A stretch of 64,000 nt of DNA from Fistulifera solaris (lineage: Eukaryota). The stretch is from contig AP026146.1 of assembly GCA_030295235.1 (NCBI GenBank), positions 1 to 64,000 on the forward strand. The letters are read 5' to 3'. The position numbers and the translations under genes were made by a program. The notes beneath the pieces are model-generated. The model did no database searches. It had not been told where the DNA came from and saw only the letters and a list, made by a program, of their open reading frames with translations. Below, piece after piece: positions 1 through 64,000 of this stretch; positions within the stretch are counted from its first letter, which is position 1, and every line of letters starts with the position of its first letter.

Positions 1-258
1 AACCCTAACCCTAACCCTAACCCTAACCCTAACCCTAACCCTAACCCCAACCCCAACCCTAACCCCAACCCCAACCCTAACCCTAACCCTAACCCTAACC
101 CTAACCCTAACCCTAACCCTAACCCTAACCCCAACCCTAACCCCAACCCCAACCCTAACCCCAACCCTAACCCTAACCCTAACCCTAACCCTAACCCTAA
201 CCCTAACCCTAACCCTAACCCTAACCCTAACCCTAACCCTAACCCTAACCCTAACCCT
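1..258 (+). repeat. Telomeric repeat array (CCCTAA)n = TTAGGG type, with scattered CCCCAA variants
   Basis: Continuous hexamer array from base 1; a short degenerate copy (ccccaaccctaac) lies at ~314-326. Confidence 0.99.
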
Positions 259-468
259 CAGGCTGGTTTTCGTAGTTCTAACTTAATTTCTTCCTATAGC
301 TGCGTTTTTTCCACCCCAACCCTAACATTGAAATGAAGGCTTCGACCAACTACTACGGTGCTGTATCGTAAGAAAGACAGAATAGCTTTTTGTTGCATAT
401 ACACGACGATATTACGATGTATTATACATTCATTTTAAAATGGTGAATCGCTACAATCACTCCCTTTT

Positions 469-1887
469 TTATTCTGTACGAATGGAAACGTTTTTGTTTG
501 ACCGCGGCAGCGAAAGTATTTGCAAACAGTGCTCATGATCCATTTTATGGCCCCAGCCACCAGATACTTGTTTCGGTCGAACTGTATGATTCACGCGGAC
601 AGGTCCATACACTGCCGTCGCATGAAACGCCGATAGTGGTGCAGTGGGGTTTCCATCAATATGTGCTCGTGCATACCGTTCTCTAAACCAATGTGGCGTA
701 CTTGACTGCGACTGGGAAAGAGCATGGTGTGCGGTAAACTCTCTTGTAGTGTCAACTGCACCAGAGTCCAATCCCAATTCGATTCGTCCATTGTAATAGC
801 ATTCTGATGCAGCGCGAACAATTGATTGGTAAATGGCGCGATGCATCGTCATGGGACCAGTTTGAAAAGCGTGTGCATAAAATAAATGATCGGGCAAAAA
901 TCGGGTTCTTGGGCAATACCACCATTGGTCGGATCAAGAGCGACACCCAGAAACGGCGTTTCGACCGAGTATTCCGCCATGGCGTTCATCCCCTGTTGAA
1001 TAGTTTCATAGACCGTCGGTGCAACAATATAATCTTCCTCCAGGAACAAGAAAGTGTCGTATTTGTTGAGTGTCTCGCTGTTAAAAGATTCTTGCAGCAA
1101 CCACGTGAAATGATGTTTGCAGCATGTAATTTCCGGTGTACGAGGATTGCCGTATGAATCTCCAAGGTCTGGTGTTGTCACTTTCATAGGAAATTCGCTG
1201 TGATGATCAGCGCACGCGTACGGATGAATCCAAACTTGCAGCATCGGAAATTCCGTTTGTAGGGTGTCCAGGTACTGCAGGACATCTTCAATGTGTCCAT
1301 CCACCGAAACAATGAGCGGAACCGTCTTCCGTGGAAAATCCGACTTCATCAACGAAGCAATTGATTGCTTTAAGTACTCCAACCGATTGTAAGCCATTAT
1401 CACGAACGGTACCGGAATAGAAGACGCCATGTCAAAGGCTTTCGATATTGGCCGTTGTTTGTAAGGTAATGCCGGACGATGTGCCCGTATGAATTTCAGT
1501 TGCTCTTGAATGGCTGTGCCATTTGTGATCGACAATGGTAAAATACTGCTCTTCAGCTTAGATGGTGACTTTTTGATAGCGCTGGTTGAAGTTGAGGTGA
1601 GGTGAATTGTTGCGTTGTTGACGTCGTCGGCGATGCAAGAAACGATGCAGCTGGTGCATTCAATCGAAGCTGTCTCGTCGAAGAGAGAAATGGAGCTGAG
1701 ACCAGATACAATAGAAGTAACGAAAGGCTTCCGAAAACAGAGAGTGAAACGGTCAGAATGCGGCCGTATGTGATTCGTATTCTCTGTTTGCGGACTTGTC
1801 TTCGTCGCAACGTTGGATGGCTGCTACTGTTGTTGCCGTCTCCACTTTGTGCATGAGAGGAGCTGCGCCTCTTCGGGAAATCCATTT
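469..1887 (-). CDS. Golgi type II glycosyltransferase, GnT-II/MGAT2-like, split by frameshifts
   Basis: ORFs 1553-1912 (basic tail + TM anchor), 849-1535 (IMAYNRLEYL, LIVSVDG, KHHFTW, FLEEDY) and C-terminal pieces 591-821/469-897 (NWDWTL, ARHIG-like) read as one protein. Confidence 0.7.
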
Positions 1888-2302
1888 TGATTGTTGAATG
1901 AGTTCTTGTCAAAAGACTATTGGTTTTCGATTATCAAAATGGCATGCGAAATTGATAGATCGGCCGTTTGGCAAAAGAGTTTTTTGTTGTGCGAGTTTTG
2001 TGAGATCGCTCAAAACAACGCGCGGACGTTTGCGAGCGGTTTCACCTGTAGCAAACTAGTACCGTTCTCGAAACTGTGTCTCCGTGTCGCTTAGCGAAGG
2101 AAACTCTTCGTAGTACACTTAATGATAGTCACCTACTCACACGGTACTGAATATTCTCCTCCGTTCCTCCGCGTCGGTTTCGTCACGGAGCAAAAAAATC
2201 AGGAGACCGATCGACTTCAAACTTCACAGCCACTCAAGGAGTTCTTCTTACTTATTTTTTCTTTCCTCTATTCCTCGACAAGAAGCATTCATTGTGCCAA
2301 GT

Positions 2303-4982
2303 ATGAGTGCCGCAGACGATCCCTTGCAGGCCGCGCTGGATGAAGCGGCATCGTTAATGAACGAACTCGAGCAAGATGTCGTCGATGTCTCGTTAATTGA
2401 TGAGAGTGCGGATTTGCATCCGTTGCACGACTATTTCTTGTCGGCGCATCCTTCTCCGCCGACTTTATCAAATAATTCTATGGCAGAAGAAATCACTCCG
2501 GCTTTGGAGTCCTTCTGTGCCATTGAATTCTGGTTTACACATCCCACAACCGGGCTGCCGCAGCAACAACCATTACCGCCTCAGCAAATGCAATTCATTC
2601 CTCAACAGCAGCACTTGCAACCACAACCAGCTTTACAACCGGTACAATATCCGCCTTCTTCTACTCCTTCGACAGCCACCAGTACGGCACAGCGCATCAT
2701 TTCCGCCGATACGTGGAAAATGCAAACGCGTCAATTTGCTAGCAATATTGCGACCATGGCACAACGAGGACTTCAGCAGGTACAAGAGCATTCGAACTTT
2801 CTACCGACTCCTGCTGCGTTGCACGTTTCGTCGCCGTCACATCAGCATCATTCTGCAGCTACCATGATTACTCCTTTATCGCACATGACGAATAGCGGCA
2901 CGAATGGTCATCTCATGAATCAACCCATGCTGATGACGCCCAATCGGGCGATTGCCCCCGAGCCAACACCAGTCAATCCGGAGCAACAGCAGTTACTTCT
3001 ACAAACACACGTAGGAGATTTGATTCAAGGTGAAAAGATCATTCTGTTTGTTTCCAACTTACCACATGTGTCCGATTCGCGAGGTGTCGTGTCGTCTGGT
3101 GTCGCGTGGTGCGGTGTGGTCACCTATTACCGGCTCTTATTATTTCCACTAGCACCGGATGTGTCTCGCTCTACATCATCTGGAGTGCAGAGTTTGCATC
3201 CGGCGTGTGTGTCTGCGTTAACTCCGCCACGGTCGGAATTACTGCAACTGCCTTTAACTTGCATTGAAAAAATTGAAAAATCTACCATGACGGCGCAACA
3301 ACAAATGCTCTTTCTTACCGTCACTTCGAAACTGAGTGGTTACTGGATCCGATTGGCGTGTCCTACGTTTATGGAAACACAAAGGGTGGCCGAATCGTTG
3401 GAAACGTACGCTTTTCCAGGACGACGGAACTTGGGATACCTGTTTGCTTTTGAGTGCCAGCGGGAGGCTGTCATGCAAAGTATCGTTCAAGATGAGCACG
3501 GACAGAAGCGTGTAACATTAGAACCCACACCCAGACGATTCGATGCGGTGGTCGAATATACACGTTTGTTGGGGATCTTCGCCGCATACGGCATGGAAGA
3601 TATGGACGCAATGCAACGCACAATACCAGTTGTGTCCTTCGTATCCCAATGTTGTGGTAGGGCCGTCATCATTGGAGGAATTGGATGTCATGGTACGGCA
3701 GTGTGCGGCATTCCGGAGTGAATATCGGTGGCCGACATTGACTTGGGGGAATGCACGGGATGGTGCTTCGATTTGGCGTTGTGCACAACCTAAAATGGGA
3801 TTGCAAGGAAATCGCAGTTCTGCGGACGAGTACTACTTACAGCAAATAATGGAACAAGCGGGACGGATGAATTAATTAGCACCGTCATCCTTGCAATGGT
3901 CGCGGACGGAATTGCAAGCTTTGACGGGATCGAGTGATCTTTCGAATTGGTATCCCGAGGGACAATTGAAGTTACTGGATTTGCGCCCACGGGCTTCGGC
4001 CATGGCGAATCGGACGGCTGGATATGGTTACGAGAATACATCGTATTATCCTGGAACAACGTTGCAGTTCTGTAATATCGGGAACATCCATGCAGTTCGG
4101 GACGCGTATCAGAAAGTATCGGCAGTAGCTTTGCAAGCATCTGATCTGCAGTGGCAAAGTGCTATTGATGATTCCAAATGGTTGTCGTCCATACGTTTGA
4201 TTTGGGCAGCCGCATGGGAAACTGCCTTTTGGGTTCATGTGCATCGCATGCCGGTCTTATTGCACTGCTCGCACGGTTGGGATCGCACTTCACAGGTGGC
4301 TGCGTTGGCACAATTATTGCTGGATAGTCATTATCGAACTCGAAAAGGATTCGCCACGCTTGTCGAAAAGGATTTTCACGCGTTTGGTCATCCTTTTCAC
4401 ACGAGATGTGCGCACGGCGAAGGCGGGAACGAGCAGTCAGTGGACGAAGGACAAGTGTCACCCATTTTTTTGCAGTTTTTGGATTGCGTTTACCAACTTG
4501 CACGCTTGTATCCCGATGCTTTTGAGTTTACCACGAAGTATTTGTTGGAGCTATCGAATCACATCTATTCGTGTCGATTCGGAACATTTCTGTGTGACAC
4601 GGAGCGAGAGCGAGAAGTTGCAGCCAATTTGCGACAACGGACACAAAGTGTGTGGGACGCTTTAGAAGCGCGTCCCGACCTCTGTAATGACAAGTTCCAG
4701 GACAGCGATGGCGTTTTGTTGATACCACTTCCCTTACTGCTTCGTAGCATAACTCTATGGAACGATCGACACGCGTTGCATGGCCCGAAACCGGTTTTGC
4801 GGACTCTTCCTAACGAACTGGAGCTAGAAATGTGGCGGAGACTTTTAAGCGGCGAAGCAGTGGAAGGACAGAAATCCCAAGAAGAGGACTCGCCGAAGAA
4901 TGTTGATTCAGTGGAGGATGAAAATGGAGGTCCCAGTGATACCGCAATTTTGTCCGCAACTTCATTCACCATCGATGACTAA
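2303..4982 (+). CDS. Myotubularin-family phosphoinositide 3-phosphatase with PH/GRAM-like N-terminal region; frameshifts near 3575 and 3880
   Basis: YQLCPSYP, FRS..R.P, D.RP...A.AN...GYE, NIHAVR, HCSHGWDRT, SPIFLQFLDCVYQL, FGTFL motifs across ORFs 2294-3721, 3543-3875, 3891-4982. Confidence 0.93.
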
Positions 4983-5050
4983 TTGGGTAACGAGAGGTAC
5001 ATGACACACTCTTAACGTCGCACCCATAGGCCGTTATAAATAGTAAATTA

Positions 5051-6279
5051 TCATGGCACGTTCAATGCTTGTTCGCTAGTTCTTGTTCGTCCCGAAACGC
5101 TTGTAAAATATAGCGCCCCGCTGATTGTGTTTCCTCCTGTTGATTTTTTACAAGGATCCATCATCCAATCTTTCACGTAAGAAGAGAAATGTGGTAGAGT
5201 AACAATGTGACTCGAGTCCGGTGCGGCTAGAAAGTAATTCCGAATCCACACAGAGGAACTTCTCGCTATGCGCATGAGTTCAAAGCGCACACGACGATGC
5301 TCACAAATATCCATTCGCATTTTTCCACTTGTTGTGCTATCCGTCAATGATGAAGGACGCTTTTGTTGGTTGAGAATAGGGATCTCTGCAGACAAGGGTG
5401 TCGACAAGCCCAAAAAGTCAGTCAACGCCTGTGACACCAGATCCGGATGATCCTCTAACTCCCTGATTTCATAAAGAAAAAATGGATTGGAGACGACCAT
5501 TGTGGATTGATCGGTAATAGTAGTAGTATTCGGTGGCTCTAGATGAGCGCCTCGATACATGCGTCGTTCGAATTCCGACACAATGTGAGGTTGCTTCGTC
5601 TTTCCTAATTGCCGCAAAAACAAGGCAAACTCTCCCTTGTACGTACAAGTATTTCGCGCAGAAGCCACACAGGCTCCAATCAATTCATCCGGAGGCGGTA
5701 AAGTAGTCCTCAAAAAAGGTGAACGTTGTTGTTGTAGACGAAAATTGTACAAACTTGCAAACCAATGGACGGGATGTCGAACACCGACAATCAACTTGGC
5801 GTGAGGAAAAAACCGATTGAAATATTGTAAAACGTGCGGCAATGTCACGTCTACCGGTGATTTGTAGCCTTTGAGTTTATTGGAAGGTAATTGCGTGAGC
5901 TTTTCGATCAGTTGGTCGGGCTGATGATGCATGAGGTCAAAATTTTCAACAGGTAAAACGGCAATCTCGGGATGCTTTTGTAACCACTTTAAGACAGAAG
6001 TCGTTCCGCATTTTCCGAATCCTATGATAGCGAATTGTAGTAAATCCTCCGTGTGATTGTTAATTGATTTGTTGATGATTTTGTTGTTTTGACGAGAAAG
6101 ATACAAATCATGGGCTGGATAATGTCGTTCATTCGAAACACGATACAGGAAAAGGGAATTGAGAAAGAAGGACGTGAATAACAGACATGCGGTAAAGAGA
6201 CTAAAAGAAACGTCCTAGGAAGACTTTCGGGTCGTCTTCTTATTCTACTTGTTGTTTTGAATCGTTCAGACAACATCAT
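5051..6279 (-). CDS. Sulfotransferase-like type II membrane protein; frameshift near 6100
   Basis: 5'-PSB-like FAIIGFGKCGTTS, KGYKSP and 3'-PB-like KLIVGVRHPVHWFASLYNFR. Confidence 0.75.
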
Positions 6280-6766
6280 TCTTCTTGTTGCGTTGTTGCT
6301 GATCGATCGATGATTTTTGTTGTCGCATTTTTCATCGATTGTATCTCATCTCCATTATACAGGCTATAGTATCTTTCCACCCACATCAAACGCTACAATG
6401 CATTTTCGACTAACCTTATTGATGTACAATGTCCTTCTGCGACTCTTACTTGTTTTCGGCCTTCGGCAAGGTTTCCTCCTTTCCATGCGGCGATCTTCTT
6501 TTGATCGATTTACTGTATGCGACCATCATTGATTTCCCTTTTGTCCGTACGTATTTCATTATTGACGACTGACACAATATTTTACAAGCATTATGATGCA
6601 CTTTCTTGCCATCTTTTTTTGTTCAAATTGAATTAGGCTTCTCCGGAGTTCCGAGGGCGAGAAAAGATATCTTTTGATACGCTTGTAAGCGGATTCTACG
6701 AATGCAAACGCAAGCTTCGTTTTATTCAGTTGCAAATTTCTCTAGTGCTAATACTCAAGTACAATT

Positions 6767-7030
6767 ATGCTTCGCTTTTCGCTGCCGCTGGGAATTCTGG
6801 CGCTCGCTGTCGTCGTTCGTTCCGATGATACCAGTTGTCATGATATGATGTCCCTGGAGGCCTACAAGGAAGCTTTTGCCTTATGGGAGGAGCCCGCGTG
6901 TTATTCCTTCTCCTACATTAATAAGGAGTCTTACAATGGAACAACTGTGCGCACTGTACGAAATGGAACTTCCTTTCAAGATGGCGATGGTAATGGACCG
7001 TTTCAAACTTTGGCGGATGTTTGGGCTATC
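6767..7030 (+). pseudogene. Truncated member of the DUF6174-like secreted repeat family (gene A)
   Basis: Signal peptide plus WEEPACYSFSY..TVRNG..FQTLADVW, then homology to paralogs stops at ~7030. Confidence 0.7.
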
Positions 7031-7587
7031 GCTCGTTACATCAATCGTTGCTGCTGTTGGAGATTATTTTGAGCGACTCCCGGATGGGCTGAATCCCGCG
7101 CAGTATGACGTCACATCTATCTCTAACGACAACGGAGCTAGCAAAGAGTTTCAGCGTGGAGGTAGCGAGTCTACAAAGAAGAAAGCTAGTAAGCAAGTAA
7201 GTGCATTTAGTAGTCAGGTAAGGACTAAACCGGCCACGGTGTAACTTGGGCAGATCTGGTGGCTGGGAAAGCTCGAAAGACAGATTCAGCCGAAGGCAAT
7301 GCCGACTCTGGTTGCCGCATTAATTGCATGAATCCTGTTGACATAAAAAGTAAAGATAGACTGTTTGAGAACAAATTACTGTCTTCCCGATTTCATTTGA
7401 TTTGAACTGGACTGAATAGCATCAGAGGGGTTAAATACCATACGGACGTCGAAGTTCAGGGTGAAATCATAACAGCTGCACCGCATGATACTGGAAGAAT
7501 TGATCATTGACATACTACTATTTTTGTCGCAGCAAACGAAATCGCGCAATTACTTGTACGACTTCATTTTGGCGGGCGGGCTGCCGG

Positions 7588-7851
7588 TATAGTTCGCCAA
7601 ATATCGATATTTCGATTTTTACGAATATCAATATCGTATTATAAGATATAATAACCGATATTAATATCGGCGACCGTCTGTCTTCGCCCGCAAACTACAG
7701 TCATTTTAGCGTAAAATGCCACAAGTCCGTCTGTCAGGCGTACGAGTATCGACAAATATCGATATTGGGAAAAATGGCTCTGATATAATACGTTATTATA
7801 ACGTGAATATCGGTATTCGTTATTTGTTATTTTAGAGCGTGTCGAACTATA
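7588..7851. mobile_element. 264-bp MITE, hAT-like (8-bp TSD)
   Basis: TIRs TATAGTTCGCCA / TGTCGAACTATA; TSD GCTGCCGG at 7580-7587 and 7852-7859; AT-rich interior with repeated ATATCG/CGATAT. Confidence 0.85.
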
Positions 7852-8286
7852 GCTGCCGGGATGCTGCACCTCTCCCTACAAAGTAGAGAACGTTTTCTTC
7901 ATCATGAAGTTGCCGGTACCGGTACTCACAAATGCCTTAGCAAAACTCCTAGATACTTTGTAATTACCCCTTGCGACACCACGACACAACACATTCGTTG
8001 CTATTCTCCGCAATCTTCTCATTCTTTATTAGGTTGATGTTGCAGTTTGCGATGTTTACAAGCAATCAATGTCATGTCCTTACTTTCCGGAACAAGTTAA
8101 AGAGTGCGCCAATCAATTAACCCCTTCGAAACTTTCGACGGAGAGATGAGATCTTTTTGATGTCAATCAAAAGCTTCTCGTTCACAATCGCTGTCCTTTG
8201 ATATTCGCAAAATTTGAACGACAACAATTGTATCGCATCTCGTCTTCTATCATTTGCAGCTTATCAGCTTCTGTTCCATCAAACTG

Positions 8287-9675
8287 ATGTCTTTTCGCGT
8301 CTCCTTTCTACTGGGCGTGCTAGCGATCCCTATCGCTGTTTGGTCCGATGATATCCCTTATGTCGACTTCGAGGAAGCCTATGCTTTGTGGGAAGAGCCT
8401 CCGTGTTATACGCTCTCCCACGTCGTAGGAGCTGATTTTTACAGGGAATCATTTGTGCGCACTGTTTGAAACGGAACATCCCTCCAAGATGAAAATGATA
8501 ATGCGGCCTTTCACACTTTGGCGGACGTTTGGGGCTTGGTGAAAGAAAATTGCCCGAACACAGACTTCTGCTACGTGAAGTATGCCATGAATACACACAT
8601 TGGCCCCGTGTATCCGTATTATTTTGAATTTGCGTCAACTAGCTACTGGATTGGGGATGTTCGAGTAGGTGAATGTCCCGAACTTGCACCAGTTGCTGAC
8701 GATGATTGGGCTTACGACGAGTTAAATCCTTGTATTGGTTGGGAGAAAAATGTTCCGGCCTACGAGGACGCGTTCACCAAGTGGCAAGAACCCGCGTGCT
8801 ATACGTTCACGTACATTGATCCGGTGTTCAATTTCGGTGCGCAGCCACTTGTTGTGCGAACGGTGCGAAACGGAACTGCCTTGTCAGCGTTTGGAGATGA
8901 ACAAGAAGACGGTTATCTTCCATTTTCTACATTCGTTGATGTTTGGGACGAGATCTATGAGTCTTGTGTTCGCGAATGCCCTATCAGCGGGGCATTTCGT
9001 TGCCTGGTCGAATACACGGCTGATAACGAAAACGGCATAGTCTATCCGTCCTTGTTGAGCATAAATTACTTCGAAGATGAGTTTGATGAAGAAGTTAACT
9101 ACACAATAAGCATCTCACCCTGTGGCGATCGAAAGCCAGGAGTATGTGTTGATTACGAACGGATCCAAAATGACTTCTATGCAGCGAGGTACGCGTTGCC
9201 CTATTATGTGTGGGACATGAGCTGCTATACATATATTATACAAGGTACATTTGCCAATGAATTTCGCGGCCCCCTCCAAGTTCAGGTTAAAGATGAAATA
9301 CCACATCTTATTCAAGCGCCAATGACGGATATCGAAGCTGACATGATTGTCACTTTTTCCGACTGGATGGCTGAGATTGAAGAGCACTGTATCAAAGCTT
9401 GTGCGAGCGGCAGCAGCTCTGAAGCATATTACAACTGCACTATCGAATACAGTACGGAGTGGATGCTTCCCACCCGTATTGTCTTTGAAAAGAACAAAGT
9501 TGGCGACAAATACGAATACATTATGTCAAATATCACAATGGATATTTGTGATTCTGAACCCTGGAAACCTCCGCCAAATGAAACACAAAGTAAAATGACC
9601 TCATTGTCGCCTACGGTTGCTTGGGCGTACCCTCAAGCCCTTCTAGTCTTTGCGTCTCTTCTTTCTTATTTCTGA
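8287..9675 (+). CDS. DUF6174-like 3-module acidic secreted protein with hydrophobic C-terminus (gene B); in-frame TGA at 8467
   Basis: Signal peptide; repeats of W..P.CY.FTY..TVRNG..DVW..I...C...C.....C...Y.....YP....I; ORFs 8254-8469 and 8518-9675 share one frame. Confidence 0.75.
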
Positions 9676-10353
9676 ACAGATGTCTTTCGATACGTCCGTA
9701 TTACTTAATTTACGCATGATTCCTATCCTATCCTGGTATCTGCTAATCTATACGTCAAGTGTTGCAATTCAAGTTTTTGCATCGATAACAAAAAAATAAA
9801 TGTCTAATATTTCATTTTTGTCTAACAAACTTCAATACTTTTTTTAGATTATTGTGAAATTGCTCCGACGTTTTTAAACCATTAAACAAGAGACTTCCAA
9901 ATTCAATATCATGCACGATACATCAGCAGGACTTGACTTTCGCGGTAGGCTTTCATAACCGTTTGAAAGCAGTAATTGATGCGCATGCTAATGCTTTGAC
10001 TCGGCCGTCCAATTCAATGCAAGCACTCGACATCCAATACCGACGAATGGCTGAATCAGGCTTCTGTCCATTCAGAATCTAAGGCCATCATCAGTCCCTT
10101 CGATAGCGAGTGAATTGTCCGCCGAAAGTGTACTCAGTCTCGTTCCGCATAGTTCTGCGAAGACTTTTTTTAAAATGAACGGCCAAGAAAGTACACAATC
10201 GCACATCTTGTTGGCTTTACGATTCAGCTTCGTGCCATTCGTTCAATCATTTTGTAGAATACGATCTGTTGCCGTCGATGCCAAGAGTGGGGAATCTGCG
10301 GAGATGATGGCATCGACAACAAATTCACAAGCGTTCTTACAAATTGCCTTAGC

Positions 10354-10713
10354 AGTCACGAAATTCATTGTCTCCCTAGCATCTTTCAAACAGAAAGCCC
10401 TGTTGCTATAAGTAGCACTCAAGGGCGCTAAAATTGAAAGCCCTTCACAACATTTTGTCGAAATGCCGAGTTAAGTCACGAAATTCATTGTCTCCCTAGC
10501 ATCTTTCAAACAGAAAGCCCTGTTGCTATAAGTAGCACTCAAGGGCGCTAAAATTGAAAGCCCTTCACAACATTTTGTCGAAATGCCGAGTTAAGTCACG
10601 AAATTCATTGTCTCCCTAGCATCTTTCAAACAGAAAGCCCTGTTGCTATAAGTAGCACTCAAGGGCGCTAAAATTGAAAGCCCTTCACAACATTTTGTCG
10701 CAATGCCGAGTTA
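10354..10713. repeat. Tandem repeat, 3 x 120 bp, nearly identical
   Basis: Units start AGTCACGAAATTCATTG at 10354, 10474 and 10594; one substitution seen in copy 3. Confidence 0.97.
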
Positions 10714-11335
10714 CTTGATTTTTCTCATCATTGCATGTTCATCATTCTTCAATCGCATGTCGCATCAATCCTTGCCACTCTTAGGATTATGATCTACTAT
10801 CGGCATCATCGTCACAGCAATAACTTGAATGGAAATTACGAAGGACGAATGCATCATCATCATTACTACGTATTTATTGCGAGCAGCGTCTCGCGGGTTG
10901 GCGGGAAGCGCGCACCTCTCCAGAGAACGTTTTCTATATGATATATTCGGTACTCCAAAATGTCTTTGCAGCACTCCTACGTAATTGCCCATCCGACACC
11001 TTCCAACACGACACACGACACGTTCGTTCGTTCGTTCGATCTTCAGTTCTTCGAGTTGATGTTGCAGTTTGAATGTCTACCAGCACAAGTGCCATCACGT
11101 GTCCTTACTCTCTTAACTAAACAGAAGAATCATTCTACTCCGTATTCTTTAACCGCTTTGAATCTTCCAACAGCAAGATGAGATCTTTTTCTGTCAATCA
11201 AAAAGGTTCTCGTTCATCGGCAAGTAAAAAAAATCGTTTGACCAGCAGCCAACTTGACAAGCTGCCAAGGTGAGGACGCAGCAACCTACCTTTCGATCAT
11301 ATGAATTACTTTCATGGCGCAAGATGGTTTGTTTC

Positions 11336-12769
11336 ATGTCACTTGTTCGGATGCTTGCTTTTACTGTCGTGGCGGTGACGCAAGCGCAAAATGAAAATCC
11401 AGCGAAAGCCATTTTCTGTGCCGAATGGGAGCTGAATGCCAAGGCCTTTAAAGAAGCGAGTGCTGCATGGAAGGAACCTCCGTGTTATTCATTCATGTAT
11501 AAAGACTTGTCGGCATATTCGGACAGTATCCCTTACGTAACGACTGTACTGAATGGGGAGACGGAAGGAGAAGAGGAGTGCCCACTCATTAGGACACTTC
11601 AGGATGTTTGGGATTTAATTCGAATTTGTTGCTATTTCGAAGAAGATTGCCCGTTCGAATATGGTAGTAGCTGCAGAGTTGAATATGCACCAAGTAACGA
11701 CACCGGCCTCGTGTACCCGGCATTCTTCAATATTTCGGAATATGATATATACCGGATTGATAATGTTAACACGGTGAACTGCTCTGTGCGAGAACCGATG
11801 GTCTGTATGGATTGGGAAATAAATGTTCCGGCCTATGAAGAAGCGATTGCCAAGTGGAGAGAACCTGCTTGCTACAGCTTCACATACGTTGATCAGATGT
11901 ACACGAGTTATCTGTCGACGCCACAATTTGAATTTGTGCAAACGGTGCGAAACGGAACTGTCTTGTCAGCGTATGGAGACGAATCGATGGGCTGGTTCCT
12001 GCCGTTTGCAACTTTTGCTGATATCTGGAATGAGATCGATGAGTATTGTGTACGCGATTGTCCTACAAGTGGAGCTCTTGCGTGTCAAATCCATTACGCT
12101 ACAGATGCCGAGAGTGGTATCATGTATCCGTCCTTGTGGAGCATCAACTACTCGAGAGAACCCGGTGACGAGATTAGCTACGCGATGAGCGTAATGCCCT
12201 GTGTCGATCGAAAAGCAGGAGTCTGCGTTGATTTTGAACGAGTCCACAATGACTTTTTTTGCAACGAGCTACTTCTGGAACACTTATCTCGGGGGAGAAA
12301 TTCCTTCTTGCTACACGTATATCATTCGAGGTACGGTGGATGGAGCAACCCACGACCCCTTTCCAGTTTTTGTTCAGGATGGAGTACCGACAACAGTAGA
12401 CGCGCCAATGACGGATATCGAAGCTGACATGGTTGTCACATTTGCGGATTGGCTGGCTGAGATTGAAAAGCATTGTATCAGAGCTTGTGCAAACAACAGT
12501 GCTTCGGAAGCCTATTACAGCTGCAAGGTATTATATGATCATGAATGGAACCTTCCATCTTACATTCTTTCGACAAGGATGGAGCGGGTGACCAGTATGA
12601 ATACGAGATATTAAACATCACTATGTATGTCTGTGATGCTGAATCCTGGAAATATCCGGCAAGCGAAACGCCGTCGATATTTCCGACAAATACCACATCA
12701 TCGGGTGCGGGTGCATCGGTGTACATTGGAGCCATTCTTGTCTTTGCGTCGCTTTATTCTGTTTCTTGA
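11336..12769 (+). CDS. DUF6174-like 3-module secreted protein with GPI-like tail (gene C); frameshifts near 12255 and 12570
   Basis: Close paralog of gene B (shared APMTDIEADM.VTF.DW.AEIE.HCI.AC); ends SSGAGASVYIGAILVFASLYSVS. Confidence 0.78.
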
Positions 12770-13303
12770 AACGGAGAGCGGTATTGCCAAATTCATCTGT
12801 TTGTTACTTCGATTTCTTTTTTTACAAATTATTACCTGACTATTCATTCATGTATTGTCTTATAGATTAATTTCAATTTGGTGACCTCTTTCATCTCTAG
12901 CACCTTAGCTACAAGCCGGAAAGTTGAGAGCGACGAGCTACACTAGAGAGTAGTCTCGCCGGTGTCTTCACTATCCGTGAGCCGTGAGTCGTGAGTCATT
13001 ACCGGTATGGTAAGTGCGAAACGAGTAAGGATGGGAAAACGTGGTGGTGCTCGGACATACCAGGTTTCTTGCGTTTATCATTGCAAAAAGTCTCTTTCGA
13101 AAACTTCGCACGCAACAAACGACCGAGCATAAGGATCGGCTTCTCATCGATCGTGTGAAAGGGAAGCGCTGATTTGATCGACAGCAACAAGTAGATAATA
13201 AGAACAACATCATTTCATTTGATTGCCCGTATTTATCAGAAAGTCGACGTTCATTGAAGCCTCGTCTAGTCTATCGCTTCTCAGCAGCCGACAATCCTCT
13301 ACA

Positions 13304-15988
13304 ATGATCTACTCCAACCTCTTTTTTACTTTCATGGCTTCTTTGTGTCGTCTCTGCACAGGAAGACGAAGTGATACAGCTTACAAACGAGCCATGTGTC
13401 GACTGGGAAGCCACGGCAGCGGCGTATCAAGAGGCGTTTGCGGAATGGCAAGAATCGGAATGTTACACGTTCACTTACACGTTTTTGGGATTTTCCGTCG
13501 GAGAACCTGGCAGTGTCACGCGCACCGTGCGCAATGGGGTTGCCTTAGAACAAGACGACGATCAGCCCTTTGGTACTTTGACGGATGTCTGGAAGTTGAT
13601 TGAGGAGCGGTGCATTCTAAATTGCCCGGAAAATGGAGCTCATACGTGTGATATTGAATTTACGACACGTGAGGACGGCAATCTCGTATATCCTGCTTTC
13701 GTTAGCATCAATCCGGATGCTATGCTGATGGATGAAGAACTGATTTACCGTATTCACGATGTACGGACTTTGGATTGCGCAGAACTTGAAATGGAGGAGG
13801 GAGAAGAGGTAGCAATCAAGGCTGATGTCTGCCTGAACTACGAAACCGTTAAGACGACTTTGGAAGCGGCTTTGCTTCAGTGGGAGAATATCACCCGAAC
13901 TTGCTACAACTATACAATAGAACGCGTTGGGCGCGTGACCGAAGACTTTCGCGGACCCTTTCGGATTGCCGTGCAAGAGGGTCAAGTTGTGGAAATAATC
14001 AGTGCCACCTCACAACCTGACATGAATCGAACCTTATCGAATTGGTTACAGGAAATTCAGACCATGTGCGTAGATCGCTGTCGAGTTGACAATGATGAAG
14101 ATCCTTATTACGATTGCACGATTGAATACGACGAGACAATGGGATACCCGACATATTTTGTTCTTGATTTGGATCAATTCATTGTCGATGAGGAACTCTA
14201 CTACAGAATCACAAATTTTTCGAGTTGCGAAGGTGATTTTGACGACGTTTCGAATTCCGCAGTCTGTATTGATTACGAAACTGTCAAAACAGACTATGCT
14301 GCGGCGATAGAAAAATGGAATTTGATTGATGACTGCTACGACTACTTCATCGAGCGACAAGGTCGTATTTCAGATGAGTTCCGTGGTCCTTTTGAAGTGC
14401 AAGTGCGGGATGGGGTGCCGCACGTTATGAATATGCCCAGCAATAGCGATGGTGCTGAGAGACCGAACATGACGTTCACGTTGTTGGATTGGATGACGAA
14501 AATCGACGAGCACTGCGTGGCTGGATGTGAAGTGGCAAACAACGAAGATGCGTATTATTATTGCTCTTTAGAGTACCATTCAACGTGGGGATTCCCAACA
14601 TCGATCTTCTTTGACCCCGACGAAAATATTGCAGACGAAGAACTTTATTATACCGTATCCAATTTCACACCGTGCGAAAGCAGAGTAGTTCCAGAAACGG
14701 ATTATAACGAAACATCCAATTGTACGTATCAGACGGATGATGCCTACGAGTTCGAGGCAGCATATGCAAAGCTAGAGACATTGTTGACAGACAATCTTTG
14801 TTATGACTTCACGTACGTTGAGACGGGGTTCTTGTATCCGCCACCGCAGCCCGTGATGGTTCGCTTTCGAGATGATTCAATCCCTAGTCAAAGCTCGGAT
14901 GATGAATTTGCCTCTTTGTTGGAGGTGATGAGCTTCTACAGGGAAACGTGCTTTCCATGCAATGATACGGCTCGACCTTTGCTTGCAGCATTACTTATGA
15001 TGATCTCGGACTTCCTAAGGCTTTATTGATTGATTACGTTGAGATGCTGGCGGATGAGGAGATGGGTTATACCATTAGCAACGTAACGTTTGTACCGTGC
15101 TCAGAAGACCCTTCGCAGCAGAATTGTGACCCTGAATGGAGGGTCGCCAAGGAAAAGTGGTCGAGTCCTGCGTGTTATGATTATTCCATTCGTCGCGTGG
15201 GAGAAATCCCTGTTGAACGAGAGGGAACATTCGTTGTGAAAGTGAGAGATGACAAAGTGATCAATGGTACGGCTTTGTCCGTCAACATGACTGTTGATGA
15301 TCTGTTTGCTTTGGTGGAAGAAAAGTGCATCGCTGGGTGTCCCGATACGGAGGCCTACCAGTGCGCGAATACATATGATGCTGAGTTCGGCTTTCCAACT
15401 CAAATAAGCATCGACTACGATGACCTTATGGCTGACAAAGATGAGATTTACATCATTTCTGACTTCATAGCCGTGAAGTGTGAGTCCGGACACGAGGACG
15501 ATGGTGCGGTAACTGTGTGTCAAGAGTGGGAGCACTTAAGAACTGAGCTTGAGTCGATCGAAGACAACTGGGAAGACCCGCCTTGTTACCAATACACAAT
15601 GAAAAGAAATAACGAGTCGGCACTTACGGTTCATGTGCGAAATTTCACGGTCGCATCGCCGAAACCGCAAGGCAGGGATGATGAGTCGTGGATACCCGTT
15701 ACAGTCGATGAGTTTCTTGTTGGAATTCGTGCGTCATGTATCGATGGATGCCCATCCATGGGAGTTGCAAATTGCAGTCATGAAACTAGCGGAGAAGATT
15801 TTATGGGCAGTTGGGTGATTACTACAAAAACATTGACAACCAGTTTTGCGATTTCCGATTATAAAGTCGTTTCGTGTGACGAGAAAATAGTTACGATTGC
15901 TGAAGATACACCGTCGTCAGCAGCGGTTGCCAAAGTTTCCTTCGCGATTGGGCTTGTTGCTACAATTGTCTTTCTTTTTAGTAAGTGA
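13304..15988 (+). CDS. DUF6174-like ~6-module acidic secreted protein with GPI-like tail (gene D); frameshifts near 13340 and 14980
   Basis: Modules end in Y....GYP....D....DEE..Y.I; ORFs 13371-15029 and 15026-15988; ends SSAAVAKVSFAIGLVATIVFLFSK. Confidence 0.8.
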
Positions 15989-16299
15989 GATCTTTGACAT
16001 TGAAGGAGGATTGCAACGGTTTACGCTGCGTCTTTGAAAGCTACTGATTTGCAAAATGGCAATGAAGTTATGTGCAAGCGTTGACAGCACAAAGCATCAA
16101 TAACTATCGCGCCAGTGTCACATTATGATTACTTCACCCAGCTGTGAACGTCGTCTTAGGCGCTCGGATGATAAAAGTCCACGAAAGATGAGCTGTCTCA
16201 TGTTATAATCACCTCGCATGATACATGTTAGCATTGACAAGGTGTTCACAAATGTGCTTCATGATTAATTCGTGAGGCGGGACATACAGGGTCAACCAA

Positions 16300-17978
16300 A
16301 TGATGCCAACGGAACCAGTCACTCGCACAGTCAAGTATGGCCACCCGGTCGGAACGGGCGATGCTTCGACGTACAAGACCATCGACGAGTTCTGGAACTC
16401 GATTGAAACATATTGCATTCGCGACTGTCCTACCGACGGGGCCCACACATGCGACATCAAGTATTCAAGAGATGAGGAGGGTGGTTTCATGTATCCCGCG
16501 TCCATCTTCATCGATTTCGACGCAGCTGTCTACGACGAGGAGCGAAGCATTACCATCACAGATGTGCGTTCCATCGCTTGTTCCGACGAAGAAACAGAAG
16601 GCGAAGAAGTCGCGCACGAACCTTGCGTCAATTGGGAGTCGAATGCGGCGGCCTACGATGAAGCCTATGCTCAATGGACGGCACCTTCTTGCTACACCTT
16701 CACTTACGCGTATACTATTGCAGAAATGATCAAGGGACGATCCCAAGAACGGTTTGTGAAGAATGGCCAGCCGGTACAGATGAACTATCCGTATCCCGAA
16801 ATCGAAACTATCGACGAGTTCTGGACACTCATTCAAGAGAGCTGCATTCAAGATTGTCCGATCAGTGGCGCACATTCGTGCAACATTGAGTATACAATGA
16901 GTGACGACGGCAGCTTCATGTTTCCATCATCCATCGAGATTGACTTCAATTCCTCGTCCGCCGCCACCCAGGACACACATATTTACAATCTTTTCAACGT
17001 GAGCTCGGTCGATTGTTCCGATATACAAGAAATGGAGAATCAACTCTGTGTCGATTGGGAGTCGACTGCTGCTGCATATGAAGCCGCTTTTGAGCAGTGG
17101 ACGGCCCCTTCCTGCTACAGTTTTACTTATTCGTTTGCCAATTCTACCATGAACAATCGTGAAATAAAGCGTTCTGTCCGAGATGGAACATCATTGCTGA
17201 ACGGAGACGAAGGGGCGTTGCATACACTCGACGACTTTTGGAATTTGATCCAAACCAACTGTATACAGGGCTGTCCAGACGAAGGAGCACATTCTTGTAC
17301 CATTGAATATATTATGAATGAGGAAGGCGGCTTTATGTATCCCATGGAATTGTACATCGATATGGATGCGAGAATCTTCGGTAGTGACACGTACCGTATC
17401 TACGATCTTCGCGTTGGAGAATGTCCTGAAGTCGAAGAAAAAGAAATCACCGACGAAGAGCTCAACGAACCGTGTGTAGAATGGGAGACGACTGCCGCTG
17501 CGTATGAAGATGCTTGGGCGCAATGGGAAGCTCCATCCTGCTACACATTTGGCTTTTCGGTTGACGGAATCACGCCCTCTGTAACGCGCACCGTCGTCCA
17601 TGGCAAATCGTTGGCGGAAGACGAAGAATCATCGTTTTCAGAGTTGCAGACTCTCGACGACTTTTGGCAGTTGATTCAAAGAGAGTGCCTTCAAGACTGT
17701 CCTGTCCGTGGAGCTCATTCTTGCAGCATCGAGTACACGATGCATGAAAAGGTGGCTTTGTATTCCCCCAAGTTATGGATGTCGTTCGAAACTCCTTTGA
17801 TGGATTCCTTGGTCGAATTCAAAATGTACAGGTAATTCCTTGTCCCAAAGAGATAGACGAAGTTGACAACGAGAGCGAAGAGAGCCGTAGCAGCAAGCAA
17901 AAGATGAAGAAGCCGAAAAGAAGGGGAAGAAAAGCAGTTCTTTGCGCAAGAATAGAAAATTGTTCCGGAAGTAAATGA
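16300..17978 (+). CDS. DUF6174-like ~4-module protein (gene E); N-terminus not resolved; basic C-terminal tail reached through a frameshift
   Basis: Repeats CV.WES.AAAY..A..QW..PSCY.F..TIDEFW..I...CI.DCP..GAH.C.I.Y; tail KQKMKKPKRRGRK in ORF 17775-17978. Confidence 0.75.
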
Positions 17979-19603
17979 TATAAATATGAATGTGGCGTTG
18001 AATAGTCCATCATGCTGCTGATCTTGATCATTCTCATCCTCGAGCATAAATGATCTCTACACATCCCCGCCAGCATCGTCAAGCGCGAATTTGGAAGAGC
18101 ACGCTCGTCGTCGACAGTTGTAAATGCCTTTTTCCAATCAATAGCATCGATGAAGGGATTTATGCAACTTTATTATTTTTTTTCGCAGCCTGATTTCGAG
18201 TGGAGTTAAGGGCAAAAAAAACTATCCTACGAATGTTTTTGCCGGTCATCAGTTTCATTTGATAGTTTGTGTTTTTAAAAATCGACGCAGCATTGAAATC
18301 ATTTTGAATGTTGAGCATGATCGTGAGTGTCGACGCAGAATACGAAATAATAAGAATCTACGTACGTGTGTCTTCATTTCCAGTGCTTTCGCGACATACG
18401 GCGTCGATTCTTGCTGATCGTAGTATCATCATTCTTGATAATTCTTCTTTCAAAGTTCTTTCAAAGGACTGCGGCTGATTGTCGTGTGTAGCGAATGTAA
18501 AAAGGAAATGAACATCGTTGCTAATACTGGTAATGATGATTATGATTATGAAGCATAATACAAATGACGGAAGGTTAAAAAAAAAAGTCGTCGTCCTGTT
18601 GGCGTGCCGCGGAGCGGGGAGCTGAAGCGTACCTCGTACCGGTATTGGGAACGCGGCCAAAACAAAAACTGAGAAAATTTATACCAGTATCGTCCTTATT
18701 AAAAGATTGGTGATACTGGTCTTTAATGGAAGCACAACATTAATTACAACAGCACCATTGATGAGATCCAAATCCAAATATTCACTTCATTTTTCAATGC
18801 TTTTAATGCATAGCGTTGTCACCTTATTTAGAAGCAAGATTCCAGGACTGCATTTCGTATTGAGTGTCCTTCACATCTTGTCGAGACTACATTGGAGCCT
18901 ATAGTTCATTTTGGGCTGCTGAGTAGCCTTCGTAAGCCCTGGTCATTTCGAATTCGTCAATGAATTACAAGCCATTCGGCGCAAAGCGCTTTTCACGGGG
19001 GCCCTGTGCATTTCCCACCGACCAACGGCATTTCTGTTGTAGTCACGTCCACATATCCGCCGGCGGCTACTACTAACACGAATGATAACTCTTGTTCGAC
19101 ACCAATTGTTGTTGCCGCTCCCATCGATCGGAAGGACCGTCGGGATGATGATGCCTCGCCGCCACCAAAACGACCCAACACGCGATGAGAAGAAATGTCG
19201 CTGATTCCCTTTCAAGTTACCAATATCAGATCTCACTTTACCATCCTTCAAATGTTCTGTTTCTAGGGCGAAGGAAGTAGAACCAATGAGCAACAGTGCA
19301 CGGTGTGCTATGGTGCAATCAGCCACTAAAAGTGGTGTGCGAGCATGTTTCAATGCGCTTTTCTCCAACACCTAAAATGATATCATTTTCTAAAGACATC
19401 CCTGAAATAAAAAAACACTTCCGATTGTGAAAAACAGCTACAGGGCTATTCTCGTCAATTTTTTTGACAAAGTGAACGGATTGTTTCAAAAACGAGAGCG
19501 TGGAACGACTACACGTCTAAAGGTGAAACTTTGGCAAATCATGCAGACTATATGGCTTGTTAACCCTATTTGTACGGCTGCTTCCCGCGTTGGCCGATTT
19601 TCA

Positions 19604-20068
19604 TTATCCACATTTACCGATGCGAACGTTTTCAATAATGTAGTTGTCATGATCGTAGACGTCTTCCGAATCATAACTGATAGACACAAACCAAGGATAC
19701 ACCAGCCCAGTCTTCCTATCCGTCTTATATTCAATGTAGCAGTAGTACGAAGCCCCATTGTCGGGGCATCCTTGAATGCATTTTGATTTGATCAACTTGT
19801 AAAAGTCATTCATGGTCTGCAAGGCGCGGTACGGTTTCTTACGCAAAGCTACGCCGTTTTTGATAACACGCTTTATTTCGGGTCTGTGCTCTAACGCCGC
19901 ATCAACGAACGTAAAGCTGTAACAAGATGGTTCCTTCCACTTGGCGAAAGCCTTTTTGAATTTTTTGTTATTCAGCTGCCAGTCAACGCACGTCACTTCG
20001 TCACTTTCCGCGGTAGCGACAACGGCAATGAGAAAGAAGAAGAAAAGTGAGATCAAGTTGCGGAACAT
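19604..20068 (-). CDS. Single-module, Lys-rich secreted DUF6174-like protein (gene F)
   Basis: Signal peptide; CVDW..WKEPSCYSFTF..KNG..LQTMNDFY.LI..KCIQGCP...YC.IEY...GLVYP. Confidence 0.85.
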   Translation of the reverse strand: MFRNLISLFFFFLIAVVATAESDEVTCVDWQLNNKKFKKAFAKWKEPSCYSFTFVDAALEHRPEIKRVIKNGVALRKKPYRALQTMNDFYKLIKSKCIQGCPDNGASYYCYIEYKTDRKTGLVYPWFVSISYDSEDVYDHDNYIIENVRIGKCG

Positions 20069-21790
20069 ATTGGTGCTGATATGAGTAAGTGTCGATGTTT
20101 GATTGGCGAAAAGGTGATACTTTTGCGCAGTTCAAGAAAAATTGTGAGCATCAAAGGAGTTGTTGTTGAGGCAAAGGTCAAAGTTCTTTTGCGATTATTA
20201 GACGAAAACTGCTGAGCAGTGAGACATTTCCTGTGCAGTGCAATTCGGAAACCGCCTAAGTCTTTCATTCAGATTCGGAAGCATGGTAAAGTGTTATAGA
20301 ATGTTTAGTCGTGATTCGTGAGCGACAATACTGAGATGTGAGTTGTGAGTTGTGAGTTGTGATTTGTTAGTCGGAAATCTAACTTCTTACTACGTACTAC
20401 TTGATATTCGTGATTCGTGTTTGCTCTAAACTACCTCTTTCTGACTCTTCCTTACAAAGTATTCTTTCGTAGAAGCATGGTAAAGTGTTCCTTCTGAGCA
20501 CGGATCATATTATTTAACAGCTAACGGGTCGTGAGTCGTGACTTATATCTCTGGTTCGTGACGGTTTCTGCTCGAAAGACTAAAGATTCCAAATTCCAAC
20601 ATTTAAAAAAAACAAGGACAAGTAGCCGCAAATGGTGCTCATGACGCGTATCGCTGCGATTACCGGCTACAGCATAATCTCATCAAAGCGTTACAAGTAC
20701 AGTGAACTTGAAACGAGCTTTTGCACATATCTGCTGTGCCGCCGACACTCATCGATACTCGAGTGAATTGAGCTGATCTTAGAATCACACTTTCCCGATG
20801 ATCAAGACGCTTGTTTTTACTTAGTCTTCGTTGTTTAATGTTCTTAGTCTTCCCCGTCGGTAGTGATCGCCCGTTAGGTTTGAGCAACATCATCGATGCC
20901 CACGCCAGAGTATGTCAATACTATATTTCAACACCACGCTGTGTCCCTTTTTCAAAAATTCTTTTAAAACGACAGCATTACAAGTGGACACTATACATTG
21001 AATTCAAGCTTACAAATCTGCTGGAAAATCTTCGTACTTTCAGGATAGCCATAAGCCGCTTGAAGATTACATGTAGCGACAAGTGCGTCTTCATGTTGGG
21101 CGTGATAAGTTCTGACGATGCAAGAGACTCTCCAATTGCCATTCCAGGGCAATCAAACAAAAATGATGTCGATTGTTATGCTTGAGACAATCATTCACTA
21201 GCACTGCCTGGTCACGGAGCGCCGCTGATTGTTATGTGTTAGAAAAATGAGCGACTGGTTGATATGCATGGAGAACATGAAGGGCGGTTTGTATAAGCGC
21301 CTCGCTGCGTATCTGAAGAAGGCTATGGATAATGGCACAATGGAGCGCGGAAGAATCGTCAACGCTTCCTTTTTCGACAAAACTCCCTTGTCACTTCCTC
21401 AACACGAAAGATTTGCAATCTGAAACTGCTTCTCTAATCCGTCGATCGTTGCTGTTGTAAGGGAGGTTTCGCACTTTCTTGCGTTTTCATGATTCTGGCT
21501 GTCTTTTCATGGACAGGATCTCGAGAACATTTGTCGCAAATAAGAATCTAGTTTGTTGCACTGCCAATGTCGCCAATACTTATTCGCAGCAAGTTCAATA
21601 CGGCAATACGATTCCATTATAAGCAACGAAGGTAACCCCTCCTAGTTTGGGGAGCGTACGGTCGCTACGAAAAATTTTTGATCTAAAATGGGGCTGCCGC
21701 AATAACGCCCGTCCGAAAGCTTTGCGCTTCTCTTATTATATATAAATGCATTTACCCTACTTCTACGGTGTATCGTCATCTGTTCTCTTT

Positions 21791-22266
21791 TCATTTGTCA
21801 CATTTGGTTACGCACAGATCCTCAATGTAATAACTGACATAATCGCCATAGTTGTAAGGATCTTCTTGAATACTCACATACGAAGGATAAACCAACCCGC
21901 TCTTCTTATCCGTCTTATATTCGACGTAACAGTAAGCAGCCCCATGATGAGGGCAACCTTGAATGCACTTCGTTTTGATCAACTTGTAAAAGTCATCGAT
22001 GGTCTGCAATGCACGATACGGTTTTTTCTTCAAAGCCTTGCCATTTTTGATAACGCGACCGATCCAATCAGCATCATAATTATCTTGTACGAAATTAAAG
22101 CTGTAGCAGGAAGGTGCTTTCCACTTGGCGAAAGCCTTTTGAATTTCTTAGCATTCAACTTCCAATCGATACAGACTTCACCATAATCGTCATAATCATA
22201 TGCTGTCGTGGAGAGGACGGTAATGAGAAAGGAGAGGGTGAAAAGTGAGACGATGTTGCTGAACAT
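21791..22266 (-). CDS. Single-module, Lys-rich secreted paralog of gene F (gene G), frameshifted
   Basis: MFSNIVSLF signal peptide in ORF 22030-22425; C-terminal half in ORF 21791-22033 is close to gene F (KKPYRALQT.DDFYKLIK.KCIQGCP). Confidence 0.78.
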
Positions 22267-23035
22267 GTTGATGCTGACTACTGCCAGAAAGAGAAACGTT
22301 TGAAGCTGGTTTTGCTTTGAGCAAAGATGGATACTACTTTCCCGAACTTTGAAAAAGTGAGAGCAGTGAAAGAGGCCCCTTTGAGGTGTTGTGGGCTCAT
22401 AAATTCGCAGGTTTTCGAACCGCATGTAGATTTACGTAGACTTACAACTGTAGGAGTCAACCGTCAACATACATTCGGAAGTTAGAAACTACTGTTCGCA
22501 TAGGTTTGTTCGTTGATATGGAAAACTGTTTCTCGTCGGAAATCGGGAATAGCAAAAACATTAAACAGGAAACGAAGTACAAGAAACAAGAACTAAACAG
22601 TCCTAATACCGTATCCACCGCCAAATATTGTGAGCTACTACGTATCATAAATAACGAGACAAATGGGCGACGAGCGACTAGCCACGAGCGAAAGTTTAAA
22701 TTCTTCAGATCCTAGAGATAGCTAAACAATAAACAAGTCGTGGACCGTTGGTCTTGGCGTCATGTCTTGGTTTTTTCCCTTTCTTCAAAGTGAAGACGAA
22801 TCGTAGTTGTGGATAATGGAGAAGCTACCGTGAGTCGTGATTATTTACTTGGCTGTGGAACTATTGAAATGTGCCATCGCATTGGCACAGATGCCGAATT
22901 GGCTTGATAAATAGCGGAAATTCTACCTATGGAATATATGAAATGCTGATAGGGTTATTCTTGCAGATTTAGCCAGTTGAATTTATTCATGTTGCACTTG
23001 CCAAGTGGGCGTGCGCTATTAACACTTTCGATTAC

Positions 23036-26000
23036 TCAAGCGCGTTGGGCTGAGCTAGTCAAAGCATTCTCCCTGTTGGCCGCCCTCTTCGCTCGACCAA
23101 CATCACCTATGCCCCCGCCAGAGTCTTCCACTGCTACCTCAATTTGCGCACCATCTCGCATTCGTGTGATCCGAATGGAGCGCCCGCTACCGACATCAAG
23201 CACTGCACTATCTCCCTTTTCAAGAAGCCTTGTAAAATAGCATCACTGAGCGGATCTTCTACGTAACGCTGTGCGGCTCTACGCATGGGACGAGCCCCAA
23301 ACTCATCCGCGTGGGCGCTACCTTCGTGTCGCACTTGAGTAATCAATGAAGGATGTACGGTGATTTCCATTTCAGCGCGCTCCAAGGCTTGCTGCACAGT
23401 CAGTTCCGCCACCATAGCTAGTTGTTCAGAGTCAAGAGGAGCAAAAACAACAATTTCGTCAATGCGATTCAAAAATTCAGGACGCATCGTGGTCTCCAGT
23501 TCATCTTTAACGACTCGCGAAAGCTTATCGTACAGCATGCCGGGTGGGTCCATTGTTTGTCTGATTCCCTCAACAAACGTGGTTGCATCTTCTTCACTCC
23601 ACTGTTCAATAGTCTCCTTGAAACTGTCACGGATGGCTTCCAGTCCGGTGCTACTGCTGCTCGTAGTTGTCAATTCGTCTACTGCACGTTGCGGTATATC
23701 ACCTACTTCAGCCCACAATTTCTGTAGAAAATCGGAGACGGCAGGGTCTGTTTGGGCTAGTGTCAAGAGATCAGCTGGTGAACCGGTCATAGAAGTGCGT
23801 AAAGCGTTCATAATTCTAGAGTCGGTGGCAGCTTGCGCCATCAGGGCGCCAGCTTTGGGACTTGATTGAAGACGTCTCATGATCTCATCGGCTTCCATTA
23901 GGGGTCCGTCTGATAGAGTATTTGGTAGTGCACCATTAACGTTTATAGCATGACTTGAATTCGCACCATCTTTACTTGGGGGTACATTGCTTTCGCCACT
24001 GTTATTGGTTTTGTGGCTTCGTACCGTTTCTAAAATTTGTCGGCTTCCCACATTCGATGTCATGACCAAAATAACATTTTTGAAGTTCACGGTGCGACCT
24101 TTTCCGTCGGTCAGTATACCATCTTCCATGATCTGCAACAAAACGTTCAAAACGTCGGGATGCGCCTTTTCCATTTCATCCAATAGCACGACGGAATGAG
24201 GAGCTTTCCGAACAGCTTCCGTCAACTGTCCCCCGCTTTCGTAACCAATGTATCCCGGTGGCGGACCTGTTAAACGACTCACTGTGTGTTTGTCCATATA
24301 TTCACTCATGTCGATTCGAATAAGATTTCGTTCTGCGCCGAAATACGTCGCTGCAAGTGTTTTGCACAGCAAGGTCTTCCCCGTACCAGTCGGACCGCAA
24401 AACAAGAGAGAAGCGACAGGACGATTCGGATCTCGTAAACCCGAACGCGCTCGACGAATCGCACGCGCCACACTGCGTAACGCGCGGTGCTGACCCTTGA
24501 CGCGCTTCGAAAACTCCTGTTCCAAATCTCGCAGACGGTCCATTTCTTCCAATTCAATTTGCCCGACAGGGACGCCGGAAAGCTCACTGACGACACGCGC
24601 GATGGTATGATGCGTCACAATTGGCTTCTCTGTACTCCCACCTTCTTCCAATTGCGCCAGCGAGCCAGCTTCATCTAACAAATCGAGTGCCTTATCGGGC
24701 AAGAATCGATCCGTCAAATATCGTTCCGACAAGGTCGCCGCCGCCTGCAAAGCCAATGGCGTGTATTCTACCGAATGATGGCGTTCGTACGTCCCCTGAA
24801 TGGCTTCTAAAATGTCGCACGTTTCTTCGACGGTCGGTTCTTTCACCATGACGGGTTGAAATCGTCGTTCTAGGGCACCATCCTTCTCGATGTATTGTCG
24901 ATATTCCGCTACGGTCGTGGCACCCATGACTTGTAATTCACCACGCGCCAAGGCGGGTTTTAACAAATTGGCGGCATCCATCCCACCTTCGGCCGCTCCG
25001 GCGCCGACCAAATTGTGTAGTTCATCCATGAACAATATAGTGGGTGGCGCTTTCGGATCTGTCACTTCCTTCAACACTGACTGCAATCGTTCTTCGAATT
25101 CTCCCCGATATTTGGTTCCCGCCACCAACAAACTTAATTCCAAACTCATCAAGCGATAGCCCTTTAACGAGGGTGGACATCGATCCTCCGAAACCAATAT
25201 TTGCGCCACTCCTTCTGCAATGGCGGTCTGTGTACGTAGAAACAATGAAAATCAGAGAGAAGTGATTATGATACGAGATATTGACGGAGACTTCACAAGC
25301 AAGCACGCAAGCAAGCACAATATCATTGGTAACGTACCTTACCCACTCCTGGTTCTCCAATCTGTGCAACAAACAATGGGTGAGACATTTGAATACTTTT
25401 TCCATCATCTGCACACCACAATTTTAAGAATACGCACCAAACAGACATTGTTTTTCCGACGCCGCAACAAGGTCCGCAAACACGCTCGAATTTCGGCATC
25501 TCTTCCGTAGACCGGATCCAACAATCCATCTTGGGCTTGTTGCGTCAAATCCACGGCAACTTGCGCTAACGTCGGTGTCGCGGCACTGCCACCGATACCA
25601 GTTACCAATTCTTTACCTTCCGACGAAGTCGATTGCAAATGCCCCAACAACGATTCACAAATTTGCAAGGCGGTCGCATTGATCGAACACGATTCTTGCA
25701 ACAATTTCCACGCGGCACTTTCTTCGTTTGCTTCTCTTTGTTGCTTCACTTCTTGATAACCCAATAGTGCGAGAAACAAATGATGCGTCCCAATGATGGG
25801 TTGTGACATTTGATCAGCTAATTGATTAGCGCGACGCAATGTTGATTTCATATCTTGTCCGAAAGGACGATCTTCTTGTTGCGAGGCGGCCCGAAATCCG
25901 GCTAACCAGCCTTTTTCGTTCGAAGTCGAAGTGCCGTATTCGCGTTCGAGTTGTTGCGTGACACGTCGTGTCGTAATTTGATATTGTGTCAAGGTTCGAC

Positions 26001-26283
26001 GCAACGCTGGTGATTCGGGATGTTCCAAACATCCCGCCACGGCGTGAATGTCATTCACAAACTCACTTTGATATTGATTGGCGAATTGTTGTCCTTTCGC
26101 AATGGCTTGCACACATTCTTCCGAAAGTCGTTCGAAGACTTGTAGTTTTGTACAAGTTATTCGAGGAGTCGTAGTAGTAGTAGAAGAAGGAAAGGCAAAG
26201 GCGTGGATTGTTGCTGATAAGGAAAGGAGGCTGCCCCAAAAGAGGAAGAAATGAAATAATTTGTTGCCTTGTAGAAGACGCAT
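23036..26283 (-). CDS. Clp/Hsp100 AAA+ ATPase (ClpA/ClpC-like), probably plastid-targeted; introns 25228-25337 and 25362-25437
   Basis: Signal peptide with A-F motif (IHA-FAF), Clp-N repeats, [56 protein letters not shown]-terminus needs a frameshift near 23220. Confidence 0.92.
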
Positions 26284-27015
26284 TTTTGCAGTGAATTTTT
26301 ACTAATCTTCTTCCTCGTGCTACTACGACCGACGATTCTTCAAACTCCCTCGTATTCGCTCTAATCTATTTGATTCTGATCCAGTTCATTCGCTTTTTAT
26401 TAATATTTAAAGTAATGATTGTTAGTTCGGATGCTTTGCTTTGCCAGAAAATCATAAAAAAAAAGATCTGGCGAGAGCGAACGAAGGGAAAGCCACGTCA
26501 CTTTATCAAGAGGGACGACTCGCAGGTTTCGAGTCAGTCGCCAATCGAAACTTGGGTGCCAAGTGAGGCCGTGTACATTCGAGCTGCGGTGAGGCGGATT
26601 AGGCTGCAATTCGAGCTTTTTAGTGGAGTCCACAAGTTCCTGAAATCATAAAATAAACGTATAATATATTTGATGCGGCCGACCGTGACAGGGAAGAAGG
26701 ACGACAATTCTTCCGAAAATAAACGCTATGGAGTATTTGTCAGTGGGTTCTGACGAAGGATCGTGATGGAAGAGACGAGAGCCAGTACAGGAATATAGAC
26801 ACGTATTAGGTCTTCCATCGCACGAAGAAGGTGTTTTCTTGACAAGAACAAGAAACGATAAGAGCTAATTCGTAAACAAACAAAGATCATTCACATGACA
26901 TCTTTACAACTCCTCGTGTTTAGACTGTGAAGGTCGCCGTTCTATCTTATCATATGTTTATGTTTATAGGCAAATGAAATATATTCGTTTGCTTCCAAAT
27001 GTCACAAATAGTGCT

Positions 27016-27642
27016 TCACATTCTCTGTTGCTGTTGATCTAGCACATCCACCACACTCTTAAAGGCAAACGGCTCATTTGCTGCTAGTTCCGACAAAACC
27101 TTACGATTCAATCCAATCTGATGCTTTCCTAACGACGACATGAATGTCGAATAATTCCAATCATATTGTCGCACGGCCGCATTGAGTCGCAAAATCCATA
27201 AGGATCGCCAACGTCGTTTTTTGACCTTGCGATCACGGTAAGCGTATTGCCACGCTTTATGGACCCGACGAATGGCAATCGAGAAGCAATTTTTGGATTT
27301 ACCGCGGTAGCCTTTGGCGTGTTTTAATAAATTTTTGTGCTGTGGTGGAAGAAAAAAATGGGTGAGAGAAAGAGGAGAGACAGAGACAACTGAAGGTTGT
27401 CATGATTTCTATCAACGTTCTATCAAGATGTTCTCGACGACAAATCCTTCTCCAAATCACATGTAACGCTTGTATTGGCTTACCTTTTTACTGGCAAGAG
27501 TACGAATTTGCCCGGCTGCGGCCGTGAGAGGAGACGCGGGAAGGAACCCCGTGAGAGGTGTCAAAGGAATACTTCTCGTCGGCGCTCGCAACGAAGAAGA
27601 TGCCACATTCCAACAGCGTTGCGTCAGATATCGCAAGGACAT
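27016..27642 (-). CDS. rplT: Mitochondrial ribosomal protein bL20; exons 27484-27642 and 27016-27339
   Basis: Spliced product ..LASKK|HKNLLKHAKGYRGK..AWQYAYRDRKVKKR..LWILRLNAA..LNRKVLSELAANEPFAFKS; GTAAGC..CAG intron; Arg/Ser-rich presequence; exon 2 absent from the ORF track. Confidence 0.95.
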
Positions 27643-28392
27643 GTTAATTGTTGTAGAATTGAATTATGAGCGACGGAATGAAGAATACGAATGAATAATC
27701 GAAGATCAAACCAACATTCATCAACAACAGATTGTTTTTCGCGACGAGACGATGCATGAAGCGATTGCCGACCGACCGCATAATTAAAAATACATGTATA
27801 CGATTCCGCATTCCAGATTCCTTTTCACCTCTCTTCACAACCGCCAAAGGACATGGATGATAGATGATGCATTTTACGCATCAAACGTCCCTGCTATATC
27901 ATTGGTCACAATATATCCGGAATACTTTTCACTTAGATTAGTATCTTGATCGAGAACGGTCCCTCTCTAGCCAGAGCGTAGAATGAAATATTGCATTGCA
28001 TTGCAACAAATAATGCAATCGACATTTGACGGGACTCAGAGACCGAAATTCGTTGGGGTCGTCCGACTGTCGTGAAAATTGTGGCCGTTCGTGACGCAGG
28101 ATGCGTGACTTATAACTTTTCCTATCCAACGGACGGTTCGCGGAAAATAGACGGTGCACCAGACTGTGGCATTTTCAGAGACAATAGGCGCAGACTTTTT
28201 CACCTACACGATTGTATCGACCAATTTTCTGGCCTCATACGTGTTCTTGTTTCGTGTTATGCATTGTCTCATTCGTTTGGGACTCTTGTTTCCCATCCTT
28301 TCTTGATCGACACTTTTTTGAAATGCTTTCTTTCTCGCACAGGACCAAACAACCAGCAGGCCCAGCAATTTCAATCAACACTTTATTCAACA

Positions 28393-28866
28393 ATGATCCG
28401 GAATTTTCTAATCGTTCTCTTGTCTCTCATGGCCGCCTCGGCCCAAGAACTGTCCTTTTCCTTTTCTCCCGAAGGACACCAAAGCAGCAGTAGTGGCAGC
28501 AGTGCGGGTGGCGACTCTTGTGGCCTCTGCAGTGGCAGCAATTTGAGTGCGTGCACCAGTTGGGTTACGTCCCTCGATTACACCAATTATAGCGTTCGCA
28601 ATTTGTTTTGTGGGTGCACCGACCGCATTACCGGTGACAGTCAATGCTTCCGTTTCATGGATCGTGGACTGTCGGAATTGGAGAGTTTCGCCAAGAATGA
28701 ATGTGGTGTTCATTTGCGATGCGAGATCTTGGATTACGATGCTGAGCCAGACTCACACGTGTGCGATGAACAGTGTGCCGTTGTATTCATGGGTTGTTTT
28801 GCCAAGTGCTCAACGACCTGTGCGTACTTGTATTCTTGTCAAGCGATTGCGCCGGTGGGGAAGTAA
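28393..28866 (+). CDS. Small secreted Cys-rich protein, unknown family
   Basis: Signal peptide MIRNFLIVLLSLMAASA, Ser-rich linker, Cys-rich domain shared with 31448-32221. Confidence 0.8.
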   Translation: MIRNFLIVLLSLMAASAQELSFSFSPEGHQSSSSGSSAGGDSCGLCSGSNLSACTSWVTSLDYTNYSVRNLFCGCTDRITGDSQCFRFMDRGLSELESFAKNECGVHLRCEILDYDAEPDSHVCDEQCAVVFMGCFAKCSTTCAYLYSCQAIAPVGK

Positions 28867-29670
28867 ACCTGGAACAACATAAACAAAATATGTAATAGTA
28901 TATACTACTTATGATTAAGGATGCTGAGACTTTTTAGTTGCATTATTGTTTGCATTCATTTACTTCAATGCACCACCAAAGACCTCGCGCAAAGCGCAGC
29001 AGCAGGTTGATACTCACCTCTGTATCGGGCCGAATACATTGCTCTGGAGTTATCATTTCTGTGACGGGATGGTAGCATGGATAGAAACAGATGCAATTAG
29101 CGAGCATTTTCTTCGACACGAAGTTTTCCTCCGTTTGTTTGATCTACGGTCGAGTAATATTGCCCTCTGTCAAGCTTCAATTATGTGAAGCAGCAGCATT
29201 TGCAATGTGCGTCGTATCCATTACTTAGGGCGAAACGGCAGATAGATGGTTCCCCCCACTTCCGATTTGCACCTATATCAAGTTGACTATAGACCTAATG
29301 GGCATTCGACTTTCTTATGACTGCATTTCAGTCACGAAATTGGATTTCTCACCTCTACTGAATGCTATAGTCTGTGGTAGAAGTCCCTGTACGACTTTCA
29401 GCGATGCTGCGGCAACGCGAAGCCATAAACACGCACGAAGCGAAGCAACCGCGTCCATCCGCATAGAGCGGACCTCGATTTTTGTCGTTTTGTTGTTTTG
29501 ACAGGAAAGTGTCGGCGGTGGTCGGTAAATGTTATATTGTATGCTCAATCCTAACATAACAGAGTCTTGAAAGCATCACATTCTTTACAAAGTTGCTCTT
29601 TTTTTTGCTTCTCGTTTCTATGCACTAAAAGCGAGAGGAATAGACACACATTAAGTCACATACACATAAA

Positions 29671-31107
29671 ATGATTTGGTTGCGAAACGCGATGCCTGTA
29701 TGCTGGAGCCGACGCTGCTCGTCGGGTGTTTCGACCACGGCCACTCGCACTCTTGTCGTTAGCAACAGTTGTCACAGTAGCTTACGTTCGGATGTAGAAA
29801 TGATTGCTGCAAATCATCGGATAGGAGCGGCACCTTCGGTTGTGTCGATGGCAAGAAACTCTTCGCATTCTTACAATCTACACGCACAACAGCGTTACTT
29901 TGCTGCTTCCACGGCTCCTACAACAACAACAACAACAACCACCACCACCAATGAGTCGGAAATGAAAGACGAATACGGCGCCATGGATGATTCCGGAAAA
30001 ACGTTTGTTTACCAAAATTTCGTCTTGGAAAATGGACAAGTGCTGCCGGAAGCTCAATTGCGTTATCAAACGTACGGCACTCTCAATGCTACCAAGGACA
30101 ATGTCTTGGTAGTGTGTCATGCCTTGACGGGAAACGCCAGCTTACACGCGTGGTGGGGCGATTTGCTGGGGGATCAACTGGCGTTTGATACGTCGCAGTA
30201 TTTTGTCGTCTGTTGCAACCTGTTGGGGTCCTGTTACGGCAGTACCAACCCGACTTCCCTCAATCCGCTCACGGGAAAGGCGTACGGCAAAGACTTTCCC
30301 GATGTCAGTGTTCGTGATTCGGTCCGTTTGCAGTTGTTGTTGTTGCAGCAAGAACTGCAGTTGCATTCTGTGAAGGCAGTGATTGGTGGGAGTTTTGGGG
30401 GCATGCAAACATTAGAATTTGCCGTACAAGCGGGGTCGTCGGCGAATGAACTGGAAGAGGATGATGCGCCCGCATATTTGCAAGACAATTTCTATGACGC
30501 CGAGGGCAACCCCTTTGTCCGCAGCGTCATCCCCATTGCGTGTGGAGCACAGCACACGGCGTGGCAAATTGCCATTTCTGAAGTGCAGCGCCAAGCGATT
30601 CAAAAAGATCCGCATTGGGAGAACGAACCCGAAAAAGCCACGGCCGGTTTGGAAATTGCGCGGCAATTGGGGATGGTCACGTACCGTACCCCGAAAGGCT
30701 ATCAAACCAAATTTGGACGCGACTTGATGGATGCCACTTCGCCGGCGTACGGCACCCAAGCGCGTTGGCAAGTGCAAAGTTATCTGGAATACCAAGGCCA
30801 AAAATTTTTAAGTCGCTTTGATCCCATTACGTACGTGAAACTCACGGAACAAATGGACAGTCATGATTTGGCCCGCGGGCGTGGAGACAGTCTGGAAGAG
30901 GTTTTGCGGCGTGTCACGATTCCAGCGTTGGTGCTAGGCATTGATAGCGATGTCTTGTATCCACTCACGGAACAAGAAGAATTAGCGGAGTTGTTGCCGA
31001 GAGGTGCCTTGAAAGTCATTCATTCAGAAGATGGACATGATGGCTTTTTGTTGGAACAAGATCAGGTCGGACAGCATATCATTGATTTTTTACAGCTTCG
31101 CGAGTAA
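29671..31107 (+). CDS. metX: Homoserine O-acetyltransferase (MetX/MET2 family), with transit-peptide-like N-terminus
   Basis: VVCHALTG, GGSFGG nucleophile elbow, SYLEYQG.KF..RFD, SDVLYP, GHDGFLLE. Confidence 0.93.
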   Translation: MIWLRNAMPVCWSRRCSSGVSTTATRTLVVSNSCHSSLRSDVEMIAANHRIGAAPSVVSMARNSSHSYNLHAQQRYFAASTAPTTTTTTTTTTNESEMKDEYGAMDDSGKTFVYQNFVLENGQVLPEAQLRYQTYGTLNATKDNVLVVCHALTGNASLHAWWGDLLGDQLAFDTSQYFVVCCNLLGSCYGSTNPTSLNPLTGKAYGKDFPDVSVRDSVRLQLLLLQQELQLHSVKAVIGGSFGGMQTLEFAVQAGSSANELEEDDAPAYLQDNFYDAEGNPFVRSVIPIACGAQHTAWQIAISEVQRQAIQKDPHWENEPEKATAGLEIARQLGMVTYRTPKGYQTKFGRDLMDATSPAYGTQARWQVQSYLEYQGQKFLSRFDPITYVKLTEQMDSHDLARGRGDSLEEVLRRVTIPALVLGIDSDVLYPLTEQEELAELLPRGALKVIHSEDGHDGFLLEQDQVGQHIIDFLQLRE

Positions 31108-31447
31108 GAAGGAAGAGAAGGGACTAGTTTCTCAAATTAATTTAAAAAGCAATGGCAGGAGAAGAATGGCGAAAAATCAATTTATATGCTTGACAAATCT
31201 TCTCAGCGTATTTATACCTATAGTAGATATCGTCATAGGGAGCGACTCATTGCATTTTATCATGTAATCGTATTTGCGCAGGCACGTCGAAGTGAAAAGT
31301 TGCAGCAGTAAGCAATGAGAAGATGATTGTGTTGAAAACAATAATATCTATCTACAGTTATAATAGTCTCTATGCACCCACATGCAACATCAGCTGGAGC
31401 TGTAATGGGGTCACGAATTTCGGCGAAGTTGGACACCCGCGCTTGAC

Positions 31448-32221
31448 TTAAACTGTCTTGATAACCGTGCAAGCAATATTGTAGGCGCAAGAGGTACTGC
31501 AGCGAGCGAAGCAACCAAAGCCCACCGGACAAATCCCGGTGCACGAATGTGAACCAGGTTCCGGGTCGAAATCAACGACATCGCAACGAAGATGCACTCC
31601 GCATTCATTGACAGCGAACTCTTCTACGCCGGCAATACCGTCGTCCGCGAATCGAAGGCACTGACTTTCGGGAGTAATGCGGTTGGCGCACCCACAAATG
31701 AAGTTAAAGACGCGGTAGTCGCTGAACGTGGGAGAGTAAATCCACGAAACGCAATCTCCGGGAGTTTCCGCACTGCAGGTTCCGCAGGTCAAGCCACTGC
31801 TGCCGCCATTGTCTTTGCTATCCTTGGCGTCATCCTTATCGTCATTGTGATGGCTGGTAGTCATGTCCTTGGACGGCTTGCTGTCTGTGGTAGCATCGCT
31901 GGTGGAGTCCTTGTCACTCACGTCTTCAACGGGAACACTGACATCCGGAACCTCGACATCCTCATCGGCAAGGTCAACAGGAGGTTCTGTTTCTGTTGGG
32001 CTGCTAGTTTCCGAGGGACTTCCGGTTTCCGTCGGATAACCCGTCATCGGGTCGGACAAAGCGAGATCCAAGCCCGAAATATCAGTGGCCAGATCGGAAG
32101 GAGGAATTGTAAGCGAGTCGACGGTAATGTCGTCTTTGCTGCCGGTGCCAGCTTCCGAAAACGAGTCTTGAGCATGAGTAGCTCCAAAAATGGAGATTAT
32201 TGCGATTAGCTTAATTATCAT
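31448..32221 (-). CDS. Secreted protein: acidic Asp/Ser/Thr/Pro stalk plus Cys-rich domain, paralog of 28393-28866
   Basis: Shared CGC..RIT..SQC.RF.D.G...E.FA.NECGVHLRC...D.D.EP.SH.C...C...GCFA.CST.CAY. Confidence 0.82.
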   Translation of the reverse strand: MIIKLIAIISIFGATHAQDSFSEAGTGSKDDITVDSLTIPPSDLATDISGLDLALSDPMTGYPTETGSPSETSSPTETEPPVDLADEDVEVPDVSVPVEDVSDKDSTSDATTDSKPSKDMTTSHHNDDKDDAKDSKDNGGSSGLTCGTCSAETPGDCVSWIYSPTFSDYRVFNFICGCANRITPESQCLRFADDGIAGVEEFAVNECGVHLRCDVVDFDPEPGSHSCTGICPVGFGCFARCSTSCAYNIACTVIKTV

Positions 32222-32649
32222 TGTGAAAGAAAGAGGAATGTTTACTAGTAACTGCAATGCTTTTTTTTTTAAGAAAAAGTGTGCGAAAAAAGTGCGAGGC
32301 GAGCAACGGTTGAGACTTTATGGTGGGAACACTCAACGGCAGATGATTCTCGTAGTATAGCATTTAGGGTACAGAAACAAGGTTCACGAAAAGACGTCGG
32401 TACTGCGATTCGCAGAGAGTGACCGTTGATGATTCGCTACTTCGCAACGGTCAATACAATTCAGTAGGGTGGCGGCTTCGCACGCGGTTTTCAACAGGCA
32501 GAAGAGGGCGTTTGACTTCGGATGATCCTCGTAACGGTACCCATTAGGCTAAAACCAAACGATGCAAAAAAACATACCGCGATCAAGACCGCGATGTCAT
32601 TTTTATGATTCAAGTCGAATGCGTTTCACTTCCAGAGCTAATGAACACA

Positions 32650-35578
32650 CTATGATAGTCCACCCTTCACAATTTCGTTTGCCTTTTCTACCAATTCCCT
32701 TAACGTCTCATTTAGACGCTGAAGCTTACGATTTCTATCCGTCTGCTCCATGGCTTCTTCCTGCAAGCTTTCCAAAGACATGCGCTCTCGTTCCCGCTTC
32801 CTTCGAGAAAGAATGATGGTCATTCGGCGCTTCCTCTCGACCTTTTCTGAGTCTTCCTCTTGCAAAAGAAGCTTATTGCGAGGAATCAGGTATCTAGCTG
32901 AAAGTTCTTCTTCCCTGCTATTCGTGAACAGACCCCATTCGTATCGGACTCGCAGCTCTTGCCACTTCACAAAATCGTCGAAACCTAGTAGACCAAACAA
33001 TGCCTTGGGTAAGCTTTCTCTTGAATAGCCATAGTCTAAGAGATTTTGCAATAAATCTTCTCTCGAAGTACCGACATGGGTTTCCACAGCAGGCGCACCC
33101 AAGACTTGTTGAAAATCCAATACCCTCTTTGTCTTGTTCAGTCTAGCCTCCATCGAGCTTTCAACTAAAACGTCCGCTGGGCATAGGTCCAAACCCAGAA
33201 TGTGAACTTCATGAACGCGAACAGGCATTACAGGCAGTATCGTATCTACAAAGTGCTCTTTGAAAACGCGGTCGAAGCTTGGGTCTGACCAAAAGTATAA
33301 CAAATTGAACCCTTTCATTTGAGATATAACGTTCTCGGACATGATGGAAAGCATGTAAAATTTGCATCGGGCTCGCGATGAGCTAAACGTGGACTTTTGT
33401 AACTTTGTACCATCACAGTACAGTACGCTTTGCCCGCTCTCGACACATGGCAACTGCATAAGGTAGCCGGTCTGTAGAACAGTAACATCTTTTCGCTCGA
33501 CAGCGCCCTCAAAAGTTTGGTTAAGTGGAAGAAAGGCGCGATCGCCAAACAAGTCCTTTCGTACTTCCCAGTACTTTGCGTACATATTGGCAGCCTTTGT
33601 AGCGTTGCAGTTTGTAAATCGTAAAAATCTTTCCCAAAGACTTTCCTGCTCAGACAGCTCCGGAGCTTTATCTAGCGCTTCTAGATAAGCAGCTTTGTTT
33701 CCATTGGGAATCAGTGCCAATGCAGTTCGCATGGCTTTGATTGCCGATGATGCCACTTCATTTGTGACCGAAACTTCACCATGGTTTTCCTCCAGTCTCT
33801 GACACAAAAGGAACTCCATAGGCCCATCCTGTCCACCTGCTTTCTTCGGAAGACCTTCACTGGTCACGCCCAAAGCCTCAAACTTTTGATGCATCTCCTC
33901 TTGGGCCTCGACACCGACCGAAAAATGTATATTCTGATCTTCACCGAACAAAGTTGTAAACATCCGGACGAGAAATTTACAGCAGAATTCAGTGAATACG
34001 CTCCATCCGGATGGACAAGAGATGATCTGAGTAGTAGTGGGTCTAACTGGAAAGCTTGCTTTAAAAATCTCTCCGGCTTGTACTACGTTTGCTCTCCATC
34101 TTGAATCGATGATGGGAATCTCGATGTGAGAGACCATTGGTATCCCAATAAACTCACCACGAATCGACTTAGGATTTTTAACACTTTCGACGCAACATAA
34201 TACAGCACTTTGACACGCATTTTGAGATCCACTTCGGGATCAGAACTCATCTTCAAGAGAGGTTCTCCACACCAGACCGAGCGACCACAATTACCATTCC
34301 GCAGCAGAAACTGCGATCCTAGTTCCAACGCCATTTCCCCATCAGGGCCCATAGCTCCATTGATCGTCATTGGTAGGAAGGCTCGGTCTCCAAACATATC
34401 AACACGGTACTTCCAATAATTGCAAAGTCGAATAGCCTAAGAACAAAGTGGGCATGGGGCATGAGAGGATTTCATTTTCCATACAACGCGCCAATGCCAA
34501 TGCAACGTACCGCAGCCGCATAATTAAAATCATCAAACTCCAGAAATCTTAATGGTGGTGACTCTGCTTCCACCAAGTCAGGAGTGCGCTGAATGGCTTC
34601 GATGTAGGCAGTTTTATCGCTTTCGGGAAGGAGATCAATGGCTCCGTGAAGACATTCTAAGTTGAAAAGCGTGGCATCCGATTTATGATCCATAATCAAT
34701 GAAGTCAAAGCGTTTGCTGCAACAAATCCAAATTGTGCTAAAAAGCGAGGGTATTCGACACTGGACTGGTAGTTACCCCCCTAGCGTAGGAGGCAAGGCA
34801 TTGGGAAGTATACCGTGTGGTATCAATTTCACCAAGGCTTGCGCCGGAGTCTCGCAGTGGTGCACCACAAAATGACAAGGAATAAATTGCCACGTACGGA
34901 AAAGAGATAAGCATTCTCTACAAACCCTAAATGAGCGTCAGCATCCAATACCAGGTGAATTGCTTTGAGATGAGCCGGAAAAGCTTTCGAGCTAAGCTCC
35001 ATGGTCTTCGAAGCGACCCTATTCTCGGTCCGTTTTGAGGTTCTAAAGTGAATCACGACCTGATAGCCTTTTCCATGCAAAGCGTTGACTCGATGTCGCG
35101 ATAGAAGCTGAAGAATGAAAAAGTAGCGGCGAATGGTCGACTCGATCGAAAATTCGATTTTGTCGGGCTCTAAACTGCGATCAACAACCACCGTATCTTC
35201 CGCGGTAAGCTGAAAGCTTCCCGTTGAAAATAGCATTAAATCTTCTCCTGCGAGAGCGCCATTCCCGCTCAAGTCTAGAACAGGGAGAAAGGCCCTTTCA
35301 CCAAATAGTTCCCTGCGCTTTTCCCAGTAGGTGATTATACGCGTTGCGGCATTCCAGCTGTTGAAATCCGCAAAGACGAGAAATTGCATCGGATCTGACT
35401 CGGTCTGGACGAGTTGAGGGCATCTTACGAGTGCTTCTCGATACGCCGACTGCTGTTGAAGAGGTATTTGAGCAAGGGAATCGTGAAGTTGTTCGAGGGC
35501 GCGGCGATGCCATATCAAATTGGAAGCAGCTGCTTCGGCTTCCGTCGCGGCGAGTACTTGCGAATAATCAAGCATCAT
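32650..35578 (-). CDS. Three CRAL-TRIO/Sec14-like repeats plus C-terminal bZIP-like domain (copy 1); intron 34437-34510; frameshifts
   Basis: Three copies of AY.EA....P.LV..ES....FL.......AA.....YW..R...FG.RAFLP; C-terminal KVERKRRMTIILSRRKRERE followed by Leu heptads. Confidence 0.75.
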
Positions 35579-35975
35579 CTTTTGATTGCTTTTAAAATCT
35601 TCTAGAGCGCTGGCTCGCAAAATACAAGGTCGCAATTCCTTAACAACGCAAAAGAAAGGTGCAAAACACACGAACGCGTGATGTTTCGTGCTTCCGGCCT
35701 TGTGCGGCGCAAGGGGAGTCAGTCACGTTTGATTGGGTCCCGACTATGAGCTGATAATACTCAGCGAGTTTTTAATACTGGGTACTATCTCGTTATTTGT
35801 TACTAAAGCTAAAAAGAAACTATCTCAGGGAAATATATAAAATCGACTAAAAGGTGGTTAAAGCGACAAGGAAGAGAAAACAAAAAAGCATCGCAAACTA
35901 TGATTCCCGTACTTTGTAATTCACTAATTATTACGATTCTAATCCTATGGTAGACCATAGTGTTGATCCCTTCTA

Positions 35976-38955
35976 TTACAACGGTGTGTTTTTGATAAGA
36001 TCATTCGCCTTTTCCAACAGATTCTGTAGTACTTCATTCTGACGCTGAAGCTTACGATTTCTATCCGTCTGCTCCATGGCTTCTTCCTGCAAGCTTTCCA
36101 AAGACATGCGCTCTCGTTCCCGCTTCCTTCGAGAAAGAATGATGGTCATTCGGCGCTTCCTCTCGACCTTTTCTGAGTCTTCTTCGTGCAAAAGAAGCTT
36201 GTTCCGTGGAATCAGGTATTTAGAAGATTGCTCTTGTTCCCTGCTGTTTGTAAATAGACCCCATTCATACCGAACACGTAGCTCTTGCCACTTAACAAAG
36301 TCATCAAAACTGAGTTCGCCGAACACGGTCTTGGGTAGACCCTCCTTTGAATACCCGTGGCTCACCAGCCGTCTTAAGAGATCTTCTCTCGAAGTACCTA
36401 TATGTGCATCGACTGAGCACAAACCTACAGAACGCTGAAAATCCAAAATATGCATCGTCTCCTTCAACCTAGCCTCCACCGAATGGCCATCATCATGGCT
36501 CGCGTCCCTTGAGTTCATATTAAGTGCCAAGACATGGACGTGGTTGACGCGAATTGGCATTACCGGTAAAATTGTTTCGAAAAAGTGATCTTTGAACACA
36601 CGATCAAAACTAGGATCGGACAAGAAGTACAACAGATTGAACCCTCTCGTCTGCGACAAAGGATTCTCGGCCATGATCGAGAGCATGTAGAATTTACATC
36701 GAGCTCGTGATAAGCTCGATGACGACCTTTGCAGCTTCGTACCGTCGACGTAAAGAACACTCTCTCCACTTTCGACACACGGCAACTGCATAAAGTATCC
36801 GGTTTGCAAAACAGCAACATCTTTGCGCTCAAGAACACCTTCGAAGGTTTGATTAAGAGGAAGGACGGCGCGATCACCAAACAGTTCCTTTCGAACTTCC
36901 CAATAATTTGCGTACATGGTGGCGGCTTTCGTAGCGTCACAGTCTGTAAATCGTAGAAAGCATTCCCAAACACTCTCTTGGTCAGCAATGTTGGGGCATT
37001 TGTTGGCTGCTTCTAGATAAGCTACCTTGCTTCCATCTTGGATACAAGAAAGGGCAGTGCGCATGGCTTTAATTGCTGACTTGTTCACTTCTGTTGCGAC
37101 TGAGCTTATATTCCGGTTTTCCTCTCGCTGTTGGCGAGAGAGGAATTCCGCAGGTCCTTGCTGTCCTCCTACTTTTTTAGGTAGACCTTCCTTCGTGATG
37201 CCTATCGCTTCAAACTTTTCTTGCAGCTGTTTTAGCGATTGAGAATCGGAATAAACATGGATATTCACAGGGTCGCCGAGCAAACTTGAATACAATCGAA
37301 GGAATATACTGATGACAATGTTTGATAGGGGGCCCCCAGACGATTTGTAGATCACTTGTGTACCTGCTGGTCGAATAGGGAAGCATTCCTTAAACATTTT
37401 CCCTGACCGAATAAGATTTGCTATCCACCTTGGATCTATTAGAGGGATTTCAATCTCGCTGATCAACGGTATCCCTATCACTCCGTTACGAACAGAGTTT
37501 GGATTCTTGAATATTTTGGAGGCAATGTAAAAGTACATCTTCGCACGCATATTGTAATCCACTTCGGGATCGGAGTCCATTTTCAAAAATGATTCGGCAC
37601 ACCAGACCGTGCGACCGTATTTATCATTTTGTAGCAAGTAATGTACTCCCACCCCCGCAGCCTTTTCACCATCTGGACCCATTGCTCCCTTAAGTGTCAA
37701 CGGTAGCAGGGCACGATCACCGAACACGTGGAAACGGTGTTTCCAGTAATTGCAGAGACGTGTCGCCTTAAACACCGTCATAGACATGAGATACACTAAA
37801 GCAAGCTGTAGAACAAAAGTTGCAATGACAACGTACCGCAGCCCAAGCGTCACAATCACTAAATTCCATAAACAACGTAGGAGGCGACTCGTCTTCCACT
37901 AAATCCGGCACTCGTTGCATTGCTAGGAGATAAGCAGATTTATCAGTGTCGGGAAGCAGATTCATGGCTTCTTTAAACGATTCCATATGACGAGCACTGA
38001 CTCCTCCCGCGAAGTCGTGATCCGAATGTGTGCTCGAGGTTAGCGAAATGCTGGATGCGTCGCACATCACCGAGCTCTCATTTCCCGATCGCGAAGTAAA
38101 CCCAAGCTTGATGAGGAATCGGACAAAATCGACTCCGAGATTGTACGTCCCGCCCAGGGAAAGAGGCAGCGCACTTGGCAGTAAACCATGGGGTACGAGC
38201 TTCATCAAGGCTAGCTCCGGTGTCTCACAGTGATGTAAAAATAAATTACAGGACGACATGCCCCATAACTTACACAGGAGCGACACGGCATTTTGTATGA
38301 AACCCAGCTGAAAGTCAGCCGCAAACACCATATGAACCGCTTTGATGCGAATGGGGAAGGCCGTGGTGCAAATTTCGGACGATTTGGCGGCCACACGTTG
38401 ATCCATCAACTTGAAACGTTTATACCGCACTACGAATTTACAGCCCTGCATCGCGACCACTTGATGTTGGGCTAAGAGCTGATACAGGAATACATTGCGG
38501 CGTATTTGCGACTCGATGGAGAGTTCGGCACATTCGGGCTCCAAGCTGCGATCGACGACTACCGTATCTTCTGCCGTGAGGAGAAAACTTCCCGTTACGA
38601 TGAGCTGCACATCCTCCGCAGTCAGAGCGCCATTTCCGCTCAAATCCAATAGAGGAAGAAAGGCTCGCTCGCCAAAGACTTCCCTCCGCTTTTCCCAATA
38701 CGTTACTAAGCGTTCGGCGGCACTCCAGAAGTTAAAATTTGCAAAATGAAGAAATTGCATCGGGTCGGATTCGGTCTCGACGAGTTGCGGGCATCGTACG
38801 AGAGCTTCTCGATACGCCGACTGCTTTTGAAGAGGTATTAGTGTGAGAGAGTCACGAAGTTGTTCGAGAGCTCGACGCTGAAAAAAGAAACTTGAAATAG
38901 CCGCTTTGACATCATCTTGCGAAGACTGTTGATTTTGCGTTGCGGCATAAAACAT
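35976..38955 (-). CDS. Three CRAL-TRIO/Sec14-like repeats plus bZIP-like domain (copy 2); intron 37767-37836
   Basis: ORFs 37768-38994 and 35976-37859 join through a GTACGT..AAG intron at the same position as in copy 1. Confidence 0.8.
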
Positions 38956-40617
38956 TTTCAAAATTAAAATGCGATTTTTAACTTGCGTCTGCATTCAATT
39001 ACAAGAATGCGGCGTAAAATGAGGCGCACGCAACAAAGAGAAGATGAAGAATGCAAATACCAGGTACAGTATTGGTAAAACGGCTTTTTTGTTTCTTGTT
39101 TGTTTCGTTCCTCCGTCGGGAAAAGGCGGACATGATCCTGATTGCGGAACATCCAAGAACCGTTGTTCTCGTCCATCCGGGTCGTGGCGAGGAGCAAACT
39201 GTAACAGGAAACAGCCGAGAAAAATCCGACCTTCCGAAACAGCCTACTGTAGCAACCGAATGTACGGCCACTTTTCACTGGACTCAACGGTCGGACCTCC
39301 AGCTCAGAAAGGCTTCCGGAAGATCGAAACTCATCTTTGCTCTTTCCTCTTTCCACGGTCCAGTTAATTATTGAGGCTAAGGTAGAACGAAAACACAAAC
39401 GACATACGACGGACTGAGTATCTCCAGTCTCCAGTATCGTACAACGTACAACCAACGAGATCAACAGCACCAGACTTAGAAGTTTGAAGTTAGAATTATG
39501 GAAGAACAAAGAACATGAGACATGAGTTTAAAACGATAAAATAAGTTGGCGGCGCATGAAGCATGAAGAATATACCGGTACAAGTTTTTTTGGCAAAAAC
39601 AATAACACATATACTAATATTTATTCCTAATTTCCTAACGTCAAAATGTAATCTTGACATTCGACACCTTCGCTCTTCGCTCCGAGAACTGAAGATATTT
39701 TATCCGCCCCACAATGTCGGGCCTTTTCGGAAAATAATGACGTCATCGTCAACGTCGGTTTTTAGGTAAAAAATGGCTAAATGATTCACTATGCTGACGT
39801 CCTATCTCTACCCCTACAAGAGAACCGAGTCCCTAATACAAGTTAAAGAAACACAACTGGTCGATGCCATGAGTCGTTCACAAATCTCTCCTTATCTATA
39901 TCATGATCTTCATAAAGGTAAGCATCATTATGTATGTAAATAAACCGTTAAAATTAAGAAACGAAGTTATGCTGATGAATGATGAAGATGAGGATTCATG
40001 ATTCTTCAATGTAGTCATTGTCCGCCTAGAACACATTTGTTTAGTTCATCAAAAAATCTAAATCATGTTATGATCATGCTGCCGAGTAGTCTCTGCTGTA
40101 TCTTTTTGTTGGGTACGAGCACCAGAACGAATCGTAACTCCTCTTGTGGGTCGTATATTGTTGTTTCATTTCAACCAAAGGCGTCAAGATGTCGTCTCTC
40201 TCTAGAGAGAGACCGAATGAATAACAGAGAAAGTCTTACCATGAACTAAAAGTAAGTTAATAATTATGTCATGTCGGCAAGGACTATAACATGCGTCAAA
40301 AATGTGACAATTTGACTATGCTAATCGGATTAGAGGGCGCTTTAAGCTAGCGTCGATACCGATATGACGCGAATGTATGACGTACGGACGAACATGCCGA
40401 CGAAGAATGTTAATGGTTAATGAAGCGAAAAAGGATGAAGCGATATCATCGAGCCCACCAAAACAATGTGATAACTGTGCGATCTCCATCCTTGCAATTA
40501 ACAGAATTGCTGCTGATTGATTCCATTTCTATAAATTACCTGAATTGGCTACAAGATTAACTCGTGCTTACACGTCTCAATCGATTGAAGAAATATCTTT
40601 CGAAAGCTCGTAGCATC

Positions 40618-42948
40618 ATGTTTCTACCATTGACGATCGGCTTCTGGATATTCCAGTGCTTCTTGCAGAGCACAAGCGTCGCTACAGCCTTGAACGTCAG
40701 ATCTCAACAACAGCGTGTGACAAATTTGCTACACCGCATCGAACGACTCCGAACTACCCAGACGACGCTCAACTTTATGTCGCAACAACTCGACAGTTTG
40801 TGGTTTTATTTGCAACATGATTTCGGAACGACCGGAAAACTGTCGGAATTGGAAGATGCCATGTTACAACAAGAACCCCTTGAGATACTCGAACGCATGG
40901 CGTTGGTACGTCCGAAAGCTTTGACAGCCATGGAACAGCAACTGCAAGAATTCGAGCACTTGGCTACCATGGTGGCCATATCGGAATTGATGACGACCTT
41001 TCAGGATATGAAACAATCACCATCATCAACCGTAACACCATCCGACCAAGGAACAGCGACAAGTACTACTACACCCTTTACAAGTACATTGACACCAGCA
41101 AAGCCAAATGTCATATCATCAACGTCATCATCCACAAAGGTCCCTTCGTCCCTCGTTTTGGCCAATTTCCGTCGCGAGCAACAACAACAACAATTGAACA
41201 ATGAAACGGTCGTGGATGTTTGTATTGTCGGTGCCGGATTGGGTGGTTTGTGTGCGGGTGCCATATTGAATACATTGTATGGAAAACAAGTGGCAATATT
41301 CGAATCGCATTATTTACCGGGGGTTGTGCCCATGCCTTTCCACGACAAGTGGGCAATCTCCAATTTGTGATGGATTCGGGGCCGACCATTTTGACGGGAT
41401 GTTCCGGTAGTAGCCGAGTCAATGCCTTGCAGCAAGTCTTACAAGCCATCAATCAAACCGTTGAATGGATACCCTATCAATCGTGGGGAATGATTGAATC
41501 GCCGGGGACATCCAATGAACTTCGATGGAGTGTGCCCTTGGGAAAAGAAAAAGATGATACAAGGACCGATTCTACAATTTGGTGGAGCGGCTGCTGTGGA
41601 AGAATACAAAGCTTTGCAAGAATTGACCAAGTCGTTGACGGTCGGAGCCGAATTACCGGCCATGGCAATGCGACCGGGAAAAACAGCATTAGTTCCGTTG
41701 TTGCGCTATCTGCCCACCACTACGAAGTTGTTGAGTCAACCGATGGATCTGTTGACGGGTACTTTTGCACCGTACATAGACGGGCCACTATTTACCGTCC
41801 AAAGTCCTTGGTTACGGAATTGGCTCGATGCTTTGGCGTTTTCTTTGTCCGGACTTCCCGCCAATCGCACCGCGGCGGCGGCCATGGCGGTTATATTACA
41901 GGATATGGAAACGTCGCAATTGGATTATCCTGTCGGTGGGATGGGCAGTATCGTCGACGCATTGGTTCGTGGGGTCGAACAGGGCTCAACGGGCAGTAAA
42001 GTACATTTGCGTTCCCCTGTCAAGTCGATTGATTGCAACGATATTGCGAGTCGTTTCGTTGGAGTCACACTGGGCAATGGAACACGTATACGGGCGCGAC
42101 AAGGTGTTATCTGCAACGCACCTCTTTGGAGTTTGGCGGAGCTCATTAAGGATCCTCGTGCTCTCCGCAAACTGAACAATAACCAATTATACAATCCACC
42201 GGCATCTTCCGAGTCTTCCTCGACACTACCGCGACGACGCACATCATGGGCCAACAATCGCATCGTCAACCATCGCGACAGCACGGCTACTATAGACACA
42301 GAATCGTTGTTACAAAAATGCGAATCGATGGAAATGACTGGCTCCTTCATGCATTTGCATTTGGCCTTGAATGCTTCAGGCCTAGATCTCGCTACCCTGG
42401 AAGCACACTACACGGTGATGGATCGTGGTCTTGGTGGTCACAATTCCACAGACGGTCCCACCGGTATTCTCAATATGATTGCAGTGTCCAATCCGTGTAG
42501 ACTGGATCCGAACTTGGCGCCACCCGGAACTATTGTTGTTCATGCTTATGGAGCCGCCAATGAACCTTATGACATCTGGGAAAGAATGGATCGGAAGTCG
42601 ACTGAATATCGTATATTGAAGCAAAAGCGCTCTGAACCACTTTGGCGAGCCGTCGAAAGTATCATTCCCGACGCACGTGAACGAGTTTTATTGGAACTGA
42701 TCGGTTCGCCACTGACTCACGAGCGCTTTTTACGACGTCCCGGTGGAACGTACGGAAGCGCTACGGAAGATTATCTGCCCAATGGCCTCACATATTTCGA
42801 AAGTTTAGTTCTCGCGAATGACGGTGTGTTCCCCGGTATTGGTGTTCCGGCCGTGGCGATCGCCGGAGCGAGTGCCGCACATGCGTTTGTTTCGATCGGA
42901 GAGCAATGGTCTGTTCTCAACAAGATAGAGCGAAAACGACAACACTAG
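40618..42948 (+). CDS. FAD-dependent carotenoid isomerase (CRTISO)/phytoene-dehydrogenase-like oxidoreductase; frameshifts near 41320 and 41550
   Basis: DVCIVGAGLGGL, GGCAHAF..DSGPT, YPVGGMGSIVDALV, SFMHLHL, GSPLTHERFLRR..GTYG, FPGIGVPAVA. Confidence 0.85.
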
Positions 42949-43079
42949 GCACGCATGGCAAGCCGGATGTGGTGCAACAATTCAACATCTACTGATTCAG
43001 CTATGACGAGATTCAAGTTTTGGACATGAAATACAACAATGCAGGTAATAAATCTACGGCCTCCGTACGAAAGCGACGG

Positions 43080-44417
43080 TCACGATACCTCCGCGTGTTG
43101 CGGGTACACTCGCGTGAGAGGTGTTAATAGGTTGGAACTGGCATTGACCACTTGCGAATATGTAGGAAACAATCCCAGTGGAGGAATGTGTATCTTTTTT
43201 CTTTTCTTCCAGTGTGTCTGGACGTTTATATCGGTGCGTCCTTGTTCTTTGAACAATTGGGCGAGTTCAAACATCCAATAATGCCTGGCTGATTTGTATT
43301 GGGTGCTCGGTCGGCAGCAATCGGGCGGTGCACCGCCTTTCAACCAAGGTTTCGCCAGACCCGTAAAATGAACAAAACAATTGAAAGGATATTTTGATTG
43401 GGAGTGCTTGCCTGGTAGACGAATCATGGGACTCTCTTTGTTCAGAAAAACGTCCGTGGTTTGATGAAAAGGTCGTATTTTGGGTACGGCGGCACCGTTC
43501 CATCCATAGTGAGTCACAACTCCCGTACGATGCAGGACACTGACGGATTTGCGATGATATTTGGTGTAATAGTAAAGCAGACCCTGATCCGCAAAGGCTG
43601 CGAGAAAAGACCATTGTGTTCCGCTCTGAAGTTTACTGGTCCAAGGATCATTGGTTAGATTTTGACCCCAGCCCATGGTGAGATCAAAGTGCGGATAATC
43701 GAGTTTGGCAGCCTCGTGTTCTCGTCTTGCAATGATCTGTTGAATTTCGTCGAGATATCCTGTTTTTAAAAGAAAGAATCCGCCATTAAAAGGCTCTCTC
43801 AGACCTTCGATCACCACATTTTCTTGGAAGTGGAGCGAAGACAGGAACGGATCCAAGTTGCACAGAGGCATGATATCGCCATCCAGAAAGAGAACTTTTT
43901 CGTATTGCTGCAATCCCAGGATTCGGAATTTATCCAATTGTGTTCGATAAAAGCTTTCGCGTCCAGTCCATTGCGGTGGGATGGAGTAGATGATGACATT
44001 CTGCGAGTCCAGCAACTGCAAGTCTTCAATCGGAAGTTGAGACTCGGTGCTTGTTTGCGACATTTGAAAGAGGGCGACCACATCGGCTTGACTGCCCAGA
44101 CGTTTCAAAATGCGGGCGGCGACGGCAATACTGAACAAATAATTTTGATAGGTGGGACGATTGGCTGGATCGCAACCGCCAATGACAAACGCATATGCGT
44201 AGCGAGATTTGCCGTCTGCTAAAACGGATGACGGAGGCTCAGGAATCATCCCATATGGTGGTTCATGATAGAATTGAAAAAGGTCCGTGAGCTGATACAA
44301 ATTGCGCAAGTTGTGCCAAATCGCTACGATGATGACAAGAAAGGCTCCCACTATCTTCCATGTTCGCTTTTTTTCTTTGTGGTAGAAGCAGGCTAGACAT
44401 GCCGGATGATAGGCCAT
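43080..44417 (-). CDS. GT8/glycogenin-like type II membrane glycosyltransferase
   Basis: TM segment, KFRIL.L.QYEKVLFLDGD, FNGGFFLLK, DQGLLY, VHFTGLAKPW. Confidence 0.85.
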   Translation of the reverse strand: MAYHPACLACFYHKEKKRTWKIVGAFLVIIVAIWHNLRNLYQLTDLFQFYHEPPYGMIPEPPSSVLADGKSRYAYAFVIGGCDPANRPTYQNYLFSIAVAARILKRLGSQADVVALFQMSQTSTESQLPIEDLQLLDSQNVIIYSIPPQWTGRESFYRTQLDKFRILGLQQYEKVLFLDGDIMPLCNLDPFLSSLHFQENVVIEGLREPFNGGFFLLKTGYLDEIQQIIARREHEAAKLDYPHFDLTMGWGQNLTNDPWTSKLQSGTQWSFLAAFADQGLLYYYTKYHRKSVSVLHRTGVVTHYGWNGAAVPKIRPFHQTTDVFLNKESPMIRLPGKHSQSKYPFNCFVHFTGLAKPWLKGGAPPDCCRPSTQYKSARHYWMFELAQLFKEQGRTDINVQTHWKKRKKIHIPPLGLFPTYSQVVNASSNLLTPLTRVYPQHAEVS

Positions 44418-44730
44418 GGGCTTTCGTTTTCGTAGGGAATCATTTTTTAAAGCATGGGAGTCACCAGAAAGAAAAGAAGAAAAAATAATAATAGTGCACA
44501 GAGCACAGCCACTAGGCTGTCTTCCAAAGTCAATAGTTGAAGTACTCGAGTGCTCGAGCGTGCTGGGAGGATGTCGGAACGGCTTCTTTTGTACGAATTC
44601 CCTATACAACATTCAAGTACATATTGTGGTATAGATATCAGTACTAGGACTTTAAAACTACACAAAAATTCAAAGCAGTGCCGTTTGCTTTTAAAATACG
44701 AATTAGTGTAGCTAATTTTTTCTTGAAGAA

Positions 44731-44889
44731 TTCTTCTTTCGAAAGAAGAAAGTTTCTTTCGAAAGAAGAACGAAAGAAAAGCTTCTTTCGAAAGAAACTT
44801 TCTTCTTTCGAAAGAAGGAAAAAATTCTTGGTACATTCTCTACACAAGTTCTACGCAGTATAAAAGAAGAAACCTTCTTTCGAAAGAAA
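44731..44889. repeat. Cluster of 5 palindromic TTCTTTCGAAAGAA motifs
   Basis: Perfect 20-bp palindrome TTCTTCTTTCGAAAGAAGAA at 44731 plus four more core copies. Confidence 0.9.
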
Positions 44890-45818
44890 CTCGTCGATCG
44901 AGTCGTGGTTAATTTTTCAGTTTCCTGTTGAATGTACTAAAATAATAAGTGAATTATTAAGGCCCCAGTACTGATTCAGAAAGCCGAAATCGTCGATTCG
45001 GCACAAGTTTATACTGTGTAATACGGGTATTAGCTCAAAAGATGTATAATCGACACCCTCCCTGGGCACGTCGTAAATTATTCCCGACACAATAAAGCCC
45101 CAATTCTCATACAAAACTGTACTTTTAGTCCGAGTACCGCTCTTTGAATAAAATAAAAGATTGTATTCTGTTATTAAAATATTTGCTTCGGTACGACAGA
45201 TGGTGACCAGGGAGCGGTGCAATACTGGAACAGCATACAAGTAAATGATCAGGGATGACGTCGAAATTTCAATTCAGCGATTGTAGCGAAAAAAGTTTTT
45301 TTATAAATAATTCCCGAAAAATTCTGCGATGACTTCTATGCTACTTGTATGTGTTCCACAAAATATTTTCATTTGATTATATTTTTATGTTCATGTCGAC
45401 ATAAAAATATTTCCGTTTGAAAATATTTTGGCGCGAGAATATACTTTTTCCTTAATCTTGTGATCTCGGATTCCGTCCCAGGAAGAATAGAGGAATTCCG
45501 TCGCCAAAAGAACTGTTGTGCAATAAGGTTAGTAAACCCCTGTCCCTGTCCCGTGTCTGCCTATCTCATTTTTTCTCATTTTTTGCGGTTCGAAAAGGAG
45601 GTGCGATGGCAGAGCAGAAGACAAGAGAAGCACGCAAGATACTTATCAAAGATCTTGAAAGCGGAGCGTTGCCCATTGACAACAAGGACTGCACTGAGGA
45701 AGAAGCTTGGGAGCGGTACAAAGGCATGATTGCCTTTCTTCATGTACCATACAAGCAATTCTTTACTTACCTCCAATAATCTTAATCGGTGATCCTTTGG
45801 GCGTCATGGCAAACAAAA

Positions 45819-48270
45819 TCACAATTTAAATTTTATGGGTATGGACAATGGGTATGGACAAGTAGTCTCAGTGAACCTTGTCACTTCTGTTTGGCGCAAA
45901 AGCATGCCAAAAAAGTTTTCCAAATGATCACAGTCAGCATGTAAATACAAAGTATAGAATGGACTATTTCCTTGGCCATTGTGTTTTGGCTTCATCGCAA
46001 TGCAGTGTTTGTTGTTGTGCGTAAGGGCTGGTTTCATGGACGGGCAATAAACTCCGCTTTAATTGTGTGGTAGTACATTAACAACTATAGTAAATACGTA
46101 GCCATTTGGAAGCGCATATTCTTGCAGGTGTCGTTTGGCAAATAAAGATATGAAAAATTGACCCTTCTTCATGCAAATTTCATGACGACATTGAACTCCC
46201 ATAGAAATTCGTGTATCACAATTGCATCGCTCCCCCATGGCAATAATAAAGCCCATCCTCAAGACCTCTACGGACAACTTTCACAGCATTATGGGGCATC
46301 AATGTTAAAATGTAATTGCTGGCTGCTGCTTTTTCGACACTCCAAATTTGTGAGTAAGCATATTTCGAAAGGTTATTCAACGCCTCAGATTCTGATGGAT
46401 CTGTCTTTGATAGTTGTTGTGAACGAATACTACAGTTCTGATGGTACTGAAGATCGGCTACATGATGCTGTTGTCCAATCTCATGCTGTCTTTGAAGGAG
46501 CTGCTCAACCTGTTCAAAAAGTTCACGTGATCCACCCGATCCAAGATGAGCTTGAATGCTGGAGTGATTGGCCTCGGCGGGAGTATCACCTTTTCTCCCA
46601 AGACTCATTGGAATGTTATTGATAACATAAGATGCACATTTATGAGGCTGGTTCATAAATCCCTCCTTGAAGTAATGGTACTTTTCAGGAGTAGCAATTA
46701 GGATCTCTGAAATAGCGGCACATGCTTGATCAAAGCCGTCCTTGGTTTTTGAGTTCAACATTTTGCGGGCATCATCTGAAATGCGATCAAAAGAGATTTT
46801 CCCAGCTCTTTCGGCCAAACAAAGTTGAGAAGGTGAAAATGGTCCCATAAAATACTTGTAGTGTCAGTAGAGAGTCCAATCATTGGAAGTAAACCGTCCG
46901 TCAAAAACAGTCCCCATAGATAAGACGGAGACTATCTTTTGGCCGACGGGCACCATGCTTGAAGAGATTGTTGAGAACAAATGCATAGGCAGAAGTGATT
47001 CTTCAATGATGATACATTCACAAACAACCTGCACCCTCAATTCTGCCGTCAAAACTACGGGACCAATGTAAGGCCAGTGGAGTACATTAAATTGACGTTT
47101 CATACTGTCGAGGTAGATAGAATCACCACATTTAATCCACGCTTTCTTCATTCTTCCAGTCATCCACCAAATTCCGATTGGCCTGCCAGCATTATCCATT
47201 GCAATCTCAAATTCAAAAGCAGGATCACTAGCCTTCAGAGTTTCAAGATATTGCTTAACCACCCAAGTACCATCAGAATTCTGCAATGTATCAAGTAGGA
47301 GCTCTTTAGCTTTTGAAGTTGCTTCATCGGGTAGACAGTTGAATTTCATCATTGCCGCCGAGTCCCTGTCTTTTTGCAAGGTTACCCATCTCAGTAATTG
47401 CAACATCTATGTTACCTGTCAAGTATGCTCGGCGCAATTGTACGGGCATTTCTGATATGATTTGCTGTAATGTCAACATCACTTGGCAGAAATTGGCATA
47501 GTATTACGCGGACTTACGTCGTTTCCCCGGGTAAGCATGGTACTAACAACCAACATTTCAGTCAGATCTCGAGGAAGATTATTGACAGAATATGCTCCAG
47601 AAGCCTTTTTAGCAAGAATAAGGCTTTCCTTCCCAATGGGATGATTGTGTTGACAGCAGTCAAGAGAGTTAATTTGTATCATAGTTTTCACCCGATTGTG
47701 GCTCTTGATTATCTTCAAGCTTTGATTCTTTTTGCTCATCGGTAGGATAATAGCCAGTACTTATTTTAAACTGGCAGCCCACTTTCTTGAGGGATTCACT
47801 ACGGATCCGTTTTCTTGGGTGTGGATACTTGAGACTTGTATTCATTATCTCGATTTTTCCCTCCGTGAGGAGCACAAGAAATAAAAGCCGTCTTCAATTT
47901 TGAGCTGAAAGCCCCACATTTTAGCAAGCTCCTGTGCCATTTGGAATGCTTGATAGATATTATAGAACAATCTTTTAGCTTTGAAGACCTTCGAAAAGGC
48001 AAGCTCGAGACGGGAAGTATTGCTTACAATACCATCATTTATGTCAATATCGGCATCTGGGCCATCTCCAATGACGGGTTTGCAGCAATCAATCTCTTCC
48101 CGTAGCTCTGGTGTTAGCCAGTCAAGCTTTTTCAGCATCAAAGGTTTAATACCAACAACGCTGGCAGCATCAATTGTACTTTGCTGGGGTGGAAATGGTA
48201 TGTTAAAAGCCGCACCCTGCTCAGATAGCAAATCGTTGTCAACAGAAATATCCATGTCTGTGTCTTCCAT
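45819..48270 (-). mobile_element. Mutator-like (MULE) transposase with SWIM finger, multiply frameshifted
   Basis: YLETLKASDP.FEF..D..GRP.GIWW, IYLDS..QFN..WPY, AEANHS, SWIM CNC.....GVQCRHE; N-terminal FAR1-like GFQ....F.C and K..C.F. Confidence 0.85.
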
Positions 48271-48780
48271 TGTTTGAAATAGTTATTGATATAATGGTTT
48301 GTGTTGCAGAGTGTGCAGGATCTTTGTAAAGCAAGTAATGGTTAGAGGACAAAGCCAAAAAGCGGCAATGGTTGCATAGATCATGCGGACCGCTCAACAC
48401 TCAACACTATAAGTTGGCCAATTTGCAACTTGGCCGAGAGATCTTGTGATCTCAAGAAACGAAAGTACACTTCTGACCTATATTTCATAATAGCCGTTAT
48501 ACGATGGTTACATTACTTAGGGGGGAGCAGTGCCGTTTCTGTGTGACGTAACAAGCGGTACCAACAGCCAATCAGAATGCGTTCACCCAAATAGTCACCC
48601 GAATAACGTTCACCCGAATAACAGTTCTCCCTTAAATTAGTAACCTTACTTCATGCGTTAAGCGTTAACCCTTCGCGAAAAATGCGTTTTCCATCTCGAC
48701 GCAGAAAAAACAGAAAGGAATCTGGAATCCAAAGAAAATATTTTCACTTCAGAATATATTTCGGCGCCAACATATATTCT

Positions 48781-48840
48781 GGAATGAAAATATTTTTATC
48801 ACGGAATGAAAATATTTTTATCACGGAATGAAAATATTTT
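48781..48840. repeat. 22-bp tandem repeat (GGAATGAAAATATTTTTATCAC), ~2.7 copies
   Basis: Units start at 48781, 48803 and 48825. Confidence 0.9.
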
Positions 48841-50747
48841 CTAGCCGAGATGTTTCATATCTATAGTGACAATTTCCTGTTGCTGTTTCAATGATGCAAC
48901 AAGATGATTTGTGTTTCAAGATCTCAAGTATAGATTTAAGCGAGAGTTATGGTTGGTTTAAGAAGTGGGTACACTCAAACCCATACTCGTTACTTTTCTC
49001 GCGACACTGATCAATACTGTAAACTGGGATAGGACAAACGATAAACCCTCCGGTACCGAATCTACTAGAATTGATCCGACTGGGATCGGAACGGTACTCG
49101 CATTGTTGTCTACGCAATATTTTAACGCCGTGCCCTGTAGAGGAACTTTTTTGTGGCTGGTGGCTGGTGGCTTTAATAATTGAACGACATACTGAATACG
49201 AAACAGAAATTGTAATTAGATGCTGAATAGTCTACTACCAGGTACGGAACCGAAACCTGTAAGTTGTAAGTGTTAGACTAATCCGTAGATGCAATCTCTA
49301 GGCCTCTAGAGGTGCCGAGTGCCGATCCAGAGACTTGTACAAGTACTTGGTAAGAAAGTGGCCAATATTTAACCCCTCCTTAATAATTAATTCGGATTTG
49401 GGGTTGAGCAATTCTACCAGGTATTGTGGGACCGTGAGTCACGGCTCATGACTCATGATTCATGATTCATTCAGCCACCGATGGGCAACGACCGATAACG
49501 GATGACGAAGCCTAGAATGATACATCATTGCGGCCATTAAGACCATATTGTGATCGAAAAATTATCTGGGGGTTCTCCTTTTATGGTTGTACCTTTATAA
49601 AGTTTTCACCACGACTTGCGCGCGAGCTATGGATCGTCGGCACTTCAATTTGCATGATTATTCGTTCACGATGAACAATCCTTACCTGAACCTCTCTTTC
49701 CATTAGGTAAAATAATAAGCGCACTTCTTCTCCAAGGTAGATCTCCTTGGTGGGGCAGCAACAGCATCGTTTATGCTACTTTTAGGATGTTTTACATAAT
49801 GTATCCACGAACGTGACTGAATCAGTCCCACAATGCCGTGTCCTATGTCCTTATCCGTCGGATCGACTGGCGTTGTCGTGGACCTGATCGAAAGCGTCTT
49901 ATGTCATTGGTGGTGCTTTCTTTTTTACAGTAAACTTATTAATCGAATTGGATTCGACGTTGGAGCATTTTTGTTAAAGACAGCACGACGCACGTCACCT
50001 CAATTGCGGAGCGAAATTTTCGACCTCATCCACATTTTTTAGTAAAGCTTGAAATTTGAAACGAATGACAACCACACACGTCATTGCAATTTCAAGATGC
50101 CCATCCTTCTCTTTGGCCTATTGTGTGAGAACCCCCTGGAGACTGCGGGAAATATGATAACTATGAAAACTGGAAATAACACGAAAAAGATAGGCATTGA
50201 TGTACCTGTAAAATGTCCTTTGAATCAAGGCGCACTGTTGATTTTTCTTTAAAAAACAGAAAAAATACAAAAAATGCGATTTTGAATTTTTCCTGGATGC
50301 GAACTCTGAATTCGCAGAGATTGTAGAAAAATTGCACACTGCAGTTGCCGGTGCAGTACTGTGCTACGTGCTACGTACCAAGTACGAGACGGTCATACGG
50401 ACCAACAACAGAGACTGAAATCCTGACCTCAGTCGTGGTTCGTAGTGCTGAAAAAATCGTGCAGCGTGGAGCGTGGAGCCTACAAAGTACAGTGGAAACG
50501 ATACACAAGCACATATATGACAATGCCACCATCCTGGCAACTGGCAACGACATTTGGCGATAGAGTCCTCGACTCCGTACACACACAAACAGAAAGTTGC
50601 GATTTGTCACGCTCTCGCACATTCAGCCATTCAGCTGTCAACAAGTAGAATTTTTCTTGGTGATTGGATCATCAAGTTACGATGAAGATACAGTTTAATT
50701 ATTCTTCTAATCAGACTAGAGAGTTCTTGAGAAGTGGGTGTTTCATA

Positions 50748-51612
50748 ATGGGCGAGTCGCTGGACATGCGCAGCTACAAGCCCACTTTGGTTCAAACGCG
50801 ACGCTTCATGTCGCACTTTGGCGTATCGCCAACACAATGCTCTCAGCTGTGGATCTTATTGAAAGTCCCTGAGAATGGACGCTTCAAGCATCTGCTTTGG
50901 GCCCTACTGAAATTGAAAGTTTATGCAACAGAGGAAGTTTTAAGTGGCATGGCCGGATGCGATGAAAAGACCTTTCGAAAGTGGTCCGACCAGTTTATCA
51001 CTGCACTGGCATTGCTCTCTACTCGATTGGTAAGTCTTTTGCGCTGATTACCTGTTGCACTTTGTATATCGCTAACAATATGTTTTCTTATAGATAAAGT
51101 GGAACAGCCGAACGAAATCTGGTATTCATACATTTTCGGTTGATGGGACTGACTGTCCGATTAACGAACCGAGTCCGTTTTCGCCCAAATGGTATTCGCA
51201 CAAATTCAGAAGCGCCGGACTACGTTATGAAATTGCTGTCTCGCTTTTTGACAGTGAAATGATCTGGATCAATGGCCCTTTTCCTTGCGGGGAATTTCCT
51301 GATTCAAAGATTTTTCGACGAAACCTTGCCGGTCAGCTTTCGAAGGGTGAAAAGGAATAGCAGACCAAGGCTATCGTTCGATCTCCCAGCTGACAATAAA
51401 AAAATCGTGGTCATCAGAAAGGGAAATTGATTTTGATTGGAAAAGCTTTGGCGCGTCATGAAAACGTAAATCAACGAATTAAGCGGTTTGGATGTCTGCG
51501 CCAGCAATTCCGACATGAATTGAAACGGCATGTTTATTACTTCCGAGCAGTTGCATCGGTTGTACAGCTTCGACTAAAAACCGATAACCCTATCAACTCT
51601 CTACCGAAGTAG
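50748..51612 (+). CDS. DDE_Tnp_4/Harbinger-like transposase; intron 51030-51093; frameshifts near 51350-51430
   Basis: HTH-like HLLWALLKLKVY..EKTFRKW; SVDGTDC, WYSHKF..GLRYE, NGPFPCG..PD..IF, ADQGY, ARHENVNQRIK.F..L...FRH. Confidence 0.88.
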
Positions 51613-51739
51613 ACACTAAAGTAGATAAATATCATTCAATTAACCTATAGCATGCAAACTTTAATCGAATGAATGAGAATAGGCGCGCAATTTATTCTTC
51701 TTCAGATTTTTGGTTCTTGGTGGGTGCCTTCCTCAAGGA

Positions 51740-53071
51740 TTACAGGTGCGAATCAAGGGCTTTTCGGTTTCTTGGCAGTGTGAACAAGGTTACTTGAAGT
51801 TTGGTTGCCCTCGTACACAACAATCTCCCCCCGTGCCTCGGTTCCTTTCCAGCGTCAACACTCGTACTGAAAAATTCAAAATCACGTTTTCCCAGTGATT
51901 CGTAATTCATTTCCACGTCAATTGGCACTTGATTTAGAGCCAATGCTTGTTCAGCTACGTCATCTGAAGGATTAGCTGGTATCGCAGCTATCGCCCTTGA
52001 GAGAGATGATGGTCGGGTAGGGCGGAGATTCGCGAGTCTTGCTGCAACACTTGGTATCTCTGCTGTTTCTCCTATCTTGATGGTATACCAAGCACCCATA
52101 TTCTCGTTGAATGCTGACATCAGTCCGTCGTTTGTCCCAGGTAGGTTGCCATGCACTTCGGATGTAACTAGCTGGTCTGCTGTTTTCTTTTGTGAATCCG
52201 TCCAAGTCTGGTCGAACGTTGAATCTCGGCCGCGGCTTTTGACCTTGCGGCTCATCTCATAAGACGCATCCGACACAAGGGCTTTGGTTAGTGAGCCACC
52301 CGAGCTTACAATGGATCTTTTCGAAAGCTGCTGTACAACAGTTTGCTGCTCCACGAAAGTAGAAATAAAAGAATCCTCGCTGTGTTCCTGCTTTGCTACA
52401 GTGACATCGCGTGCCAGTGTTTGAAAGACAGGCTGGTGGTTCGGTTGCTGAATCATGTCAGCCACAGATAGCTCGTTCAAAGCCATTTGCGGCTCCTGGC
52501 TCGACTCAGTAGAAGGAGTCGTGTCCATTCGATCCGGCATAGAAAGTGTTTTGAGCTGGCCGTGCTCCTGACCTACAAAGTTCAAAGAGTTACTTTCCAT
52601 TTCAATTGCTGCAACAGTATCTGTTTCTTCCCCAGATGTATTGTTCCTTCTAATGATACGGAAGGCTTGAGAATCAATATCATCCATTCTTTTCAGTGTG
52701 ACCGTGCCTTCTTCGATAGTCTCACGATGCGAGAACAGTATCTTCTTGCTGTCACCTTTGAGTTCCTTCATTTTCAGCCTATGCGCAACGACAAGCGGGT
52801 GATCCTCGCTTCTATTGCCGTAGTTGACAAAGAAATCGTCGCGGAACATGGCAGAGTCCGTGATGTCAATCATAATTTCAGTCCCTTCTTCATCAACACA
52901 ACATTCAACAATTTCTCTACCATATGCGGTTCGTTGACGGAGACCAGAAAGAAGGTTTGTGTATTGTGAAATGCGAAGATTGGCATGCCTATCATGCCAG
53001 CTATATATGAGGGACGCGGGAAGTTTCCCCTCAATAATGACGGTCTCTTCGCTCTCGCCAAACTCAGACAT
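51740..53071 (-). CDS. Transposon-borne protein A: putative HSP20/ACD-like N-terminal domain plus long low-complexity tail
   Basis: Long open ORF; KLPASLIYSWHD..RISQYTNLLSG..CCVDEEGTEIMI..SEDHPLVVAH aligns with 54233-54766. Confidence 0.7.
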   Translation of the reverse strand: MSEFGESEETVIIEGKLPASLIYSWHDRHANLRISQYTNLLSGLRQRTAYGREIVECCVDEEGTEIMIDITDSAMFRDDFFVNYGNRSEDHPLVVAHRLKMKELKGDSKKILFSHRETIEEGTVTLKRMDDIDSQAFRIIRRNNTSGEETDTVAAIEMESNSLNFVGQEHGQLKTLSMPDRMDTTPSTESSQEPQMALNELSVADMIQQPNHQPVFQTLARDVTVAKQEHSEDSFISTFVEQQTVVQQLSKRSIVSSGGSLTKALVSDASYEMSRKVKSRGRDSTFDQTWTDSQKKTADQLVTSEVHGNLPGTNDGLMSAFNENMGAWYTIKIGETAEIPSVAARLANLRPTRPSSLSRAIAAIPANPSDDVAEQALALNQVPIDVEMNYESLGKRDFEFFSTSVDAGKEPRHGGRLLCTRATKLQVTLFTLPRNRKALDSHL

Positions 53072-53580
53072 GGTTTTCGTGATATTTGTGTATTTTTGAA
53101 AGTTGGTGAGGCTTCTGAGATTCCGTAAGAATTTGGGCTTGACTGGAGAATCGGATTTGAGCTGTGACAAGAATGATGATGGCGGAAACCGCAACAGGCA
53201 GTGCGCACCAGCGTGTCGTCCTTTTCATCTCATCATCATCACACGAAAAACACACACACTCGAGACGACTCCTCCTCCTCCTCGAGACTGTCCAATCCAT
53301 CACTCAACACCTCAACACTCAACACACACACACACACTCGGTACACTAGAATGAGGGGAAGCGAAACTGGGAATGGAGCTACAGTAGAAACTCAGAGTAT
53401 GCATCTTGATCAGTAATCAGTCGTTAATGTTGACGGATCGAGTATCGAGTATCGAGTATGACAAAGGAAGAAGCTAGTTTAGAAAGATACAGAGAAATTG
53501 ACAGTTCAACGTGTTCCTTGTTCTCTATATACATTTTGTACTGAAATCATAACTTATTACTGAAAACATTACAGAAAAGA

Positions 53581-53838
53581 ATACCATAACATACCAAGAC
53601 ATAACATAACATAACATAACATAACCTAACCTAACATAACATAACAAAACATAACATAACATAACGTGTCTGAAAAATGTACTCGTGAATCGAGTAGAAT
53701 CTACACAAAAGTTGTACCATCTTTTTTTCGAGTAGTAAAAACATAACTGAACCTAACTAAACATAACAAAACATAACATAACATAACATAACATAACAAA
53801 TCATAACATAACATAACATAACGTAACAAAAAACATAA
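53581..53838. repeat. (ACATA)n pentamer microsatellite in two blocks, with CCTAA variants
   Basis: Blocks at ~53581-53665 and ~53740-53838. Confidence 0.93.
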
Positions 53839-54102
53839 AATTCCTTTGGCTCATTAGTACAGTGTACTGGGCTTGTTTAATCTATAACTATAGAACAATG
53901 AAGCGTACCAAGTGAAGTTTGATATTCATCATTATTATTTTACAGAAGACACACACACTTCGCAAGTTCTGGGCTTTTTTCGCTCCTTTGACAAAAGACC
54001 GAGCACGAGCAGTGCGCCCGCAGCAAGCACTCACTATGCAAATCGCTGCGATTCGTTGACCTTGGCCAAGCTCATTTCAATTGCATCTTGCATCTTGTTG
54101 AC

Positions 54103-54766
54103 AATGTCCTCTTGAAAAAATCCATAATGGCTGGTATGTAGCGTTCCTGTTTGATCGGCTTCAACAATTTCTTGCTAACTGATCCGTTTTCTTTGATGCT
54201 TCGACCCAGACTACGACGATAACGACGAACGTGTGAGAACCATTGAAGTCCCTGTCAAACTCCCAGGCTCACTCCTTTACAAATGGGAAGACCTGGAGTA
54301 CAAGCGATTGTCACAGCAGACAGTTCTGCTCTCTGGTGTTGACCAAGCGGATGTCCATTGCTCCATTAACGAGTCTCGGACCGAAACTGAGATTCGGATG
54401 AAGGGGGACAATTCGTACATGATGATGCCTGCAGAATTCTGGCGTGCTGTGTCACGCAACAACGGGGCTGCTTACTCGGAAACACACCCAAAGGTTGTCG
54501 CCCATATGAAGGCTATCAAAGACCTCAAGACGACATCAATGGCAAATTCTATTGTTTATGTTCACAAGCAGAAACTACCAATGGCGGTACTACCTAACTT
54601 TTGTTCGATTGCGGAGGAGTATCCGAGTGGATCTCGCATTGCTTTTATGGGAGCGCGGAACTGTCCTGAGATTACAGCAGGTTTGGAAATGCAAGGAGAA
54701 TACGACGGTTTCTATTCTCCTTTAGCTCAGGGTGCCAAACGCAATATTCGCATGCCTCAAACTTGA
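54103..54766 (+). CDS. Transposon-borne protein B: stand-alone putative HSP20/ACD-like domain; probable short first exon and intron ~54132-54208
   Basis: KLPGSLLYKWED..RLSQQTVLLSGVDQADVHCSINE..TEIRMKG..SETHPKVVAH..HKQKLPMAV; GTATGT..CAG intron candidate. Confidence 0.68.
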
Positions 54767-55003
54767 TGATAAAGCAATCTAGCATCAAATACATTACGAT
54801 ATACTATAATAGTTGTAGAAATATATACTAGACAAAGCCAATCAGCTTTTATCCTCGTAAGCGTTTAAGCTGTGGCGTGATTCGTATCAGTCTTGTAATG
54901 AGAGCCATCTTCGGCTGGCCAATAGGAACCGTCTTTGTCTTCTTTCCGTCATCCTTCTCCTTTTCATCTGTCTCATTCACAGTCTCAACCGGAACTCCTT
55001 TCA

Positions 55004-56255
55004 TCAGATGGTCAACAAAGTCGCGTAGGTTCTTCGTGCGGTCGGTCTCGCAACGTAAGACTTGCGTTTCTTGGGGTCTCGGTCAATGTCCATTTCATCG
55101 CCTTCATCATCATCTTCCGAGCGTGGAACATTTGCCGCAGCACCAGTGGCCGTTCCATCATTTGTAGCTACTACTGGTTCGTCATCATAACAAGTATCCC
55201 ATGCGACAGAAACGTTGTGGCTTTTGAATCCCTTTGCAAGGGCTTCCTTCATCTCCATGACAACGTATTGCTCTTGACTACCGTCTACTCCAATTTTGAG
55301 CATGACCAGCTGCTCGACCGTCGGGATATCAGGATTCCACTGAAGTTCGACTTCAAAAGGCAATTGGATGCGGCACTTTTTGATGATGCGCTTGCGAGGG
55401 TTGTTGTTCTTGAGAAGACGGACTGCAGTGTGGTGTCCGACAACTTTCACGTGCTCTGTACCGAATTTGGCGCGACCCCAGAATTTGTCGTAGAATTTGA
55501 TAGGATCATGGATAGTATCGTCAGTCACATCAATAGCGATTGTGGCTGTGAGGGAATTTTCAATGTACGCGGTGACGTAGCTCTTCAAACCACTTCCTGG
55601 AGCTGGAGTGCGCAGAAGCCTGCAGGAAGGCGTCGCGATAACTGTCAGATTCTGCGCCTGGTTTGAACCCATCCATCCGATCACAAGGTTCGGCAGCACG
55701 ATTTCTTCCGAGTCTGGCTTCTTGATGTCTTTCTTTGGTGTTGCTTTCTTCTCAGCATCACCTTCCGGATCCAAGTTCATGCCTGTAAAAAATGGAAATT
55801 TGTCAGATAGAAGAAAAAAATCTAGAAGCAGAAGAACGCTTACCACCGAATTCATTGTCTAGATCACCCAAACCGGCATCGCCGTTATCATCATCGTCGT
55901 CGTCGTCACCACCACCTTCGTTTCCCGCATTTCCCCCATTTCCCGCTGCTCCGGCCTTTGCAAGAATTTCTGGGTCGACTTCGTTGGTGTCCAAGATTTT
56001 GAGCCACTCTTTTTTCTTCCCATTCCAATTCTTCCGAATCTTATCAAGATTGGCGGTAAAGTTGGCCAATTTGTATTTGAAGAGAGGGCTCATGGCTCTC
56101 ACCTCTGCCGGTCCTTGACCACCAGCAGATTTACTTTCGACTGAAATCATCTTCTTGCTCAGCATGAAGATGAGAGTGTGCCAGCCCTTTGTACCCTCGC
56201 CCCATTTCGGAAGATTCGCATCAACGTCGTCGTCGTTGTCGTTTTTCTTTGGCAT
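55004..56255 (-). CDS. Transposon-borne protein C: N-terminal helical (putative DNA-binding) domain, acidic linker and putative HSP20/ACD-like domain; intron 55783-55843
   Basis: GTAAGC..TACAG intron joins ORFs 55803-56255 and 55004-55855 in frame (EFG-G-MNLD); GTEHVKVVGH and CRIQLPFEV match proteins A/B; may extend to ~54850 through a frameshift. Confidence 0.72.
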
Positions 56256-57705
56256 TGCTGATAAGATCTGTTGTTATTGTCGTTTGAAATGCGCCGCAGA
56301 GTGATTTGTGATTATTTGTGGGAGTTCCCGGCCCTCGTGATAATTGAAGGTTGACGATCAAAGTGCGAGATGGAGAGAGGAAGAGAACGGCAATTCTTCC
56401 ATGAAACTCTCCTACTACTTAAGAGAGTCTCAATGGAGACTGTAATGCTTAGCGTGGAAAAGGACGATGTCGCCAAGACCACCTACTATTCACGATATAG
56501 AAGAAGTCACGAGTGCGAGCCGATCATATGACAGTACCGCGTTCCAAATTGAATTGTTAATTGTTACTGCAATTTCTCTCACAGTCGGCAGTCGGCATTC
56601 GGCATACAGAAATCAATTTGCGGCAGGTGGCACTAGTTGAATGGGCTTATGACGCGGCAGGCTATAAAAATCAAAGCTATTTTTGATCATTGTTACTACA
56701 TAAAAATTTCTTGAATGGTGCGTGGCAGTTGGCAGTGTTACTTCGCAACTTCCTACTTCTGACTCCAGACTCCAGACTCCAGATCGTACAATAATCCTTT
56801 ATTCCTTCAGACTTCACACTTCACACGCCGCACTCGACAGTCAATCACAGGAAGACACAGAAACTGAATGTGCTACAATGTGGATGATAGTGAACAACGA
56901 CGATAAGAACATCGAGATTTTTATTTACCTTTGAGTTTGGACCCTCGACTGCTCGACTCGGCTCAAGGTTTTCCAATCTTGTGTCGTCGGTCCGTATATA
57001 CGTCACAGGCATCGGCAGCGGACTGACGGCCTCATTCGACTCCAGTAACGCTGAAACCGCGCTACCAGGTAAGCGTGAGCTAAGTTCTCAGCCACGAAAA
57101 ACTCAAAATCTCATTTTTCGTATTTTGATCTATTTTTATGTAAAGTAGCAGCAGTTTGTCCATTTTTCGAAATTTTGCAGTTGAATTAAACAATAAATTT
57201 TCATGTTATTTCCATTTTTCATAATTATCATATTTCCCGCAGTCTCCAGACACACTTGACACCCGGTTTCTTCGAATGTGTCACATTTTCCTGGGTGTCC
57301 GAAAGAAGAAACAGGAACCGGTGACGGTTTTTAGTATCTGCTACAATGTGGCATGGCGAAGGTATGGCACTTCAACCGGGTATTATAGACTTATTTGTAT
57401 AGTAGTGGTTAGGCCATGCCCATTCATCGACCGGAAGGGAAAAAAAAGGAAAAAAAACGGACTTTGAGTGCCACATCCACTTTCCCGGTACTCAAAGTCC
57501 ATTTTTTCGGCTCGGCAAACTCGGAGTTTGCCAAGAAAAAAAATGGAGTTGCAAACTCGGAAAAAATCGAGTTGAAAAAACAGAGTTCGTCCGTAGCACC
57601 GTTTTCCGCCTTTCTCCCCAAATTATTGAACGTCGGCATATCAAAATCTGCCATTTCTATAATTACTTTCTCTTTATTCCACTGTCTTTCCTATCAGAAA
57701 ATCTC

Positions 57706-59637
57706 ATGAGTAACTATAATACCCCCTTGTTGCAACGTGTTGCTGAAGGGAACCTGCCTGTTGATCCGGCTAGCACGAGAGCCGATGATTCCGGCTCAGT
57801 TGGTGACGAAGCATCACAAGAATGAGAGCCGAGAGCTCTGATATGGACGAGGCAGTCGCTCGTTTGGCAGACCATGGGAGTATTGATTCCGACGATTCTT
57901 CTGATGAAGGCGTACTCACTCCAGCTGTCCGTTCAAGAGTACGACCAGGAAATCTCAGCAGTGGTAGTGCGAGATTCCGCTTCCAGTCGCCCCATTTGCT
58001 TCCACCCCAGTTCCTCAACATTCTGTCCAATCTATTTTCGAAGAGAATGGTGGCAAATTGGAATTCCTGTGGGTTTTTTCGATTGGTATTTGTGTTGAAG
58101 GGCAGCCATTATTGTCCCTCGATACAGATCCTCTTAAAACTCTTTGTCTTCAACTTGGTAAACGCAACATTACACCGAACACAGCAATGTTGCGCGAATG
58201 AAGTCGTCAGCGCCAAGATCCTCGGAAAGCCTGAAAAGCCCAATCACTGGTCAAAAACGAAGGCGACTAAGTGGTTAGAGGAAAACCCAGTCACCAAGAC
58301 TGAGGACGTTGCTTTTTTGGTATTGCAAGTTGACAAACTGAAGAGATTGGAATGCGGTCAAGATGCGGATCAGAACGAAGCTTTAAAAGGAAAACAGTGG
58401 CGCGACCGTCTTCCATTTCTGCGTTTAATGCATTGCCTGTTGGACAATGAAGTGAAGCGGTTGTATTTGAGCGGTATCGGTGTCTCAGCCGACCTGAATT
58501 GGACGGCAAGGATTCCGATGTTGCACCGCCCTGATTGGAAGGAGTTGTTATCCGCAAAATGGGCAGATCCATCCTTCAACCCATTGACAAAAGCCTCTTC
58601 TGTCCATGTTAGTTTCAAGCATCCTATTGCTCTTGACTATGAGTTGGTCAAAGATTATTCGCACCCCAATCCTGGTGCCTGCGAGGACCGCCCTGCAGGC
58701 CATGAAGGTTGCAATGTACCACATCATGAAGCGCTGGGAGGCAAGTGGTGCTGGTGACTGTGGACTCATGCCAACCACAGACCAAGATCCTGACATGATG
58801 GAGATAAATCCTGACCCAATCGTGGTACTACTTAATAATGACGCAGCATCGAGCGCAAGTAATGTTGCAAGTGAGGAACAATCGGAAACAATGGTGGCAA
58901 TTGCCGAACAACCAGCACAGGAGTCGGAGCTGGTGGTTATCCAGGAAAGTCGGGACATAGCGGAATTGGCAACCGCGACCGCAAGTAACACCGGTGCTAC
59001 TACACGAAAGTGGGGACACGTGTGCAACTATTCACCCACATCGGACAATCGCTACAGTTTCTTGAAGAAGAATGACCCGCCGTATCTGCTCTACTTTTGG
59101 GAGTTGCTGGATGAAAATGGTTTGCTGAGCACAACGCTACAGATGATCTCTTCTCGAGTAGCATCGTCCCATGGTCGAATGGACCTCACACCACTCGATA
59201 GCCTGACTGCTTCCCGCGCATCAAAATCTTCTTCCGCTCGGAAGTCATGGTCAGCGATTGCTTTGAAAAATTGATCAGTGTCATCCAGACTACTGAAGAA
59301 GAAAAGTGGGTCCAGAAACGACAGCTGATCGCCCAGGAAAGGGAAGAGAAAAAAGCAGCGCTATGATCAAGAAAAGAAAAGATCGGGAGGAGGCTGACCG
59401 AGTGCAGTTCGAACGGGAAAAGCTTCTCCAGGAAAGAAGTGCTGATCTCAACCGAAAGGCACTTTTCGATGACAAAATCATTGTTCTGGAAAAAAAATCC
59501 ATCATTTGGAACGGAAATTGGAAAAGACTCCTAACGAAGAGAAAGATGCAATCCAAGATGAGATATTGGATGTGCGAGATGAACTTGCAATATTGGAGGA
59601 CAAGGTTGAATCATTGGAGAAGAAACTCAATGGGTAA
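57706..59637 (+). CDS. Harbinger second ORF (putative DNA-binding partner with coiled-coil tail), frameshifted
   Basis: Chained ORFs 57822-58757, 58606-59274 and 59306-59686 inside the TIRs, convergent with the transposase. Confidence 0.7.
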
Positions 59638-59665
59638 AGTGCACTTATCTCGAAAGCCTAAGTTA

Positions 59666-61045
59666 CTAGTTCGTGTTAATTTGTAATATCACTTCTTCTA
59701 CTTTTAATGTCTTCGGCGGTTGTGGAATTGGTCTTCGTTCTCCCGTGATAAGTACATGCCTTAACATAGCCTCACGAGGCAACTCTCCTTCCTGGCGTTG
59801 ATTGATTCTTTCAGCACTCCTTCTTGAACGTAGATCATCGGAAGTGGTGACCACCACCAACAATGATGTTGGTAACGATTCACGAGTGCCTGTAACGGCT
59901 TCTGTCATCTGGACCGATCCTTGCTGATTGAAACGAATGTGAATCTCGTCCGCATCATCCGGGGGCAACCTCATCTTTCTCATCAATGCAAAAGTTATGC
60001 AGTTTAGCCAAAGCAATTACCAAACGAATGGTCTTCCCGATACTAACACCCCTTGGCATTGCGCTACGCAAAATCCCCCAGCGTTGGACAAGAATACCGA
60101 AGCAACACTCGACCACCAATTCGGGAGCTGTGAATGGAAAAAATTGTACCAATCCTCTGGACCCCCTGACACGTTCGGGATAGGGAGTAGCAAGGAAGCG
60201 TGTTGACGTCGCGTTGTCTCCAAAAATGCAGAGACCTTCCGCTAGGTAATTTGGGTCTTCGTCACACTTACTCCACAGATGGCTTGCTTCGAAAGCCAAT
60301 AAGTCAGATGTAGACCCGGGATACACGATCGATATATCTAAGATCTTGCCATAAACGTTGCTAACGGCCTGGCAGTTCAGACCAAACTTGTGCTTTCGAT
60401 AGCAAAAAAAACTTACCGGCGTCAACATCTGCTGCGTTTGCGTCTTTTTCAAAAGGACGATGAGTCCAGATAAGAATTCCATCTACTGCTCCAGCACATC
60501 CCGAAAAGCCCACGTTGGATTTTTTCTGAAATTCGGCTGCAATCTGAAGCTGCTTCTCATGATCGTCAGGATAACTAATCTCCATGACTGGGCAAGCATT
60601 GATGGCTTCGACAACATACCAAACGCTGTACATGCAGTCCGTAAAACCAACTCCATACAATGGAGACAAATCATACATAGAGCCTCCCGCAAAGTAGCGA
60701 AGCTATGGCAAGTCGCACCTGAGTATCAATTTTCCCATTTGGAGGCAGCGGTACGAATGTACTTGTGATACTGGACCCAACCTTTCCCCTCTTCCGGTTG
60801 ATAGAAAATTCAATGTGAGGCTTCAATTGATTGTAAAGCTTAACAAATGACACAAATGTCATTCTATAAGCGCGGCGAAAATAGTAATCACCGAGCTGAT
60901 GATAAACATCCTCAACTGAGCGTCGAGTCCTGCTTATGGTTTGTTTCCCAAACCGACTTCCTCTCCTTTGCTTCTGTAATGTCGCCACATGCATCAAAAG
61001 TAGCATGCCTACACAGGCATAATGATTTGTTGGTGACGATACCAT
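59666..61045 (-). CDS. HARBI1-like Harbinger DDE transposase, frameshifted
   Basis: FRRAYRM...SF..L, GCAGAVDGILIW, RKHKFGLNCQAV, YPGSTSDLLAF, IFGDN, VECCFGILVQRWGIL, KLHNFCID. Confidence 0.93.
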
Positions 61046-61597
61046 CCTTTCTGATATTGATACCTGGTAAACTGAAATGTCGGCTTCACAAGTTGTTGGC
61101 AAATTGTGAAGCGCTCTATTGTGTTTCCGTACGACTCTGCTAAAATGAATCACTAATCAATTTTTTTACCTCATTTTTTTTTCTATTTTGGAAATGATGA
61201 ATGGACATGGGTGAGGACTCCGGTGGTTGAGGACCTCTACCGGTAGTCACAACGGCACCCAAAGTCCATTTTTTTTTCCTTTTTTTTTTCCTTTCGGATC
61301 GATGAATGGCCAAGGCCTTACAGTGTTTAGGACAATGAAAAGGTGGAAATTGCGAGCACGAAACGTGAAGGCGTAATAAGTGTGCGGCCGATGGTCACCA
61401 GTCGCCATCAAAGCTATGTTTCGCTTTATTCATTGCATTCAAAACAAGAGCTCGTTGCTTTTTCTCATTCTTTTTGTGTCTTCTTCTATTGTTGAAATCA
61501 AATACACATAGCAATAAAAGGAAGAGACGCTCCGGATCATCGCATCATTCTCTCGCGTCTTCTTTACACTATTGTCATCATCTTTGTAGGTAGCATT

Positions 61598-61981
61598 ATG
61601 ACAACGTCCTCCATTCTCAATACTCCTTCGGTACCTCATCGTCGAATTGCTGCTGTGAAAGCCCTATTGGACCCACCGGCACGTCCACCCCGTCGCACGT
61701 GTTCTGTTCAGACACTGTCCGCCTTGGCGACTTCTTGCCCCGCGGATTTTCCTTTGACCTTGACGACGCCCTCTTGTAGTAGCCCTCGAGACATCTTTCG
61801 TCTCGAACCACGATTGTTGGCAGCAACATCTTCCTTCTGTGACCAAAGAGTCTCCTCTTCGTCTACAGCAGTAAGTGCACGACTTCCCCGGATACGAGAT
61901 TTATTTGAGGAGGAAGACAAAGAGGACCTTCCTCCGTGCAAACGTCTCAAGATGCGTCCTTCTACGACCTTGCGTTGGTAA
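61598..61981 (+). CDS. Small hypothetical protein
   Basis: 127-aa ATG ORF, Ser/Pro-rich, ending PPCKRLKMRP; no recognised domain. Confidence 0.4.
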   Translation: MTTSSILNTPSVPHRRIAAVKALLDPPARPPRRTCSVQTLSALATSCPADFPLTLTTPSCSSPRDIFRLEPRLLAATSSFCDQRVSSSSTAVSARLPRIRDLFEEEDKEDLPPCKRLKMRPSTTLRW

Positions 61982-62492
61982 AGCCAAGCCTTCTTGAATT
62001 GCAATCATAACGCGCACTATTTGGATTCTACGCTAGAATCTGCTATCTCATACTATACTGCTTCGAGAAGAAGGAATCATCATTGGGAGGATCGACGTCA
62101 ACGAAACACTTTGTGACTGATTTCTTCCCCCCTCGGACTGTTTGTCTATTTCTCTACATGTCTATACCTATGTTCTTACTGTAATAACTGCTAGTTACAT
62201 TTCTATTATAAATGCCTTTCAATAGTTTTATACGGAGTACGTTTTTATCGATTCTTGCTGTTTCAGTGACAAAACAGAATGAACGGACAAGAGCATCAAG
62301 CATCATCGGCATGGTCCCAGTACTAGCCGAATTCATTCCCGAGTAATAGAAAATAAGCCTCAAACGACAAAGATAATCATATTTTCTTTCATTAGTTGTT
62401 ATTTTGATCCCACTTTCATTCACCTCTATCGCTGCATCGCTACATCCTGCTCTCCATTCGTTCCATCGCCGCTCTTTTTCTTCCAACTTCTT

Positions 62493-64000
62493 CTACCACA
62501 AATGAAATTTGGGCAATCGATGCATCACTTCGGCTTTCAACACTAAGGGCAGCGCTACGGGGATCACTTTGAGATCGGGAGACAAGGCCGACGCAATCCC
62601 TTCCATGATTTCGACGGCCAAGGCGGCACTGACAAAACTCGGTTCCAATTTGACCTTGTGCATACAGGCCAAGTAACAAATGTCCACAATGTAATCACCG
62701 ACATTTTCGACAAAGTTATTCCCCTTATCGGATTCCACAATCTTTTGAATGCCTTGAACAAAGAGTTGCACATCGACATCACTGGCTTGATGTCGTGTGG
62801 ACGACGTATCGACCATGAGTTGTCCCGCCTTGGTGCCATCCTGTCGTGTAAAGGCCCCCAAGATCTTGACAACATTCACGTGTTGTTCCGGTCCCATTTC
62901 CAAGACAATTCCACAATCGAGTAAATGTAAATGGGGCTGTTGTGTTTCTTCGTTCCAACTGACCAGTATGTTACCCGGATGCAAGTCTGCGCGAGGATGA
63001 AAAGTAATAACAATAATAAGTAATGAGAAAGTATGTACGTTTGTGAATGAGTGAAACAACGAAAGAGAGAACAAGTCAAGTCAAGTCAAGTCAAGTCAAC
63101 TCAACTCAACTCAACACATTATGAAACGTACGCACCGCCATGTAAGAAATCATCCAAAAGATCATTTTCAATGTTGTTTCCAATCCCAACAAGGCAACTT
63201 GTTGTCGAACTTTTCCGAATATTTTGTTTCGTTGGTAAATTCCAAAATGGGCGTCCCGTGAACAAAGGTTTCTGTCAAGACTTGTCGTGTCGTATACTTC
63301 ATCAAGGGCGTGGGAAACGATACACGAGGATTGGAAGCGAAATTGTGTTGAAAGCGTTGTAAATGTTGCGCCTCCAAGGTCAAATCCAATTGCGGTAACA
63401 TGATATCCCGAAATTGTGTCACGGTATCGACCAAACTCAAATACTGCAAATTCAAATACGGCAAGGCTTCCAACCATTGTGCGACTTTGGCCATGATATA
63501 AAAATCAACACAAACTTTGTACAAGATTCCTGGATGTTGGACTTTGACCGCGAGCGGTGTCCCGGAAGGATACTTGTCGTAATTGTGTAACAAATGACCT
63601 TTATACACTTGCGCAATACATCCCGAACCAATGGGTGTTTGTTCCAAAGCCACGTGTTGTAGAAAGTTGGGTGGTAATTGTTGGACGGTTTCTAACCAAC
63701 TGTGTCCTACCGTTTCATCACGCAATGCCCCAAAATACGAACAAAATTCGGGTGAAAACAAATCGTGTCGTGTCGTGGCCCATTGGACCAATTTGACAAA
63801 GGTCGGTCCCGCTTGTTCCAATCCCCACAATGCGTATTGCCAATGATATTGTTGCAAAGTCGTTGAATATGCCGCGAAGGGATACAGTAACACAAAGGGC
63901 GTCGCGAGAGCTGTCAACGACAGTAAACGTGTCACGGCACGATACCATCGTTCTAGTTTGGTCGAACCTAATTGTGCCAACAATTCATCCGTCCAATCTT
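62493..64000 (-). CDS. ABC1/ADCK (AarF/UbiB) atypical kinase, 5' end outside window; intron 62987-63135; frameshift near 63190
   Basis: GPTFVKLVQWA.TR.DLF, IGSGCIAQVY, AVKVQHP, QLDLTLEA, HG|DLHPGNIL, LLDCG. Confidence 0.93.

Follow-up and report, generated by a model that had tools for sequence, protein, structure and literature searches.

We find that a recently multiplied transposon of the diatom Fistulifera solaris carries a two-exon helper gene whose product joins a predicted three-helix HTH-class domain to a C-terminal domain that recurs in two further genes of the same element, here called genes A and B. The sequence analysed, referred to as the window, is a stretch of 64,000 nucleotides (G000:C35:1-64000) from a parent genome of 51.7 Mb. 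The gene was already known as a predicted hypothetical protein; its two-domain architecture lacks an assignment, and the triplication of one of its domains within the element is unusual. At somewhat better than an even chance, we favor a model in which the helper is the second, non-catalytic, ORF2-equivalent protein of a diatom PHIS transposon, acting as a DNA-binding, transposase-contacting partner, with A and B as modulators. Two-protein transposition is known for Harbinger elements, and the accessory proteins of stramenopiles largely lack an assignment; this element offers a compact, recently multiplied test case, with a 288-aa transposase, a two-domain helper and two headless duplicates under selection.

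The element spans 7.1 kb between inverted repeats whose outer ends are 50139 and 57246, and holds four genes: a short DDE transposase, gene B, gene A and the two-domain helper gene (Table 1). By genome search, we located at least three more full-length copies at 98.7-99.3% identity and at least one copy of a sister element (G000:C8:729649-736472) at about 70% nucleotide identity. The terminal inverted repeats (TIRs) begin GAG, and the 3-bp flanks read CNG in five of five copies (CAG, CTG or CCG) and are identical on both sides in three of the five; the TWA target duplication of canonical PIF/Harbinger elements is absent from all five. Pieces of the window's transposase match Pfam weakly (HTH_Tnp_4, E 0.039; DDE_Tnp_4, E 0.059), and a relative on contig C7, 41% identical, scores 27.2 bits for DDE_Tnp_4, above the cut-off of 24.8 bits. 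A DDE_Tnp_4-type transposase, TIRs, a short target duplication and dispersed copies together identify a PHIS DNA transposon. In the window copy, the two flanks (50136-50138 and 57247-57249) do not match each other, and the same holds for the copy at G000:C8:935230-942298, reflecting either recombination between copies or an assembly mis-join. The interval separating the divergent genes B and A contains a degenerate (CATAA)n microsatellite (53540-53868).

Table 1. Features of the element, in window coordinates.
Feature	Position	Strand	Remarks
Left terminal inverted repeat	50139..50305	+	starts GAGACTGCGG; ~170 nt, imperfect
PHIS (Harbinger/ISL2EU-like) DDE transposase	50682..51612	+	intron 51030-51093
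Gene B, same domain N-terminal, long low-complexity tail	51740..53071	-	
Gene A, domain-only paralogue	54127..54766	+	76-nt intron 54134-54209, GT..AG joint in run X2 contig
Helper exon 2, true extent (aa 138-443 of P0001)	54865..55782	-	
C-terminal domain (aa 166-335), common to genes A and B	55190..55699	-	
Helper intron, 61 nt, phase 1, GT-AG	55783..55843	-	same position in sister element and P0002-P0005
Helper exon 1 (aa 1-138), helical domain and Gly/Asp run	55844..56255	-	100% identical to P0001 aa 1-138
Three-helix HTH-class domain (aa 11-103), predicted	55947..56225	-	helices 23-33, 49-53, 63-87, 95-101
Right terminal inverted repeat	57083..57246	-	

As 106 GT/GC-AG pairs in the tested range (53 of them with GT) give a product of more than 250 aa, an in-frame join is by itself no evidence of splicing. 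Among these pairs, only the one at 55843 has a GTAAG donor; another in-frame donor lies at 55846. The helper intron has the donor GTAAGC and the acceptor TTTTTACAG, and joining its exons from the ATG at 56255 yields 396 aa in window letters. The initial annotation had proposed a 61-bp GT-AG intron joining two ORFs; its coordinates are right, and the splice position is kept in the sister element and in three outside relatives. In the sister, the same codon is interrupted by a phase-1 GT-AG intron of 60 nt whose ends are conserved and whose body has diverged, and a branch-like motif, CTATCTGAC, is common to both introns. The Logan proteins P0002, P0004 and P0005 run into the same donor and read G-K there; P0002 and P0004 stop just past it, and P0005 reads through in frame into the second domain. 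In P0001 (GAX10919.1, FisN_UnNu022, hypothetical, 443 aa) and P0003 (GAX10090.1, FisN_2Lu362), whose gene models are predictions, possibly ab initio, the two parts are already joined at this point in GenBank, so the fusion was not, as first described, hidden. The intron is credible because it is conserved in the sister element and in the outside relatives, and on this sequence conservation we take the two-exon fusion to be real.

We consider it highly improbable that the join is a construct of gene prediction, with exon 2 a separate gene starting from the ATG at 55780, or with a retained intron leaving only a 150-aa N-terminal protein. Such a construct could draw on the number of chance in-frame pairs, the position of that ATG after the acceptor, the calling of P0002 and P0007 as separate proteins and the possibly ab initio GenBank models, but it has to contend with a donor, phase and position kept in the sister and three outside relatives, a gap of only 61 nt between the two frames, and a residue before the exon 2 Met that aligns with a non-Met residue in the sister. 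Moreover, the intron is stop-free and in frame in the sister (G000:C8:734464-734523) and in P0005, so that even its retention would give a fused protein. The longest contig is 2707 for both P0002 and P0007, which suggests that the two come from one locus.

We compared sequencing runs X1, X2 and X3 over positions 53900-64000. Run X1 is DNA-like: one of its contigs crosses both introns and the terminal repeat without splicing, and the window sequence itself may derive from this run. Contigs of X2 and X3 cover gene A and a host gene at 62-63 kb; none falls on 54911-57600, a gap in which the helper junction is neither seen nor excluded. An X2 contig shows gene A in spliced form and X3 also covers the gene, so at least one accessory gene of the element family appears to be transcribed.

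Relative to P0001, the window product departs at aa 188-193, at 322 and from 383 on, and run X1 shows indels at those same places. The tail of P0001 continues in other frames as far as 54868, with the stop at 54867-54865. Aligned in this way, the true helper protein is 443 aa long with a stop near 54865, and the stop at 55004, which the initial annotation took as the end of the gene, comes from single-base assembly errors. The window's transposase likewise has two indels without counterpart in the other three near-identical copies; in the C8 copy its frame is 288 aa. Because all copies of the element carry scattered indels, intact copies are not readable from the assembly. In practical terms, single-base assembly errors in the repeats of the window shift gene ends.

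Selection on the accessory genes was measured against the sister element. For the helper's N-terminal domain, dN is 0.30 and dS 1.45 (99 codons); for its C-terminal domain, pN is 0.20 and pS 0.77 (120 codons, saturated); and the corresponding pairs of values are 0.30/1.55 for gene A and 0.27/1.92 for the domain of gene B. These values indicate that selection preserves the protein products of all three accessory genes and that both helper domains are under purifying selection. Homologue searches gave 2, 0 and 3 matches with a word index of low sensitivity, which missed P0003. A phmmer sweep gave six, among them P0006, a 4650-aa Diplonema repeat protein that we dropped as spurious, and metagenome scans found no relatives.

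The N-terminal domain is predicted to form a compact three-helix fold of the HTH class, and its best structural neighbors are HTH-class DNA-binding domains. It is net basic (16 K+R vs 10 D+E), as is its long helix (9 vs 3). The spaced-aromatic motif quoted in the initial annotation is real, with 14 positions (W18, G24, W25, L28, M31, L32, P49, R53, S56, F59, Y61, F66, N69 and R74) invariant in all five aligned sequences, and the Asp run described after the helical domain is present. Of the HTH/Myb fold looked for by structure prediction, the HTH class is probable and the Myb part lacks a profile match: no Pfam Myb/SANT family is hit, the domain is absent from the genome's 66 PF00249 matches, and hhalign against Myb/SANT profiles gives E 0.14-0.34. 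Whereas W18 and W25 are invariant, the third position is a tryptophan in three of the five sequences. GARP-type Mybs also lack a full tryptophan set, and a third helix resembling 'SHLQKYR', which we take to be the GARP motif, looked promising by eye but found no profile support. The full set of three conserved tryptophans described for Myb/SANT/trihelix ORF2 proteins (PMC5339849) is absent from the domain. In the ESM Atlas, no match reached 0.9, and the top rows, at 0.88, were DUF4747, which we treat as a lead only.

It is also quite unlikely that the N-terminal domain is instead an FF-like or KIX-like three-helix protein-contact domain, through which the helper would adapt an HTH-bearing transposase to host chromatin or transcription factors. 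Against this reading stand the basic charge of the long third helix, which includes the invariant N69 and R74, the predominance of DNA-binding HTH proteins among the top 50 structural rows, and the report, in the available text of PMC9710019, that second proteins of PHIS elements are DNA binders where tested. A helical domain related to that of the helper adjoins related transposases in the same genome (a weak relation, E 0.004-0.008), and for this reason we think the helper is most likely the clade's own ORF2. The earlier proposal that it replaces the Myb/SANT ORF2 of canonical Harbingers is therefore apt as to an ORF2-equivalent role, but not as to replacement.

The C-terminal domain is, by profile comparison, clearly homologous to genes A and B (hhalign probability 95.6, E 1.2e-8); A and B match each other in blastp at E 2e-12. 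Alignment and a poor predicted model lay it out as four strands, a 40-aa helical insert of two helices, and three further strands; the model has pLDDT 25-52, and fold searches on it carry no weight. Most of the invariant residues lie in the insert (F..FW...H.KVVAH). Searches of Pfam, PHROGs and NCBIfam gave the accessory proteins no match at cut-off, the domain is absent from the genome's 10 PF00011 matches, the ESM Atlas gave it no usable match, and PDB sequence searches returned nothing under E 0.4.

The domain had been called an ACD, and in the strict sense this is unsupported. Profiles of eight HSP20s from the genome match it at E 0.06-0.74 (0.46-0.74 for the whole or fusion-only alignment, 0.06-0.18 for A/B alone), compared with 1e-5 for the positive control of CS against HSP20. 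Cutting out the helical insert does not improve the HSP20 match, and 93 of 150 shuffled sequences then score as high. Against eight CS domains the values are E 0.015-0.021; none of 200 shuffles reaches them, the reversed sequence gives 0.5, and excision of the insert leaves the match unchanged. A pooled CS and HSP20 profile gives E 0.004-0.005 for the domain, with 0.31 for a C2 query and 0.89 for a PH query. In the matrix of controls, the lowest E-value between unrelated profiles is 0.027. In the CS alignment, the first four strands are in register; their order and spacing, an LP/G turn and an LPF-x-V segment ahead of the last strands resemble the HSP20/CS superfamily (PF00011, PF04969), and the Y/L-x-W first strand resembles that of CS domains. 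The lack of a Pfam match, the weak profile E-values and the conserved helical insert set the domain apart from that superfamily. This weak signal points to the CS/p23 side, and we place the chance that the domain belongs to the HSP20 superfamily at about even. ACD oligomerization uses a dimer loop and a C-terminal I-x-I/V motif. At what we take to be the dimer-loop position, the domain has its helical insert instead, and its alignments contain no conserved I-x-I/V after the last strand. A true oligomerizing ACD is, in our judgment, unlikely.

At G000:C7:79813-85280 lies a distant PHIS element whose transposase is 41% identical in the piece that was searched. Its single accessory gene (L053:1508-2791) has a helical exon of 74 aa and a phase-1 GT-AG intron of 75 nt, then an acidic linker and a related C-terminal domain. 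This domain was spotted by eye; aligned over 117 columns with the fusion profile, it scores E 0.009 and has an LPFEVE motif in common with it, and our local HMM of the C-terminal domain omitted it at E 5 (3135 six-frame ORFs from the window and seven regions). The helical exon has no significant match (E 0.25), and the intron position is different. No A- or B-like ORF was seen in the C7 element. If the homology holds, the fused form would be the basic state and A and B later duplicates, making the C7 element a candidate for the unduplicated state; a similar gene without A or B also argues against their recruitment as the domain's core job. When the C7 domain was added as a tenth, distant member, the matches became 0.072 and 0.016, the pooled clan signal weakening to 0.016; alone, it matched HSP20 at E 0.53 and CS at 0.74.

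In the model that we favor, the basic N-terminal domain would bind the terminal repeats of the element, which are long and imperfect, the acidic linker would be flexible, and the C-terminal domain, a beta-sheet module possibly of the HSP20/CS superfamily, would contact protein, bringing in the short 288-aa transposase or a second helper copy so that the ends are paired. The model is patterned on the Myb-like protein of Harbinger3_DR, reported to bind both a subterminal 9-bp motif and the transposase (PMC9710019, available text). A and B would have arisen by duplication of the C-terminal domain inside the element. Neither has the DNA-binding domain, and their most likely role is to modulate the complex, whether as competitors for the partner that the helper contacts or as bridges to it, rather than to be what the complex is for.

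The model of the initial annotation, put in its strongest form and in our view unlikely, takes the C-terminal domain for an HSP20-superfamily oligomerization module, with the DNA-anchored helper nucleating a hetero-oligomer with A and B that protects the element against silencing or concentrates the transposase. It would suit the retention of three paralogous domains in the window family and in the sister, all under purifying selection, the splicing of gene A in the RNA-like run X2, the in-register CS/HSP20 match that shuffles do not reproduce, and precedents in plants (PMC10651127, PMC5339849, as far as their available text goes). These points are set against a missing signal from HSP20 proper, a score that shuffles readily reach once the insert is excised, a clan signal that the C7 domain weakens, an insert at the presumed dimer loop with no conserved I-x-I/V, and a C7 element that keeps a like domain with neither A nor B. 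Recruitment of A and B through ACD oligomerization, as the initial annotation had it, is conjecture. We are similarly doubtful of a broader proposal, in which an HSP20-superfamily module has been captured by diatom PHIS transposons, joined to their DNA-binding helper and here expanded to three genes, with the fused protein nucleating an assembly with A and B on the element ends that interacts with the chaperone or silencing machinery of the host (CS-domain mimicry) or limits transposition through a headless competitor. CS domains are reported in piRNA factors (PMC12526068, available text). If the shared domain is HSP20-like, the transposon's own genes would use the reader-plus-ACD design with which plants silence or protect transposons; if not, it would be a domain family specific to diatom transposons and without assignment.

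Like the ORF2 of PIF/Harbinger elements (Harbinger3_DR; the domesticated HDP2, NAIF1 and ALP2), the helper is a second gene in a PHIS element that has TIRs and 3-bp flanks, and its product falls in the range of 300-450 aa and runs from an N-terminal three-helix HTH-class domain, predicted here, through a linker that is acidic or disordered to a C-terminal region, to the extent that the available text of PMC9710019, PMC5339849 and PMC4482050 describes these. It differs in having no Myb/SANT match in Pfam or by profile and two invariant tryptophans 7 residues apart rather than three; the element differs in a folded 170-aa C-terminal domain duplicated into two further genes, four genes in 7.1 kb, and CNG rather than TWA flanks. 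PHIS groups and their second ORFs have been surveyed (PMC4482050): the available text of that survey and of PMC12730594 gives no known motif for the second ORFs of Pangu (Harbinger2), CWG duplications for NuwaI, and a third protein without Myb/SANT for PHISTA. Extra genes in PHIS elements are reported for PHISTA and HarbingerS (PMC12730594), and Ectocarpus Harbingers are described with two genes (PMC12477816). From the Pangu, NuwaI and PHISTA groups, the present element differs in its CAG, CTG or CCG flanks and in TIRs that start GAG.

ACD proteins are documented in chromatin complexes (PMC5339849, PMC10651127). According to the available text, plant IDM2 and IDM3 serve the anti-silencing IDM complex, in which the Harbinger-derived HDP1 and HDP2 also take part but showed no direct binding to IDM2/IDM3 in assays (PMC5339849), and ACD15 and ACD21 multimerize MBD5/6 (PMC10651127). 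These systems provide a precedent for an ACD partnered with a DNA reader; unlike the helper gene, they consist of host genes, separate polypeptides and true ACDs, and we claim no homology. The literature searched holds no description of this element or of HSP20, ACD or CS domains encoded by PHIS elements, and Repbase entries for diatom Harbingers may bear on the novelty of both. A true HSP20 gene (G000:C8:943252-943545) occurs roughly 1 kb away from where the C8 copy ends, probably by chance, with none listed near the other copies; a plasmid search for further HSP20s found none.

Several other features of the surroundings were recorded. The contig end (window 1-318) is a telomere-like short-period tandem repeat, 50 kb away from the element; for the C10 copy, the distance to the start of its contig is 8 kb. 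A second, unrelated Harbinger element (57408-61321) starts 160 nt past the end of the 7.1-kb element, with 50-nt inverted repeats, a DDE_Tnp_4 match at 59958-60482 (E 2.9e-15) and an indel-broken second ORF at 57.7-59.6 kb, whose indels run X1 partly contradicts. Elsewhere in the genome, ORF2s of two or three helical repeats adjoin related transposases (C7:117174-117950, C15:196348-197133, C12:1094331-1094906 and C18:358243-358818), and two of those elements carry an ORF with what we take to be a KOW-like glycine motif (C7:120922-121488 and C15:197743-198207). An inverted-repeat element at 45360-48840 of the window has a transposase that reads as MULE-like from its motifs, with no Pfam match. 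BLASTP of the helper's N-terminal domain against the window's ORF at 45.5 kb gave no alignment. At 45546-45776, the MULE-like element contains the same helical repeat as the PHIS ORF2s (46% identity, E 9e-12), hinting that a helical domain may be shared between transposon superfamilies.
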